DNA of 64,000 nt from Eutreptiella sp. 'Long Island Sound 2002' (taxonomy: Eukaryota > Protista > Euglenida): positions 15,810,001-15,874,000 of the forward strand of contig OZ038378.1 of assembly GCA_964036045.1 (NCBI GenBank), given 5' to 3'. The notes beneath the pieces are model-generated. The model worked only from the letters and a program-made list of their open reading frames with translations, was not told the origin of the DNA and made no database searches. Shown here one piece after another: positions 1 to 64,000 of this stretch (position 1 is the first letter of the stretch; the number at the start of each line of letters is the position of its first letter). The translations under genes and the position numbers were made by a program.

Positions 1-3000
1 TTATGTAGCCACCTTGCCCACTTGTGGGGCACTTCTGATGTTGCCCTCCGCTCTGAAGCGATGGGCACCCCCCAGGCGGTAGGAGTTCTATACACCTTGC
101 CCACTTGTGGGCCACCTCTGCTTCCGCCCCCCGCTGTGAAGCGGTGGGGACCCCCTAGGCGGCAGGGGTTTGGTAGCCACCTTGCCCACTTGTGGGCCAC
201 TTCTGATTTTGCCCTCCGCTCTGAAGCGGTGGGGACCCCCAGGCGGGAGGGGTCATGTAGCCACCTTGCCCACTTTTGGGCTACCTCTGATTTTGCCCCT
301 CGCTCTGAAGCGGTGGAGACCCCCCAGGCGGCAGGGCTTATGTAGCCACCTTGCCCAGTTGTGGGCCACCTCTGATTTTGCCCCCCGCTCTGAAGCGATG
401 GGAACCCCCTAGGCGGCAGGGGTTATGTAGCCACCTTGCCCACTTGTGGGCCACCTCTGATTTTGCCCTCCGCTTTCAATCGGTGGGGACCCCCAGGCCG
501 CAAGGGTGATGTAGCCACCTTGCCCACTTGTGGGCCACCTCTAATTCTGGCCCCCGCTCTGAAGCGGTGAAGACCCCCTAGACGGCAGCGGTTATGTAGC
601 CACTTTGCCCACTTGTGGGCCACTTGTGATTCCGCCCCGCGCTCTCAAGCGGTGGGGACCCCCCAGGCGGCAGGGGTGATGTAGCCTCCTCGCCCACTTG
701 TGGGCCACCTCTGATTTTGCACCTCGCCCTGAAGCGGTGGGGACCCCCCAGGCGGCAGGGGTTATGTAGCCACCTCGCCCAGCTGTGGGCCACCTCTGAT
801 TGTGCCCCCCGCTCTGAAGCGATGGGGACCCCCAAGCGGCAGGGGTTATGTAGCCACCTTGCCCACTTGTGGGCCACTTCCGATTCCGCCCCCTGCTCTG
901 AAGCGGTGATGACCCCCCAGGCGGCAGGGGTTATGTAGCCACCTTGCCCACTTGTGTGCCACTTCTGATTCCGCCCCCCGCCGTGAAGCGGTGGGGACCC
1001 CCTAGGCGGCAGGGGTTATGTAGCCACCTTGCCCACTTGTGGCCCACTTCTGATTTTGCCCTCCGCTCTGAAGCGGTGGGCACCCCCTAGGCGGCAGGGG
1101 TTATGTAGCCACCTTGCCCACTTGTGGGCTACTTCTGATGTTGCCCTCTGCTCTGAAGCGACGGGCACCCCCTAGGCGGCAGGGGTTATGTAGCCACCTT
1201 GCCCACTTGTGGGCCACTTGTGATTCCGCCCCCCGCTGTGATGCGGTGGCAATCCCAGGCGGCAGGGGTTATGTAGCCACCTCGCCCACTTGTGGGCCAG
1301 CTCTGATTCTGCCCCCCGCTCTAAAGCGATGGGGAGACCCCGGGCGGCAGGGGTTATGTAGCCATCTTGCCCACTTCTGGGCCACTTGTGATTCCGCCCC
1401 CTGCTGTGAAGCGGTGGGGACCCCCTAGGCGGCAGGGGTTATGTAGCCACCTTGCCCACTTGTGGGCCACTTCTGATTTTGCCCTCCGCTCTGAAGCGGT
1501 GGGGACCCCCAGGCGGGAGGAGTCATGTAGCCACCTTGCGCACTTTTGAGCTACCTCTGATTTTGCCCCTCGCTCTGAAGCGGTGGAGACCCCCCAGGCA
1601 GCAAGGGGTTATGTGGCCACCTTGCCCATTTGTGGGCCACCTCTGATTCTGGCCCCCGCTCTGAAGCGGTGGGGACCCCCTAGGCGGCAAGGGGTTATGT
1701 GGCCACCTTGCCCATTTGTGGGCCACTTGTGATTCCGCCCCGCGCTCTGAAGCGGTGGAAACCCCAGGCGGTAGGGGTGATGTAGCCACCTCGCCCACTT
1801 GTGGGCCACCTCTGATTCTGCGCCTTGCTCTGAAGCGATGGGGACCCCCCAGGCGGCAGGGGTTATGTAGCCACCCTGCCCACTTGTGGGCCACTTCCGA
1901 TTCCGCCCCCTGCTCTGAAGCGGTGGGGACTCCCCAGGCGGCAGGGGTTATGCGGCCACCTTGCCCACTTGTGGGCCACCTCTGATTTTGCCCTCCGCTC
2001 TTAAGCGGTGGGGACCCCCAGGCCGCAGGGGTGATGTAGCCACCTTGCCCACTTGTGGGCCACCTCTGATTCTGGCCCCCGCTCTGAAGCGGTGGGGACC
2101 CCCTAGGCGGCAGCGGTTATGTAGCCACCTTGCCCACTTGTGGGGCACTTCTGATTCCGCCCCCTGCTCTGAAGCGGTGGGGACCCCCCAGGCGGCAGGG
2201 GTTATGTAGCCACCTTGCCCACTTGTGGGCCACTTCTGATGTTGCCCTCCGCTCTGAAGCGATGGGCACCCCCCAGGCGGTAGGAGTTCTATACACCTTG
2301 CCCACTTGTGGGCCACCTCTGCTTCCGCCCCCCGCTGTGAAGCGGTGGAGACCCCCTAGGCGGCAGGGGTTTGGTAGCCACCTTGCCCACTTGTGGGCCA
2401 CTTCTGATTTTGCCCTCCGCTCTGAAGCGGTGGGGACCCCCAGGCGGGAGGGGTCATGTAGCCACCTTGCCCACTTTTGGGCTACCTCTGATTTTGCCCC
2501 TCGCTCTGAAGCAGTGGAGACCCCCCATGCGGCAGGGGTTATGTAGCCACCTTGCCCACTTGTGGGCCACCTCTGATTTTGCCCCCCGCTCTGAAGCGAT
2601 GGGAACCCCCCAGGCGGCAGGGGTTATGTAGCCACCTTGCCCACTTGTGGGCCACCTCCGATTACGCCCCCCGCTCTGAAGCGGTGGGGACCCCTCAGGC
2701 GGCAGGGGTTATGTAGCCACCTTGCCCACTTGTGGGCCACCTCTGATTTTGCCCTCCGCTCTTAATCGGTGGGGACCCCCAGGCCGCAAGGGTGATGTAG
2801 CCACCTTGCCCACTTGTGGGCCACCTCTGATTCTGGCCCCCGCTCTGAAGCGGTGAAGACCCCCTAGACGGCAGCGGTTATGTAGCCACCTTGCCCACTT
2901 GTGGGCCACTTGTGATTCCGCCCCGCGCTCTCAAGGGGTGGGAACCCCCAGGCGGCAGGGGTGATGTAGCCTCCTCGCCCACTTGTGGGCCACCTCTGAT

Positions 3001-4575
3001 TTTGCACCTCGCCCTGAAGCGGTGGGGACCCCCCAGGCGGCAGGGGTTATGTAGCCACCTCGCCCAGTTGTGGGCCACCTCTGATTGTGCCCCCCGCTCT
3101 GAAGCGATGGGGACCCCCAAGCGGCAGGGGTTATGTAGCCACCTTGCCCACTTGTGGGCCACCTCCGATTCCGCCCCCTGCTCTGAAGCGGTGGGGACCC
3201 CCCAGGCGGCAGGGGTTATGTAGCCACCTTGCCCACTTGTGGGCCACTTCTGATTCCGCCCCCCGCCGTGAAGCGGTGGGGACCCCCTAGGCGGCAGGGG
3301 TTATGTGGCCACCTTGCCCACTTGTGGGCCACTTCTGATTTTGCCCTCCGCTCTGAAGCGGTGGGCACCCCCTAGGCGGCAGGGGTTATGTAGCCACCTT
3401 GCCCACTTGTGGGCTACTTCTGATGTTGCCCTCCGCTCTGAATCGACGGGGACCCCCCAGGCGGCAGGGGTTATGTAGCCACCTTGCCCACTTGTGGGCC
3501 ACCTCTGATTCCGCCCCCCGCTGTGATGCGGTAGGGACCCCCCAGGCGGGAGGGGTTATGTAGCCACCTTGCCCACTTGTGGGCCACCTCTGATTCAGCC
3601 CCCCGCTCCGAAGGAACGGGGACCCCCCAAGCGGCAGGGGTTATGTAGCCACCTTGCCCAGTTGTGGGCCACCTCTGATTCGGCCCCGCGCTCTGAAGCG
3701 GCGGGGACCCCCCAGGCGGCAGGGATTATGTAGCCACCTTGCACACTTGTGGGCCACTTGTGATTTTGCCCTCCGCTCTTAAGCGGTGGGGACCCCCCAG
3801 GCGGCAGGGGTGATGTAGCCACCTTGCCCACTTGTGGGCCACTTCTGATTCTGGCTCCCGCTCTTAAGCGGTGGGGATCCCCTAGGCGGCAGGGGTTATG
3901 TAGCCACCTTGCCCACTTGTGGGCCACTGCTGATTCCGCCCCGCGCTCCGAACTGGCGGGAACCCCCAGGCGGCTGGGGTTATGTAGCCACCTTGCCCAC
4001 TTGTGGGCCACCTCCGATTCCGCCCCTCGCTCTGAAGCGGTGGGGACCCCCCAGGCGGCAGGGGTGATGTAGCCACCTTGCCCACTTGTGGGCCACCTCT
4101 GATTCTGGCTCCCGCTCTTAAGCGGTGGGGATCCCCTAGGCGGCAGGGGTTATGTAGCCACCTTGCCCACTTGTGGGCCACTGCTGATTCCGCCCCGCGC
4201 TCCGAACTGGCGGGAACCCCCAGGCGGCAGGGATTATGTAGCCTCCTCGCCCACTTGTGGGCCACCTCTGAATTTGCCCCTCGCTCTGAAGCGGTGGGGA
4301 CCCTCCAGGCGGCAGGGGTTATGTAGCCACCTCGCCCACTTGTGGGCCACTTCTGATTCTGCCCCCCGCTCTGAAGCGGTGGGGACCCCCCACGCGGCAA
4401 GGGTTATGTAGCCACCTTGCCCACTTGTGGGCCACTTCTCATTGTGCCCTCCGCTCTGAAGCGGTGGGGACCACCCAAGCGGCAGGGGTTATGTAGCCAC
4501 CTTGCCCACTTGTGGGCCACCTTTGATTCTGCCCCCCGCTCTGAAGCGATGGGGACCCCCTAGGCGGCAGGGGTT
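1..4575. repeat. Tandem satellite, 84-85 bp monomer (about 54 copies), with higher-order structure; runs off the left edge
   Basis: Monomer ttatgtagccaccttgcccacttgtgggccac(t/c)tctgatt..gccc..cgctctgaagcggtggggaccccc(c/t)aggcggcagggg recurs every 84-85 bp (e.g. 338, 423; 1016, 1101, 1186). Confidence 0.97.
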
Positions 4576-4636
4576 GTGTGGTCTGAGGCCACCGCCCCGA
4601 GTTGCTATGACCCCACTTTTGCAGTTGCATCCTGAT

Positions 4637-4639
<3 letters not shown>

Positions 4640-4692
<53 letters not shown>

Positions 4693-4725
4693 TAGATATG
4701 TATATTTGTATGTATGTATGTATGT
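4640..4725. repeat. (TA)25 microsatellite followed by gata/tgta repeats
   Basis: Directly visible, about 65 bp after the last satellite monomer. Confidence 0.97.
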
Positions 4726-4889
4726 CTTGTGGCATGTTCTAACTCTAATCCCATGGCCGCCTCAGTAGCCCACCCCCCTGAGGTTCCGAGTGTGGCTGCG
4801 AATACCCAAGCCGATGATACCCTACCCTCTATTGTGGGAAGGGGCGGTGCGAACTGTCACACCAGGGCCGCATAGCCAACTGTTCGGAG

Positions 4890-5405
4890 ATGCCCGACAC
4901 CCCCCCCCCCCTGGGGAATCGCCCTTCCAGAACCCCCCCCCCTGCCAGCCTTCCCCCCCAGGGAACCGCCCTCCGAACCCCCCCGCCCCCCTCCAAGGGG
5001 CCTAGTTGGCGCCCAAAACCGAGGGGTCCCCCCCCGTGGTGCAAACCGGAGGACCTTTTCGCCAGAGAAGTGGGATATCCACAGGGTCTCTGGTACACGT
5101 TCGACCTGTACGGGGAGAAGCAGCCCGTCAAATGGTGTGGGACGCACGAGTGGTGTGCAAGGCTGTGTCGCAAAACAGTGAGCCCCGTGCAATGTTACCC
5201 ACGATGCCGTGGTCTCATGCAAGAGGGTCCCTATTGCCAAAGGCCACAGCATGTGCAAAGTGGCCCATTCTTAGAGAAGGTTGGGAGGATAGCTGTGCCT
5301 TGTGGCAGCAAGTCTAAGGGCAAGACTGCTAGGATGAGCATAGCCAAGCGGTGTCCACACTCTAGCATCCCACAACACAAAGTGATTTGTAGGGAGGAGT
5401 GGTAG
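4890..5405 (+). other. 171-aa Pro/Cys-rich ORF of unknown origin, probably a transposon remnant
   Basis: Open frame with Cys-rich middle (CGTHEWCARLC...CYPRC...YCQRPQH); no family motif recognised. Confidence 0.2.
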
Positions 5406-6098
5406 GGCCAATTCACCATGGAACACCACCGGAACACCGCCTTGCCAGAGACCCTACGTTTATCATAGACCCCATCTGTGCATCGGCCACCTCGTTGTGC
5501 CTGACCGCACACCCAGCCGTACCTATTACAAGCTATGTTTAGGTTCCGCCCCCCCCTCGCACCCGCCGGTCCGTGATAGGATAGAAGAAGCATGCGTGCA
5601 ACAACCGAATTTATGACACGCGCACTTTTTGTCAAGGTATCATCGTTCTTTGGACTACCATATTGGGGCAAAGCACTGCCAACTACAAACCCAAGGCAAT
5701 GGCCAACATCACTACGATGACTTCTGTACTCCGCTAGCCTCACGGGCTATCATCCCAAGTCCCATGGAAACCCCGCCATGCACTCAGGCATGTGGGAGAC
5801 TTATCACCCTTCCTTGGCGGGCCAGGCGGAGGGGTCACAATAGTATGCCCCCCCCCCCCCCCTGTGCCTCCGGTTCACATGTGGCTCGGCGAACTTGTGA
5901 GGTTGAGGTTCATTTGTGGTTCCATCACCTAGTGCCATGCCTTTGTTCCCCTTTGTTGTGCCTTTGGTATGCTACCTAATGTTTTTTTTCTTTTAATATA
6001 TTTGGGTGATTTGAATTGGTGTTTCGTCAAGGTTGTTCTTAGGCGATACTTATTGTTTAGAAGGTAATTCGATCTAGTCAAGCCAGTGAACCCCGAAT

Positions 6099-6121
6099 AA
6101 CCCTAATCCTAACCCTAACCC
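6099..6121. repeat. Short interstitial telomere-like (CCCTAA) tract
   Basis: taaccctaatcctaaccctaaccc, about 3.5 imperfect units. Confidence 0.55.
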
Positions 6122-6449
6122 GAATAAACCACTAGCCAACCCCTGATTGCAGTTTGACTCGGCGTTCATTTAGCTTTCAATTAGCTTTCGGTTCGCTTTC
6201 ATTGAAAGCGCGAAATGGTTGCTTTGTCCCCATTGAAAGCGCAACACGAGTCCGTTCACGGTGGATTTAATCATACCTCCCTCCCTTCTCTACCCCCCCC
6301 CCCCTCCCCTCCATCCATTCCGCCTCCATAGCAAAATTCACCTGCTCCTTACAGGCTGTCTTATTCTTTCCGCGTTAACCCCAACCCATTGGGCCCGCCC
6401 CACCCTTCCCCTTCCATGCACCCCATTCCCCCTGGTCATCACAAGTTCT

Positions 6450-7950
6450 GAATGTCTTGTCACAGCTCACCCCCGCATAGGAGAATCTTTGGTACAACGG
6501 TTTTGGTGGCTCTTCTTGGTCGCCCCCATAGACCTACATTGTTGACCAAGGTAGTGCACACAGCGGTGCCCACGGAGAACCTCCATGCTTTGTATAGCAC
6601 CGCCTAGTATGGCACCGCCTCCCCCACACACTGTAGAGTGTTGGTGGGGTACAAGGACCGGGTACAAGCCGTGAACATGCAGTCACCGACATCCGTGAGT
6701 GTAGGCTAGTCAAAATCGTCATTGTTGTTGCCATTACCATCACTCGTTTCCACCTCCTCTGTCATAGCACATTGGTCCATGTGAGCCGAAAAGCTCCCCC
6801 TGAGTTCCCCAACCATAAAGAAGGTCTCTACCAGGACCGGCCCCTGCTGTACCCCTTCCACCATTTCCTGTCACTCCTATGGTCTTGCTTCTCACTAGGT
6901 TCTGCATGATCTTGCCCTATCCTGCACAATTTCCCACAAAAAATAGTAAAATATGGCTCTGTCACACAAATCCTGATCCCTTGCAATAACCAACTCCCAA
7001 GTACAATAGATCAAATCCAAATAATCCACACTGAGGGCTTCCAAGGGTGTTTGAGGTCCCGTGTTGACACTTAACAACTCCTTTCAACACGCCGGTCGTC
7101 TCACGGTGCACACGGAGACACGGGCGTTGGGCATGTACATAGAATTGCACCAAAATCAATAAAGAAGCCCGAAAAAAAATAGACACCCAGAAAGAAAGAA
7201 ATCTGCTTGGCGCTCTTCACCGGGCGTTTGTCAACGTGATCTTCCTAGACATCTGCTGCTTCCATTAGCCATCAACATCGCACAACACTTGAATGCATTG
7301 AACAAAATATTACACTGCCTGAAAAACATGGCACATGGTTTTGTATATTGTGTAGAGCAAGACAACAAGCCCCAATCTAACAATCTCATTTCCAAACGTC
7401 TGTTATACCCTCATCTGCGCATTCACCCAAGGCATCTGGCGGCTTTGCCATCCTTTCATGGACAACACGATCCCATGGACTACCTCTTTCAGCAGCTTAA
7501 ACGGTGCCACTTATTTCCCGTACGTTGCCCAATGGAGGTGCGCCTAAATCACGTGGGTATGCATTGCCACCCCAAGTGTTGGTGAGGCATACCAGGGTAT
7601 CTCAACGAGGCACCTCGTGTATTGTTTCTTGGAAGGCATATGCAAAGCCAACCTCAAGAACATCACCTGCAACGTTGCTGACATTGGTTGCATACTACAA
7701 ATGAGCTTTGAGATGGTGTCCATGTACCTGCTGAGGCAACGGCTCACTTCTCGGCTTTAGCCTGCTTTTCATCGAAGGTAAAGCTCATTCTTGGTTCAAG
7801 TAGCTTACCAAATGGTGTGTCTGTCTACGACTCTTGTGCTTTTCAACCCTAATGACAAGAACATTTTCAATATATTGCAATAGCCGCACCCTTGTGATTC
7901 CAACTTCAGCAACGAAGGGTCGTAGCACTTGTTTTGGCAACCAAGAAACA
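6450..7950 (-). pseudogene. Highly degenerate hAT-like transposase remnant
   Basis: Frameshifted motifs in hAT order: WNH..GYC (BED-like), SRYMDTISKLICSMQPMS...PSKKQYTR (Hermes DBD-like), VCLTNTW (first Asp region), VSTR (TRWN region), KWWK. Many stops. Confidence 0.35.
7170..7194 (-). other. Euglenid spliced-leader-like sequence (5'-truncated relic)
   Basis: Minus strand CTTTCTGGGTGTCTATTTTTTTTCG, 24/25 identical to the euglenid SL as I recall it (ACTTTCTGAGTGTCTATTTTTTTTCG). Followed by GG, not a GT donor. Confidence 0.85.
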
Positions 7951-8635
7951 ATAAACAATAGGTGCTTGTTGTTGCTAGTTGCTTAATGCTGCTTGCTCCC
8001 GCTTGCTATTTGCCGCAAAGAGGGATGTGGGGGCCTTTGTGTGTTGCAGCTGCTAGCAGTATGCCCCCCACCCCCCGTGGCACACACACTCAACTAAGAG
8101 CTCACCAAACCCTTTTTTGGGGATGACTGAAAACCCATTCAACAATTTGGCGCGCTCTTAGGGCGATAAACGAACATTCACGGAGCGTTCACTAAGCACG
8201 GCAAAAGGTTCTTTAAGCTTGCTGTGCGAAAGGCTTCATTTCGCTTGCAATGCTTACTATCACCACAATAATACCCCCCCCCCATGGCCAATAAGGGTTG
8301 TACCCTCCCACAACGTTCACCCCCCCCCCCCTCCTCCCCCAAGGGCAGCGAAGGTCATGAGCACCATAATTTCAACAACCCCGCCCATGGCTGTATACTT
8401 CCACGTGTGTTACCACCACCACCCCCTTCCCCATGGGCTGCACGCTCATACTAAACAACAGCCGCTCCCAAGGCTCCAAGGCAAAGATGTACCCCAAAAG
8501 TCTAAGCGTGGAGCTAAAAAGGGCTAAACCCACCACCCAAACACGCACACAGCGGTAGGCTCTCAAATTGTTCATCCTTCCATACACTTTGCCTACGCGC
8601 AGCCATAGTATGTAAGTCACCCACCTACATTGTAG

Positions 8636-8847
8636 ACCAAGCAATATCCCCAAACTTCTGCAAAAGGCTCACAAAAGTCCAATGTTCGACCCCAAAATTT
8701 CTGAATCCTAGAAAGCAAGGCTTGAGACCACAACCCTTGGCCCTCACACACACTTTCACAATGCACGAATGCAAACACACACACACACACATACCCCTAC
8801 GTGCATGCACCCACACACTGAGGCACTCATGCACTGATGCGCAAGCA

Positions 8848-8878
<31 letters not shown>

Positions 8879-9140
8879 TCGCAAGCAAAGGTGTACCCAC
8901 CAACGCACACAGACACACGCATGCACACATGCACGCACCCAAGCATTTATGTGTCCACACACACACACACACACACACCAAAAAACACACCATGCCGCGG
9001 CATATTGTGCCATGCTACACCATCACAACTCATAAAGCATGTCGCAATGGCAACATATGTACACCACACCTAGAATTCAATGGTTCAATAAAGATGCATT
9101 TAATAAACAAAACCTCACCAAAGGAGCACAACACACTAAC
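8636..9140. repeat. Dispersed repeat with internal (CA)n tracts, copy 1
   Basis: Homologous to 13644-14050 (caagcaatatcc..aaaagtccaa, gcaagcaaaggtgt, aaaacacaccatgcc). Confidence 0.85.
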
Positions 9141-9559
9141 AAACACAGATCACGCACATGGATAAATGCCATTTGTTCCGCGGTGCAATGGTGTTGATCG
9201 AAAAGTTGCATTGATGGGGGAAAAACGTGAGGAAAGGCAAGAATGCCCTCCTGAGCATTTGGTGATGGGACATTTGAGATTATGCAATTTGATGGTATCT
9301 AGTTGAGCCTTCCCCGCGCTTGTGGTGGGGAAACATTTTGCCACAATTGAACGAGCCCCGGATTGAGCTTGATCGTTTGTTTAGATACCGTGCACACATG
9401 TAGACACTATTCCTCGTTTGTAGACACTGTGCTTGTACTACTCCGCTCGTATGCAATAAGATTGTTATATCTGTGAGGTTTTACTGCGTGTCCACGGATT
9501 TATTATGCATATCTGACTAGAAAGCCCCCCACCCCCCCTGCCACTTGCCCTCGCCCGCT

Positions 9560-10560
9560 AAATTTTGTGCCGTAATGTGTGCAATAATCCCCAATGAGGC
9601 GTTCATGTCATGATTTGAAGCCTGATTTCTTTTCTTTGGATGCGGCAAGTTGTCTTTGCGGTCACATCCGCCATGCAATCTTTCTTCTACACATGCCTAG
9701 CAACAACTCTGTCTGTCTACCTCGTTGCATGATCCCTCAAAGCATCATAATACAGGGGAACTTCACGCCTTGCCCACATGTGGTGCCAAACGATCATGAA
9801 ACGTGTTGCGGCCCTTATGAGCCAAAGAGCTGCTTTGCCCTGATACAACACCTTCTTGAAATCTAGCACTCACCTCTTGCTGTCTTCACCTTGTTGTTCC
9901 TCACGGGCCTTAGAACATCACATAGCTCCAAATGGTGCAGCATAGGACCACCTCATCAGAAGTAATTCACATCACGAACAAAATTCGAAGTAGCAACATC
10001 TACAACGTGCGAATTTTAGTGAGCTTCGGGACTTTGGTTGCGGTTCCTAAATAAAGGGGAGACTTAGTCCCACCAAGATGGATGGGAAGGGGTGTGCTTT
10101 TGGAATAATGTAGTGAATCACCCTTTGCGTTCAAATGGATAGTGTCTACATGGTTAGCAAATGTGTAGTTGGAGGTCCAATGCCAGCACGTGGTGGAGTT
10201 GTGCGGATTCGTGAAGGCTCTAAGGATGGCATGTAATGTGAAGTTGACACAACTGTATGCTTTTGGTGATAAGAAGCCAGCCATTCGCTATCTTATGTGA
10301 TTCAAATGCCCTGTGGACATGTTCGTACAACCTTGGATCATAAAGCGGGTTTGGTACATCAATCGGGAACTGAGTTGGTGGTATTTGTCCTTTGGCTGCT
10401 TAGTGAGATCTTTGGATGGCAAGGGTGTTGCCGCGGTGTGCCAGCTTTAAGCACAGGGAGGGTGAACATGTAGCGGGTGGTTGGCCAACAACTTCGATGT
10501 CGTAGGGCGCTGTCTGGCATTGTAGGGCAGCAGGTATGCCATACACTTACAGAAACCTAG
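9560..10560 (-). pseudogene. Degenerate coding remnant, probably a non-LTR retrotransposon ORF2 3' end
   Basis: Broken frames such as PSHPSWWD, WSYAAPFGAM, VLDFKKVLYQGKAALWLIR..WHHMWARRE. Partial homologues at 14180-14430 and 17826-17880. Confidence 0.3.
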
Positions 10561-10619
10561 GGTGTTACTAATTATATAGCCATTTTGAGTTCCCCCTCTC
10601 TTGAGATATATCCAACACA

Positions 10620-13075
10620 GTAGCGGTTATGTGGCCATTTTGCCGACATGTGCGCTGCAAGGACGGTAGTGGGCATTTAGGTTTGTTGATCTTTTTCTAA
10701 GTGCGAGGACTCCACAGTCGGCAGGTTTTATGAAGCCATTTTGCTCATCCGTGGGATGCCACGGTGGCATTGGGTCACCTACTTTTCTTTTATTCACGTG
10801 TTTGGGACCCGGGCCCAAAGCATTAGCGGTTATGCACCTGCTCTACGCACATGTGGCGCCAAAGGACAGTATTGGCTACGTAGCCCCCCCCCCCCTTGGT
10901 CACCTTGAAGGCCACAAGGTTTATGCACTCAACCTTGGGCCGCAAAGCTGATACACATTTTGTGGGCACTTTGACTTCATCCCCGTGCTTGGGACCCCAA
11001 GACCTTGGCGGTCATTTTAGCCATTTTGCCCAAGTGCGGGTCTTGTAGATGGTAGGGGTGTTTGTAGCCACTTTGGTCTTGTTCCCATTCGGGGGTTCGA
11101 CAAGATGGCATGGTTGCCTTAGGCATCTCCATTTAATCCACGTATTCGACAGCCGAAACATTGCTTGTTACATAGCCATTTCGCCCACACGTGGGTAACA
11201 GACTCTCAAAAAGGCATCGGTGATGCAGCCACTTCTGATTGTGTCCTCTTTTTCTGGGGACCCCCGCGAATGCAAGAAGTATGCAGCTACTCCGCCCACT
11301 TCCGGGGTCCGAGACGGCAGGTTTGATTTAGCCATTTCTGGCTTGGTCCCCTTTTCGGGGGACCCCTGAGACCGTAGAGGATACGGAGCAACACCGCCCA
11401 ATGCCGGGCCCCCGAGGAGGTCGGGGTGTGTAGCCCCTTGTCATCGTGTCTCCTTTTTTGGGGACCCCCGAGAACGTAGGGGTTAAGTAGGAATTCAGCC
11501 CCCTTTCGGGCCCCCAAGAAGGCAAGGGTGATGTAGCGATTTTTGATTATACACCCTTTTTGGCGCCTCCTCGAGAACACAATGGTTAACGAGCAATACC
11601 GACCACTCCTAGCCCCCCTCCCCCCCCCCCGAGAAGGCAGGGGTGATGTAGCCACCCTAGATTTAGTTTCTTTTTCCGGGGAGAAGGGCGAGGGTTACAT
11701 AGCAATGCGGCCGACTTTTGGGCCCCCGAGAACGCAGGGGTGATGTAGCTGGTTTTGATTATGTACCTTTTGGGGGGCATTACATAGCAGTCCTGCCCAC
11801 CTCCGGGCCCCCCACAAAGTAGGGGTGCAATCGCCACTTGTGATTATGTCCCCTTTACTGGGCACCCTCAAGAACATAGTGGTTACCCCGTTGGGCTGTG
11901 TGGCCACTTTTCATCTTGTCTCCTTTCTAGGGGACCCCCGAGAACGCAGGGGTTATGTAGCGATTCAGCCCATCTTTGGGCCCCAAGAAGGCAAGGGTGA
12001 TGTAGCCATTTTTGTTTCTATACCCTTTTTGGCATATCTCTTAGAACACAGTGGTTAATACCGCCCACTGCCCCCCCCCCCCCCCCCGAGAACGCAGGGT
12101 GATATAGCCACGTCTGATTTTGTTCCCTTTTCCGGTGAGAAGGGCAAGGGTTACGTAGCAATTTGGCCGACTTTCGGGCACCAAGAAGGTAGGAGTGAAG
12201 CAGCCATTTTTGATTTTGTACCTTTTGGGGGGCATCGTCGGGAAGGTAGTGCTTTCGTAGCAATTCTGCCCACCTCCGGGCCCCTAAGAAAGTAGGGGTG
12301 AATTGGCCACATGTGATTATGTCCCCTCTTTTCGGCACCCTCAAGAACAAAGTGGTTAAAGAGCATTAGCGATGGGCCCCTTGAGAAGGCAGGGGTGATG
12401 TAGCCACTTCTGATTTTTTCTCCTTTTGCGGGAACTCCCACGCAACATAGGGGTTACGTAGCAGTTCGGCCCTCCTTCGGGCCCGCGAGAAGATGGGAGT
12501 GATGTGGTCATTTCTGGTTTTCTCGTCATTTCGGGGGATCATTGTGAACACAGTAGTTGCATAACAATACCGCCCACTTCTGAGTTCCCGAGCAAGTAGC
12601 GGTCATGCAGCCACTTGTAATTATCTGCCATTTTCTAGGCACCATCAAGGACGCATTGGTTACCCAAAAGTACCGCCCACCGCCGGGCGCCAGGAGAAGA
12701 CACCAGTAATTTCGCCGGTTTTGTTGTTGTCCCCTTTTCTGGCTCCCCCCAACATCGCAGAGATTGCGTAGCAATACCCTCCCCATTTTGGCCCCCAAGA
12801 AGGGGGGGCTAGCCATTGATTAGGTCCCTTCTCCCAAGGACCCCCAAGAACGAAGGGCCCGCGTAGCAGTTTCGCCCAATCTGGAGCTCCCAAGAAGGCA
12901 GGCCTGAGTTATCCACTTGTGTTTCTATCCCCTTTTCCCTGAACACCTGAGAACACATGGGTTACGTAGCAATTTCTCCCACTTCCAAGCACCCGAGCCA
13001 GCAAGGGTGATGTCGCCACTTGTTATTTAATCCCCTGTTCTCGGGACCTGAGAAAGAAGGGTTTTGTTTGTTTTG
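10620..13075. repeat. Degenerate composite array related to the 85-bp satellite (oldest copy of the 3-5 kb unit)
   Basis: Recurrent gcagggg(t/g)(g/t)atgtagccac, tgattttgtcccc and ggggacccccgagaa motifs. 10850-11100 matches 14455-14720; 11080-11500 matches 15990-16400. Confidence 0.85.
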
Positions 13076-13079
13076 GCGT

Positions 13080-13620
13080 GCTCTGCGTTCCTGGGGCAGG
13101 ACGGGCGCCGGCTCCTCACCTTGCCCGTAGATGTCTCCGGGCCGGCATAGCCAACAGCACCGACACTTTGCCGAGGGGTTCACCAAGTTCGGGGGATGCA
13201 GCTATTCCTGGATCAATTTCCCCCTGCGCATGAGAACCATGGTGTCTTGTAGCACTACGCCGTGGGGCACAAGCTAGGGGCTGCCGAGGTTCGGGCTGTG
13301 CTGGGCTAGGGCGTGGGACGCGGCGTTCATGGCGGGTACGGCGCCAAACGTTGAGGCGCTGTGCTTTGAGGGAGTGCACAGCACATCAAGCTCGGCGGTG
13401 GCTAGGCAGGGGGCCAGAGCCCGGAACACTAGGGCCCTTGGCATGTACTCCGGAGGCCCGTGTGTCGAGCCGGCGAAAGTGGTGCCTGCGGCGTCCAATA
13501 TGCGTGGCCAAGATATCCTGGTGGGCGCTGGCGATGGGGAAAATCGCGGCTTCGGTCTCAGCCGCGGCACCCGCCGTAAATAGGTTGTCTATGGCGGTTC
13601 GAGGTGTCGATCACACCCCG
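13080..13620. mobile_element. GC-rich insert, probably a LINE-derived fragment
   Basis: Abrupt compositional change between array and CA-repeat; no family motif identified. Confidence 0.2.
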
Positions 13621-13643
13621 TTTCGTGTAGTGTGTGACGTACT

Positions 13644-13831
13644 TTATAGGCCAAGCAATATCCTCAAAACTTTGCACAAGGACCACAAAAGTCCAACGTT
13701 GGAACCAGGCAGTGATGCACCCACATGCAAGCACACACACACAGACACACAGACACTTGCAAGCAAAGGTGTGCCCATCCACGTACACAGACACACGCAT
13801 GCACACGTGCACGTGCACAGGCATGCACGTG

Positions 13832-13870
<39 letters not shown>

Positions 13871-14050
13871 ACACCGAAAAACACACCATGCCACGACATA
13901 TTGTGCCATGCTACACCATCACACCTTGTAAAGTAGGATACGATGGCAACACATGTATACCACACGTAAAATTCGATGGATCACAAAAGATGCATTTTAA
14001 AAACACAACCTCACCAAAGCAACACACCACACTAGCAAAAACAAATCACA
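13644..14050. repeat. Dispersed repeat with internal (CA)n tracts, copy 2
   Basis: Homologous to 8636-9140. Confidence 0.85.
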
Positions 14051-14856
14051 CATGGCTATGATGCTTCGACCGAGCATCCAAACTGAAAAAGTCCAAACGA
14101 GGTATGCACGATAAATTTCGGACGGAGTTGTTGATGGGCATGTGTAGAAGAAGGCTTGCGTAGCGGATGTGACCGCACCCTCTTGCTGTCTTCCCCACGG
14201 GCCTTAGACCATCAAACGGCTCCAAATGGTGCAGCATAGGACCGCCTCAACGTTCTAGGCTGCAACATCTGCCACTCGTGGTTTTCGGGAGCTTCGGAAA
14301 TTTCTTTTGGATTCGTCATGATACGGGAGAAATAGTCCCACCAAGATGGATGGGAAGGGGTTCACACTTGGAATAATTTAGTGGATATCCCTTTGCTTTC
14401 AAATGGAGAGTGTCTACATAGGTGGCAAATATGTAGTTGGAGGTCCAAGGCCGCAAATGTGGGCCCAAAGGACATTATTGGCTATTTAGGCACCTTTCTT
14501 TCCTCCCTAGTTTCGTAATCTTGAAGGCCACAGGGTTTATGCATGCATTTTGCTCAACTTTGGGCTGCAAAGCTGGCACGGGTTATGTAGTCACTTTGAC
14601 TTCACCCCCGTGTTTGGGACCCCAAGAGGTTGGCAGTCACTCTGGCCGTTTCGCCCAAGTGTGGGTCCCATAGCTGGCAGGGGTGTTTGCAGCCAGTTTG
14701 GTTTTGTTCACGGGGGGCTAGCCGGGACTGGACCCTTTATGCCGGACCCCCCCCCCCCCCCCCTCTTGAGTTGGCTGGAAAGTGCCGGACCATGGGCGCC
14801 GAAGGCGCCCTACGCAAAACTGAACTGCATATTGCCAAAGAAAACACTCTACTTAC

Positions 14857-15007
14857 TTTCTTCTTTTTTGAGAGAGACATAGTCAATTTCCTCTTTATCG
14901 CTTTGGAAGTCCAAGGCGACCGCCACTTCGTCGGCCGAGCCCTCAATCACTGGTGTACGCCGAGAGGCACGGGGGGTTGTGACTTCCTCTGAGGTGCTCC
15001 TCAAAAC
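14857..15007 (-). other. Putative 151-bp exon-like insert (VLRSTSEEVTTPRASRRTPVIEGSADEVAVALDFQSDKEEIDYVSLKKEE)
   Basis: Minus strand: pyrimidine tract ...ccctctactacAG, 50 stop-free codons plus 1 nt, then GTAAGT. Absent from the duplicate at about 18245-18255. Confidence 0.4.
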
Positions 15008-15162
15008 CTGTAGTAGAGGGTAGTAGAGGGTGAAAAAATGGGTTTTCACCTCATCGGTCTATACTCAAAGTACTTAGTTTCTTCAGGAGAACCCAACAAT
15101 GGATGAAAACCAAATTGGACCAAATATGAATACCACCCCTTTGCTACAGGTATGTGAGGGAT

Positions 15163-15234
15163 GGCCCATACCCTAGTGGGTAAAGCAGTGGCTCTGCGAC
15201 TGGAAGGTCCTCGGGTCGAACTCCAGTGGGGGCA
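15163..15234 (+). mobile_element. Degenerate tRNA-derived (SINE-type) head, Arg-like anticodon loop
   Basis: GGCCCA-TA-CCCTAGTGGGTAAAGC (A-box/D-arm like), CTGCGAC loop, GGTCGAACTCC (B-box/T-loop like), 3' TGGGGGCA partly pairing with the 5' end. Anticodon stem broken, so not a functional tRNA. Confidence 0.6.
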
Positions 15235-17379
15235 GTCTACAGGACTCTAGGCAGGATCAAGGATGCCATGGGAAACTTTTTATTTTGTGCTTTGATTTTG
15301 TCCCCTTTGTTGGGGATCCCCGAGACAGCAGGGATGACGTAGCATTTCCGCCCTCTTTTGGGCCCGCTTTGAGTTGTTCCCTTTCTTGGGGACCCCCGAG
15401 AATGCAGGGGTGATGTAGCATTCCCGCCCTCTTTTGGGCCCGTTTTCATTTGTCCCCTTTGTTGGGGATCCCCGAGAATGCAGGGCTAATGTAGCATTTC
15501 CGCCCACTTTTGGGGCCAACGAAGGCAGGGTTGCGGCGGCCAATTCTGATTTTGTCCCCTTTCCACTTTTGAAACTCCCCCCCCTCCCTCCTCCAAAGGC
15601 TTTCGAAACATACATGAACACCTCCTTCACAATATGCATGGTCCGGCCTGGGTCGGGCCTGGGTCGGGCGCCGCTGGCAACAGCGGCCGGGAATTGACTC
15701 GGGGGCTACGCCTTTAAACACAAGTACCACCTTCCATCCCCCCCCCCCCCGTTGCAATATTTGTGGTAAACATGCATACCGCAAAAATCTGTAGCGCGAT
15801 GAGGTGGTCATTTTAAGCTATATGTGTTGGGGTCCGGGTGCCCCCCTCCCCTTCATCTGCCCGCCCCCCCTTCGAACCCCCCCCGACCCGCCCCCCCTCC
15901 CCCCACCCCCCGCCCTGAAATTGGTTGGAAACAGTTGGAAAGTGCATGGGGGTTGGCTTATGGCCCGATGGTACGCCCCCCCCCCCCCCCTTTGTTCCCG
16001 TCCGGGGGTTCGACAAGATGACATGGTTACCTTATGCACCTGCATTTCATCCACATATTGGACAACCGAAACATTGCTTGTTATATAGCCATTTTGCCCA
16101 CACGTGGGTCACGGAACCTCACGAAAGCATCGCTGATGGAGCCACTTCTGATTTTGACCCCTTTTTCTCGGGACCCCCGAGAATGAAGGGGTTATGCAGC
16201 TATTCCGCCCACGTCGGGGCCCCGAGACGGCAATTCTCGTTTAGCCATTTCTGGCCCGGGCCCCTTTTTAGTGGACCTTTGAGAACACAGACGATACGGA
16301 GAACCACCGCCCAATGCCAGGCCCCCGAGGAGGTCGGGGTGTGTAGCCCCTTGTCATTTTTACTCCCTTCTAGGGGACCCCCGAGAACGCAAGGGTTAGG
16401 TCGCAATTCGGCCCCGGTTTGGGCCCCCGAGAAGGCACCGGTGATGGAGCCACGTCTAATTTTCACCCCTTTCCCGGGGGCACCCAACATTACTGTGGTT
16501 AACGATCAATACTGCCCACTGCCCCCCCCCCCCCCAAGAAGGCAGGGCTACTGTAGCCACTTGTGATTTGGTTTGCGTTTCCGGGGACTCGCGAGAAACA
16601 CAAGGTTTTACTTAGCAATTTGGCCTCCTTTCGCGCTCCCTGGGAAGGCAGTGGTGAGGTAGCCATTTTTGATATTGTTCTTTTTTTCCGCATCCTCGAG
16701 AACTGGGTAGTCGCGCAGCAATAATGCCCACCTCCGGGCCCCTCAGAAGGTAGGGATGAACTAGGCACTTGTGATTGTGCCCACTTTTTTCGGCACGTTC
16801 AGAAACACAATGGTCCGACGACAATACTGTGCACTGCTGGGCCCCCTGAGAAGGCACCGGCGATGTAGCCCCTTATGATTTTGTCCCCTTCTCTAGGGAG
16901 GCCCGAGAAGCGCAGGGGCTAAGCAACAATTCGGCCCACCTTTCAGCCCCCGAGAAGGCATGATGTACTCATTTCTCATTTTCTCCCCATTTCGGAAGAT
17001 CCTTGTGAACACAGCAGGTATGTAGCAATACCGCTTGGTTTCGGGTTCCCCGTAAGATAGCGGTTTTGCAACCACTTATCATTGTTTTCCCCCTTTCTAT
17101 GCACTCTTAAGGACACATTGCTTAAACAGCAATAACTTGCACTGCCGGGTGCCAGGAGAAGGCGCCGGCGATGTCGCCAGTTCTGTTTTTGTCCCCATTT
17201 CTGGGTTCTCCCAACATTGCAGACATTACGCCGCAATAATGCCCATCTTTGGGCTCCCAAGAGGGCAAGGTCAACCACTGATTTGTTCCCCTGTTCTAAG
17301 GACCCCCAAGAACGCAGCGCTTGCGTAGCAGTTCCTCCCAATTAGGGGCCCCCGAGAAAGCAAGGCTGATTTAGCCAAT

Positions 17380-17817
17380 TGCTGCCAGCCCCTCACATTC
17401 CCCGTAGAGGGCTCGCGGTCAACGCAAATGACAGCACCGACGGTGTGCCGAGCGGTGTCTCGGGGGGGGGGGGGGGGTTGCAGCCATTCCTCCGCCCCAC
17501 CCCTCCCGGGGTTCGTATGTGCCCTCCTTCTCATGCTCCCTCCGTTTCTTGGCCCACGCGTCCATGCGAGCACGGGTCGGGACTTCGTTCATTGCTCGCA
17601 GTTAGAGTATTCGCGTGTCTAGTAGATATTCATGTGTGCTGGCTGCTACCTGAGCTTGCGGGATTGGTAGCAGCGTTTGAAGACGATCCCAAAGGGTCCA
17701 CCAGGGCTCTACTTTGGCTCGCGTAGGTCGCCCACATAACCGCGCGGTGTTACCCACATGTCTACGTTCCCCAGGCCCATGCAGCAGTGCGGATTCTAGC
17801 CCAAGCTGTTTAGGACA
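17380..17817 (-). mobile_element. GC-rich LINE-like 3' end fragment inserted in the array
   Basis: Same sequence as 20546-20808, which continues into the longer LINE-like remnant. Confidence 0.4.
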
Positions 17818-17825
17818 CACTTGTC

Positions 17826-20808
17826 TTGCTTTCAAATGGAGAGTATCTACATAGGTGGCAAATATGTAGTTGGAGGTCCAAGGCCGCAGATGTGGGCCCA
17901 AAGAACATTATTGGCTATTTAGGCACTTTTCTTTCCTCCCTAGTTTCGTAATCTTGAAGGCCACAGGGTTTAGGCATGCATTATGCTCAACTTTGGGCTG
18001 CAAAGCTGGCACGGGTTATGTAGTCACTTTGACTTCACCCCCGTGTTTGGGACCCCAAGAGGTTGGCAGTCATTTGGCCGTTTCGCCCAAGTGTGGGTCC
18101 CATAGCTGGCAGGGGTGTTTGTAGCCAGTTTGGTTTTGTTCACGGGGGGCTAGCCGGGACTGGACCCTTTATGCCGGACCCCCCCCCCCCCCCTCTTGAG
18201 TTGGCTGGAAAGTGCCGGACCATGGGCGCCGAAGGCGCACTAAGGAAAATTTGCTTGTAGTAGAGGGTAGTAGAGGGTGAAAAAATGGGTTTTCACCCCA
18301 TGTGTCTATACTCAAAGTACCCAGTTTCTTCAGGAGAACCCAACAATGGATGAAAACCAAATTGGACCAAATATGAATACCACCCCTTTCCTAGAGGTAT
18401 GTCAGGGATGGCCCATACCCTAGTGGGTAAAGCAGTGCCTCTGCGATTCGAAGGTCCTGGGGTCCATCTCTAGTGGAGGCAGTCTACAAGACTCTAGGCA
18501 GGATCAAGGACGCCATGGGAAACTTTTTTCTTGGGCTTTGATTTTGTCCCCTTTGTTGGGGATCCCCGAGACAGCAGGGGTGACGTAGCATTTCCGCCCT
18601 CTTTTGTGCCCGATTTGAGTTGTTTTCTTTTTTGGGGACCCCGGACAATGCAGGCATGATGTAGCATTCCCTCCCTCTATTGGGCCCGCTTTCATTTGTC
18701 CCCTTTGTTGGGTATCCCCGAGAATGCAGGGGTGATGTAGCATTTCTGCCCACTTTTGGGGCCAAGGAAGGCAGCGCTTCGGCAGCCAATTCTGATTTTG
18801 TCCCCTTTCCACTTTTGAAAAAGCCCCCCCCCCCCCTCCTCCAAAGGCTTTCGAAACATACTTGAACACCTCCTTCACAATATGCATGGTTCGGCCTGGG
18901 TGGGGCGCCACTGGCAACAGTGGCCGGGAATTGACACAAGTACAAACACAAGTACCACCCACCATGCCCCCCCCCCCCCTGTTGCAATTTTTTTTTGCAA
19001 ACATACATACCGCAAAAATGTGTAGCGCGATGAGGTGGTCATTTTGAGCTATACATGTTGGGGTCCGGCTGCCCCCCTCCCCTTCAGCCCCCCCCCCCCC
19101 CCAACCCCCCCGACCCCCCCCCCCACCCCCCGCCCTCAACTCGGTTGGAAACAGTTGGAAAGTGGGAGAGGGTTGGCTTATGGCCCGATGGTACGCCCCC
19201 CCCCCCCTGGTTTTGTTCCCGTCCGGGGGTTGCACAAGATGACATGGTTACCTTATGCACCTGCATTTTATCCACATATTCGACAGGCGAAACATTGCTT
19301 GACACATAGCCATTTTGCCCACACGTGGGTCACGGAACCTCAGGAAAGCCTCGCTGATGGAGCCACTTCTGATTTTGTCCCCTTTTTCTCGGGACCCGCG
19401 AGAATGAAGGGGTTATGCAGCATTTCCGCCCACTTTGGGGCCCCCGAGACGGCCGTTTTCGTGTAGCCATTTCTGGCCTGGGCCCCTTTTCAGTGGACCT
19501 TTGAGAACACAAACAATACGGAGAACCACCGCCCAATGCCATACCCCCGAGGAGGTCGAGGTGTGTAGCCCCTTTTTCATTTTGTCTCCCTTCTAGGGGA
19601 TCCCCGAGAACGCAGAGGTTAGGTCGCAATTTGGCCCCGGTTTGGGCCCCCGAGAAGGCACCGGTGATGGAGCCACTTCTCATTTTCACCCCTTTTCCGG
19701 GGGCAGCCAACAACACCGTGGTTAACCAACAATACTGCCCACTGCCCCCCCCCACCCAGGAAGGCAGGGCTACTGTAGCCACTTCTGATTTTGGTTTGTG
19801 TTTCCGGGGACTCACGAGAAACACAAGGTTTTACTTAGCAATTTGGCCTCCTTTCGCGCTCCCCGGGAAGGCAGTGGTGAGGTAGCCATTTTTGATACTG
19901 TTCTTTTTTTCCGCATCCTCGAGAACTGGGTAATCGCGCAGCAATAATGCCCACCTCCGGGCGCCTCAGAAGGTAGGGATGAACTAGGCACTTGTGATTG
20001 TGCCCACTTTTTTCGGCACGTTCAGAAACACAATGGTCCGACGACAATACTGTGCACTGCTGGGCCCCCTGAGAAGGTACCGGCGATGTAGCCCCTTATG
20101 ATTTTGTCCCCTTCTCTAGGGAGGCCCGAGAAGCGCAGGGGCTAAGTAACAATTCGGCCCACCTTTCAGCCCCCGAGAAGGCATGATGTACTCATTTCTC
20201 ATTTTCTCCCCATTTCGGAAGATCCTTGTGAACACAGCAGGTATGTAGCAATACCGCTTGGTTTCGGGTTCCCCGTAAGATAGCGGTTTCGCAACCACTT
20301 ATCATTGTTTTCCCCTTTTCTACATAGGACTTTAGGACACATTGTGTAAACGGCAATACTGCCGGGCACTGCCGGCTGCCAGGAGAAGGCGCCGGCGACG
20401 TCGGCAGTTCCGTTTTTGTCCCCATTTCTGGGTTCTCCCCACATTGCGGACATTACGTCGCAATAATGCCCATCTTTGGGCTCCCAAGAGGGCAAGGTCA
20501 ACCACTGATTTTTTCCCCTGTTCTAAGGACCCTCAAGAAGGCAGCGCATGCTCCCTCCGTTTCTTGGCCCTTGCGTCCACACGAGCACGGGTCGGGATTT
20601 CGTTCATTGCTTCCAGGTACAGTAATCGTGTGTCCGGTTACCTGAGCTTGCGGGATTTGTAGCAGCGTTTGAAGACGATCCCAAATGGTCCACCGGGGCT
20701 CTACTGTGGCTCGCGTAGGTCGCCCACATAAGCGCGCGGTCTTACCCACATGTCTACGTTCCCCAGGCCCATGCAGCAGTGGGGATCCTAGCCCAAGCGG
20801 TGTAGGAC
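17826..20808. repeat. Tandem segmental duplication unit, copy III
   Basis: Collinear with 14394-17817; lacks the 14820-15008 insert and part of the distal array. Confidence 0.93.
18410..18481 (+). mobile_element. Degenerate tRNA-derived head, second copy
   Basis: Duplicate of 15163-15234 with T-arm CTGGGGTCCATCTCTAG. Confidence 0.55.
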
Positions 20809-23140
20809 ATTGGTCGTTGGGGATTAGGACAGGACTAGAGCTGGGCCGATCTCGCTGTTGGCCAGAGCCACCAGGTTGTGGACCCGGGTCACATGCAGAT
20901 AAGCCCCGGACACAACAGATACCTCGCCGTTGGTGTCTTCCCGTATTGTGGGGTTGAGGGGGTACAACAGGGGTCCACGGGGTGAGGGAGTACCCCAAGA
21001 GCTAGCCAAGCAGGGTCGCCTGCCAGCAGGCGTGTGCCGTCCACGACCCGGAAGACCTCGGTGCTCCTCGCACACAGGGCGCCTACCTCCGCTGTCCGCC
21101 AGGTAGCCCAAGACTATTGCAGGACGCCGCAGAGGTAGGGGGCGCACTCCCACGCCTCATGGTACCGCAAGTCGTGGAACGCGAGGCCACATAGGGGGCA
21201 GAACACCATACAAAACTCTGTGTGGTAGGCTTCTCAGGTGTGGAGCCTATAGCGCCCACGCCTCCTGTCCAGTGTGGGCACAACCCTGCGCTGGATCAGG
21301 GTTTCTAAAGCCTCGCTGACCGGGCTTGCACAGCGGTCCGGTATTGGTTTCGCAGTTGACTTGTGGTGGCGGACTCGTAGTTGCGGTCGAGGGTGGCCGA
21401 GGGGTGAAGGATCAAGTGAAGGAGAGGCCTGAGGCTAGGACCGTGTCGGTTTAGGTCATGCAGTGTGCCCGGGAAGCAGGGAATGTGGGCAGCGGTCAAG
21501 GCGTGGCACAGTCGGATGCCTGTGATTAAGAAGAGATGGCTGGCTAGGGGCTTCGGTGGCGGGTGCAAAATTTTTGCTTCCCAGAGGCGTGGTTGTCCAC
21601 TGACGCCGCACAATGGCCCACCAACGTGGATGTGCTGGTGCACTTGGGTGGTTGGCGTTAGGGAGTCCCCCGCGTGGGGTGGCCCGCCGGGTCGGTACCC
21701 AGCTGGTCTATGTATGGAGGTGGGGCGGCAACGGCGTGTGCAGCATTTTGCCAAAATAGGATGAGGTCGTTCGTGTGCCTGTGTGGGGAGGAGGATGTTC
21801 ACGACGCCGCGACTGGCCGTCACCCCCGGGATTGTGTGAAGCCGGGTTCGGAGGGGAAAGAGGGTTGGGAGGGGTGTGTGCAGGGGCACGTGGCGGGCCA
21901 GGCGGGTACAGACTGAGGCCGGGAGAGGTGGTTGGTGCTATAGGAGTTGGGGGGGGTTGTAAGCGACAAGGTAGGGATGCAGATGAAGACCTCTCCGCAA
22001 CTGTATCTGCGCTGCTAGAGAACTAGCTAAATGGCCAGAGGAGTAGCTGAATGGAGGGTGCCACAATGCCCACACCCCATCGGGATTTCGGCGGTCACTA
22101 ACTGGTTTTAGGCAGCGAGGATGAGGGGGACGTCGGACCAAGAGGATCGGGTGTATAAGGCGCACACCGCCTGGGTGACTTTTTTATGATGTTTAGCTTG
22201 GGGTCGAGGGGGACGACCTAGAGCAGAGAGGGTCACCGGCGCCTCGATGTGTCCCACGGCATGCCGCGTGCAAATTTGACCACACTCTTGTCGGCTGTCA
22301 TCCACTCTCTCTTTGACCTCTGTGGAGCGGGGCATCGGCTCGGGGGACTATGCAGCCGCATGGGGCTGCGCATGCTCGTGGGCGCGGACGTCTGCTGCTG
22401 CGTGGTCTTCTTCTCTTTGTTGCACTTGGGCGGCGTACTGAGGTGGCACTTGCCCCATTGTCCACCGCAGTGCTGGGTTGGCGCTACGACGGGGGTTTGG
22501 TGAGGGCTTGAAGGGGCGCATGGACGAATGTCTCGTTGGTCCCCGGTGATGGCCACGCGAGCTTCCATCTTCCCGCGAGCCACGGCGTAGTTGCGCATGA
22601 AGATCTCGCTGCACCTGAACAGTGTCACGGCCGCAAAGCCAAAGCCGCGTCGGTGATCCTCGTGGTGTCGTACGCAGGGAGTGCTACGGCATGCGACATT
22701 ACCGAGGACAGCTCCGTGGGGTCCACACGGCCGAGGTGACCGCTAAAGTGACAGTATGGAAGGCCTGGATGGCAGATGTGGGCTGCGCCCGGGGGAGGGT
22801 CGGATGGGGTTGCGTTGTGGCCAACTGGGGAGCGTACAGGAAGGATACACAAGGCGGCATGTGAGAGGGCGGCGCGGCCGTTGGTCCCTTCTCGTATACA
22901 ACGAACCAGGCCGAGGCTTCCTAGCTATGATGGCTTTGGTTTGCCGCCAGCGCCCGCTTCAAGCTGGCCACTACCGACCGGAGTCCGTTGGCGAGCGTGA
23001 GCCGCGCCCGCACAGTGTTGCGCACGGCCACTAAGGTCGTGGACTTCGTCATAATTCGATGGCGGCGTTCCGCCACGCACTGAAATCCTGTCGCTCCGCG
23101 ATCAGCAGCAGCGTTTGCATCTCGTGCATTGTGTGTGCGG
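20546..23140 (-). mobile_element. Degenerate non-LTR retrotransposon 3' half (post-RT, RNase H-like and Cys/His region)
   Basis: Broken GC-rich frames: VVASLKRALAA (thumb-like), ADKSVVKFARGMP (resembles the RNase H-like segment at 34390), HQHIHVGGPLCG. No intact ORF. Confidence 0.4.
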
Positions 23141-23319
23141 CTGATTTCGGGGGTCCCACCATGTATCATATAGCTAAGGATGTACGTCCCAGTTCGGGAT
23201 GTCGGCACATGTGACATGGTCCTAATGGAAAGGTTACGTATTCTTGTATCCCTCCGCAAATATTTTCAGGTTGTGGTCATGTGGTGGACATGTGTTTTAA
23301 GTCGGTATGATCGTACCTT

Positions 23320-26300
23320 TGGGCCGATGTGTGACTCACCGACCCGGTAATTGGCGTGTTGTGGTAACGGCGAAGCAATGCAAAGGGAATCTCAAGCGCA
23401 CGGAAGTTTTTCTCACTGGCGGGTTCTTTGCGGAGCATATTTATTAAAGAGAGGCCGGCTCTCTCGCCTGGCAGCGCCCTATCTTAGTGGATTGCACACC
23501 TTGATTGATGGACTCCAAGGCGAGTACAACATTCCCTCCACCGTTTGCAAGTTTACTCCTTGCCTCAGTCCGTAATCACTTCAAATGGGACGTCCCATCC
23601 TCCCATCCCGGTCTACACGCACCATTTGGAGGGATCTTTGCCAGTCCCCAACTCGATGTTACAAGGCAACACCTGAATGTAGCCACAATGACGGCACTGA
23701 CTAAGGAGACCTCCATTGATCATTTTGTTGGTCCAACGGCACTCTTCCCCATCAATATCACCAAGATAAAAGAAATAAGTGTTAACCCGGTGAAAGAGGC
23801 GCTAGGGAATAGGTTGTGGCTTCACATGGTCATGCTTCCCGGCGCTTGGAGGTGTGGAGACAACACATTGGGCACCCGGCGGCTACCTTCATACAATGCG
23901 TGTATAGTCTGGAGCCCAATAGCCTTTGTTTGATCATGGACAATAATCTCCGCCCCTGTGCGTGGCGGGACTCCCATTTGTGCCACCAGTTAAACATTCT
24001 GGGGGCCAGGGCGTTTGGCACAAACAATTTACTCTCCATCCACAGCTTCCCCCCATCAAACGAATATTCGGAATAAATACCGTCTTTATGAGTATCCTTG
24101 GTTCTCAAGTTCTTAAACACCCCGTTGAACATAGAATCACTCATATAACGGTTGGTCCAATCTGGGATGATGAGAGAATCTTTTGGTAGGCGTGCGGTTT
24201 TGGCCGGATTTGGGCATTTATTGCCTGAGGCAACCGAAATCGCCGTACTGGTTGTCTGTACCCAGGCCGTTCTCCACTCTCCCAGAGGAGGGATAAGTGA
24301 TCTTCTCCACGGTGGTCTGGGATCGGGTGATAATCTCGTGGGCATGCGCCGGATAGGAGAAGGCAGTAATATCATGACATGGTAAACAATGGTGTTGAAC
24401 TGAACAAAACATACATTCACATCAGATTAGCTTTTTCTCGTCTTCCTCCCACTCACTCACAACGTGGCGGTCCTGCTCTGTACCCGGCCCGCCAAAGCAT
24501 TAAGGTACAAATAAACAGAGGAAAGGCCCGTTTCACACATAATCTCCCAAATCAACCCAAACTTCAGTCCTTGGGGAGAATCTTTCGTCCTAGGGACCAA
24601 TTACGCCCAATGCACAAAAAAGAACGATCACGCTATGGAAGACGTCACATTAGTTTTTTTTGGAATTATCCGTACATAAATGCTACGTATCCCGATAAGT
24701 GCAATCGCATGATGGGCCTTTGCCACTAACTTCGCAATTGCCTAGGCCTTTCACCGGTGTAATGGCTGATTTTTGTATGCCGATCTTGTATGTTTGCCAT
24801 CATTCCGGATGTAGCGTGGGTACCACAGAACGGTGCAATGTCCAAGGTTCTGCGGCGTGATCGACATAGCCACATAATTTTGGACAGTAGCCATATGATA
24901 TCAAGTCATTGTGGGGAGCAATGCATTGGTCTCCGAGAAACAAAACTTTCTTCTGGTCTCCACGACCAAGTTCCAAAGCTGGCACTCCCCGGGGACCAAA
25001 GGTTCCCCACACTATTGGCCCCAACGGGCTGCCCCGTGTGTTGCCTGTTGTGCAAATCATGAGTTCAGGAACATTATCTGGCACAACCCCGTGTATGGTT
25101 ATCAAATGCTATTGCATTGGCGGTTTCAACTCCTCACGTGTGCTCAAATGCAGGGTGTCCACGCCAAATGTGACCTCTTTCTTTGCCTACGTCTGAGGGG
25201 TGTAACATGAACTGCCCATGCAAAGAATTGTTGAATCTAGTGCTCACACACGGTTGTAGAAGTATCTAGATGTTGCACTAGGGTATGTGCTTTCGTATTT
25301 CTATGCGGGAGCTGGGCTTGCAATTGTCCCTTCGATGTTGTGTTATAGCACACACCAACCGTGCCAAGATGCGATGTTGCGAGTAGCCTTGGATGACAAC
25401 ATGCCTGTAGCTCTTCAAGCCGACGGTCCAGCCCTTGCACACCCGGCCCCGGAGCGCCTGGGCCCCAAACGCGGAGGGGAACGGGCCCATGGCGACCCCG
25501 GGGTTGCCATGGTTTGTTGGGGAGATCATCGCGGTGATGAGCACGAGAGGGTCGTCCTAGTTTGGGGTCAGGGTCAGCGCGGGGTTCTCCATGTCAAGTC
25601 AGAGTGCATCCACCGGCTCATTTGGGCTGCCCCGCTTGATGCCCACTTGCACTTGGAGCGCGAGGCGGGGGGGGGGGGGCGCGGGACCCTCACGGGGCCC
25701 TGCACACTAGTTTCAAAGCCCAGATGTTCGCACCGCCCGTGGCGGTGGGGCAGAGCATGCATAGTCATACATCATAGCCTGGAGCCACCACCCTAGGCGG
25801 TGTCCCCGTCACGGGTTGGGGATCGGAGCTCCACCCTATCCTTTATCACGCAGTACATTATGATTCCCAACCCTAGCGGGTGGAGGGCTGGGGTCGCATC
25901 TCATTCCGAGCTGCAGACGGAGAAAGTGGGGGCACTCGGGGTGAAGTCGTCGAGCTAGAGTGGCCCGCGTAATTTTTGGGTGTACAGGGCCAAAAGGGGG
26001 AAAGGCCATCGCTCTCCGCGGAGTCAGGGCCACGACTGGGGATGGCATCTTGGCCTGGAGCCCTCACGCGGCGCCCTACCACGGTCATATATTGGTTGTC
26101 CATGAAAGCAACGACATCCATGCTGCCGCACGGGCTGTCCTTCTTCGGGGCGCTGTCAAGGCTACAAGGCGCATACATCATAGCTTGGAGCCACCACCCT
26201 AGGTGGACGCCCCCGTTCCTAGGGGGGGATCGGAGGTCACTCCCTACCCTCTATCACGTAGTACACCATGATTCCCAGCCCTGGCGGGTGGAGGGCCAGG

Positions 26301-26450
26301 GTGGCGTCTCATTCCGAGCTGCAGGGCGTGAAAGTGGGGACAGTCAGGGTGAAGTTGAGCAGTTAGAAGAGTTCGCGCGTTCTTTGCGAGCTAGAGTAGC
26401 TCGCGTGTTCTTTGGGTGTCCAAGGCCAAAAGGGGTAGGGGCCACCGAAA
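23320..26450 (-). mobile_element. Degenerate Ty3/Gypsy LTR retrotransposon internal region, copy A (PR?/RT/RH remnants and integrase)
   Basis: Integrase H2C2 (WWHKWESRH...CPMC), rve core (KPQPIP*RLFH...EVITD*G; GERAGLSLINMLRK), RT remnant near 24700-24900, and 410-430 bp internal tandem repeats at 25780-26450. No LTRs identified. Confidence 0.85.
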
Positions 26451-27479
26451 CATAGCGAGGTAGGCTACGGACGGCTTGTGGACAGAGGCATGCGGATCCG
26501 AAAAAGGATCCCACCAACAACCAGCACATCCTCAATACACCAATGATTGGCTGCCGCTTCTTTGATTACATCTGTTCTGACCGATAACCTTGTTACACTG
26601 TGATCCTGGGCTGACGCGTGATACGTGGTTCCACGAAAACACATTGCGAATGCCTTGGCAGCGGTGGACGACCATTTTTTCGTTTTAGAGATCTCACGGA
26701 TGACCCGTTGGATGGCATGGAACAAGTCCAGGAACAAGTGTGCATCGGGAAAGTATTCTTCCCACACTAAGACCTCTCCACAACATCTATCCGAGTGAAC
26801 TTCCTCAACCAACATATTTGGCCGTTGAGATAGGTCTTGAAGAAGGTCAGATGGGATGGCGGGATCCTCCAAGATTCTCCAAGCCAACACCATGCCAAGC
26901 TCATTCACCACAAAGTATGCACTCTCAAAAAGCTTCTCGAAGTGATTGTCTATTTTGACCGTACACTTTTTTTGCTATTTTGAATGTGTAGTCCGCTGAC
27001 AATTTCTGTGCCCCCACTGACTTGAGGCAAGCATCATAGAACCCCTTTCTTTGGGCAGCCTCCTTGTCAATCATTGATATCATTGATAGAAACTCACTTG
27101 GAGGGGCACCCCAATCACCGACTGGAAAATAAAGAACAGCATAAAAAACAACTTCATTGTATCTCCACTCGTACAAAGAAGCCATTCACTCTGCGGTGGC
27201 ACTCATGCTCACACCCTTAGAAACACCAGTTAAAACAAGTCGAAGCACTAGGTTATGCAAGGCACTTCGTTGCAATAATATAAATGGGAAGGCCCTTTGT
27301 AACTTGGGAATCAATTGGCTATGGATCGCCCAAGAATGGTACTTCTTACCACAACCTACTAATACGCTTCCTACTTGGTGGCTACATGCATACCCTCGCA
27401 TAAGAAGAATGCAGTTCTCTTCCAAACAGCATAACCCTACTATGCCACACGTGAACACGCAAAGGTTGTCCATGCCCAA
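26445..27479 (-). pseudogene. DDE transposase pseudogene of MULE/IS256-related type (D-x-x-H motif)
   Basis: Collinear motifs LSADYTFK, FESAYFVVNELGMVLAW, HSDRCC, LFLDLFHAIQR. One in-frame stop (27186) and one frameshift (about 26950). Confidence 0.65.
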
Positions 27480-30040
27480 CTTTCTTCCACTCTCCTAGAG
27501 GAGGGATAAGTGAGTTTCTCCACGATTTTCTAGGATTGGGTGATAATCTTGTGGCCATGCACCGGATTGGAGAAGGCAGTAATATCATGACATGGTAAAC
27601 AATTGTGTTGAACTGAACACTACATATATTCAAGTTATATTAGTTTTTTCTTGTTTTCATCCCACCGAATCACAACGTGGCGGTCCTGCTCTGTACGTGG
27701 CCCACCAAAGAATGAAGGTATAAACAAACAGAGGAAATGCCCGTTTCACACATAATCTCCCAAATCAACCCAAACTTCAGTCTCTTGGGAGAATCTTTCC
27801 TTCTAGGGACCAATTAAGCCCAATGCACAAAAAACAACGATCACTCCATGGAAGACATCACATTAATTTTTTGGAATTACCCTTACATAAATGATATGTA
27901 GCCCGATAAGTGCAATCGCATGATGGGCCTTCGCCAATACCTTCGTAATGTCTAGGCCTTTCACTGGTGTAATGGCTGATTTTTGTGTGCGGATCTTGTA
28001 TGTTTGCCATTATCGAGGAAATAGCGTGGGTACTACAGAACGGTGCAATGTGCAAGGTTTTGCAGTGTGATCGACATAGCCACAAAATTTCGGACAATAG
28101 CCATATGTGATATCAAGTCATCGTGGGGAGCATGGCATTGGTCTCCGAGAACCAAATCTTTCTTGTAGTCTCCACAACCAAGGTTCAAAGCTGGCACTCC
28201 CTAGGGACCAAAGGTTCCCCACACTGTCGGCCCCAATGGGCTGCCCTATGTGTCGCACATTGTGAAAGTAATGAGTTCAGCAACATTATCTTGCACAACC
28301 ATGTTGCTTTCATTGTGTTGGCGCTTCCAACCCCTCACATATGCTCAAATGCAGGGTGTCCACGGCTAATGTGACTTCTTGCCTTGCCTACGTCTGAGGG
28401 TTGTACCATAAGAATGGTCACCATGAACCGCCCACGCAAAGAATTGTTGAACGCAGTGCTCACACACGGTTGTAGAAGTATGTAGATTTTGCACTAGGGT
28501 GTATGCTTTCATGTTTCTATGCGGAAGCTGAGCTTTCAATTGTCCCTTCGCTGTTGTGTTCTAGCACACACCAACTGTGCCAAGATGCGATGTTGCGAGT
28601 AGCCTTGGATGACAACATGCCTGTAGCTCTTCAAGCCGACGGTCCAGCCCTTGCACTCTGGGCCCCTAACGCGGAGGGGAACGGGGCATGGCGACCCCGG
28701 GTTTGTCATAGTTTGCTTTGGCCATCATCGCGGTGATGAGCACGAGTGGGGCGTCCTGATTTGGGGTAAGGGCCACCCCATGGTCTTCAAGGTCAAGCCA
28801 GGGCGCATCCACCGCCTGATATGGGTCGCCCCGCTTGATGCCCACGTGCACTTGGAGCGTGAGGCGGGGGGGGGGGGGGGGTGCCGCGCGGGACTCTCAC
28901 GGGGCACTAGCACACCAGTTTCAAAGCCCAGATGCCGGCACCGCTCGTGGCGGGGGTGGGGCAAAGCATGCATAGCTATACATCATAGCCTGGAGCCACC
29001 ACCCCAGGCGGATGTCCCCGTCACGGTTTGGGGATTGGAGCCCCACCCTCTCCTCAATCACGTAGTACATTGTGATTCTCAGCCCTAGGGTGGAGGGCCC
29101 GGGTCGCGTCTCATTGCGAGCTGTCGAGCGAGAAAGTGGGGACACTTGGGGTGAAGTCGACGAGCTAGAGTAGCTCGCACCTTCTTTGGCAGCTAGAGTA
29201 GCCCGCGTATTCTTGGGGTGTACAGGGCCAAAAGGGGGAAAGGCCATCACTCTCCGCGGAGTCAAGGCCACGACTGGGGATGGCATCTTTGTCCCGAGCC
29301 CTCACGCGGCGCCCTACCACGGTCATACATTAACTGTCCAGGGAAGCAACGCCATCCATGCTGCCGCACGGGCTGCCTTCTTCGGGGCGCTATCAGGGCT
29401 ACGAGGCGCATACATCACAGCTTGGAGCCACCACCCCAGGCACGCGCCCTCGTCCCTGGGTGGGGATCGGAGCTCCAGCCTACCCTCTATCACGTACCAC
29501 ACTATGATTCCCAGCCCTGGTGGGTGGGGGCCAGGGTCGCCTCTCATTCCGAGCTGCAGGGCGTGAAAGTGGGGACAGGTAGGGTGAAGTTGAGCAGTTA
29601 GAAGAGTTCGCGCGTTTTTTGGGAGCTAGAGTAGCTCGCGTGTTCTTTGGGTGTCCAGGGCCAAAAGGGGGAGAGGCCGTAGCTCTCCGGGGAGCGACGG
29701 CGAGGAGTGGGGATTGCACCTTGGCCCACCGCCCTCACGCGGCACCCTACCACTGACATGCACTCGTTGTCCAGCAAAGCAACGACATCCATGCTCCTGC
29801 ATGGGTTTACTTTCTTCCACTCTCCCAGAGGATGGATCAGTGATTTTCACCAATATTTTCTGGGATTGGGTGATAATCTCGTGGGCATGCGCCGGATTGG
29901 AGAAGGCAGTAATATCATGACATCGTAAACAATGGTGTTGAACTGAATACTACATACATTCACATCAGATTAGCTTTTTCTCGTCTTCATCCCACTCAAT
30001 CACAATTTGGCATTCGGTCTAGGGACCAATTACGCCCAAT
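27480..30040 (-). mobile_element. Degenerate Ty3/Gypsy internal region, copy B plus a short third RH fragment
   Basis: Homologous to 24280-26450; block gtgggcatgcgccggat..ggagaaggcagtaatatcatgac at about 24340, 27555 and 29880. Confidence 0.85.
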
Positions 30041-30805
30041 GCACATGGGTGGCTCCTCGTGGGTGTCCCATGTGGCGGTGCCGCGGTGGGGGTTGTTCGG
30101 GTTGCCGTCCTTGGCGGCAATGGTGGTGGTCCCGCGGCGCGTTTGGGGGTTCTGTGGTGTCATGGTGACGCCCCTTGACGTTCTGTAGTGTGTAGGCGTT
30201 GTGGGTCTTCTAGGCGGGCGGCCCGTGTTGGTGCCGGGGCCCCGTTGGTGTGTTGAGTTCTGGAGGAGGAGGCCCATAATGGGATCGTGGTGTAAATTCT
30301 GGAGTTGGAGGAGGAGGAAGGGGAGGAATCGGCCCCGGGTGGTGTCAGTGCCGCCTTTCCGTATGTGCCCTGCGGTGGCTGGGGGATGTCCATGTGGCCG
30401 GCCCGCTGAGGCATGGGCCACAGACGGCATGGGATTTGGAATCCCCGCCACCACAGCCACACCGCCATAAGGCGGTTGGCGCCGCCGGGGGTCAGGGCCC
30501 CAGTTGGGCAGAGGATGTCCCCCCATTCGTGGCCGTGGCCGCCGTGGAGCAGCCCCATGGCCCACTCGGCGTCGCCCACGAACTACCCAAAGTAGTGGGG
30601 GAGATGGGTCATGAGGGGGACCACGACTGTACGGTAACACTCCCACATGTTGCCGGTGACGTCCCAACAGGCAGGCTGGTTGCCGATGGGCGGGCGGCCC
30701 CCTGTGGCCGCTGTCGCATGGAAGTCCCGTTCTGGGGCGGGCATCAGCTTCTTCTCCCCCGGCGGTGTCCTCCACCGCGCCGCCCGCCAAGAGGGTCGTG
30801 GCGGT
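30040..30805 (-). mobile_element. GC-rich LINE-like fragment truncating the hAT C-terminus
   Basis: Abrupt switch after hAT WWLKRSEQLP; Trp/Cys-rich broken frames like those at 21300-21900. Confidence 0.35.
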
Positions 30806-31405
30806 AGTTGCTCCGATCGTTTGAGCCACCAATCGAATGACTCTGTGTGCCTGTACCACAGCATATTGCTTTGCAAATCGTCCTCGCTCATTGCTCATTA
30901 GGAATGGGTCCACATGGAGGCACACTATCAGACATGGGAAGGTCAACCAATCCTGTGAGAACCACATGTATGCGCACGCACGATCACACATGGGAAAGTC
31001 AACTAATGCTAGCATTTGAACTACGAAATGAATGACATGAAAAAGGTACAAACCTCATACAACTGTGTTGTTTCCGTTTGGGCGTTTGGACGTTTGTTTC
31101 CCTTCAGCACGACTTACTTCGATAGTTTCCTGGTATTGGTCGTGTTGGAATTGGCGAACAAGAATGAGGCTGACAGGGCTCGTCACATAGTGCTCACCTT
31201 GCATAGTGTGTGTTATCTCCTCAAATGGCTCTACCAAGGCCCGCAGAAGGTTCAATTTCTGTCTATCAGATGCACTAACCATTGCAATAATTGACCAAGG
31301 ACCATCGTTCGACACAAGCACCGCTTGTGAGATTGAGTGGCACTGTAAAACACTGTGAATCATGTTGAGTGCACTGTTCGAACAAGTCGATACATCAACC
31401 TTCAT
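30806..31405 (-). pseudogene. hAT transposase C-terminal part (TRWN region to dimerisation domain)
   Basis: MKVDVSTCSNSALNMI (DVxTRWNS), LVEPFEEITHTMQGEHYVT, CLHVDPF (LDPRF-like), ESFDWWLKRSEQLP. Confidence 0.85.
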
Positions 31406-31419
31406 GGTAGCAAATCTTT

Positions 31420-31550
31420 AATTCTCAGTTGGAGTGAGGGCGAGGACTGGGGATGGCGCCGCGGCCCACCGCCCTCACGCGGCACCCTACCACCGACATG
31501 CACCCGCTGTCCAGCTAAGCAACGACATCCATGCTCCTGCATTGGTTCAC
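31420..31550. mobile_element. Short fragment of the Gypsy internal repeat inserted in the hAT gene
   Basis: cccaccgccctcacgcggcaccctaccac...gcaacgacatccatgctcctgcat matches 29725-29800 and 43140-43210. Confidence 0.8.
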
Positions 31551-31579
31551 CATAGTGAGATGAAATGATATATACAAAT

Positions 31580-31965
31580 ATATGGTCAAACGCCACATCT
31601 TATTCTCACAACGGTTGCTGTCCGCAGGTTTGCCATTGTCTTCGGTGAGGCACGAATGTAGGAAATCTGCCGTCGTCACTTATTCAAAAGGTCTCGCCTC
31701 TCCTGCAGCTCCTCCTTTCTGTCCCAAGCACACCGAGGACATACACAAGGCAAGGCTGTAGGAGATGTGCAGAACATGGCCTTGTTAGAAATCCTCCAAG
31801 GCTGCATCCACGAAGCATGTTGGCAGCACTGTCTGGGGTTGCAACGGTACTCTCGGATGCAGGAAAATAGCACCTTCCCAACACTTCAGTCAACCATTCT
31901 GCAATGGCCTCCCTCCTCTCATGAGGATGAGGAAAGTCACTCAAGTCCAAAAGCAGAGTGATTGA
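31580..31965 (-). pseudogene. hAT transposase middle part (second catalytic Asp and CxxH), copy 1
   Basis: LLDLSDFPHPH..EAIAEWLTEVL...VATPDSAANMLRGC...PCSAHLLQ (TDNAANM and CxAH motifs). Confidence 0.85.
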
Positions 31966-32937
31966 TACCCCTTCGGGGGGATTCCCCCGTCGTCCGCCCC
32001 CGCCGGCCTCCCCTCCATCGGTCCCTTGATGGTGGGGCGGGGCGGCCGGTACGGCTCAATGCGGGTCATTGGCATGGTGTCGCTCTGTGGGCGATGTGGT
32101 GCACCTGTTTGCCGCTGTTCGCCCCCTGCGTCCCTCCCTCGGCGTGCGGCCGTGTCCCGCGTCCGCGCCTGCTTCTTCCCCTTTGTGCCTCTCGTGCCGC
32201 GCTCGTCGCCGCTGACGCGCGCACTGCGTGTGTCCCCTGTTCCCCTCTTCTCTACCCTTGCCCTGCCGCCCTTACCCCTCTCTCTCTGCCTCGTCCTCTC
32301 TCCTCTACCCACCACCTCACCGCGTCCCAACCCTTCGTCACACGGAGGGGCGTCGCTTGCCCATCTCCGTCAGGTTATTACCGTCTGCTATCACTGCCCG
32401 TGCTGTACACCCTCCCGAGTAGTCCACTCGCGGGTACCACCTACGCGGCCGATGCCCCTACCCTTCCCCCTGGAGTCGGGTTGTACCCGGAGGCCTCTCG
32501 CCCTGGCCCACCAATGTGGGTGTGCGTCGTGTGGCACGACTTCGCCATGTGGCCCACGGAGCCTCCGGCTCAGCACATCCCAGGCCGGCCGTGGCCGATC
32601 CCTCAGAGCGCCGGCCACCCGTAAGCCCAACGGCCCCTCCGCAGCACCACCACGCTGGCCTCCCGGCAGTGGGCAGTCCGCATCCCAGGGAGATCAGCCC
32701 TACAGGGGCGCCTTTATGCAGTCTCTCGGCACCGTTCGTGTGAACGCCGGCTGAAGCCAGCCAGGATCCCGGCGCCAGCGTGTCGGAACACCGGCTCGTC
32801 CGGCTGTTCGCCACCCCCGCAAGGGGCGGGGTGCTGGCTCCGTTCTCCACCCGACGGGTGCAGCGCCTCTACATCTCGTAGCAGGATTCTCGTGGAACAC
32901 CGCACACATCGCCCGTCGTTCCACCCCGCCGCCAGCT
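31966..32937 (-). mobile_element. Truncated copy of the 2-kb Helentron/Helitron2-like insert (hairpin end only)
   Basis: Starts taccccttcggggggattcccccgt; cut at 32937 by the 1307-bp duplication junction. Confidence 0.55.
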
Positions 32938-33272
32938 TGCCATTGTCTTCGGTGAGGCACGAATGTAGGAAATCTGCCGTCGTCACTTATTCAACAGGTC
33001 TCGCCTGTCCTGCAGCTCCTCCTTTCTGTCCCAAGCACACCGAGGACATACACAAGGCAAGGCTGTAGGAGATGTGCAGAACATGGCCTTGTTAGAAATC
33101 CTCCAAGGCTGCATCCACGAAGCATGTTGGCAGCACTGTCTGGGGTTGCAACGGTACTCTCGGATGCAGGAAAATAGCACCTTCCCAACACTTCAGTCAA
33201 CCATTCTGCAATGGCCTCCCTCCTCTCATGAGGATGAGGAAAGTCACTCAAGTCCAAAAGCAGAGTAATTGA
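32938..33272 (-). pseudogene. hAT transposase middle part, copy 2
   Basis: Near-identical to copy 1, offset 1307 bp. Confidence 0.85.
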
Positions 33273-35288
33273 TACCCCTTCGGGGGGATTCCCCCGTCGT
33301 CCGCCCCCGCCGGCCTCCCCTCCATCAGTCCCTTGATGGTGGGGCGGGGCGGCCGGTACGGCTCAATGCGGGTCATTGGCATGGTGTCGCTCTGTGGGCG
33401 ATGTGGTGCACCTGTTTGCCGCTGTTCGCCCCCTGCGTCCCTCCCTCGGCGTGCGGCCGTGTCCCGCGTCCGCGCTTGCTTCTTCCCTTTTGTGCCTCTC
33501 GTGCCGCGCTCGTCGCCGCTGACGCGCGCACTGCGTGTGTCCCCTGTTCCCCTCTTCTCTACCCTTGCCCTGCCGCCCTTACCCCTCTCTCTCTGCCTCG
33601 TCCTCTCTCCTCTACCCACCACCTCACCCCGTCCCAACCCTTTGTCACACGGAGGGGCGTCGCTTGCCCATCTCCGTCAGGTTATTACCGTCTGCTATCA
33701 CTGCCCATGCTGTACACCCTCCCGAGTAGTCCACTCGCGGGTACCACCTATGCGGCCGATGCCCCTACCCTTCCCCCTGGAGTCGGGTTGTACCCGGAGG
33801 CCTCTCGCCCTGGCCCACCAATGTGGGTGTGCGTCGTGTGGCACGACTTCGCCATGTGGCCCACGGAGCCTCCGGCTCAGCACATCCCAAGCCGGCCGTG
33901 GCCGATCCCTCAGAGCGCCGGCCACCCGTAAGCCCAACGGCCCCTCCGCAGCACCACCACGCTGGCCTCCCGGCAGTGGGCAGTCCGCATCCCAGGGAGA
34001 TCAGCCCTACAGGGGCGCCTTTATGCAGTCTCTCGGCACCGATCGTGTGAACGCCGGCTGAAGCCAGCCAGGATCCCGGCGCCAGTGTGTCGGAACACCG
34101 GCTCGTCCGGTTGTTCGCCACCCCCGCAGGGCGGGGTGCTGGCTCCGTTCTCCACCCGACGGGTGCAGCGCCTCTACATCTCGTAGCGGGATTCTCGTGG
34201 AACACCGCACACATCGCCCGTCGTTCCACCCCGCCGCCAGCTTCGCATCCGTCGGATCCCCGTTGTGCGCCCGCCCTCCATAGGGGCGTTGTGGCCAGGG
34301 CTGAGATGGCTGCCCCGGCGCTCCTTCTGGCGCCGTACCCGCCGCCTTTCCCCTCTTGGGTCGTTGTACGCCTCCTTTACTCCGGTCCCCGACGCGGACC
34401 CTGACTTCTCCACTGCCGCTCCACATGCCTCGCGTATCCCCTGGTGTCTGGCACTCAGACTGGCTTGCACCGTTGGCCTTCGCCTTGCTGCCCGGCCGCG
34501 GTGCCCGCATCTGCCGTACCCCATCGTCACGGCCTCTGCTGCCGCTGATCCGGTGCCCGGCCCGTCGTCTAGGGCTCCAAGCTCCCGACGTTCATCCCCT
34601 CGTCTCCCTCTGCCATGCTGGCCATCCTCCACTTCCGGCCTCTTCCCCGCCACCTCTTGGCCCATCGTGTCCCCGTGCCCGTCCCCTGCCCTATACTTCC
34701 CCTCCGCCCTTCCCCGACCACCTCCTTCCAGTGTCGACATCTCGAGCCCACCCAGCCCGCAGCCCGCACTCCACTCCCTTCTGCCCTCCCTGCACCCTCC
34801 GTGGGCCTGGCTCTGCATCCTGTCGCCCATGTGGACCCTCTCCTGGCCCGCCCTACGCCGCGCCATCGCCCCGCCCATGTCCCCCTCAGTACCACCCCTC
34901 CCTCTGCAACAGCTCCCTCGGCGTACGCACCCTGGGCTTTCTCCCCCGTTCCTTGGGACACTTCAGGTCCACCCCCGCGAGCGCCTCTCCCAGCATCCTC
35001 CTCCACCTGCCCTCCTCCATCTCCGGCCCCCGGTCCCGCGGCCTCCCCGCCCTGCGGACCAGGTCGCAGAACGGGCGAGTCCCGCGCCTCTCCTGTCCCC
35101 CTCTCGTCCTCCTTGCCCACTTCACGTAGCGGACCAGCTCCGCCACGTCCCCCGCCCTCCACCCCCGGACTGTCCCCGGCACCCTCCGCGCCGGATGCCG
35201 CGCATACCGCCGCGGTTGTGGTGACTCCGAACCCCAGTCCGTCGGTGTCGGTTCTGGGCTGGGGCTGGTGGGCTGCGCAACGGGGGAG
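33273..35288 (-). mobile_element. 2.0-kb GC-rich non-autonomous Helentron/Helitron2-like element
   Basis: T|T insertion without TSD; asymmetric inverted repeat TCCCCCGT/ACGGGGGA; CCCC-GAA-GGGG hairpin 2 nt from the end. Interior has an RNase H-like ARAEMAAPALLL segment. Confidence 0.55.
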
Positions 35289-35850
35289 AAAAGGCTTGTT
35301 GACTAGACTACAGGTCACCGCGCCGTAGCAGCGGTGTTGGTGGCTGCGGGTCCACGGGTTGTGTTGAATAGCTACAAACGGAGAGCCCCAAGCCTGTCGG
35401 GTCTTCACGAACAGGCACCACATTTTACTCATTCTAAGGGACTTCTTCACATGCATCATGCGGTTCACCGTTTTCTTGTGCAGCGGCACATAGGTGGGGC
35501 AGAGTTCACACCTCCAATTCTGGAATTTTGGATCCCGAACATCTTGTCAAAGGGTCTTAGGGATTTGGCAAAGTGCTGTGCGGCACGATAATGGTGTGCA
35601 AAACAAGATTGAAAAGGTATTTTGCATAGTACATGCCTGTCATCAGACACGGAAATGATCTTTGCATGTGCTGACACAATGGCCAACTCCAGGTAAACAT
35701 TGTAATGGTGCTGCTTCAGGTGGGTGAACAGGGCGGTAGTGCTTCCTCCAGCTTGTTGGATGCGCTGTGAGCACGATTTGCAGGCGTACAAGTTTGGAAT
35801 TCCACTGGCCTTCAGGTATTCGTAGACACATGACTTCTTTAGACACTTCT
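35289..35850 (-). pseudogene. hAT transposase N-terminal part (BED finger, Hermes DBD, first catalytic region), copy 1
   Basis: KSCVYEYL...YACKSCSQRIQQAGGSTTALFTHLKQHH (zf-BED), HFAKSLRPFDKMFG, FVAIQHNPWT..HRCYGAVT. Frameshift near 35535. Confidence 0.88.
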
Positions 35851-36429
35851 AGTCTTAGCTGGGTTCTGAGTGTGAGCCTGGTTGTTCCGGTTGTTGGTGA
35901 TCCCCACGTTCTTTAGGCGCAAGCTGCTCCTTGCGTTGACTTGAAACAGACACGCGGTGGGCCTTGTCTTTGGCATATCGGCAAAATTGTGCCTCATACA
36001 TGGCGTAGGTTTTGTCCTCCCCTCCAGCCACTTAACCGAGAAATGCTCCTGGACAGGTGTACTTCCGCTTACAATTATAAAGCCGGTCCCACCACGTAAC
36101 AGTGCAGGAGTAAAGCTTCGTCCTCTGTTCTTTCGAGCCTCCGTCCCAGAAAGTGCTAGGCAGCTGCAACTGCACACCACGGTTGTGGTCCTTGCATAGG
36201 ACCTGTGCAAAACTGTCCATAACTCCATCCATTTCTGCATGTCACACAAAGATGAGTAACCCGACAAGGAAAAGGGGAGCCAGACAAAGAAGAGGAGCTA
36301 GACAAAGAAGAGGATCCAGGGGCGAAGAAGAGGGAAACCACTGAAGTGTTCTGACCAGGTGAAGTAATGTGACAGTGGAAGGCATTTGCAATGGACTTTG
36401 TTTACAATGATTAGTGAATTTCGTTTGCA

Positions 36430-36827
36430 ATATCGTATGCAATATGGTCAAACGCCACATCTTATTCACACAACGGCTGCTGCCCGCAGGTTTGCCATTG
36501 TCTTCGGTGAGGCACGAATGTAGGAAATCTGCCGTCGTCACTTATTCAACAGGTCTCGCCTCTCCTGCAGCTCCTCCTTTCTGTCCCAAGCACACCGAGG
36601 ACATACACAAGGCAAGGCTGTAGGAGATGTGCAGAACATGGCCTTGTTAGAAATCCTCCAAGGCTGCATCCACGAAGCATGTTGGCAGCACTGTCTGGGG
36701 TTGCAACGGTACTCTCGGATGCAGGAAAATAGCACCTTCCCAACACTTCAGTCAACCATTCTGCAATGGCCTCCCTCCTCTCATGAGGATGAGGAAAGTC
36801 ACTCAAGTCCAAAAGCAGAGTGATTGA
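36430..36827 (-). pseudogene. hAT transposase middle part, copy 3
   Basis: Near-identical to copies 1 and 2. Confidence 0.85.
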
Positions 36828-38829
36828 TACCCCTTCGGGGGGACTCCCCCGTCGTCCGCCCCCGCCGGCATCCCCTCCATCAGTTCCTTGATGGTGGGGC
36901 GGGGCGGCCGGTACGGCTCAATGCGGGTCATTGGCATGGTGTCGCTCTGTGGGCGATGTGGTGCACCTGTTTGCCGCTGTTCGCCCCCTGCGTCCCTCCC
37001 TCGGCGTGCGGCCGTGTCCCGCGTCCGCGCCTGCTTCTTCCCCTTTGTGCCTCTCGTGCCGCGCTCGCTGCGTGTGTCCCCTGTTCCCCTCTTCTCTACC
37101 CTTGCCCTGCCGCCCTTACCCCTCTCTCTCTGCCTCCCCCTCTCTCCTCTACCCACCACCTCACCGCGTCCCAACCCTTCGTCACACGGAGGGGCGTCGC
37201 TTGCCCATCTCCGTCAGGTTATTACCGTCTGCTATCACTGCCCGTGTTGTACACCCTCCCGAGTAGTCCACTCGCGGGTACCACCTATGCGGCCGATGCC
37301 CCTACCCTTCCCCCTGGAGTCGGGTTGTACCCGGAGGCCTCTCGCCCTGGCCCACCAATGTGGGTGTGCGTCGTGTGGCACGACTTCGCCATGTGGCCCA
37401 CGGAGCCTCCGGCTCAGCACATCCCAGGCCGGCCCGTGGCCGATCCCTCAGAGCGCCGCCCACCCGTAAGCCCAACGGCCCCTCCGCAGCACCACCACGC
37501 TGGCCTCCCGGCAGTGGGCAGTCCGCATCCCAGGGAGGTCAGCCCTACAGGGGCGCCTTTATGCAGTCTCTCGGCACCGATCGTGTGAACGCCGGCTGAA
37601 GCCAGCCAGGATCCCGGCGCCAGTGTGTCGGAACACCGGCTCGTCAGGCTGTTCGCCAACCCCTGCAAGGGGCGGGGTGCTGGCTCCGTTCTCCACCCGA
37701 CGGGTGCAGCGCCTCTACATCTCGTAGCGGGATTCTCGTGGAACACCGCACACATCGCCCGTCGTTCCACCCCGCCGCCAGCTTCGCATCCGTCGGATCC
37801 CCGTTGTGCGCCCGCCCTCCCTAGGGGCGTTGTGGCCAGGGCTGAGATGGCTGCCCCGGCGCTCCTTCTGGCGCCGTACCCGCCGCCTTTCCCCTCTTGG
37901 GTCGTTGTACGCCTCCTTTACTCCGGTCCCCGACGCGGACCCTGACTTCTCCACTGTCGCTCCACATGCCTCGCGTATCGCCTGGTGTCTGGCACTCAGA
38001 CTGGCTTGCACCGTTGGCCTTCGCCTTGCTGCCCGGCCGCGGTGCCCGCATCTGCCGTACCCCATCGTCACGGCCTCTGCTGCCGCTGATCCGGTGCCCG
38101 GCCCGTCGTCTAGGGGTCCATGCTCCCGACGTTCATCCCCTCGTCTCCCTCTGCCATGCTGGCCATCCTCCACTTCCGGCCTCTTCCCCGCCACCTCTTG
38201 GCCCACCGTGTCCCCGTGCCCGTCCCCTGCCCTATACTTCCCCTCCGCCCGTCCCCGACCACCTCCTTCCAGTGTCGACATCTCGAGCCCACCCAGCCCG
38301 CAGCCCGCACTCCACTCCCTTCTGCCTTCCCTGCACCCTCCGTGGGCCTGGCTCTGCATCCTGTCGCCCATGTGGACCCTCTCCTGGCCCGCCCTACGCC
38401 GCGCCATTGCCCCGCCCATGTCCCCCTCAGTACCACCCCTCCCTCTGCAACAGCTCCCTCAGCGTACGCACCCTAGGCTTTCTCCCCCGTTCCTTGGGAC
38501 ACTTCAGGTCCACCCCCGCGAGCGCCTCTCCCAGCATCCTCCTCCACCTGCCCTCCTCCATCTCCGGCCCCCGGTCCCGCGGCCTCCCCGCCCTGCGGAC
38601 CAGGTCGCAGAACGGGCGAGTCCCGCGCCTCTCCTGTCCCCCTCTCGTCCTCCCTGCCCACTTCACGTAGCGGACCAGCTCCGCCACGTCCCCCGCCCTC
38701 CACCCCCGGACTGTCCCCGGCACCCTCCGCGCCGGATGCCACGCATACCGCCGCGGCTGTGGTGACTCCGAACCCCAGTCTGTCGGTGTCGGTTCTGGGC
38801 TGGGGCTGGTGGGCTGCGCAACGGGGGAG
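36828..38829 (-). mobile_element. 2.0-kb GC-rich non-autonomous Helentron/Helitron2-like element, second full copy
   Basis: Perfect 9-bp asymmetric IR ctcccccgt (36844-36852) / acgggggag (38821-38829), hairpin at 36830-36840. Removing it restores hAT frame VNEPFSITLLLDLSDF. Confidence 0.6.
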
Positions 38830-39395
38830 AAAAGGCTCGTTGACTAGACTACAGGTCACCGCGCCGTAGCAGCGGTGTTGGTGGCTGCGGGTCCACGGGT
38901 TGTGTTGAATAGCTACAAACGGAGAGCCCCAAGCCCGTCGGATCTTCACGAACAGGCACCACATTTTACTCATTCTAAGGGACTTCTTCACATGCATCAT
39001 GCGGTTCACCGTTTTCTTTTGCAGCGGCACATAGGTGGGGCAGAGTTCACACCTCCAATTCTGGAATTTTGGATCGCCGAACATCTTGTCAAAGGGTCTG
39101 AGGGATTTGGCAAAGTGCTGTGCGGCACGATAATGGTGTGCAAAACAAGATTGAAAAGGTATTCTGCATAGTACATGCCTGTCATCAGACACGGAAATGG
39201 TCGTTGCATGTGCTGACACAATGGCCAACTCCAGGTAAACATTGTAATGGTGCTGCTTCAGGTGGGTGAACAGGGCGGTAGTGCTTCCTCCAGCTTGTTG
39301 GATGCGCTGTGAGCACGATTTGCAGGCGTACAAGTTTGGAATTCCAGTGGCCTACAGGTATTCGTAGACACATGACTTCTTTAGACACTTCTAGT
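38830..39395 (-). pseudogene. hAT transposase N-terminal part, copy 2
   Basis: Same motifs in one frame (ORF 38473-39333). First catalytic Asp appears as Asn (HNPWT). Confidence 0.9.
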
Positions 39396-40191
39396 CTTAG
39401 CTGGGTTCTGAGTGTGAGCCTCGTTGTTCCGGTTGTTGGTGATCCCCACGTTCTTCAAGCGCAAGCTGCTCCTTGCGTTGACTTGAAACAGACACGTGGT
39501 GGGCCTTGTCTTTGGCATATCGGCAAAATTGTGCCTCAGACATGGCGTAGGTTTTGTCCTCCCCTCCAGCCACTTAACCGAGAAATGCTCTTGGACAGGT
39601 GTATCTCCGCTTACAATTATAAAGCCGGTCCCACCACGTAACAGTGCAGGAGTAAAGCTTCGTCCTCTGTTCTTTCGAGCCTCCGTCCCACAAAGTGCTA
39701 GGCAGCTGCAACTGCACACCACGGTTGTGGTCCTTGCATAGGACGTGTGCAAAACTGTCCATAACTCCATCCATTTCTGCATGTCACATAAAAAAGAGTA
39801 ACCCGACAAGGAAAAGGGGAGCCAGACACAGAAGAGGAGCCAGACAAAGAAGAGGAGCTAGACAAAGAAGAGGATCCAGGGGCGAAGAAGAGCGAAACCG
39901 CTGAAGTGATCTGACCAGGTGAAGTAATGTGACAGTGGAATGCATTTGCAATGGACTTTGTTTACAATGATTAGTGAATTTCGTTTGCAATTGATTTTGT
40001 TCTACAATTATGTTTGCAAGGATCAGTGGATTTTGTCAACTTCCTAGTGCCATGTCAGGACATGACAAAGTAGTTGAAAACATTTTCTGTCAGTTAGCTA
40101 GTTGACGGTTGACTGGTTAAGATTTTCACTTATCTGAACCACTGTTAAATGGCATTTTTCACCATTCCAATGCAATGAACTGTCCCATACC

Positions 40192-40300
40192 AGGTGTCGC
40201 CTTTGAAAAACGGGTATCGTTTTTTGAAAAAAGGGTATTGTGTTTTGAAAAAAGGGTGTCGCTTCTTGAAAAAAGGGTGTCGCTTTTTGAAAAAAAGGGT
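40192..40300. repeat. 21-bp minisatellite, about 5 units (ggtgtcgctttttgaaaaaag)
   Basis: Directly visible; lies upstream of the hAT 5' region. Confidence 0.9.
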
Positions 40301-41039
40301 AGAACAAAGTTGTATCTTGTTTTTTTTCAACATGTTTTCACCAAGTGAGGTGCGAGCAAAGAGTACCATTTTTATGAAGCAAGTAACTCATCTAGGAAGA
40401 AGCAACATACATATGTAACCAGAACACATAGCAGGCAACCGTAACAGGCATTTTGTACGTTCTACCTTAGACTGTGCCGACAGGAGTCTTTGCATACCAT
40501 TGCCCCCACATAATGAAATGCTTCCTAGCGTTGATCAACGACGGTTTATCGAAGAGGAAAAAGGCATTTGCTGGATAGATAACATGGTGTAGCAGTAGTC
40601 TACAATATGGCCTGTTCGGGTAATGTGCGTTGCCCAGAAAGGGAGCATTTGCATTTCGCATGCATTGCGATGAGAAACGTGTAGCCCGAGTGGAATGTGT
40701 TTTCTTGTGAAAACGAACGTTACATCAAGCACATGGCATACGTTGAATAGCAATCTAGTTGGCTCAACTGATGGATAGCAGTCTACGTGGCACAACTTAT
40801 GGCCGATTTTCATGAGTTTCTGAATTCCAGCACTCTTAACGAACACGAATGCAACGAACGATCTTTTCCAACGAACGCGCCTGCGTGTTTATTTTTGCTA
40901 ATGTTCATTTTCCTCGTGAGCATATGTACCTCCTCCTTTATATGATATGCGAGAACTTGTTCCCATACTCTTCGAACTTCAGGTCTAGTAGATGTTCTAG
41001 TACTACTTGTTCAGGTGCAGGTGCAAGTCCATTGGAGCG

Positions 41040-43260
41040 AGGTTAACTTTCCGATATGCTTGCGCTAGAAGTTGCAGGCTCCCTGAAAGCTTCCCAGGCC
41101 TCTTCACTCCTTGCCTCGGGTTATCTTTGATGATCTTGGACTCCATTAGGGGCTGGTATTTGGAGGTTGATGGCGTCCACTAGCCACAGCCAACATCAAA
41201 CCCCAGGTACTCCATCGCCTTCTTCACAAACTCGCACTTCTCAGTCTTGATATGTAGGCTTTGTTGCTGACACACGGAAAAGAACCCCTGGAGGAGGATG
41301 TAGTGGCCTTCCTTGGTCTTGGTACCGAAGCATACATCCCTCATTGGGTTTTTGGAATGACGCATACATAAATGCAATGTAGCCCGATAAATGCAATCAC
41401 ATGATGGGCCTTTGCCAAAAACTTCGTAATGTCTAGGCCCTTCACCGGTGTAATAGCTGATTTTTGTGTGCGGATCTTGTATGTTTGCCATTATGGAGGA
41501 AGTGGCGTGGGTACGACAAAAAGGTGCAATGTGCAAGGTTTCGCACTGTAATCGACATAGCCACATAATTTTGGACAATAGCCATGTGATATCAAGTCAT
41601 CATCGCAGGCAGGGCATTGGTCTCCGAGAACCAAAACTTTCTTGTAGTCTCCACAACCAAGGTTCATAGTTGGCACTCCCCGGGGACCAAATGTTCCCCC
41701 ACACTGTCGGCCCCAACGGGTTGCCCCCTCTGTTGCATGTTGTACAAATAATGAGTTCAACAACATTATCTTGCGCAACCACGTTGCTTTCATAGCGTTG
41801 GCGCTTCCAACCCCTCACGTATGCTCAAATGCAGCGTGTCCACGGCAACTGTGACTTCTTGCTTTGCTCACGTCTGAGGGGTGTGCCATAAGAATAGTCC
41901 CCATGAACCGCCCATGCAAAGAGTTGTTGAACGCAGTGCAAGTGTGTAGATGTTGCGCTAGGGTATATGCTTTCATATTTTCGTGCGGAAGATAAGCTTT
42001 CAATTGTCCCTTCGCTGTTGTGTTATAGCACACACCAACTGTGCCAAGATGCGATGTTGCGAGTAGCCTTGGATGACAACATGCCTGTAGCTCTTCAAGC
42101 CCACGGTCAAGCCCTTGCACACCCGGTCCCGGAGCGCTTGGGCCCCAAACGCGGAGGGGAATGGGCCGATGACGACCCCGGGTGTGTCATAGTTTGCTTT
42201 GGCTATCATCGCGGTGACGAGCACTAGAGGGGCCTCCCGATTTGGGGGAAGGGTCACTTCGTGGTCTTCAACGTCAAGCCAGGGCGCATCCACCGGCTGA
42301 TATGGGTTGCCTCGCTTGATGCCCACCTGCACTGCGAGACTCAGGGGGAGTGGGGTGCCGCGCGGGACCCTGACGGGGCACTGGCACACTAGTTTCACAG
42401 CCCGGATGTTGGCACCGCCGGCCGCGGGGGTGGGGCAGAGCATGCATAGTCATACATCATAGCCTGGAGCCACCACCCCCGGCGGGTCTCCCCGTCCCAG
42501 GTGGGGGATTGGAGCTCCACCCTCTCCTCTATCACGTAATACATTGTGATTCCCAGCCCTTGCGGGTGCAGGGCCGGGGTCGCGTCTCATTCCAAGCTCC
42601 AGAGCGAGAAAGTGTGCACACTCGGGGTGAAGAGGACGAGCTAGAGTAGCTCGCACGTTCTTCGGGAGCTAGTTTAGCTTGCGTATTCTTTGGGTGTACG
42701 GAGCCAAAAGGGGGAGAGGCCATCGCTCTATCCGGAGTCAAGGGTAGGACTGGGTATAACATCTTGGCCCCCAGCCCTCACGCGGCGCCCTTACTTCGGT
42801 CATACACTTGCCGTGCAGGAAAGCAACGACATCCATGCCCCCGCACAGGCCGACCTTCTTCGGGGCACTATGAGGGCTACAGGGCGCATACATCATAGCA
42901 TAGATCGGAGCTCCGCCCTGCCCTCTATCACGTAGTACACCATGATTCCCGGCCCCTGGCGGGTGGAGGGCCGGGGTCCCGTCTCATTCCGAGCTGCATA
43001 GCGGGAACTTGGGGACACTCAGGGTGAAGTTGAGCAGCTAGAATAGCTCGCGTGTTCTTTGGGTGTACAGGGCCAAAAGGGGGACAGGCCGTCGCTCTCT
43101 GGCGAGTGAGGGCGAGGAGTGGGGATGTCACCTTAGCCCACCGCCCTCACACGGCGCCCTACCACCGACATGCGCTCGTTGTCCAGCAAAGCAACGACTT
43201 TCATGCTCCCTGGCATGGGTTGACTTTCTTCGCGACGCTATGAGGGCTACAAGGCGAGAT
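41040..43260 (-). mobile_element. Degenerate Ty3/Gypsy internal region, copy D (RT and upstream repeats)
   Basis: YVDYSA..PLP, EGHYILLQGFF..LHIKTEKCEFVKKAMEYLGFDVG, GACNF*RKHI; upstream part homologous to 24750-26400 and 27900-29800. Confidence 0.88.
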
Positions 43261-44339
43261 GCATGTTGCTCGCCGCTGTTTAGCGGGCCCGCAGGCCGGG
43301 TCACTGTTGGGACGGCCTTAGTAGTAGGCTCGAAATAGTCGTCTGCGGCGAAACTATGGGAAGGTCTGGATCTTCAACTAGCCCATTCGCCACCAGCTGT
43401 GTGTGCCCCTACCGACACATGATCGGCTGCTGCGGGTAGGTGAGATCACTCGTGGGCCTCGTACTTGTGCCACTCTAACCCAATCGAAGACGTCTAGGCT
43501 CTACTAATCGTTCCCACCGGGTTGCGGTTCCGTGAAGTACAAGTCCTTGATTCGCCACCGCGGAAATTTTAGGTGTCAAGTCCTAATTTTGGGCTTGTAA
43601 TGTCAGGAGGGCATGGACGTGTGTGGCATGTGCCGTTCGATGATCTGGGGCGTTAGGGGTGCCCACCTCATTACTTTTTGGTGCAGGGGATGTGTCACTT
43701 TGTTCGTGATTGGCGAGAGTCCGTCATTCGCATGGCAAAGTTGCAGCATAGAGTGACGCAACGCCACCGGGGAGGAGATTTTCGACTTAATTGGTTCCGC
43801 ACTTCCCCAATAGCTTGTGATCTCCTGAACAACGGCAACGCCATTTCACGGGCGATCCAAGCAGGGTAGCTAATGAAGTGTGGAGCCGTGCGGCATCAGT
43901 TCTTGGCGCTAGATTATCCTCCACATCTGCATCATGAACCACACCATGGTTCCCCACGTGTACCTAGGGAGCCGGGGGCGATTGTGTCGATTGTGAGCAT
44001 GCACCGCACCATTTTGAGGCACGGAGAATTTTACCTTGCTCTCAAACCGACACCACATCGATAAAGGATTCGTAATATAGCGATGTGTCCAACTGTTTGA
44101 GGGCACAATTATAATTCGTAGACTCATAACACGCGATGGATTCCCAGTGCATCATAAATAAACACGCCGACGTGTCACGGCTTCCGTATTGAGCTATTTG
44201 CTCCATCGATCTTGGGGCGCGGCTTGGAACTCTGGGTCCATGGTTGTTGCCGTAACTCAGCTAGGGGGGTACTCCCCCTTCACCTTCCCATGATCACCTA
44301 TCACCCCTTCTATTTGGGGGGCAATAGACTCCAGCTTCA

Positions 44340-46460
44340 CACCTCCCGTATGTTGCTCAAGGAAGGGCATCATGCTTGCCGCCAATCCTAAGGAGCCCAC
44401 ACCCCGTGCTTGCTCATCTTTACTTTTCTTAAAGATTTGGACAACTCCTAGTTCTTGCTACGTTGCGGGTGCCCAATTGCATGACTGCACCTTGCAGCTG
44501 AAAGGGTTCCCCTCATATTCAAACCCACCAAGAAGGAATCACCTGCAGCGCATAGTCATGACGTCGTGTTCTCCCTTTTGTGCTATCCCCCAGTAATACA
44601 ATTTGCAGGAATGATGACTTTGACAAGGCGATTCACCTTCTTTTTGCCCATGGATGCGCTGGAATAAAGGCATTGCGGTGTTTTGCATCTCAGGTGTGCG
44701 TGGCGTGCAGTGCACCAATGATTTTGCGTCTAGGTGCAATACACGCTGCACAGGGGTGTCCTGCAACAGTTCTTTTTGGTGCTTTTTTTGTGGTGTTTGC
44801 CTTAGGTGCGAGTTTCTAGAACAAGAGCCGCCAGACACGGGGCTTGTTGTTTGCTAGGGCGTTTTGGATATATTTTTACGTATATGTGTGTGCGGTGTGC
44901 CGGCCGATTGGCTACTTTGGTGATGGCAATGCTTTGCATATGGGCGGCCATGGATGGCAATTCTTCAGTGTGGTTGCAGACCACCTGGTACACCATTGCG
45001 TGGACGAGCCTGCGCCAAGCGGCTTCAAGTTCTTGGGCTGGTTGCAAGGGAACTCTGCCGTGCTACACCCCCACGCCATATAGTGCGACCCCCTTGAGTG
45101 CTCTGTGATCGTACGCACGGGGTGCAGTTTGTGAGTTTGTCTAGGTTGGTGTATAGTGGGCAATGCTCGAAGTGCTCCCACATCTTGTCCTATCTGTGCT
45201 TGCGCATGTGATGGGTGCAGATTTCGCGCATGTGTATGCCTCGGCGTGTGCACAATATGTTTTATGTGGTGAGCCAGGGTGGTTGTGTGAGGGCCACATG
45301 TAGCCCGGGTCTTTGTCAGCGTGCTATAGCTCATGGAAGCGCGCATGGTATCCTCCGGCTGCTGCATGACCTTGATGCCTAAAGGCTTTCCCAGTACCGA
45401 GGCCAAGTGTTGGGGTGGGGTCGTGGGCTGTTCATCTATCTTTATGTATGGCCTTTCCTTTGGTACCTAAGCTAGGACTTTTGTGAGTGTGGGTGAGGGG
45501 GTATATGAGGGATATGGGTGTAGTGAGTGGTGTTAATTTCTTGTGTTTGTCGCTCACGGTCGTGGCCGGTGACTCGGTGTTTGGTGTCTCTATCCACCTA
45601 TCCATTGCCATAGCAGTTCTAGCAGTTGTAGCACAAGTCACAATTGTTGATGTGGTCGGAGGTAGCTAAGGGCCATCCATATCCCCGGTGCTTGCGTGGT
45701 GAGGCGTTATTCGATGGCCTTGTGCATTAGGGGTTCCTCTAGGCGTCGTGTGGTGTGCATGCTGATTGGTGTGTCCAAGTGTTGCGCGGTGTTGGTGTTT
45801 GCGGTGGTGGTGTGGTGCGGGCGGCGATCCCTAGGGTGCATAGCTCCTCGTGTCATGACCCTTGCAATATTATATTGCGTGGCTGGTGTCATGCTTGCAT
45901 GGTCCGCCGCACATGTCGGGCCTGCTCTGGGGGGACAATGTTGGAACGGGAACCAAGGTGTGCGTGTTGTGGGGATCGGGGGGTCTGGTGCATGAGGTCC
46001 GCAGAGCTATTAGTGCTGCCAGCCGTTTGGTTTGTGATGGTCGTCATGGTGAACATGCGTGATTTTCGCTGCCGTGAAGTTGTGCTGAGGCACCGTCCCA
46101 CGTTTGAGGTTGTGGTGAGGCTTTGCCACGGCAGTTGGTGGGGCCCATCCCGTGGTTTAAGGGGTGGGGCCGTCGGGTATCGTGTTGCCGGTGTTGGCCC
46201 GCTCATGCCACCTGGAGTGGCGAGCGCAGGTGCTGTCCGTTGAAGGATTTTTGCGCCACAGTCTTCCCGAGTACCCCAATTATGCCCATGCTTGCAGCCA
46301 CAGCACATGTGCACACGTAGTGTTGGAACATGCTTTGCCGTGACCATTTGGGGTAACGGAGAAAGGGAGCATGGTGTGCCCAACAGATGGCCAGAGTGTT
46401 CACTCGCGGTGGTGGCATGTGCATTGTGGTGCCGGTAACTTCTACCAACGGCAATATGTC
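44340..46460 (-). mobile_element. Degenerate LINE-like fragment (possible endonuclease-linker-RT start)
   Basis: IALSKSSFLQIVLLGDSTK resembles the RT RPIxLL..K motif; helical linker QELEAAWRRLVHAM. Heavily disrupted. Confidence 0.3.
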
Positions 46461-46519
46461 CACAATGCCCGCTTCATCTATTTAAGTCTTTGTGGGTGCC
46501 TAGAGTGGAACCGCATTCA

Positions 46520-47700
46520 TCATAGCAAGGGTTTGTGAGAATGGCGTAGTTGGCCTCGTGCTCTCACCGGCATGTTTGTTGTCTATGTTGCGGTTGTTTG
46601 TGCCAATATGCTTCTTTGTGCGCGTGCATTGCCTCGCATTGTAGCACATGCCAGCATATCACAAAGCCACCGTCTCTGCCAATCCTGCCTAGGACGTTCA
46701 AATTCTTGTCCACCCGAAGCTAGACCAACGTGCCGTTGACCATGATGGGCGGCAGGCACTCCGACATGGGGCACGTAGTGCAAAAAGTTTGAAGGGTGCA
46801 TGGCACCACACGGCACAAAAACACAACACAAAAAGAAAAGCAACATGTGGACATGGAAACCATGCCTACAAAGATGACGACGAAAAAGAAACACGCATTG
46901 ACACCCACTCCCTTATATACACATGAGAGGCCGCGCGCACATGGTGCCTATGTGCGCCCCCGAGCGCACATGGGCACTTATCAGCTTGCACACCCTTCCC
47001 CACTACCCACTCTTAATTTTCTTTGAAGATTGTGGAAGGTAGTGGAAGAACCTTTTGCGCTTTGTCGAACTACACTCGGTACATCCTTGATGGGTTGTAG
47101 TGCACTGTTCAATCACACAACTTTTTCATCGAAGCAGCAGGGGAGCAATTACCGGGTGTACCAAACTTACAAGAAGCGAAAATGCACACCACCCGGCACC
47201 CAGGCAATGCTTCATGTATGCCGCAGGTGGTGCGCATTGCAGCGCTTCGCTTTGGCAACCAGGAGACTGCATCTCCTTGAGCGCGGGTTAGTGTCCTTAC
47301 AATAATACACCTTGTGCCGAGAACTAAGTAATAGCATCACGTTTCTTGTGGCAAAGGATAATCAGACAACACCAATGCACAACTACATGCCTTTTCCATG
47401 CAATCCAAGATTTGTAGGCAAACAAAATGACGAGTGCTACCAGTGCACCTCGCCAATACAATGTGTATATATTTTTTCTTGGCGCCGATGGCAAGGATAT
47501 CTGCTAAGAGAGCCGATAGTGCACCATACATAACACCATTGGATATTGTGGGCGCGAAGCTAGGGCAAGTTTGACGTGCGGTGAACTATTGATTGTTGAG
47601 TCTTGCCTACTACCCTTGGTCTCGAGTCCGGAGACTTCATACCAATAGGCTATGGTCAGACAGTCCAATCCCACATCATCCTTAGCATATGTATGCCTTG
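46520..47700 (-). repeat. Diverged paralogue of 48080-49150 (3' part of the Transib-like remnant and its flank)
   Basis: Shared FATRNxMxLLSSxHKVYY and KHCLGAxWCAF; DNA blocks 46555-46700/48080-48230 and 47180-47360/48830-48990. Confidence 0.7.
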
Positions 47701-48949
47701 CGACAAAAAACATATACATCAAGGCAATGAAAGAAAATTGATAAGTGATGTTGTGATGCTTCCATAGTCTACGCGGTTCAACCCCCCTTCATCCTTCACA
47801 TATGTGTGCATTGTGACAAAAAAGTATTTCTGGATGCTCACAAGGTTTTGAGGCTATTCATCAATTGCAGAATTGAATTTTTGCTTTGCTGTCACAAGCG
47901 CATCATCGAGGTGCCTTGGTAATGCTTTATTTGATTTGGCAAGGGGACTCTCGTATGCGCACCTTGCTTTCATGTTGCTGCTTCATGGGAATGTGGCCTA
48001 CAAGGGTACTAGAATTGACGTGCCATAGACACGGGAACTCTTCGTCAACTCGAAGTAAGCCAGCAACAACCTCCTTGCATGGCCTCGTGCCATCGTTGGC
48101 ATGCTAGTTCTCTATGCCTGCGCCTGTTTGTGCCAATGGGCTTGTTTGTCCGAATGCATCGCTTCGCATTGCATCACATGCTGGCATACCACAAAGCAAG
48201 TGATCTTTGCCAATCGTCCTTGGGAGGTTCCACATCTTGTCCTCCCGAGTGTAGACCACCTTGCCGTCGACCGTGCTCGGCGGGCGGCACTGTGACTTGG
48301 GGCACCTAGATAGAACGTTTGAAGGGGTGCATGGCACCACACAACACATCACAACACACATGGGAAAATAACACTTGAAAGCGGCGACACGGACACCATG
48401 CATGCAAAGAGGGCGGCAAGCAAATACACGCTTTGGCACGCACCGACTATTATACACATGAGAGCCTGCGCGCCCCCACACACATACGCGCACCTATACG
48501 TATGCACACACTTAAACGCTAACCTCTGTTGCTTGCTTCCAAAATGGATATTCTTGAATTCCTGTTTGAGCCTTGTCCAACCACACTGGGTTCATACATG
48601 ATGGATTCGCCTGCACTCTTCAATAGGCTAAATTGTACATCGCAGAGAGGGGGAGCATCTGCAGGACCCATTGGGGCGGATTTCCTTGGCGTCCACACAC
48701 AAGATTCTCTAATTGGCCATCTGGAGAGCACGCCGTAGCAACTTACACCGAGCGGTTGAAGGGGATATCATGAAAGCGCAAGTCACCTTGAGCTTTAGCC
48801 GACCCAATGCATGGCAGTCACCTAGAAATGAAAAGGCACACCACCGGGCACCCAGGCAATGCTTTATGTTTGGCGAAGTCTTGGTGCCCATTGGAGTGCT
48901 TCTCCTTGAGGGTTGGTGAGCTTCCTAAGAATAATAGACCTTGTGCAGG

Positions 48950-49990
48950 GAACTAAGTAATTGCATAGTGTTTCTTGTAGCAAAGCAGAATGCACAAGCA
49001 CTATTGTATCGATCCATGTTTCTTCCATTCAACGAAAGACTTGTACGTGAACATGATGATGAGTGCTGACACGCACCGTCACAATGGAACGTGCAACAGA
49101 ACTTGTCTCTCGGTCTCACCAAGGGCCAACCCTTGAAGCAATTTGGAGGCGCCTCCTCTGTAAGGCCCATGCTTGTATTCTTGGGGATGGAGGAAAATTG
49201 GGAAATGGTTCTCCACTTCTTAGCTAAAAAAGGAGATTGTGCCGGGCACCTATGGATTCACCGGGTCGGGGACCAACCTCAGTCTCCGGAAGCTTTGGAA
49301 ATCTTTGTTGTCAACGCACGGTGGCGTTCCACTTGGGTTAGAGTGTAAACATCCCTCACCCTCCAAATGTCATACAAACCCTCAATGCATGTCACCACGA
49401 CATGCACAACAACCCATAATGGAGGTCCACCGGGGGTCGTCACTGAGGGACATGCTCTTTGAGGCAATCCACAAATTGCCTTTGGAAGGGGGGGGGGGCT
49501 CATAAATGCCTGACGTGTCATGCTTGAGGGCTTGTTTGAATGCCTCCAAAGCTGCAATAGCTTCGCTTTACTAGGGCTCCCTCGGGGTAAGCCTTGAAGG
49601 GTGCTCTCGGGGCGTTTTGCAATTTCGTTTAGGATTCAGCACGCCGCATGTTGGTAGTCACCGGGTTGTATGCCAAGGGTGATAATTCTCAAAAATGCCC
49701 CCCATCTCGACATGGACTCCATCCCCCCTTTTTCCAACATTGCCATTGGGGTCTTTGCACAACCAACACTTAGAGCCAGCCCCACCGATTGCGTGCATCC
49801 TTTTCCCATCCCCTCTCAAAATAACAATGCAAGTCAAAAATAGCTTGTGAAATTGCAAGATTGCCTCCTCCACATTCTTCACCTCTTGATTGAATTTAGT
49901 GGGGGCATCAAGGCTTCTTAAAGAGGCTTGCTCACCCCCCCCCCCAATTCTTGCGAAACCATTACGATATCCCTCTTTCCATACGCAAAT
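48950..49990 (-). pseudogene. Transib/RAG1-core-like DDE transposase remnant
   Basis: GEQASLRSL..FNQEVKNVEEAILQF...VILRGDGKRMHAIGGAGSKCWLCK (second Asp plus CxxC), then GWSPTR*IHRCPAQS..KKWRTISQFSSIP (W..P..H..H..SE-like region). Confidence 0.5.
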
Positions 49991-51499
49991 TCCTTCGCTT
50001 GATAGTGTATTCCCCCTTTCCTCGCACGCTGGTACGCCATTGCATGTGGTAGGCGCGTTCCGCGGTCTCGGTCCGGTGGTCTTTTCGGTGCGTGCCGCGT
50101 GACCTTTGTGTGTTGGTACACGCTCGCTCCTGCGTTGCCTTCGTTCCTCCAGACCGGTTCCAGCTGCCCCCCTTCCCACCCCCCTATGCCGTTCGCGCGC
50201 ACTATGCGAGGTTCCCTTGAAGGGCGATGGTAAGGCCGTTCTATGTGGTTCGCACCCCTCTGCGTTTCCTGTTCGGGTTCGTGCTCTGTTTTTCTTGGGG
50301 TGGATGGGGTTGGCGTTGCGCCCTCTTTCCGCCCTCCATGCTTGCTCCCGTCCCCTGCTCCCGACACGACACGTGCGGCTCGTTACGGGCTAGCATGCTT
50401 CTCGACCGTCGGCGGCGGCGTTCTCGGACGACGTGGTGTCTTTTCACGTTGTCTTCTGGAGCTGTATTGGGTTCCGGCCCTCGGGCGGCTTGTCGGTTAG
50501 CTGGGGTGGGCGTGGGATGGGGGCTCCTGAGGGGAATGGGGAATGGGGAATGCTAGCCCCCCCTGTGCCTGGCGGTCCTGGCAGCCGAGTGTCGCATCAT
50601 TCCCGGGGGTGGCCGCCTTCTGTTACGCGATGGGGGGGGGGGGGGCGTAGTACGTCGCGGGGGGTGGGGGTCGTGTGGGCCCTTACCCGGCCAAGCTCCG
50701 GTGCAGTGCCCCCTGCCCTCTATCCTCCGGGGCGGGCCCTCAGTCCGGCCCGTGGCGGGGCGTTGCGGCCCAAGTGGTTTTCGCGTCTCTTGGGGGCGGC
50801 GCGGGGGGAGGCTCGTTGGGCGCCTGCCGTGGCTGTCTGTTCGTGGCGCGTGGCTTGCCGGGGGGGGGGCACGTCGCTTTGGGGGGGGAGGGGGCGTTTC
50901 TGCCCCGGGGGGGACTGGTAGCACTTCCTGGGGGCTGTATTCGGCAGTGCGCCGCCCTTTCGCCGTGCTGCCGGTCCCCCTCCTCATGGTTTGTCATCGG
51001 GGGCGGGCCCCTCCCGGGGCCCAAACGTTGACGGGGTGTGTGTTTTTTTCTTGGGTGCAGCTCGTGATGTTGCTGCGGGTCAGGGCTTGGTGTACCGGGC
51101 CGAGCGGGGCTACGAGGGGGTGGGGGAGGGCACCCTGTGCCTTCCCCCTAGGCGCGTGTCATCGCTCGGGGGGGGTAGGGGGGCCCGGTCAGCTTGGGGC
51201 GCCCAGCTATGCCAAGCGCAGGCCAACACGGCGCTCTGGGGCTGCCGTCGCCAAGGTTGGGGATGGTTAGGACCTCTTGGGTGTGGATCTCTACGGATCT
51301 TTGCTCTCGGACCATGTTGCCGGTTTCCTTTCCCGCCGGACGTGTCCTAGTGCCTCTTGAGGCATGCCGCATCCCGGAGGGCCGAAGGGCTAGCGGGCCT
51401 GGCTTGACACTCTTTGAGCCCGGTGCAAGCTCAGCTCGCGGTGTGTCAGGGTGCCCGGACTTGGGTTGTCAGGCCGAGCGGCTTCTACGCGGTGGGAGG

Positions 51500-53560
51500 G
51501 GGGGGGGCGCGAGTTTGGCCGGATGGCGTCTTGTGTTGGTCTCCTCACCCCCGGGGCGCGCCTTCACCCCCCTCATTCTTATTCCTTACTTGACGGTTTT
51601 ATTTTTGTTTCTTATGGGCGACAAAGGCTGCAACATTGTGCAAGACCAAAAAATATCCAATGCAGTGCACTCATTATCACTCGCGTTGAGTAATTCCTGC
51701 AGAGCACGTTGCGACGCACAATGCAGCATCATAATGCAGCATCATGGGGCACGCCGTGGGAGCTGGCGATATCCCAAAACATGTTGGTGGCCTCCGTGCA
51801 GATGGCACCCGCCCCGTGATGGACAAGCGTCCCTGCAAGGGCCACATTCGCCTGTTGTCGGGTGACCCTGACACCCCATCAAGGCGAGGGCCCTGTCATC
51901 CCGCACGCGTGCCTGGGATGCATCCACGGCGTATTTCGCCTTATCCTTGGCACTTGCGCAGCATGCTGGTCGAGGTACCGCGCGTTATCGGACTCGTCTG
52001 AGATGAAGGGAGCCAAATATTGTATGATACCCCCAAGCGCTTCCGTTGCCACCTGTTGGATGACCTTGAGCGGGGCGCAAGTGTTCATGCACCACTGGTG
52101 TCCTGTCGCTAGGCGCAACATGTGCTTGCGCTACAGGGCAAAGTCCCCGTCCGGCTGCAACTTGAGCCCCAGGTACGGGACAGAGTCCGTTGTTGCAACC
52201 AAATATGTGGGGTTTGAGAGGTGGGGACAGCAGCGAGCCACAGTGCTGTGACGCCTTTGGTGGAGGCCATCGAGCATTCGTGGAATTTAACTTCTGTGCC
52301 CATCATGCCGAGGCCCATGCAATAGGCTAGGTGGTGAGCCTATCATCTTTTCGTCACTTATTTTAGCCATCAGGAAAATACAATCAAAAACAGATTTTGA
52401 CAAAGAAAATCAAAGACCTATTTATGAAGCACTTTCCTCTTAATTGGTGAGGGCACAGGATCTAAGTTTAACCACCCTATTGCGGAGTAAAAAAACAAAG
52501 CCTAGTCAATGATGCCCTTGGTGTCTTGGTGATTTGTTACCGTGAGAAGGTCTTCCCCAAGACACAAGGACACAAAACAAAGACACAACGACAATATACA
52601 CTCGGCTCACGCGATCCACGGTGCTTAATGTAATCGGCGGCAAGAACTCGGATGGCGAACTGCCGGTTGTTGAAATTGTTGCGACGCAATCGGTGAGCGG
52701 AGGATGTACAAGGATGGACAAGGAGGTCTGAAACATAGACACCCAGAAAGTGTCTCGGCCACCACTTCCACGCCCCACATGAAGTCCGCCACGTCGTTGG
52801 CTACCAACAGCAGGTCGTCAATCGAGGTCGGGACAATGCGATGCCGAATAACTCCTTGGGTGCGCAGACGGAGCCCACATTCCCGAAGCAAGGGCTCAAG
52901 GAGGAGCGAGTATATCAGCAGCTCTCCGAATTGCATTGGCACACACCCTGGTGCCTATGTACGGCCTGTGTCAACCTGTGTGCCGTGACGAGGCGCAGGT
53001 GTGGTGCCGCGGGGAGATTTCTTTGCGTCCAGAGCACCTCATTCTTCTGCAACAACCCTTTCACCATTGCCTCCATGGTTTGTGCTTGCCGGCCTACACG
53101 CCTCTCCGCTCTTCATGTGCGCCCCTCGGGACTAGTGTCGCTACCGCCGCTCAACACATTGTTCACCTATTCTACCACCTCCCAAGCTCCTCTCTTTGCA
53201 AGGGCATCCTCATCCAACACTAGGGACCAGGGCCTCGTCCTAGTGTTCTGCAACTGACGGCCAGGTTAGCTAGGTTGTATTGCTTGCTTGGTGTGTGGCT
53301 TGGCCAAGCGGTCTACCGCTTTGGTTGCTTGACCCTTTGCTCCTCTTGTCTTTGGGGGTTATTGGAAAGGTCCGCCAAAGTCTCTGCTAAAACATCCGCA
53401 TCCACAACCTTCGCCGCAACCTTTGCAACCTTGACGCCCTCCATCTGGTGCGCATCTATATCACCTTTGGGCCGCAATACCCTAGTTCCTCCTGTTGCAC
53501 CTAATCTGGTACTGCATGGTCTGACCAAACCCTTGAGCTCGCTTCGAGTTCGTTTGCAAC
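51500..53560 (-). pseudogene. Non-LTR retrotransposon reverse transcriptase, unit U1 (interrupted by the SL-capped insert)
   Basis: LRPKGD..VAKVAAKV, E*VNNV..DT (subdomain 3-like), GVCQ..LLIYSLLLEPLLR, TSIDDLLLVA, PYLGLKL, thumb LGGIIQYLAP. Confidence 0.85.
52314..52753 (-). other. 440-bp insert beginning with a spliced-leader-like sequence (candidate retrocopied trans-spliced RNA)
   Basis: Starts ACACTTTCTGGGTGTCTATGTTTCAG exactly at the breakpoint. Compared with U2 (ccgagg-ta-ctcggcc) it replaces 2 nt; no TSD and no poly(A). Confidence 0.7.
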
Positions 53561-53672
53561 ATCACTTTGCACGAAGAGGTGGCCCATTTTAGTCTCAATG
53601 CATGTAGCTATGCTAGGCATATTCATGCCCAAACCGGTGACCGCCAAGCCTCATCAAACATCTTTAGAGTAG

Positions 53673-56600
53673 GAGGCCATGACAGCTTTGGAGGGAGCCA
53701 TGGGGCAAGAGGTCACCCTCAAGGCAAAGGTGGACACTTTGCTCAAGAGGGTGGTGGTGCTTGAGCAAGATAAGACTTTCTTGCGGGGCCCCATCAGCAG
53801 AATGCAAGGTGCAACCTCCACACCGGGTGGAGCTTCGGCTTCTAGGTCGCAACGCATATTCCCTGTGTTCATTGCATGGCATTTTAACCACACAGCATAA
53901 TTCTTGGTTTAAGGTGGACCTCCACACCTGCTTCGAAAACACTTGCATTCAACTGTCCCCATAAAGTGACACAACATGAAGCGTTTTGTAAATATACTTG
54001 CTCTTGCAATCGGGTTGGCCATCTTTGACGGCGGACAACGCCGGAGCAGCCCACTCCACAAGAGGATAGGCATCGTTTAAAGTCCCAGGCGCTCTTGCTA
54101 AAAGATGGTTCACGTGTTAGTGGGTTGGGGTTGGCTAGCGCCCGCACCATCCCTGCTTCTATTGCAGCTGCACAAGAGAGCACAAATAGGAGACATGCAC
54201 CACACACGTTTCATGCACGTTGATGCATGCATGGAATGTGCTTGGCACCACATCGCATGTCGAAAAAGGGAACTTGGAATTCCTTGATATGTCAAACCTT
54301 CCACATTGCGCGACCGGGAAGTCAAACAAATAAATGGCTTTATGGGTCCACCTCTCTGTTTTGGGAAGTGGCGTCCCTGTCCCACGAGGATCCCACCCTC
54401 CCACTGATACCAAAGCCATAGTACAGCACAGGGTGTAGTTTAGCACTCCGATGTCTTCCCGTAGTGCTTGTTCGTGAAAGGTCCATAATCATGAGTCAGG
54501 TTGTGCGCCCTGTGCCCCCCCCTCCCCCCGGGTGGAACATACAAGGGTTGTGCTGGTCGAGGCATTGTCAATTATGCTGCGAACTGCACATCTGCTACCC
54601 GGTCCCGCGGCTCAAAGCATGCAGAGCATCAACAAGGGCAGCAATGGCAAACAAGCCACGAAAGAAAAGCCGAAGAGGGGGCGTGTCGGCCAGCGCAGTG
54701 GGGCTACACAAATTTCGTGCCCCACCACCACCACCGGTGCAAAGGCGCCTGGTCGAGGTCACATCCATAGACATGGGAGTCGTCTATCACAAGGCAGAGC
54801 GAGCCACAACATATATAAGAGGGCTAGGCATGAGACTCACGCTAGCAACAATTCATGTGCGGTGATGGACGTACATAGGTGATGCATGTGCTTTGCCCCA
54901 CATGGCATTTCGTAAAATCGAACCAAGAAGCCCCAGGCGGCAACTAGGATGTCGGTTTCTTTCCATTAAGTGTGACCAAGTAGTCAACATGGAAGTGGCT
55001 GTTGGTCCCATGGTACCACAAGTCACTTGCGGGGCATAAGCACATGTTGGGGAGTTTGGACCCGATTCAAAACAGCCCCACTTTCCGTCAAGACGCTACA
55101 TGCAGGCGCACTTGGTTTGTAGACACCCAGTCGGTTTTCCGTTCTGGCGTGCCAGGAGAAGGACTCTTTGGTATGATTACATGAGCGGTTTTGTCATTCT
55201 CTGTGGATTGTGACCCTTGCCTTGCAACCGACATCTGGGGGACCGAATCGAAGATAGGCAGCACAAGCTCTGCCATAGTATCTCCCAAAGACAAGGGTAC
55301 CCGCAGGTGCCCGACACAATACGGTGCAACATGTGGATGTTCGTAGTAGCTCCCATTGGCTCTTCGGAGACGACAAATGGTGGTGTTGGTTCAGGCCACC
55401 AAACACGTTGCGGTGGCCAAAGATAGGGGTGATCCCCCAGGTCTTCTTCCCTTGGTGCGGTGTCTCTCGCCCCATTCATCCTTTGAATGACACCAACGTC
55501 AACCGGTTGAGTGTCATGGTTGACATTACATTTACAAGTACCTCCGTTACGTCAATTTACCATGGGTTACGTGCGGGCGGGGGGGGGGGGGTCTGGCTAG
55601 ATGGCGTCTTGTGTTTGTCTTCCCACCCCGTGGGCCGCGCCTTCGGCTCCCTCCTTCTTATTCCTCACTTGACGGTCTTCGTTTTGTTCATATGGGCTGC
55701 GTGGCATCTCAACAGGGGTTGCAACATTGTGCAAGACAAAAAACAAATCCAATACAGTGCACTCATCATCGCTCAAGTCAAGTAGTCCTTGCAGAGTTAC
55801 ACGCTGCGACGCAAAGTGCTACATCACCGGGCACGTTGTGGGAGCTAGCAGTGTCTGAAAACATGTTCGCGGCCTCCGTGCGGACGGAACCCGCGCCGTG
55901 ATTGACAATGGTCCCTACAAGGGCCACAGCCGCCTGTTGGTGGGTCACCCTGACACCCCATCAGGGCAAGCGACCTATGGTCCCACACGCTGGCCTGGGA
56001 TGCATCGACGGCGTATTTCACTGTATCCTTGGCACTTGTTCAGCAAGCTGGTCCACCTACTGCATGGTATCCGATTCGTGCGAGATGAAGGGAGCCACGT
56101 ACTGCATGATACCCCCCATCACTCCCATGACCACCTCTTGGATGACCTTGAGCGGGGCAAAATTGTTCATGCACCACTGGTGTCCTGCTACTAGGCGCAA
56201 CATGTGCTTGCACTACAGGGCAAATTCTCCTTCCGGCTACAGCTTGAGCCCTAGGTACGGGATAGAGTCCGCAGGGGCCACCCAATCTCTATGGTTTGAG
56301 AGGTGCGGACAAAAGCGCAGGTAGAGTGCTATGACCCCTTTGGCGGTGGCCATCGCACATTTGTGCAATTTGACTTCCATGCCCATCATGCCGAGGTACT
56401 CGGCCACCGCTTCCACGCCCCACACGAAGTCCGCCAGGTCCCGGGCTACCAACCACAGGTCGTCGATGGAGCCATGTACCAGGCCATGCTCGTCCCCTCC
56501 TTGGGGGCGCAAACGGAGCCCACGCGCCCGAAGCAAGCGCTCTAGTAGGTGCGAGTGTAGCATTGCCTCCATGGTTTATGCCTGCTGGCCTACACGCCTC

Positions 56601-57376
56601 TCCGCTCTTCCTCCGGGCCCCTCGGCACTAGTGTCAACGCAGGCGCTCAATACATTGTTGATCTATTCTACCACCTCCCAAACACTTCTCTTTGCACGAG
56701 CCTCCTCATCCAACACTACGGACCACGGCCTCGTCCTAGTGTCCCGCAACTGACGGCCAGGTTGGCTGGGTGGTATTGCTTGCCTGGTGTGTGGCTTGGC
56801 CAAGAGGGCTTCCGCTTTGGTTGCTTGACCCTTGCCTCCTCGAGTCTTGGGGTGTTGTTGGGGAAGGTCCTCCAAAGTCTCTGCCGAAACATTCGCATCC
56901 ACAACCTTGGCCGCAACTCTTGCAACCTTGACACCCTCCATCTGGTGCGCATCTATATCACCTTTAGGCCGCAACCCAGTCCCTCCTGTTGCACCTAATC
57001 TGGTATTGCATGGTCTGACCAAACCCCTGAGCTTGCTTCAAGTTCGTTTGCAGCCTCACTTTGCACGAAGAGGTGGCCCAATTAAGTCTCAGTGCATGTA
57101 GCTATGCTCGGCAACTTCATGCCCAAACCGGTGACCGCCAAGCCTCCTCATACATCTTTAGAGTAGGAGGCCATGACAGCTTTGGAGGGAGCCATGGGGC
57201 AAGAGGTCACCCTCAAGGCAAAGGTGGACATCTCTGTGACGTCGGACAACCCCAGAGCAGCCCACTCCACAAGAGGATAGGCATCGTTTAAAGTCCCAGG
57301 CGCTCTTGCTAAAGGATGGTTAGGGTGTTAGTAGGTTGGGGTTGGCTAGTGCCCGCACCATCCCTGCTTGTATTGC
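53673..57376. repeat. 3.7-kb near-identical segmental duplication, copy 1
   Basis: Paired ORFs constantly offset by 5226 bp (54464/59690, 56237/61463). Confidence 0.96.
55850..57022 (-). pseudogene. Non-LTR RT unit U2 (internally deleted)
   Basis: GSIDDLWLVA, GMEVKLHKC, PYLGLKL. The QG-containing subdomain 4 present in U1 is deleted (TMEAM joined to LHSHLLERLLR). Confidence 0.88.
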
Positions 57377-58379
57377 GGGGTCATGCCTTATGCGGGAGCG
57401 GCTCAAGAGGCACCTGACATAGGGCAGTGGGAGGGACAGGACGTCCCCTTGGTAAGACCTTCTTCCTGCATTGTTAAAGGAGGCATCCGGGGCTCCCGAA
57501 GATGTTGTGGTTTGTTTCTTGGGAACTCTCTTGTACTCCTGTGCCTCTTGTTTCTCAAAATCAGAAACTCAAATCGACAAACCTCGCAGGATCTTTGGAC
57601 GGGGCACCAATACATAGCACAAATTCGAAGACAAAAACCCTGTCCAGAGATCGAAGTATCTTACAGCGCTTCATTCACACAGTTGGCATTCGATGCTTCT
57701 TAAGTATTCACAGACAGCAGTGCAATTGCGACACCTATGATTTTAAATCTCGTTTCGTCACATAACTCAGTATCTTGGCATTTTTGCAAACAGCATGGAA
57801 ATCTCTACATGACTGTGCAGTCGATTTTCGAAAATTCAAATCTTTTGGAGAATCCATTTCTGATCTGGCATCGCACTCACTAAGGAGTTCCCGTAATCGC
57901 AGATTCATTCGCGATTTAGCGGCAGCGACGCGAGCGTAAATAGTTAGTTTGGTCGATTTAGGGCGTACCTTTCACGGCACGCAGGAACAGAGCATATGAG
58001 GTTGCGTAACTAAGCATACTCGACATCCTGAGCACATTTCTGGTCCCCTGTCCTGCCCTGCCGTAACGTTATAGGCAATTTTCATCCTTTGTCCCCTCTT
58101 CCACAGTAGCGAAAGGAGGACCAAAGAAAGAGATGCCCCTAGCGAGTGTGAGCGAGCCCTTTGGTGGCAGGAGATGGTAGAAGAATCCTTATTCCATTCC
58201 TTGTTCACTTGACCAATCCAGCAAGCCCTTCAAAAAATAAAGTCAGGCGAAGAAAGACCTCCCGACTCAGTGTCTCCAAAAACGGCTCCAACTCCTGTTC
58301 GTGTTCAACCGATATGTGAGCCACATATCGGTGCAACTTCGTTGGCCACTCCTGCTTGAACAGTATCCCGACGTCCTGT

Positions 58380-58485
58380 AGAGAACCATACAATGAAATG
58401 GATAAATTCCTCATTGTAGAGCATTTCCTTGGCTGAAACATGTCTGCATGGCAGGTGTAATGCACTATCATGGGGAGAACAGAGA
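58380..58485 (-). pseudogene. Degenerate SWIM zinc-finger-like fragment (MULE-type)
   Basis: LCSPHDSALHLPCRHVSAKEMLYNEEFIHFIVW resembles CxC..LPCxH...IHxRW; second Cys replaced by Pro. Confidence 0.3.
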
Positions 58486-58898
58486 ATAGTGAGCGAAGGG
58501 CGGGTGGATAAAAGGAGGTGGAGGGGGTGAAGTATAGAAAGAGGGAGCAGCCCTTAATGTGTGTTTAGAAGCCACCGTCGGTCCCCGCCCCTATCAAAAT
58601 TCTCGAGTTTTCTCGGGTTTTGCTGCCGCATGTTTCTATACCATCCTTTACACGTTTAACTCCGATAGTTATAGCTTGGTATATCAGGTTGTGTATCACC
58701 AAACTTAGGCGATTAACTCCAATGACCCTAAATTGGGTGGTGCGTTGCAGCTAGGAGGTTTGTCCCCGGTGTCATTTCCGTCATTGTTTGATTCCATCTT
58801 GACCAATCTGCCAACTTTGATGACCTAATTTGACAGCCCAACCTGCGACAAATATTGTTTACACCTACCTTGTGATTGTCAAATCTTCTTGGCGGACC

Positions 58899-61800
58899 GA
58901 GGCCATGACAGCTTTGGAGGGAGCCATGGGGCAAGAGGTCACCCTCAAGGCAAAGGTGGACACTTTGCTCAAGAGGGTGGTGGTGCTTGAGCAAGATAAG
59001 ACTTTCTTGCGGGGCCCCATCAGCAGAATGCAAGGTGCAACCCCCACACCGGGTGGAGCTTCGGCTTCTAGGTCGCAATGCATATTCCCTGCGTTCATTG
59101 CATGGCATTTTAACCACACAGCATAATTCTTGGCTTAAGGTGGACCTCCACACCTGCTTCGAAAACACTTGCATTCAACGGTCCCCATAAAGTGACACAA
59201 CATGAAGCGTTTTGTAAATATACTTGCTCTTGCAATCGGGTTGGCCATCTTTGACGGCGGACAACGCCGGAGCAGCCCACTCCACAAGAGGATAGGCATC
59301 GTTTAAAGTCCCAGGCGCTCTTGCTAAAAGATGGTTCAGGTGTTAGTGGGTTGGGGTTGGCTAGCGCCCGCACCATCCCTGCTTCTATTGCAGCCGCACA
59401 AGAGAGCACAAATAGGAGACATGCACCACACACGTTTCATGCACGTTGATGCATGCATGGAATGTGCTTGGCACCACATCGCATGTCGAAAAAGGGAACT
59501 TGGAATTCCTTGATATGTCAAACCTTCCACATTGCGCGACCGGGAAGTCAAACAAATAAATGGCTTTATGGGTCCACCTCTCTGTTCTGGGAAGTGGCGT
59601 CCCTGTCCCACGAGGATCCCACCCTCCCACTGATACCAAAGCCATAGTACAGCACAGGGTGTAGTTTAGCACTCCGATGTCTTCCCGTAGTGCTTGTTCG
59701 TGAAAGGTCCATAATCATGAGTCAGGTTGTGCGCCCTGTGCCCCCCCCTCCCCCCGGGTGGAACATACAAGGGTTGTGCTGGTCGAGGCATTGTCAATTA
59801 TGCTGCGAACTGCACATCTGCTACCCGGTCCCGCGGCTCAAAGCATGCAGAGCATCAACAAGGGCAGCAATGGCAAACAAGCCACGAAAGAAAAGCCGAA
59901 GAGGGGGCGTGTCGGCCAGCGCAGTGGGGCTACACAAATTTCGTGCCCCACCACCACCACCGGTGCAAAGGCGCCTGGTCGAGGTCACATCCATAGACAT
60001 GGGAGTCGTCTATCACAAGGCAGAGCGAGCCACAACATATATAAGAGGGCTAGGCATGAGAGTCACGCTAGCAACAATTCATGTGCGGTGATGGACGTAC
60101 ATAGGTGATGCATGTGCTTTGCCCCACATGGCATTTCGTAAAATCGAACCAAGAAGCCCCAGGCGGCAACTAGGAAGTCGGTTTCTTTCCATTAAGTGTG
60201 ACCAAATAGTCAACATGGAAGTGGCTGTTGGTCCCATGGTACCACAAGTCACTTGCGGGGAATAAGCACATGTTGGGGAGTTTGGACCCGATTCAAAACA
60301 GCCCCACTTTCCGTCAAGACGCTACATGCAGGCGCACTTGGTTTGTAGACACCCAGTCGGTTTTCCGTTCTGGCGTGCCAGGAGAAGGACTCTTTGGTAT
60401 GATTACATGAGCGGTTTTGTCATTCTCTGTGGATTGTGACCCTTGCCTTGCAACCGACATCTGGGGGACCGAATCGAAGATAGGCAGCACAAGCTCTGCC
60501 ATAGTATCTCCCAAAGACAAGGGTACCCGCAGGTGCCCGACACAATACGGTGCAACATGTGGATGTTCGTAGTAGCTCCCATTGGCTCTTCGGAGACGAC
60601 AAATGGTGGTGTTGGTTCAGGCCACCAAACACGTTGCGGTGGCCAAAGATAGGGGTGATCCCCCAAGTCTTCTTCCCTTGGTGCGGTCTCTCTCGCCCCA
60701 TTCATCCTTTGAATGACACCAACGTCAACCGGTTGAGTGTCATGGTTGACATTACATTTACAAGTACCTCCGTTACGTCAATTTACCATGGGTTACGTGC
60801 GGGCGGGGGGGGGGGGGTCTGGCCAGATGGCGTCTTGTGTTTGTCTTCCCACCCCGTGGGCCGCGCCTTCGGCTCCCTCCTTCTTATTCCTCACTTGACG
60901 GTCTTCGTTTTGTTCATATGGGCTGCGTGGCATCTCAACAGGGGTTGCAACATTGTGCAAGACAAAAAACAAATCCAATATAGTGCACTCATCATCGCTC
61001 AAGTCAAGTAGTCCTTGCAGAGTTACACGCTGCGACGCAAAGTGCTACATCACCGGGCACGTTGTGGGAGCTAGCAGTGTCTGAAAACATGTTCGCGGCC
61101 TCCGTGCGGACGGAACCCGCGCCGTGATTGACAAGGGTCCCTACAAGGGCCACAGCCGCCTGTTGGTGGGTCACCCTGACACCCCATCAGGGCAAGCGAC
61201 CTATGGTCCCACACGCTGGCCTGGGATGCATCGACGGCGTATTTCACTGTATCCTTGGCACTTGTTCAGCAAGCTGGTCCACCTACTGCATGGTATCCGA
61301 TTCGTGCGAGATGAAGGGAGCCACGTACTGCATGATACCCCCCATCACTCCCATGACCACCTCTTGGATGACCTTGAGCGGGGCAAAATTGTTCATGCAC
61401 CACTGGTGTCCTGCTGCTAGGCGCAACATGTGCTTGCACTACAGGGCAAAGTCTCCTTCCGGCTACAGCTTGAGCCCTAGGTACGGGATAGAGTCCGCAG
61501 GGGCCACCCAATCTCTATGGTTTGAGAGGTGCGGACAAAAGCGCAGGTAGAGTGCTATGACCCCTTTGGCGGTGGCCATCGCACATTTGTGCAATTTGAC
61601 TTCCATGCCCATCATGCCGAGGTACTCGGCCACCGCTTCCACGCCCCACACGAAGTCCGCCAGGTCCCGGGCTACCAACCACAGGTCGTCGATGGAGCCC
61701 TGTACCAGGCCATGCTCGTCCCCTCCTTGGGGGCGCAAACGGAGCCCACGCGCCCGAAGCAAGCGCTCTAGTAGGTGCGAGTGTAGCATTGCCTCCATGT

Positions 61801-62602
61801 TTTATGCCTGCTGGCCTACACGCCTCTCCGCTCTTCCTCCGGGCCCCTCGGCACTAGTGTCAACGCAGGCGCTCAATACATTGTTGATCTATTCTACCAC
61901 CTCCCAAACACCTCTCTTTGCAAGAGCCTCCTCATCCAACACTACGGACCACGGCCTCGTCCTAGTGTCCCGCAACTGACGGCTAGGTTCGCTGGGTGGT
62001 ATTGCTTGCCTGGTGTGTGGCTTGGCCAAGAGGGCTTCCGCTTTGGTTGCTTGACCCTTGCCTCCTCGAGTCTTGGGGTGTTGTTGGGGAAGGTCCTCCA
62101 AAGTCTCTGCCGAAACATTCGCATCCACAACCTTGGCCGCAACTCTTGCAACCTTGACACCCTCCATCTGGTGCGCATCTATATCACCTTTAGGCCGCAA
62201 CCCAGTCCCTCCTGTTGCACCTAATCTGGTATTGCATGGTCTGACCAAACCCCTGAGCTTGCTTCAAGTTCGTTTGCAGCCTCACTTTGCACGAAGAGGT
62301 GGCCCAATTAAGTCTCAGTGCATGTAGCTATGCTCGGCAACTTCATGCCCAAACCGGTGACCGCCAAGCCTCCTCATACATCTTTAGAGTAGGAGGCCAT
62401 GACAGCTTTGGAGGGAGCCATGGGGCAAGAGGTCACCCTCAAGGCAAAGGTGGACATCTCTGTGACGTCGGACAACCCCAGAGCAGCCCACTCCACAAGA
62501 GGATAGGCATCGTTTAAAGTCCCAGGCGCTCTTGCTAAAGGATGGTTAGGGTGTTAGTAGGTTGGGGTTGGCTAGTGCCCGCACCATCCCTGCTTGTATT
62601 GC
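58899..62602. repeat. 3.7-kb near-identical segmental duplication, copy 2
   Basis: Matches 53673-57376 from gaggccatgacagc to tccctgcttgtattgc. Confidence 0.96.
61076..62248 (-). pseudogene. Non-LTR RT unit U3 (duplicate of U2)
   Basis: Same motifs and same deletion, offset 5226 bp. Confidence 0.88.
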
Positions 62603-63328
62603 ACCGGACCAAAGAGCACAAATAGGAGACGTGCACTACACACATTTCATGCACATTGATGCATGCATGGAATGTGCCTGGCACCACATGGCATGTCGAA
62701 AAAGGGAACTTGGAATCCCTCGATAGGTCAACTCTTCCACATTACGCAACCGGGAAGTCAAACAAATAAATGGCTTTATGGGTCCATCTCTCTCTTATGG
62801 GAAGTGGTGTCCCTGTCTCATAGGGAAACCACCCTCCCACTGCTACCAAAGCCACAGTTCTGCACAGGGTGTAGTTTAGCACTCTGATGTCTTGCTGTAG
62901 TGCTTGTTCGTGATGGTCCATAATCATGAGTCCGGTCGTGCGCCCTGTGCCCCCCCCTCCCCCCGGGTGGAACATACAAGGGTTGTGCACATCGAGGCAT
63001 CGTCAAGTATGCTGCCAACTGCACATCTGCTAGCCATTCCCGCGGCTCAAATCCTGCAGAGCATCAACAAGGGCAGCAATGGCAAACAAGCCACAAAAAA
63101 CAGTCCAACAGGGGGGTGTTGGCCGGCGCGATGGGGCTACACAAATTTCGTGCCACACTACCACCGGTGCAAAGGCGCCTGGTCGAGGTCACACCCACGG
63201 ACATGGGGTTCGCCTATCATAAGGCCAGGGCGACCCACAACACAAGAGGGCTGGGCACGAGACTCACACGGGCACCAATGCATGTGTGGTGATGCACGCA
63301 TATGCAGGTGCCCTTGGTTTGTAGACAC

Positions 63329-63870
63329 CTAGTTTGGTTTACTGTTGAATTCGGGGAGCGTAAGCCCAGCGCCGAGCATGCGAATAGTCATGTGCCAACT
63401 AATCAGAATTTGCTCCTTATCTTGACTACTTAGGTCAAGGGTGAGACTCAACAAATCCAATTCCTGTCTTGCTGAACTCTGCGAAATGCCCAACTCTGCA
63501 CCATAACATCCATAAAGCCCACAAGACCACTCGTTGTCTTGATAGACACCACAAAATGTTCGAGGTGCAATGGTTTTTGGTTTTCGCAATGGAAGGTGCC
63601 TATTATGCACCAACCAATGACTCTCCAGCATGCCCCAAAGAAGTTGTGCACGCCGTGAACGCGTGGCGGAACCGTGAGCAAGGGAATCGAGGAGCCAGAT
63701 TTCCGGGGAGAAGTTGAGGTTAACAGAGACTGCTACGCACCAATGCGCCTGATCGCCACACATCAGAAACACCGACCGGAGCAGAAAAGTGTTTTCCTTA
63801 ATGGGCCATTTCTTGCTTTGCCAAAGAGTGACGGCGAAAACCACAACCTCATTTTCTTGCTGCCGCCGTT
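63329..63870 (-). CDS. Ulp1/peptidase C48 (SUMO protease-like) domain, probably transposon-borne; partial
   Basis: Stop-free frame with catalytic residues in order: QAHWCVAV (His), IWLLDSL (Asp), QDNEWSCGLY (Gln, Cys). No credible start; the 3' end abuts a repeat junction. Confidence 0.75.
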
Positions 63871-63872
63871 CA

Positions 63873-63892
63873 AGATAGATAGATAGATAGAG
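63873..63892. repeat. Short (GATA)n tract
   Basis: gatagatagatagatagag. Confidence 0.85.
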
Positions 63893-64000
63893 GGTGGCCA
63901 CAAACGCAGCCTTGTCTCACATCCCCTTGGTCATTTTACATGGTGGCCGCCCCTGGCCGGAAGGTGAGCTCTCCACCATTGGTTTCCCTTGGGTCCCGCC

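What the first reader, a model, noticed from the sequence alone, without database searches (positions are those of the whole stretch)
52314..52753. Spliced-leader-capped 440-bp insert inside a dead LINE reverse transcriptase
Seen: comparison with the uninterrupted RT in U2/U3 defines the insert exactly. Its minus-strand 5' end begins at the breakpoint with ACACTTTCTGGGTGTCTATGTTTCAG. It has no TSD or poly(A), replaces 2 nt, and has a 7-bp hairpin (ATAGGCT/AGCCTAT) near its 3' end. Known: euglenid mRNAs are trans-spliced to an SL that I recall as (AC)ACTTTCTGAGTGTCTATTTTTTTTCG; SL RNA genes have a GT donor after the exon, which is absent here. Inference: this is a cDNA of a mature trans-spliced RNA pasted into the genome, perhaps as break-repair filler. 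That parallels relic-SL retrogene recycling in dinoflagellates, which I do not know to be described in euglenids. The body has an ATG-less frame (SAHRLRRNNFNNRQFAIRVLAADYIKHRGS).
Basis: partly seen in the sequence, partly recalled or inferred. Interest (0 to 1): 0.8.

Follow-up and report, generated by a model that had tools for sequence, protein, structure and literature searches.

The report
Spliced-leader-tagged retrotransposon cDNA fossil
A 440-base insert in a dead reverse-transcriptase-like repeat of Euglena is most likely the first, short DNA copy an LTR retrotransposon makes of its own RNA, and it carries the cell's spliced-leader tag, so a trans-spliced RNA was copied to DNA and probably pasted into a chromosome break.

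Summary
U1 carries a 440-bp insert (window 52314-52753, minus strand) that U2 and U3 lack; it replaces 2 nt and has no target duplication and no poly(A).

- **Head (25 nt):** a decayed spliced leader (SL). It is 6 edits from the 28-nt Euglena gracilis SL, which this 2.28-Gb genome holds thousands of times.
- **Body (411 nt):** not a gene. It is the 3' end of a repeat of about 30 copies, and no other copy found carries the SL. All 27 copies that reach the junction have a pyrimidine tract plus AG exactly there.
- **The repeat reads as an LTR.** It ends in CA. Upstream copies are followed by 9 nt complementary to this genome's initiator tRNA-Met. They pair with downstream copies in 7 of 7 cases.
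- **The insert ends at the LTR end plus TGG,** the first bases of that primer site.

So both ends match a minus-strand strong-stop cDNA made on an SL-trans-spliced retrotransposon RNA. I infer capture by end joining.

The scan has already noted SL-headed LINEs in this genome many times, but no LTR or strong-stop case.

The parts
52729..52753 (-). Decayed spliced-leader exon (25 nt), beginning with the AC-prefixed SL start and lacking the SL-RNA GT donor and intron.
   Evidence: Edit distance is 6 to the 28-nt SL but 12-13 to the LTR sequence that precedes the junction in the other copies. The differences are one A>G (a variant present at 69 exact sites in the genome), one T>G plus a 3-nt loss in the T run, and a final G>A at a CpG.
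52318..52728 (-). Last 411 nt of an LTR (the U5 side), starting exactly at the base after an internal AG acceptor.
   Evidence: 80-90% identity to about 30 genomic copies. All 27 copies that reach the junction have ...CTTCCCTTGCTCTCAG before GACCTCC. All complete copies end at ...CCTATTACA.
52322..52343 (-). U5 hairpin: 7-bp arms with an 8-nt loop, 4 nt before the LTR end.
   Evidence: Coordinates. Present in most family members. It is predicted to fold, but no better than shuffles. No covariation test was possible in so small a family.
52314..52317 (-). TGGG after the LTR end. TGG equals the first three bases of the primer binding site that follows 5' LTR copies.
   Evidence: Eleven copies read ...TTACA TGGTAGCAG... 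Alignments of the insert to those copies run to position 439, but only to 436-437 for copies with a unique flank.
52754..52954 (-). Host flank upstream of the insert: open piece of the dead RT-like repeat U1, ending ...SIDDLLLVANDVADFMWGVEVVAE.
   Evidence: The homologous U2 piece gives RVT_1 at E = 0.0025, below the cut-off.
52112..52313 (-). Host flank downstream of the insert (LGMMGTEVKFHEC...; YLGLKL follows in a shifted frame).
   Evidence: It is continuous with the upstream flank in U2 and U3 except for the 2 nt TA.

Best explanation
The insert is a fossil minus-strand strong-stop cDNA of an LTR retrotransposon whose RNA had been SL trans-spliced.

Proposed sequence of events:
1. A roughly 19-24 kb element with LTRs of at least 1.9 kb was transcribed from its 5' LTR.
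2. The transcript was trans-spliced at a pyrimidine-tract/AG site 411 nt before the LTR end. This replaced the native 5' end with the 26-28 nt leader.
3. Reverse transcription primed by initiator tRNA-Met at the primer binding site ran through U5 to the capped SL end and stopped.
4. The 3' end of this cDNA is complementary to the SL, not to the R region, so it could not make the first strand transfer. It was a dead-end product.
5. It was made double-stranded and joined into a chromosomal break inside one unit (U1) of a tandem repeat derived from a dead RT gene, with loss of 2 nt.
6. It has since diverged by about 5%.

Shown: the insert and its boundaries; the SL identity of the head; the junction at the parent's AG; the shared 3' terminus; the primer-site motif and its match to the tRNA; the paired arrangement of copies.

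Inferred: tRNA priming; failure of strand transfer; capture by end joining.
For: Insert and SL head:
- The genome holds 6,449 SL sites at up to 2 mismatches. These include SL-RNA genes with GTAT donors, so the species SL is known and equals the published one.
- The head is 6 edits from the SL but 12-13 from the LTR sequence at that place.

Junction:
- All 27 copies that reach the junction carry poly-Y plus CAG immediately before GACCTCC.

Parent repeat is an LTR:
- At least 13 different flanks start right after ...TTACA, and the family is nearly fully sampled.
- Eleven copies continue with TGGTAGCAG, a perfect 9-nt complement of ...CUGCUACCA, the 3' end of initiator tRNA-Met. That tRNA gene was found 7 times in this genome. 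A fixed-position chance match would be about 4e-6.
- In 7 of 7 same-strand pairs, the copy with the primer site lies upstream of a unique-flank copy. Spacings are 15.7-22.4 kb in five pairs, and 40 and 80 kb in the other two.
- L018 and L022 are mutual nearest neighbours at 99.89% identity.
- A frame of at least 501 aa runs open from the LTR end to the end of the stretch held.

Insert 3' end and age:
- The insert ends at the LTR end plus TGG.
- Its terminal branch of 0.053 predicts about 1.4 substitutions in the SL, against 3 seen plus a homopolymer indel.

Precedents:
- C. elegans Cer1 makes an SL1-trans-spliced subgenomic mRNA, while its genomic RNA skips that site (PMC3315495).
- Ty1 cDNA replication intermediates are captured at breaks by end joining in yeast (PMC11372161).
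Against: - No RT, integrase or gag domain was shown for the parent. The 501-aa frame has no Pfam hit and no atlas relative.
- The rve scan scored only 150 of 26,985 candidates and none fell in the intervals, which is uninformative.
- Primer-site complementarity is only 9 nt. The next bases do not match the tRNA, and no tRNA with a longer match exists.
- Only 3 nt of the primer site are present in the insert, a 1-in-64 chance match on its own.
- The SL is decayed (6 edits).
- This is a single event. No second SL junction at this acceptor was confirmed.
- No transcript data show that the acceptor is used.
Confidence: 0.6

Rival explanations
1. Retroposition by a LINE enzyme. The parent repeat is a non-LTR element or a LINE-dependent tail whose hairpin-bearing 3' end is recognised by a reverse transcriptase. 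An SL-capped, internally trans-spliced RNA was copied by target-primed reverse transcription into U1.
For: Copies share a 3' end and have varied 5' extents. There is no poly(A), and no target duplication is visible at any truncated copy. A hairpin sits near the 3' end. This genome is full of SL-headed retrocopies with long open frames.
Against: This reading does not explain the tRNA-Met-complementary 9-mer right after the end in 11 copies. It also does not explain the 7 of 7 ordered pairs 16-22 kb apart, or the TGG at the insert's end. The varied 5' ends can be nested insertions: L027 is split by 19 kb, and L010 abuts another repeat.
Confidence: 0.14
2. A generic cDNA fragment. A cDNA of the SL-spliced retrotransposon RNA was primed further downstream or at random. 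It was trimmed before capture, so its end at the LTR/primer-site border is coincidence.
For: Break-captured cDNAs in yeast and mouse come from many positions (PMC11372161, PMC4516963). Only 3 primer-site bases are retained.
Against: The end falls within 3-4 nt of the one position where tRNA-primed synthesis starts, out of a transcript of many kb. The 5' end is complete to the AC-prefixed SL start, as expected for run-off at the cap.
Confidence: 0.12
3. A chimera made by template switching. The reverse transcriptase copying the host element's RNA jumped to the SL-spliced RNA, ran to its cap, and jumped back 2 nt away. On this reading U1 was born with the insert.
For: Insert and host RT are in the same orientation. 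The return is precise, with only 2 nt lost.
Against: U1 sits in a DNA-level tandem array with U2 and U3, period 5,226 bp, not as a separate retrotransposed copy. The jump-in point would have to coincide with the LTR/primer-site border by chance.
Confidence: 0.07
4. The head is not an SL. It is pyrimidine-rich filler or divergent LTR sequence that resembles the leader by chance.
For: There are six edits, including a 3-nt gap. The LTR region at that place is also pyrimidine-rich.
Against: No other site in 128 kb of both strands comes closer than 8 edits, except a second true relic. The head is 12-13 edits from the LTR sequence, while the body is 90% identical. The match sits exactly between the host breakpoint and an AG acceptor.
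Confidence: 0.02

Closest known systems
Relic spliced leaders on dinoflagellate retrogenes (Slamovits and Keeling 2008, from my own knowledge; Song et al. 2017, PMC5585692; PMC12014239)
   Same: An SL exon is encoded in the genome without the SL-RNA donor, joined to the body at the parent's acceptor. This proves passage through a trans-spliced RNA.
   Different: Those are protein-coding retrogenes, often with stacked relics from repeated cycles and re-expression. Here the body is a non-coding LTR tail with a single relic. It is not reused, and it sits in a euglenid.
Capture of Ty1 cDNA and its replication intermediates at double-strand breaks in yeast (Teng 1996 and Moore and Haber 1996, from my own knowledge; PMC11372161), and of retrotransposon and spliced-mRNA cDNA in mouse zygotes (PMC4516963)
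   Same: LTR-retrotransposon cDNA is used as filler, with no target duplication and small loss at the break. The LTR region is a hotspot, and some inserts carry bases found only in cDNA.
   Different: Those cases were induced in the laboratory. This is a natural, old event whose RNA origin is certified by the SL and whose two ends match one defined intermediate.
SL1 trans-splicing of the C. elegans Cer1 (Ty3-type) subgenomic mRNA (PMC3315495)
   Same: An LTR retrotransposon transcript is a substrate of SL trans-splicing. The replicating genomic RNA has to skip the site.
   Different: In Cer1 this was shown on RNA only. Here the spliced form left a DNA copy.
SL-headed LINE families of this same genome
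   Same: Same genome, same leader, and a retro-copied trans-spliced RNA.
   Different: Those are full-length non-LTR elements that keep the SL as their inherited 5' end and spread by their own enzyme. This one is a dead-end piece of an LTR element and the only SL-bearing copy found among about 30 copies.

Membership tests
SL-tagged retrocopy (relic SL) | Genomic SL exon without the SL-RNA GT donor and intron | tested here: met
   The head is followed by GACCTCC, not the GTAT... of the SL-RNA genes.
SL-tagged retrocopy (relic SL) | SL-less parent in which the body follows a poly-Y/AG acceptor | tested here: met
   27 of 27 copies that reach the junction.
SL-tagged retrocopy (relic SL) | Stacked relics, or re-expression (recycling) | tested here: not met
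   There is a single relic. Stacked relics do exist elsewhere in the genome (L045).
LTR retrotransposon (parent repeat) | Two direct copies flanking an internal region, with the upstream copy followed by a tRNA primer binding site | tested here: met
   7 of 7 ordered pairs. The 9-nt complement of the initiator tRNA-Met 3' end lies directly after the upstream copy.
LTR retrotransposon (parent repeat) | TG...CA termini | tested here: inconclusive
   The 3' CA is present in all complete copies. The 5' end lies beyond the 1.5-kb flanks held.
LTR retrotransposon (parent repeat) | gag/pol with RT and integrase; polypurine tract; target duplications | not testable with these tools
The first 501 aa after the primer site are open but unassigned. 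The rve scan was uninformative.
Minus-strand strong-stop cDNA | Sense 3' end at the U5/primer-site border | tested here: met
   The insert ends at the LTR end plus TGG.
Minus-strand strong-stop cDNA | Sense 5' end at the 5' end of the template RNA | tested here: met
   The insert starts with ACAC..., the start of the 28-nt SL form.
Minus-strand strong-stop cDNA | Priming by the cognate tRNA | not testable with these tools
   Only TGG remains. No longer tRNA-derived stretch is present.
cDNA capture at a break by end joining | No target duplication, small loss at the target, and no integrase-type pair of ends | tested here: met
   TA is lost and there is no duplication. Only one end is an LTR end.
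LINE-mediated processed retrocopy | Poly(A) or element-specific 3' tail plus target duplication | tested here: not met
   No A-run and no duplication.
Non-LTR (LINE) reverse transcriptase (host) | RT domain above the family threshold, plus an endonuclease | tested here: inconclusive
   RVT_1 scores 18 bits against a cut-off of 29.6. There is no other domain in 24 pieces scanned and no PDB relative.

The most novel reading that the evidence does not exclude
Euglena LTR retrotransposons may be routinely SL trans-spliced inside the 5' LTR. The spliced RNAs would still be primed by tRNA but yield strong-stop cDNAs that cannot transfer. These dead-end cDNAs would then be a regular natural source of filler at chromosome breaks. 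If so, SL tags plus LTR/primer-site ends would mark past break-repair events genome-wide. Trans-splicing would also act as an unrecognised brake on LTR-element replication.
Probability: 0.2. Interest if true: 0.75.

Novelty: new variant of a known kind. Interest (0 to 1): 0.55.

Why it matters
The leader is added only to RNA, so it certifies that this DNA came from RNA. Its two ends then name the intermediate. As far as I could find, this would make it a rare natural record of three things at once:
- SL trans-splicing of an LTR-retrotransposon transcript in a euglenid.
- Reverse transcription of that spliced RNA as far as the cap.
- Use of the resulting strong-stop cDNA as filler in chromosome repair.

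It also gives a simple, searchable signature: an SL head with the body ending at an LTR end plus TGG. That signature could be used to ask how often this happens in a genome that holds more than 1,200 exact donor-less leaders. I found no paper describing SL-tagged retrocopies in Euglena in the held library. That library is incomplete, and this is a single decayed event.

Tried and rejected
- **5'-truncated LINE or SINE tail (my first reading).** Dropped as the best reading once the primer-site motif, the ordered pairs and the tRNA match appeared. It is kept as a rival.
- **L010 as a second SL-capped copy.** Its ACACTT...TTTTTAC upstream string belongs to another repeat, shown by alignment with L058. 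Rejected.
- **A tRNA matching the primer site over 12 or more nt.** The single hit is not a tRNA.
- **Other SL junctions at the same acceptor.** None exact. Three 3-mismatch hits were found, of which G000:C7:60910840-60910866(-) could be one. It could not be read.
- **Pfam on the first 500 aa of ten SL-headed sequences.** Only a C-type lectin domain in L044.
- **Pfam, atlas and PDB searches on the parent ORF and the host pieces.** Nothing beyond the sub-threshold RVT_1 hit.
- **Rfam on the insert.** Noise only.
- **Whole-genome rve scan to place integrase between the pairs.** Only 150 of 26,985 candidates were scored, so it says nothing either way.
- **Fetching the internal regions.** I did not try to obtain those letters another way.
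- **TGGTAGCAG downstream of the SL in loci L031-L073.** No case.

Full report
**The insert.**
The minus strand of window 51900-53200 and an alignment of U1 with the homologous stretches of U2 and U3 show one clean 440-bp insert at 52314-52753. The host reads ...GGCCGAG, then the insert, then CCTCGGCATG.... U2 and U3 read GAG TA CCTCGG, so two bases were lost. There is no duplicated target and no A-run. The three units belong to a tandem arrangement with a 5,226-bp period between U2 and U3. U1 is a more diverged partial unit, 80-86% identical.

**The organism and its leader.**
- The window lies in a 2.28-Gb assembly of 2,317 contigs.
- The published 26-nt Euglena gracilis leader (PMC6242988) occurs 6,449 times at up to two mismatches.
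- Eight of the first twelve sites fetched are SL-RNA genes. They share a conserved upstream region, end ...GGTAC before the leader, and have a GTAT donor after it.
- Exact leader plus GTRT occurs 1,133 times, partly in arrays.
- Exact leader followed by a base other than G occurs 1,234 times, dispersed.
- The published SL primer carries the same AC prefix as the insert (PMC5654406), and so does the 28-nt leader of Eutreptiella (abstract listed).

**The head is a decayed leader.**
- The first 25 nt of the insert differ from the 28-nt leader by six edits. These are one A>G, one T>G and a 3-nt loss within the T run, and a final G>A at what would have been a CpG.
- The A>G form is present at 69 exact sites in the genome, including a second relic in this window.
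- Scanning both strands of the window with the same end-anchored measure, nothing else comes below 8 edits except that second relic.
- The head is 12-13 edits from the sequence that occupies this place in the other copies of the body, while the body itself is up to 90% identical.
- A maximum-likelihood tree of the 411-nt body gives the insert a terminal branch of 0.053. That predicts about 1.4 substitutions in the leader. Three are seen, one at a CpG, plus a homopolymer indel, which is compatible.

**The body and its parents.**
- The body has 36 further matches in the genome at 80-90% identity. All start at insert position 23-32 or later, and none carries the head.
- In all 27 copies that reach the junction, the base before the body is the G of a CAG preceded by a conserved pyrimidine tract.
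- The insert therefore joins the leader to the first base after an AG acceptor.

**What the parent repeat is.**
I first read the family as a 5'-truncated non-LTR tail. All complete copies end at ...CCTATTACA, followed by at least 13 unrelated flanks, and homology starts at varied distances upstream. Four further observations point to an LTR instead:

1. Eleven copies are followed by the same sequence, beginning TGGTAGCAG. A twelfth context, L028, shares just that 9-mer and then differs.
2. That 9-mer is the exact complement of ...CUGCUACCA. This is the 3' end, with CCA added, of a canonical initiator tRNA-Met whose gene I found seven times in this genome. Short initiator-tRNA primer sites are typical of Ty1/copia-type elements (own knowledge).
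3. The copy bearing the 9-mer lies upstream, in element orientation, of a unique-flank copy on the same strand in 7 of 7 cases.
   - Five pairs are 15.7-22.4 kb apart; the other two are 40 and 80 kb apart (coordinates, flank types).
   - The partners share structural variants in five of the seven pairs.
   - L018 and L022 are mutual nearest neighbours at 99.89% identity over 1,822 nt.
4. From the LTR end onward there is a frame open for all 501 codons held. It is conserved in three elements. It has no Pfam domain and no atlas relative.

An exact-end pattern search returns only 17 sites, all already in hand, so this small family is essentially fully sampled. Some apparent 5' truncations are nested insertions: L027 is split by 19 kb, and L010 abuts another repeat. 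No target duplication is visible at the truncated copies.

A whole-genome integrase scan scored only 150 of 26,985 candidates and is uninformative.

**The insert's 3' end.**
The insert ends ...TTGCA TGGG. That is the LTR end plus the first three bases of the primer binding site. Its alignments to copies bearing the primer site run to position 439, against 436-437 for the others.

Together with the head, this gives the piece the two ends of one defined replication intermediate. It starts where tRNA-primed synthesis starts, and it ends at the 5' end of the template RNA, here a spliced leader. This is my main inference: a minus-strand strong-stop cDNA made on a trans-spliced transcript. Such a cDNA ends in the complement of the leader rather than of R, so it should fail the first strand transfer and persist as a dead-end product.

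**How it got in.**
There is no duplicated target, two bases were lost, and only one end is an LTR end. This fits capture at a break by end joining, not integrase or target-primed reverse transcription.

- Ty1 cDNA and its replication intermediates are captured in this way in yeast, with the LTR as a hotspot (PMC11372161).
- Retrotransposon and spliced-mRNA cDNAs are captured at Cas9 breaks in mouse zygotes (PMC4516963).
- An LTR element's RNA can be SL trans-spliced, and its genomic RNA must skip that site. This is documented for Cer1 in C. elegans (PMC3315495).

**The host.**
The U2 piece homologous to the insertion site has a sub-threshold RVT_1 match (E = 0.0025, 18 bits against a cut-off of 29.6). 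It shows an SIDDL box followed by ...KC... and YLGLKL. In U1 the insert sits between the DD box and the downstream motifs. Twenty-three other pieces gave no RT or endonuclease domain, and there was no PDB relative. 'RT-like and dead' is fair; 'LINE' is not shown.

**Other features.**
- The hairpin is real and conserved in the family, but not statistically exceptional. It lies 4 nt from the LTR end, where U5 stems next to primer sites are common (own knowledge).
- Rfam finds nothing in the insert.
- The ATG-less frame is in a non-coding LTR tail, and I did not test its conservation.

**Context and novelty.**
- Donor-less leaders in this genome head several repeat families with unique upstream flanks and long open frames. 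They also head at least one gene-like copy with a C-type lectin domain, and one site with three stacked leaders.
- Earlier notes of this scan describe SL-headed LINE families here many times. None mentions an LTR or strong-stop case, and none matches this sequence.
- I found no paper on SL-tagged retrocopies in Euglena in the held library.

Each ingredient is known elsewhere. The combination, and its occurrence in a euglenid LTR element, is a new variant.

**Verdict.**
Confidence in the strong-stop reading is 0.6, limited by the unread interior of the parent element, the short primer-site remnant and the fact that this is a single event.

Noticed in passing
window 7170-7194 (-): A second SL relic...CTTTCTGGGTGTCTATTTTTTTTCG followed by GGCTTC, with the same A>G variant. 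It heads a roughly 360-bp repeat with at least 1,491 candidate copies. Most scored copies start at the leader's last bases and lack the leader; three others share it.
   Followed up: partly
window + strand, ending at 11254, 12430, 16792, 19391, 20015: Weak SL-like strings of the type GCCACTTCTGATTGTGTCC...TTTTTCG, 8-9 edits from the leader. Some lie in or near the repeated units at 11079, 15992 and 19213. They may be very old relics or chance.
   Followed up: no
L045 (G000:C1:1041248-1044274): Three stacked leaders, one full, one AC-prefixed A>G variant and one 5'-truncated, lie in front of one body. This is the dinoflagellate-style signature of repeated trans-splicing and retro-copying.
   Followed up: no
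L044 (G000:C1:835136-838162): An exact leader joined to a 439-aa open frame with a C-type lectin domain (E = 6.7e-8). This is a candidate SL-tagged retrogene.
   Followed up: partly
L047, L048, L054, L056 and others: The major donor-less SL family, SL followed by ATTGACCCTCAG..., has unique upstream flanks. Its frames are open for all 500 codons held and have no Pfam domain in that N-terminal part.
   Followed up: partly
L010 (G000:C2:35167161-35167548): A copy of the same LTR tail begins 6 nt after the acceptor and runs to the LTR end, with no leader. It could be a second captured strong-stop piece with an eroded end, or a coincidence.
   Followed up: partly
G000:C7:60910840-60910866 (-): TGAATTTTTTTTCG joined to GACCTCCTTGCCC. 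This may be a second leader junction at the same acceptor, but it could not be read.
   Followed up: no
window 1-4500: An 85-bp satellite with more than 50 copies, G+C about 64%.
   Followed up: no
window 31580-37676: Units repeated at 1,307-bp spacing, with ARAGORN tRNA-like calls on the minus strand (Ala 32767-32858, Arg 34074-34163).
   Followed up: no
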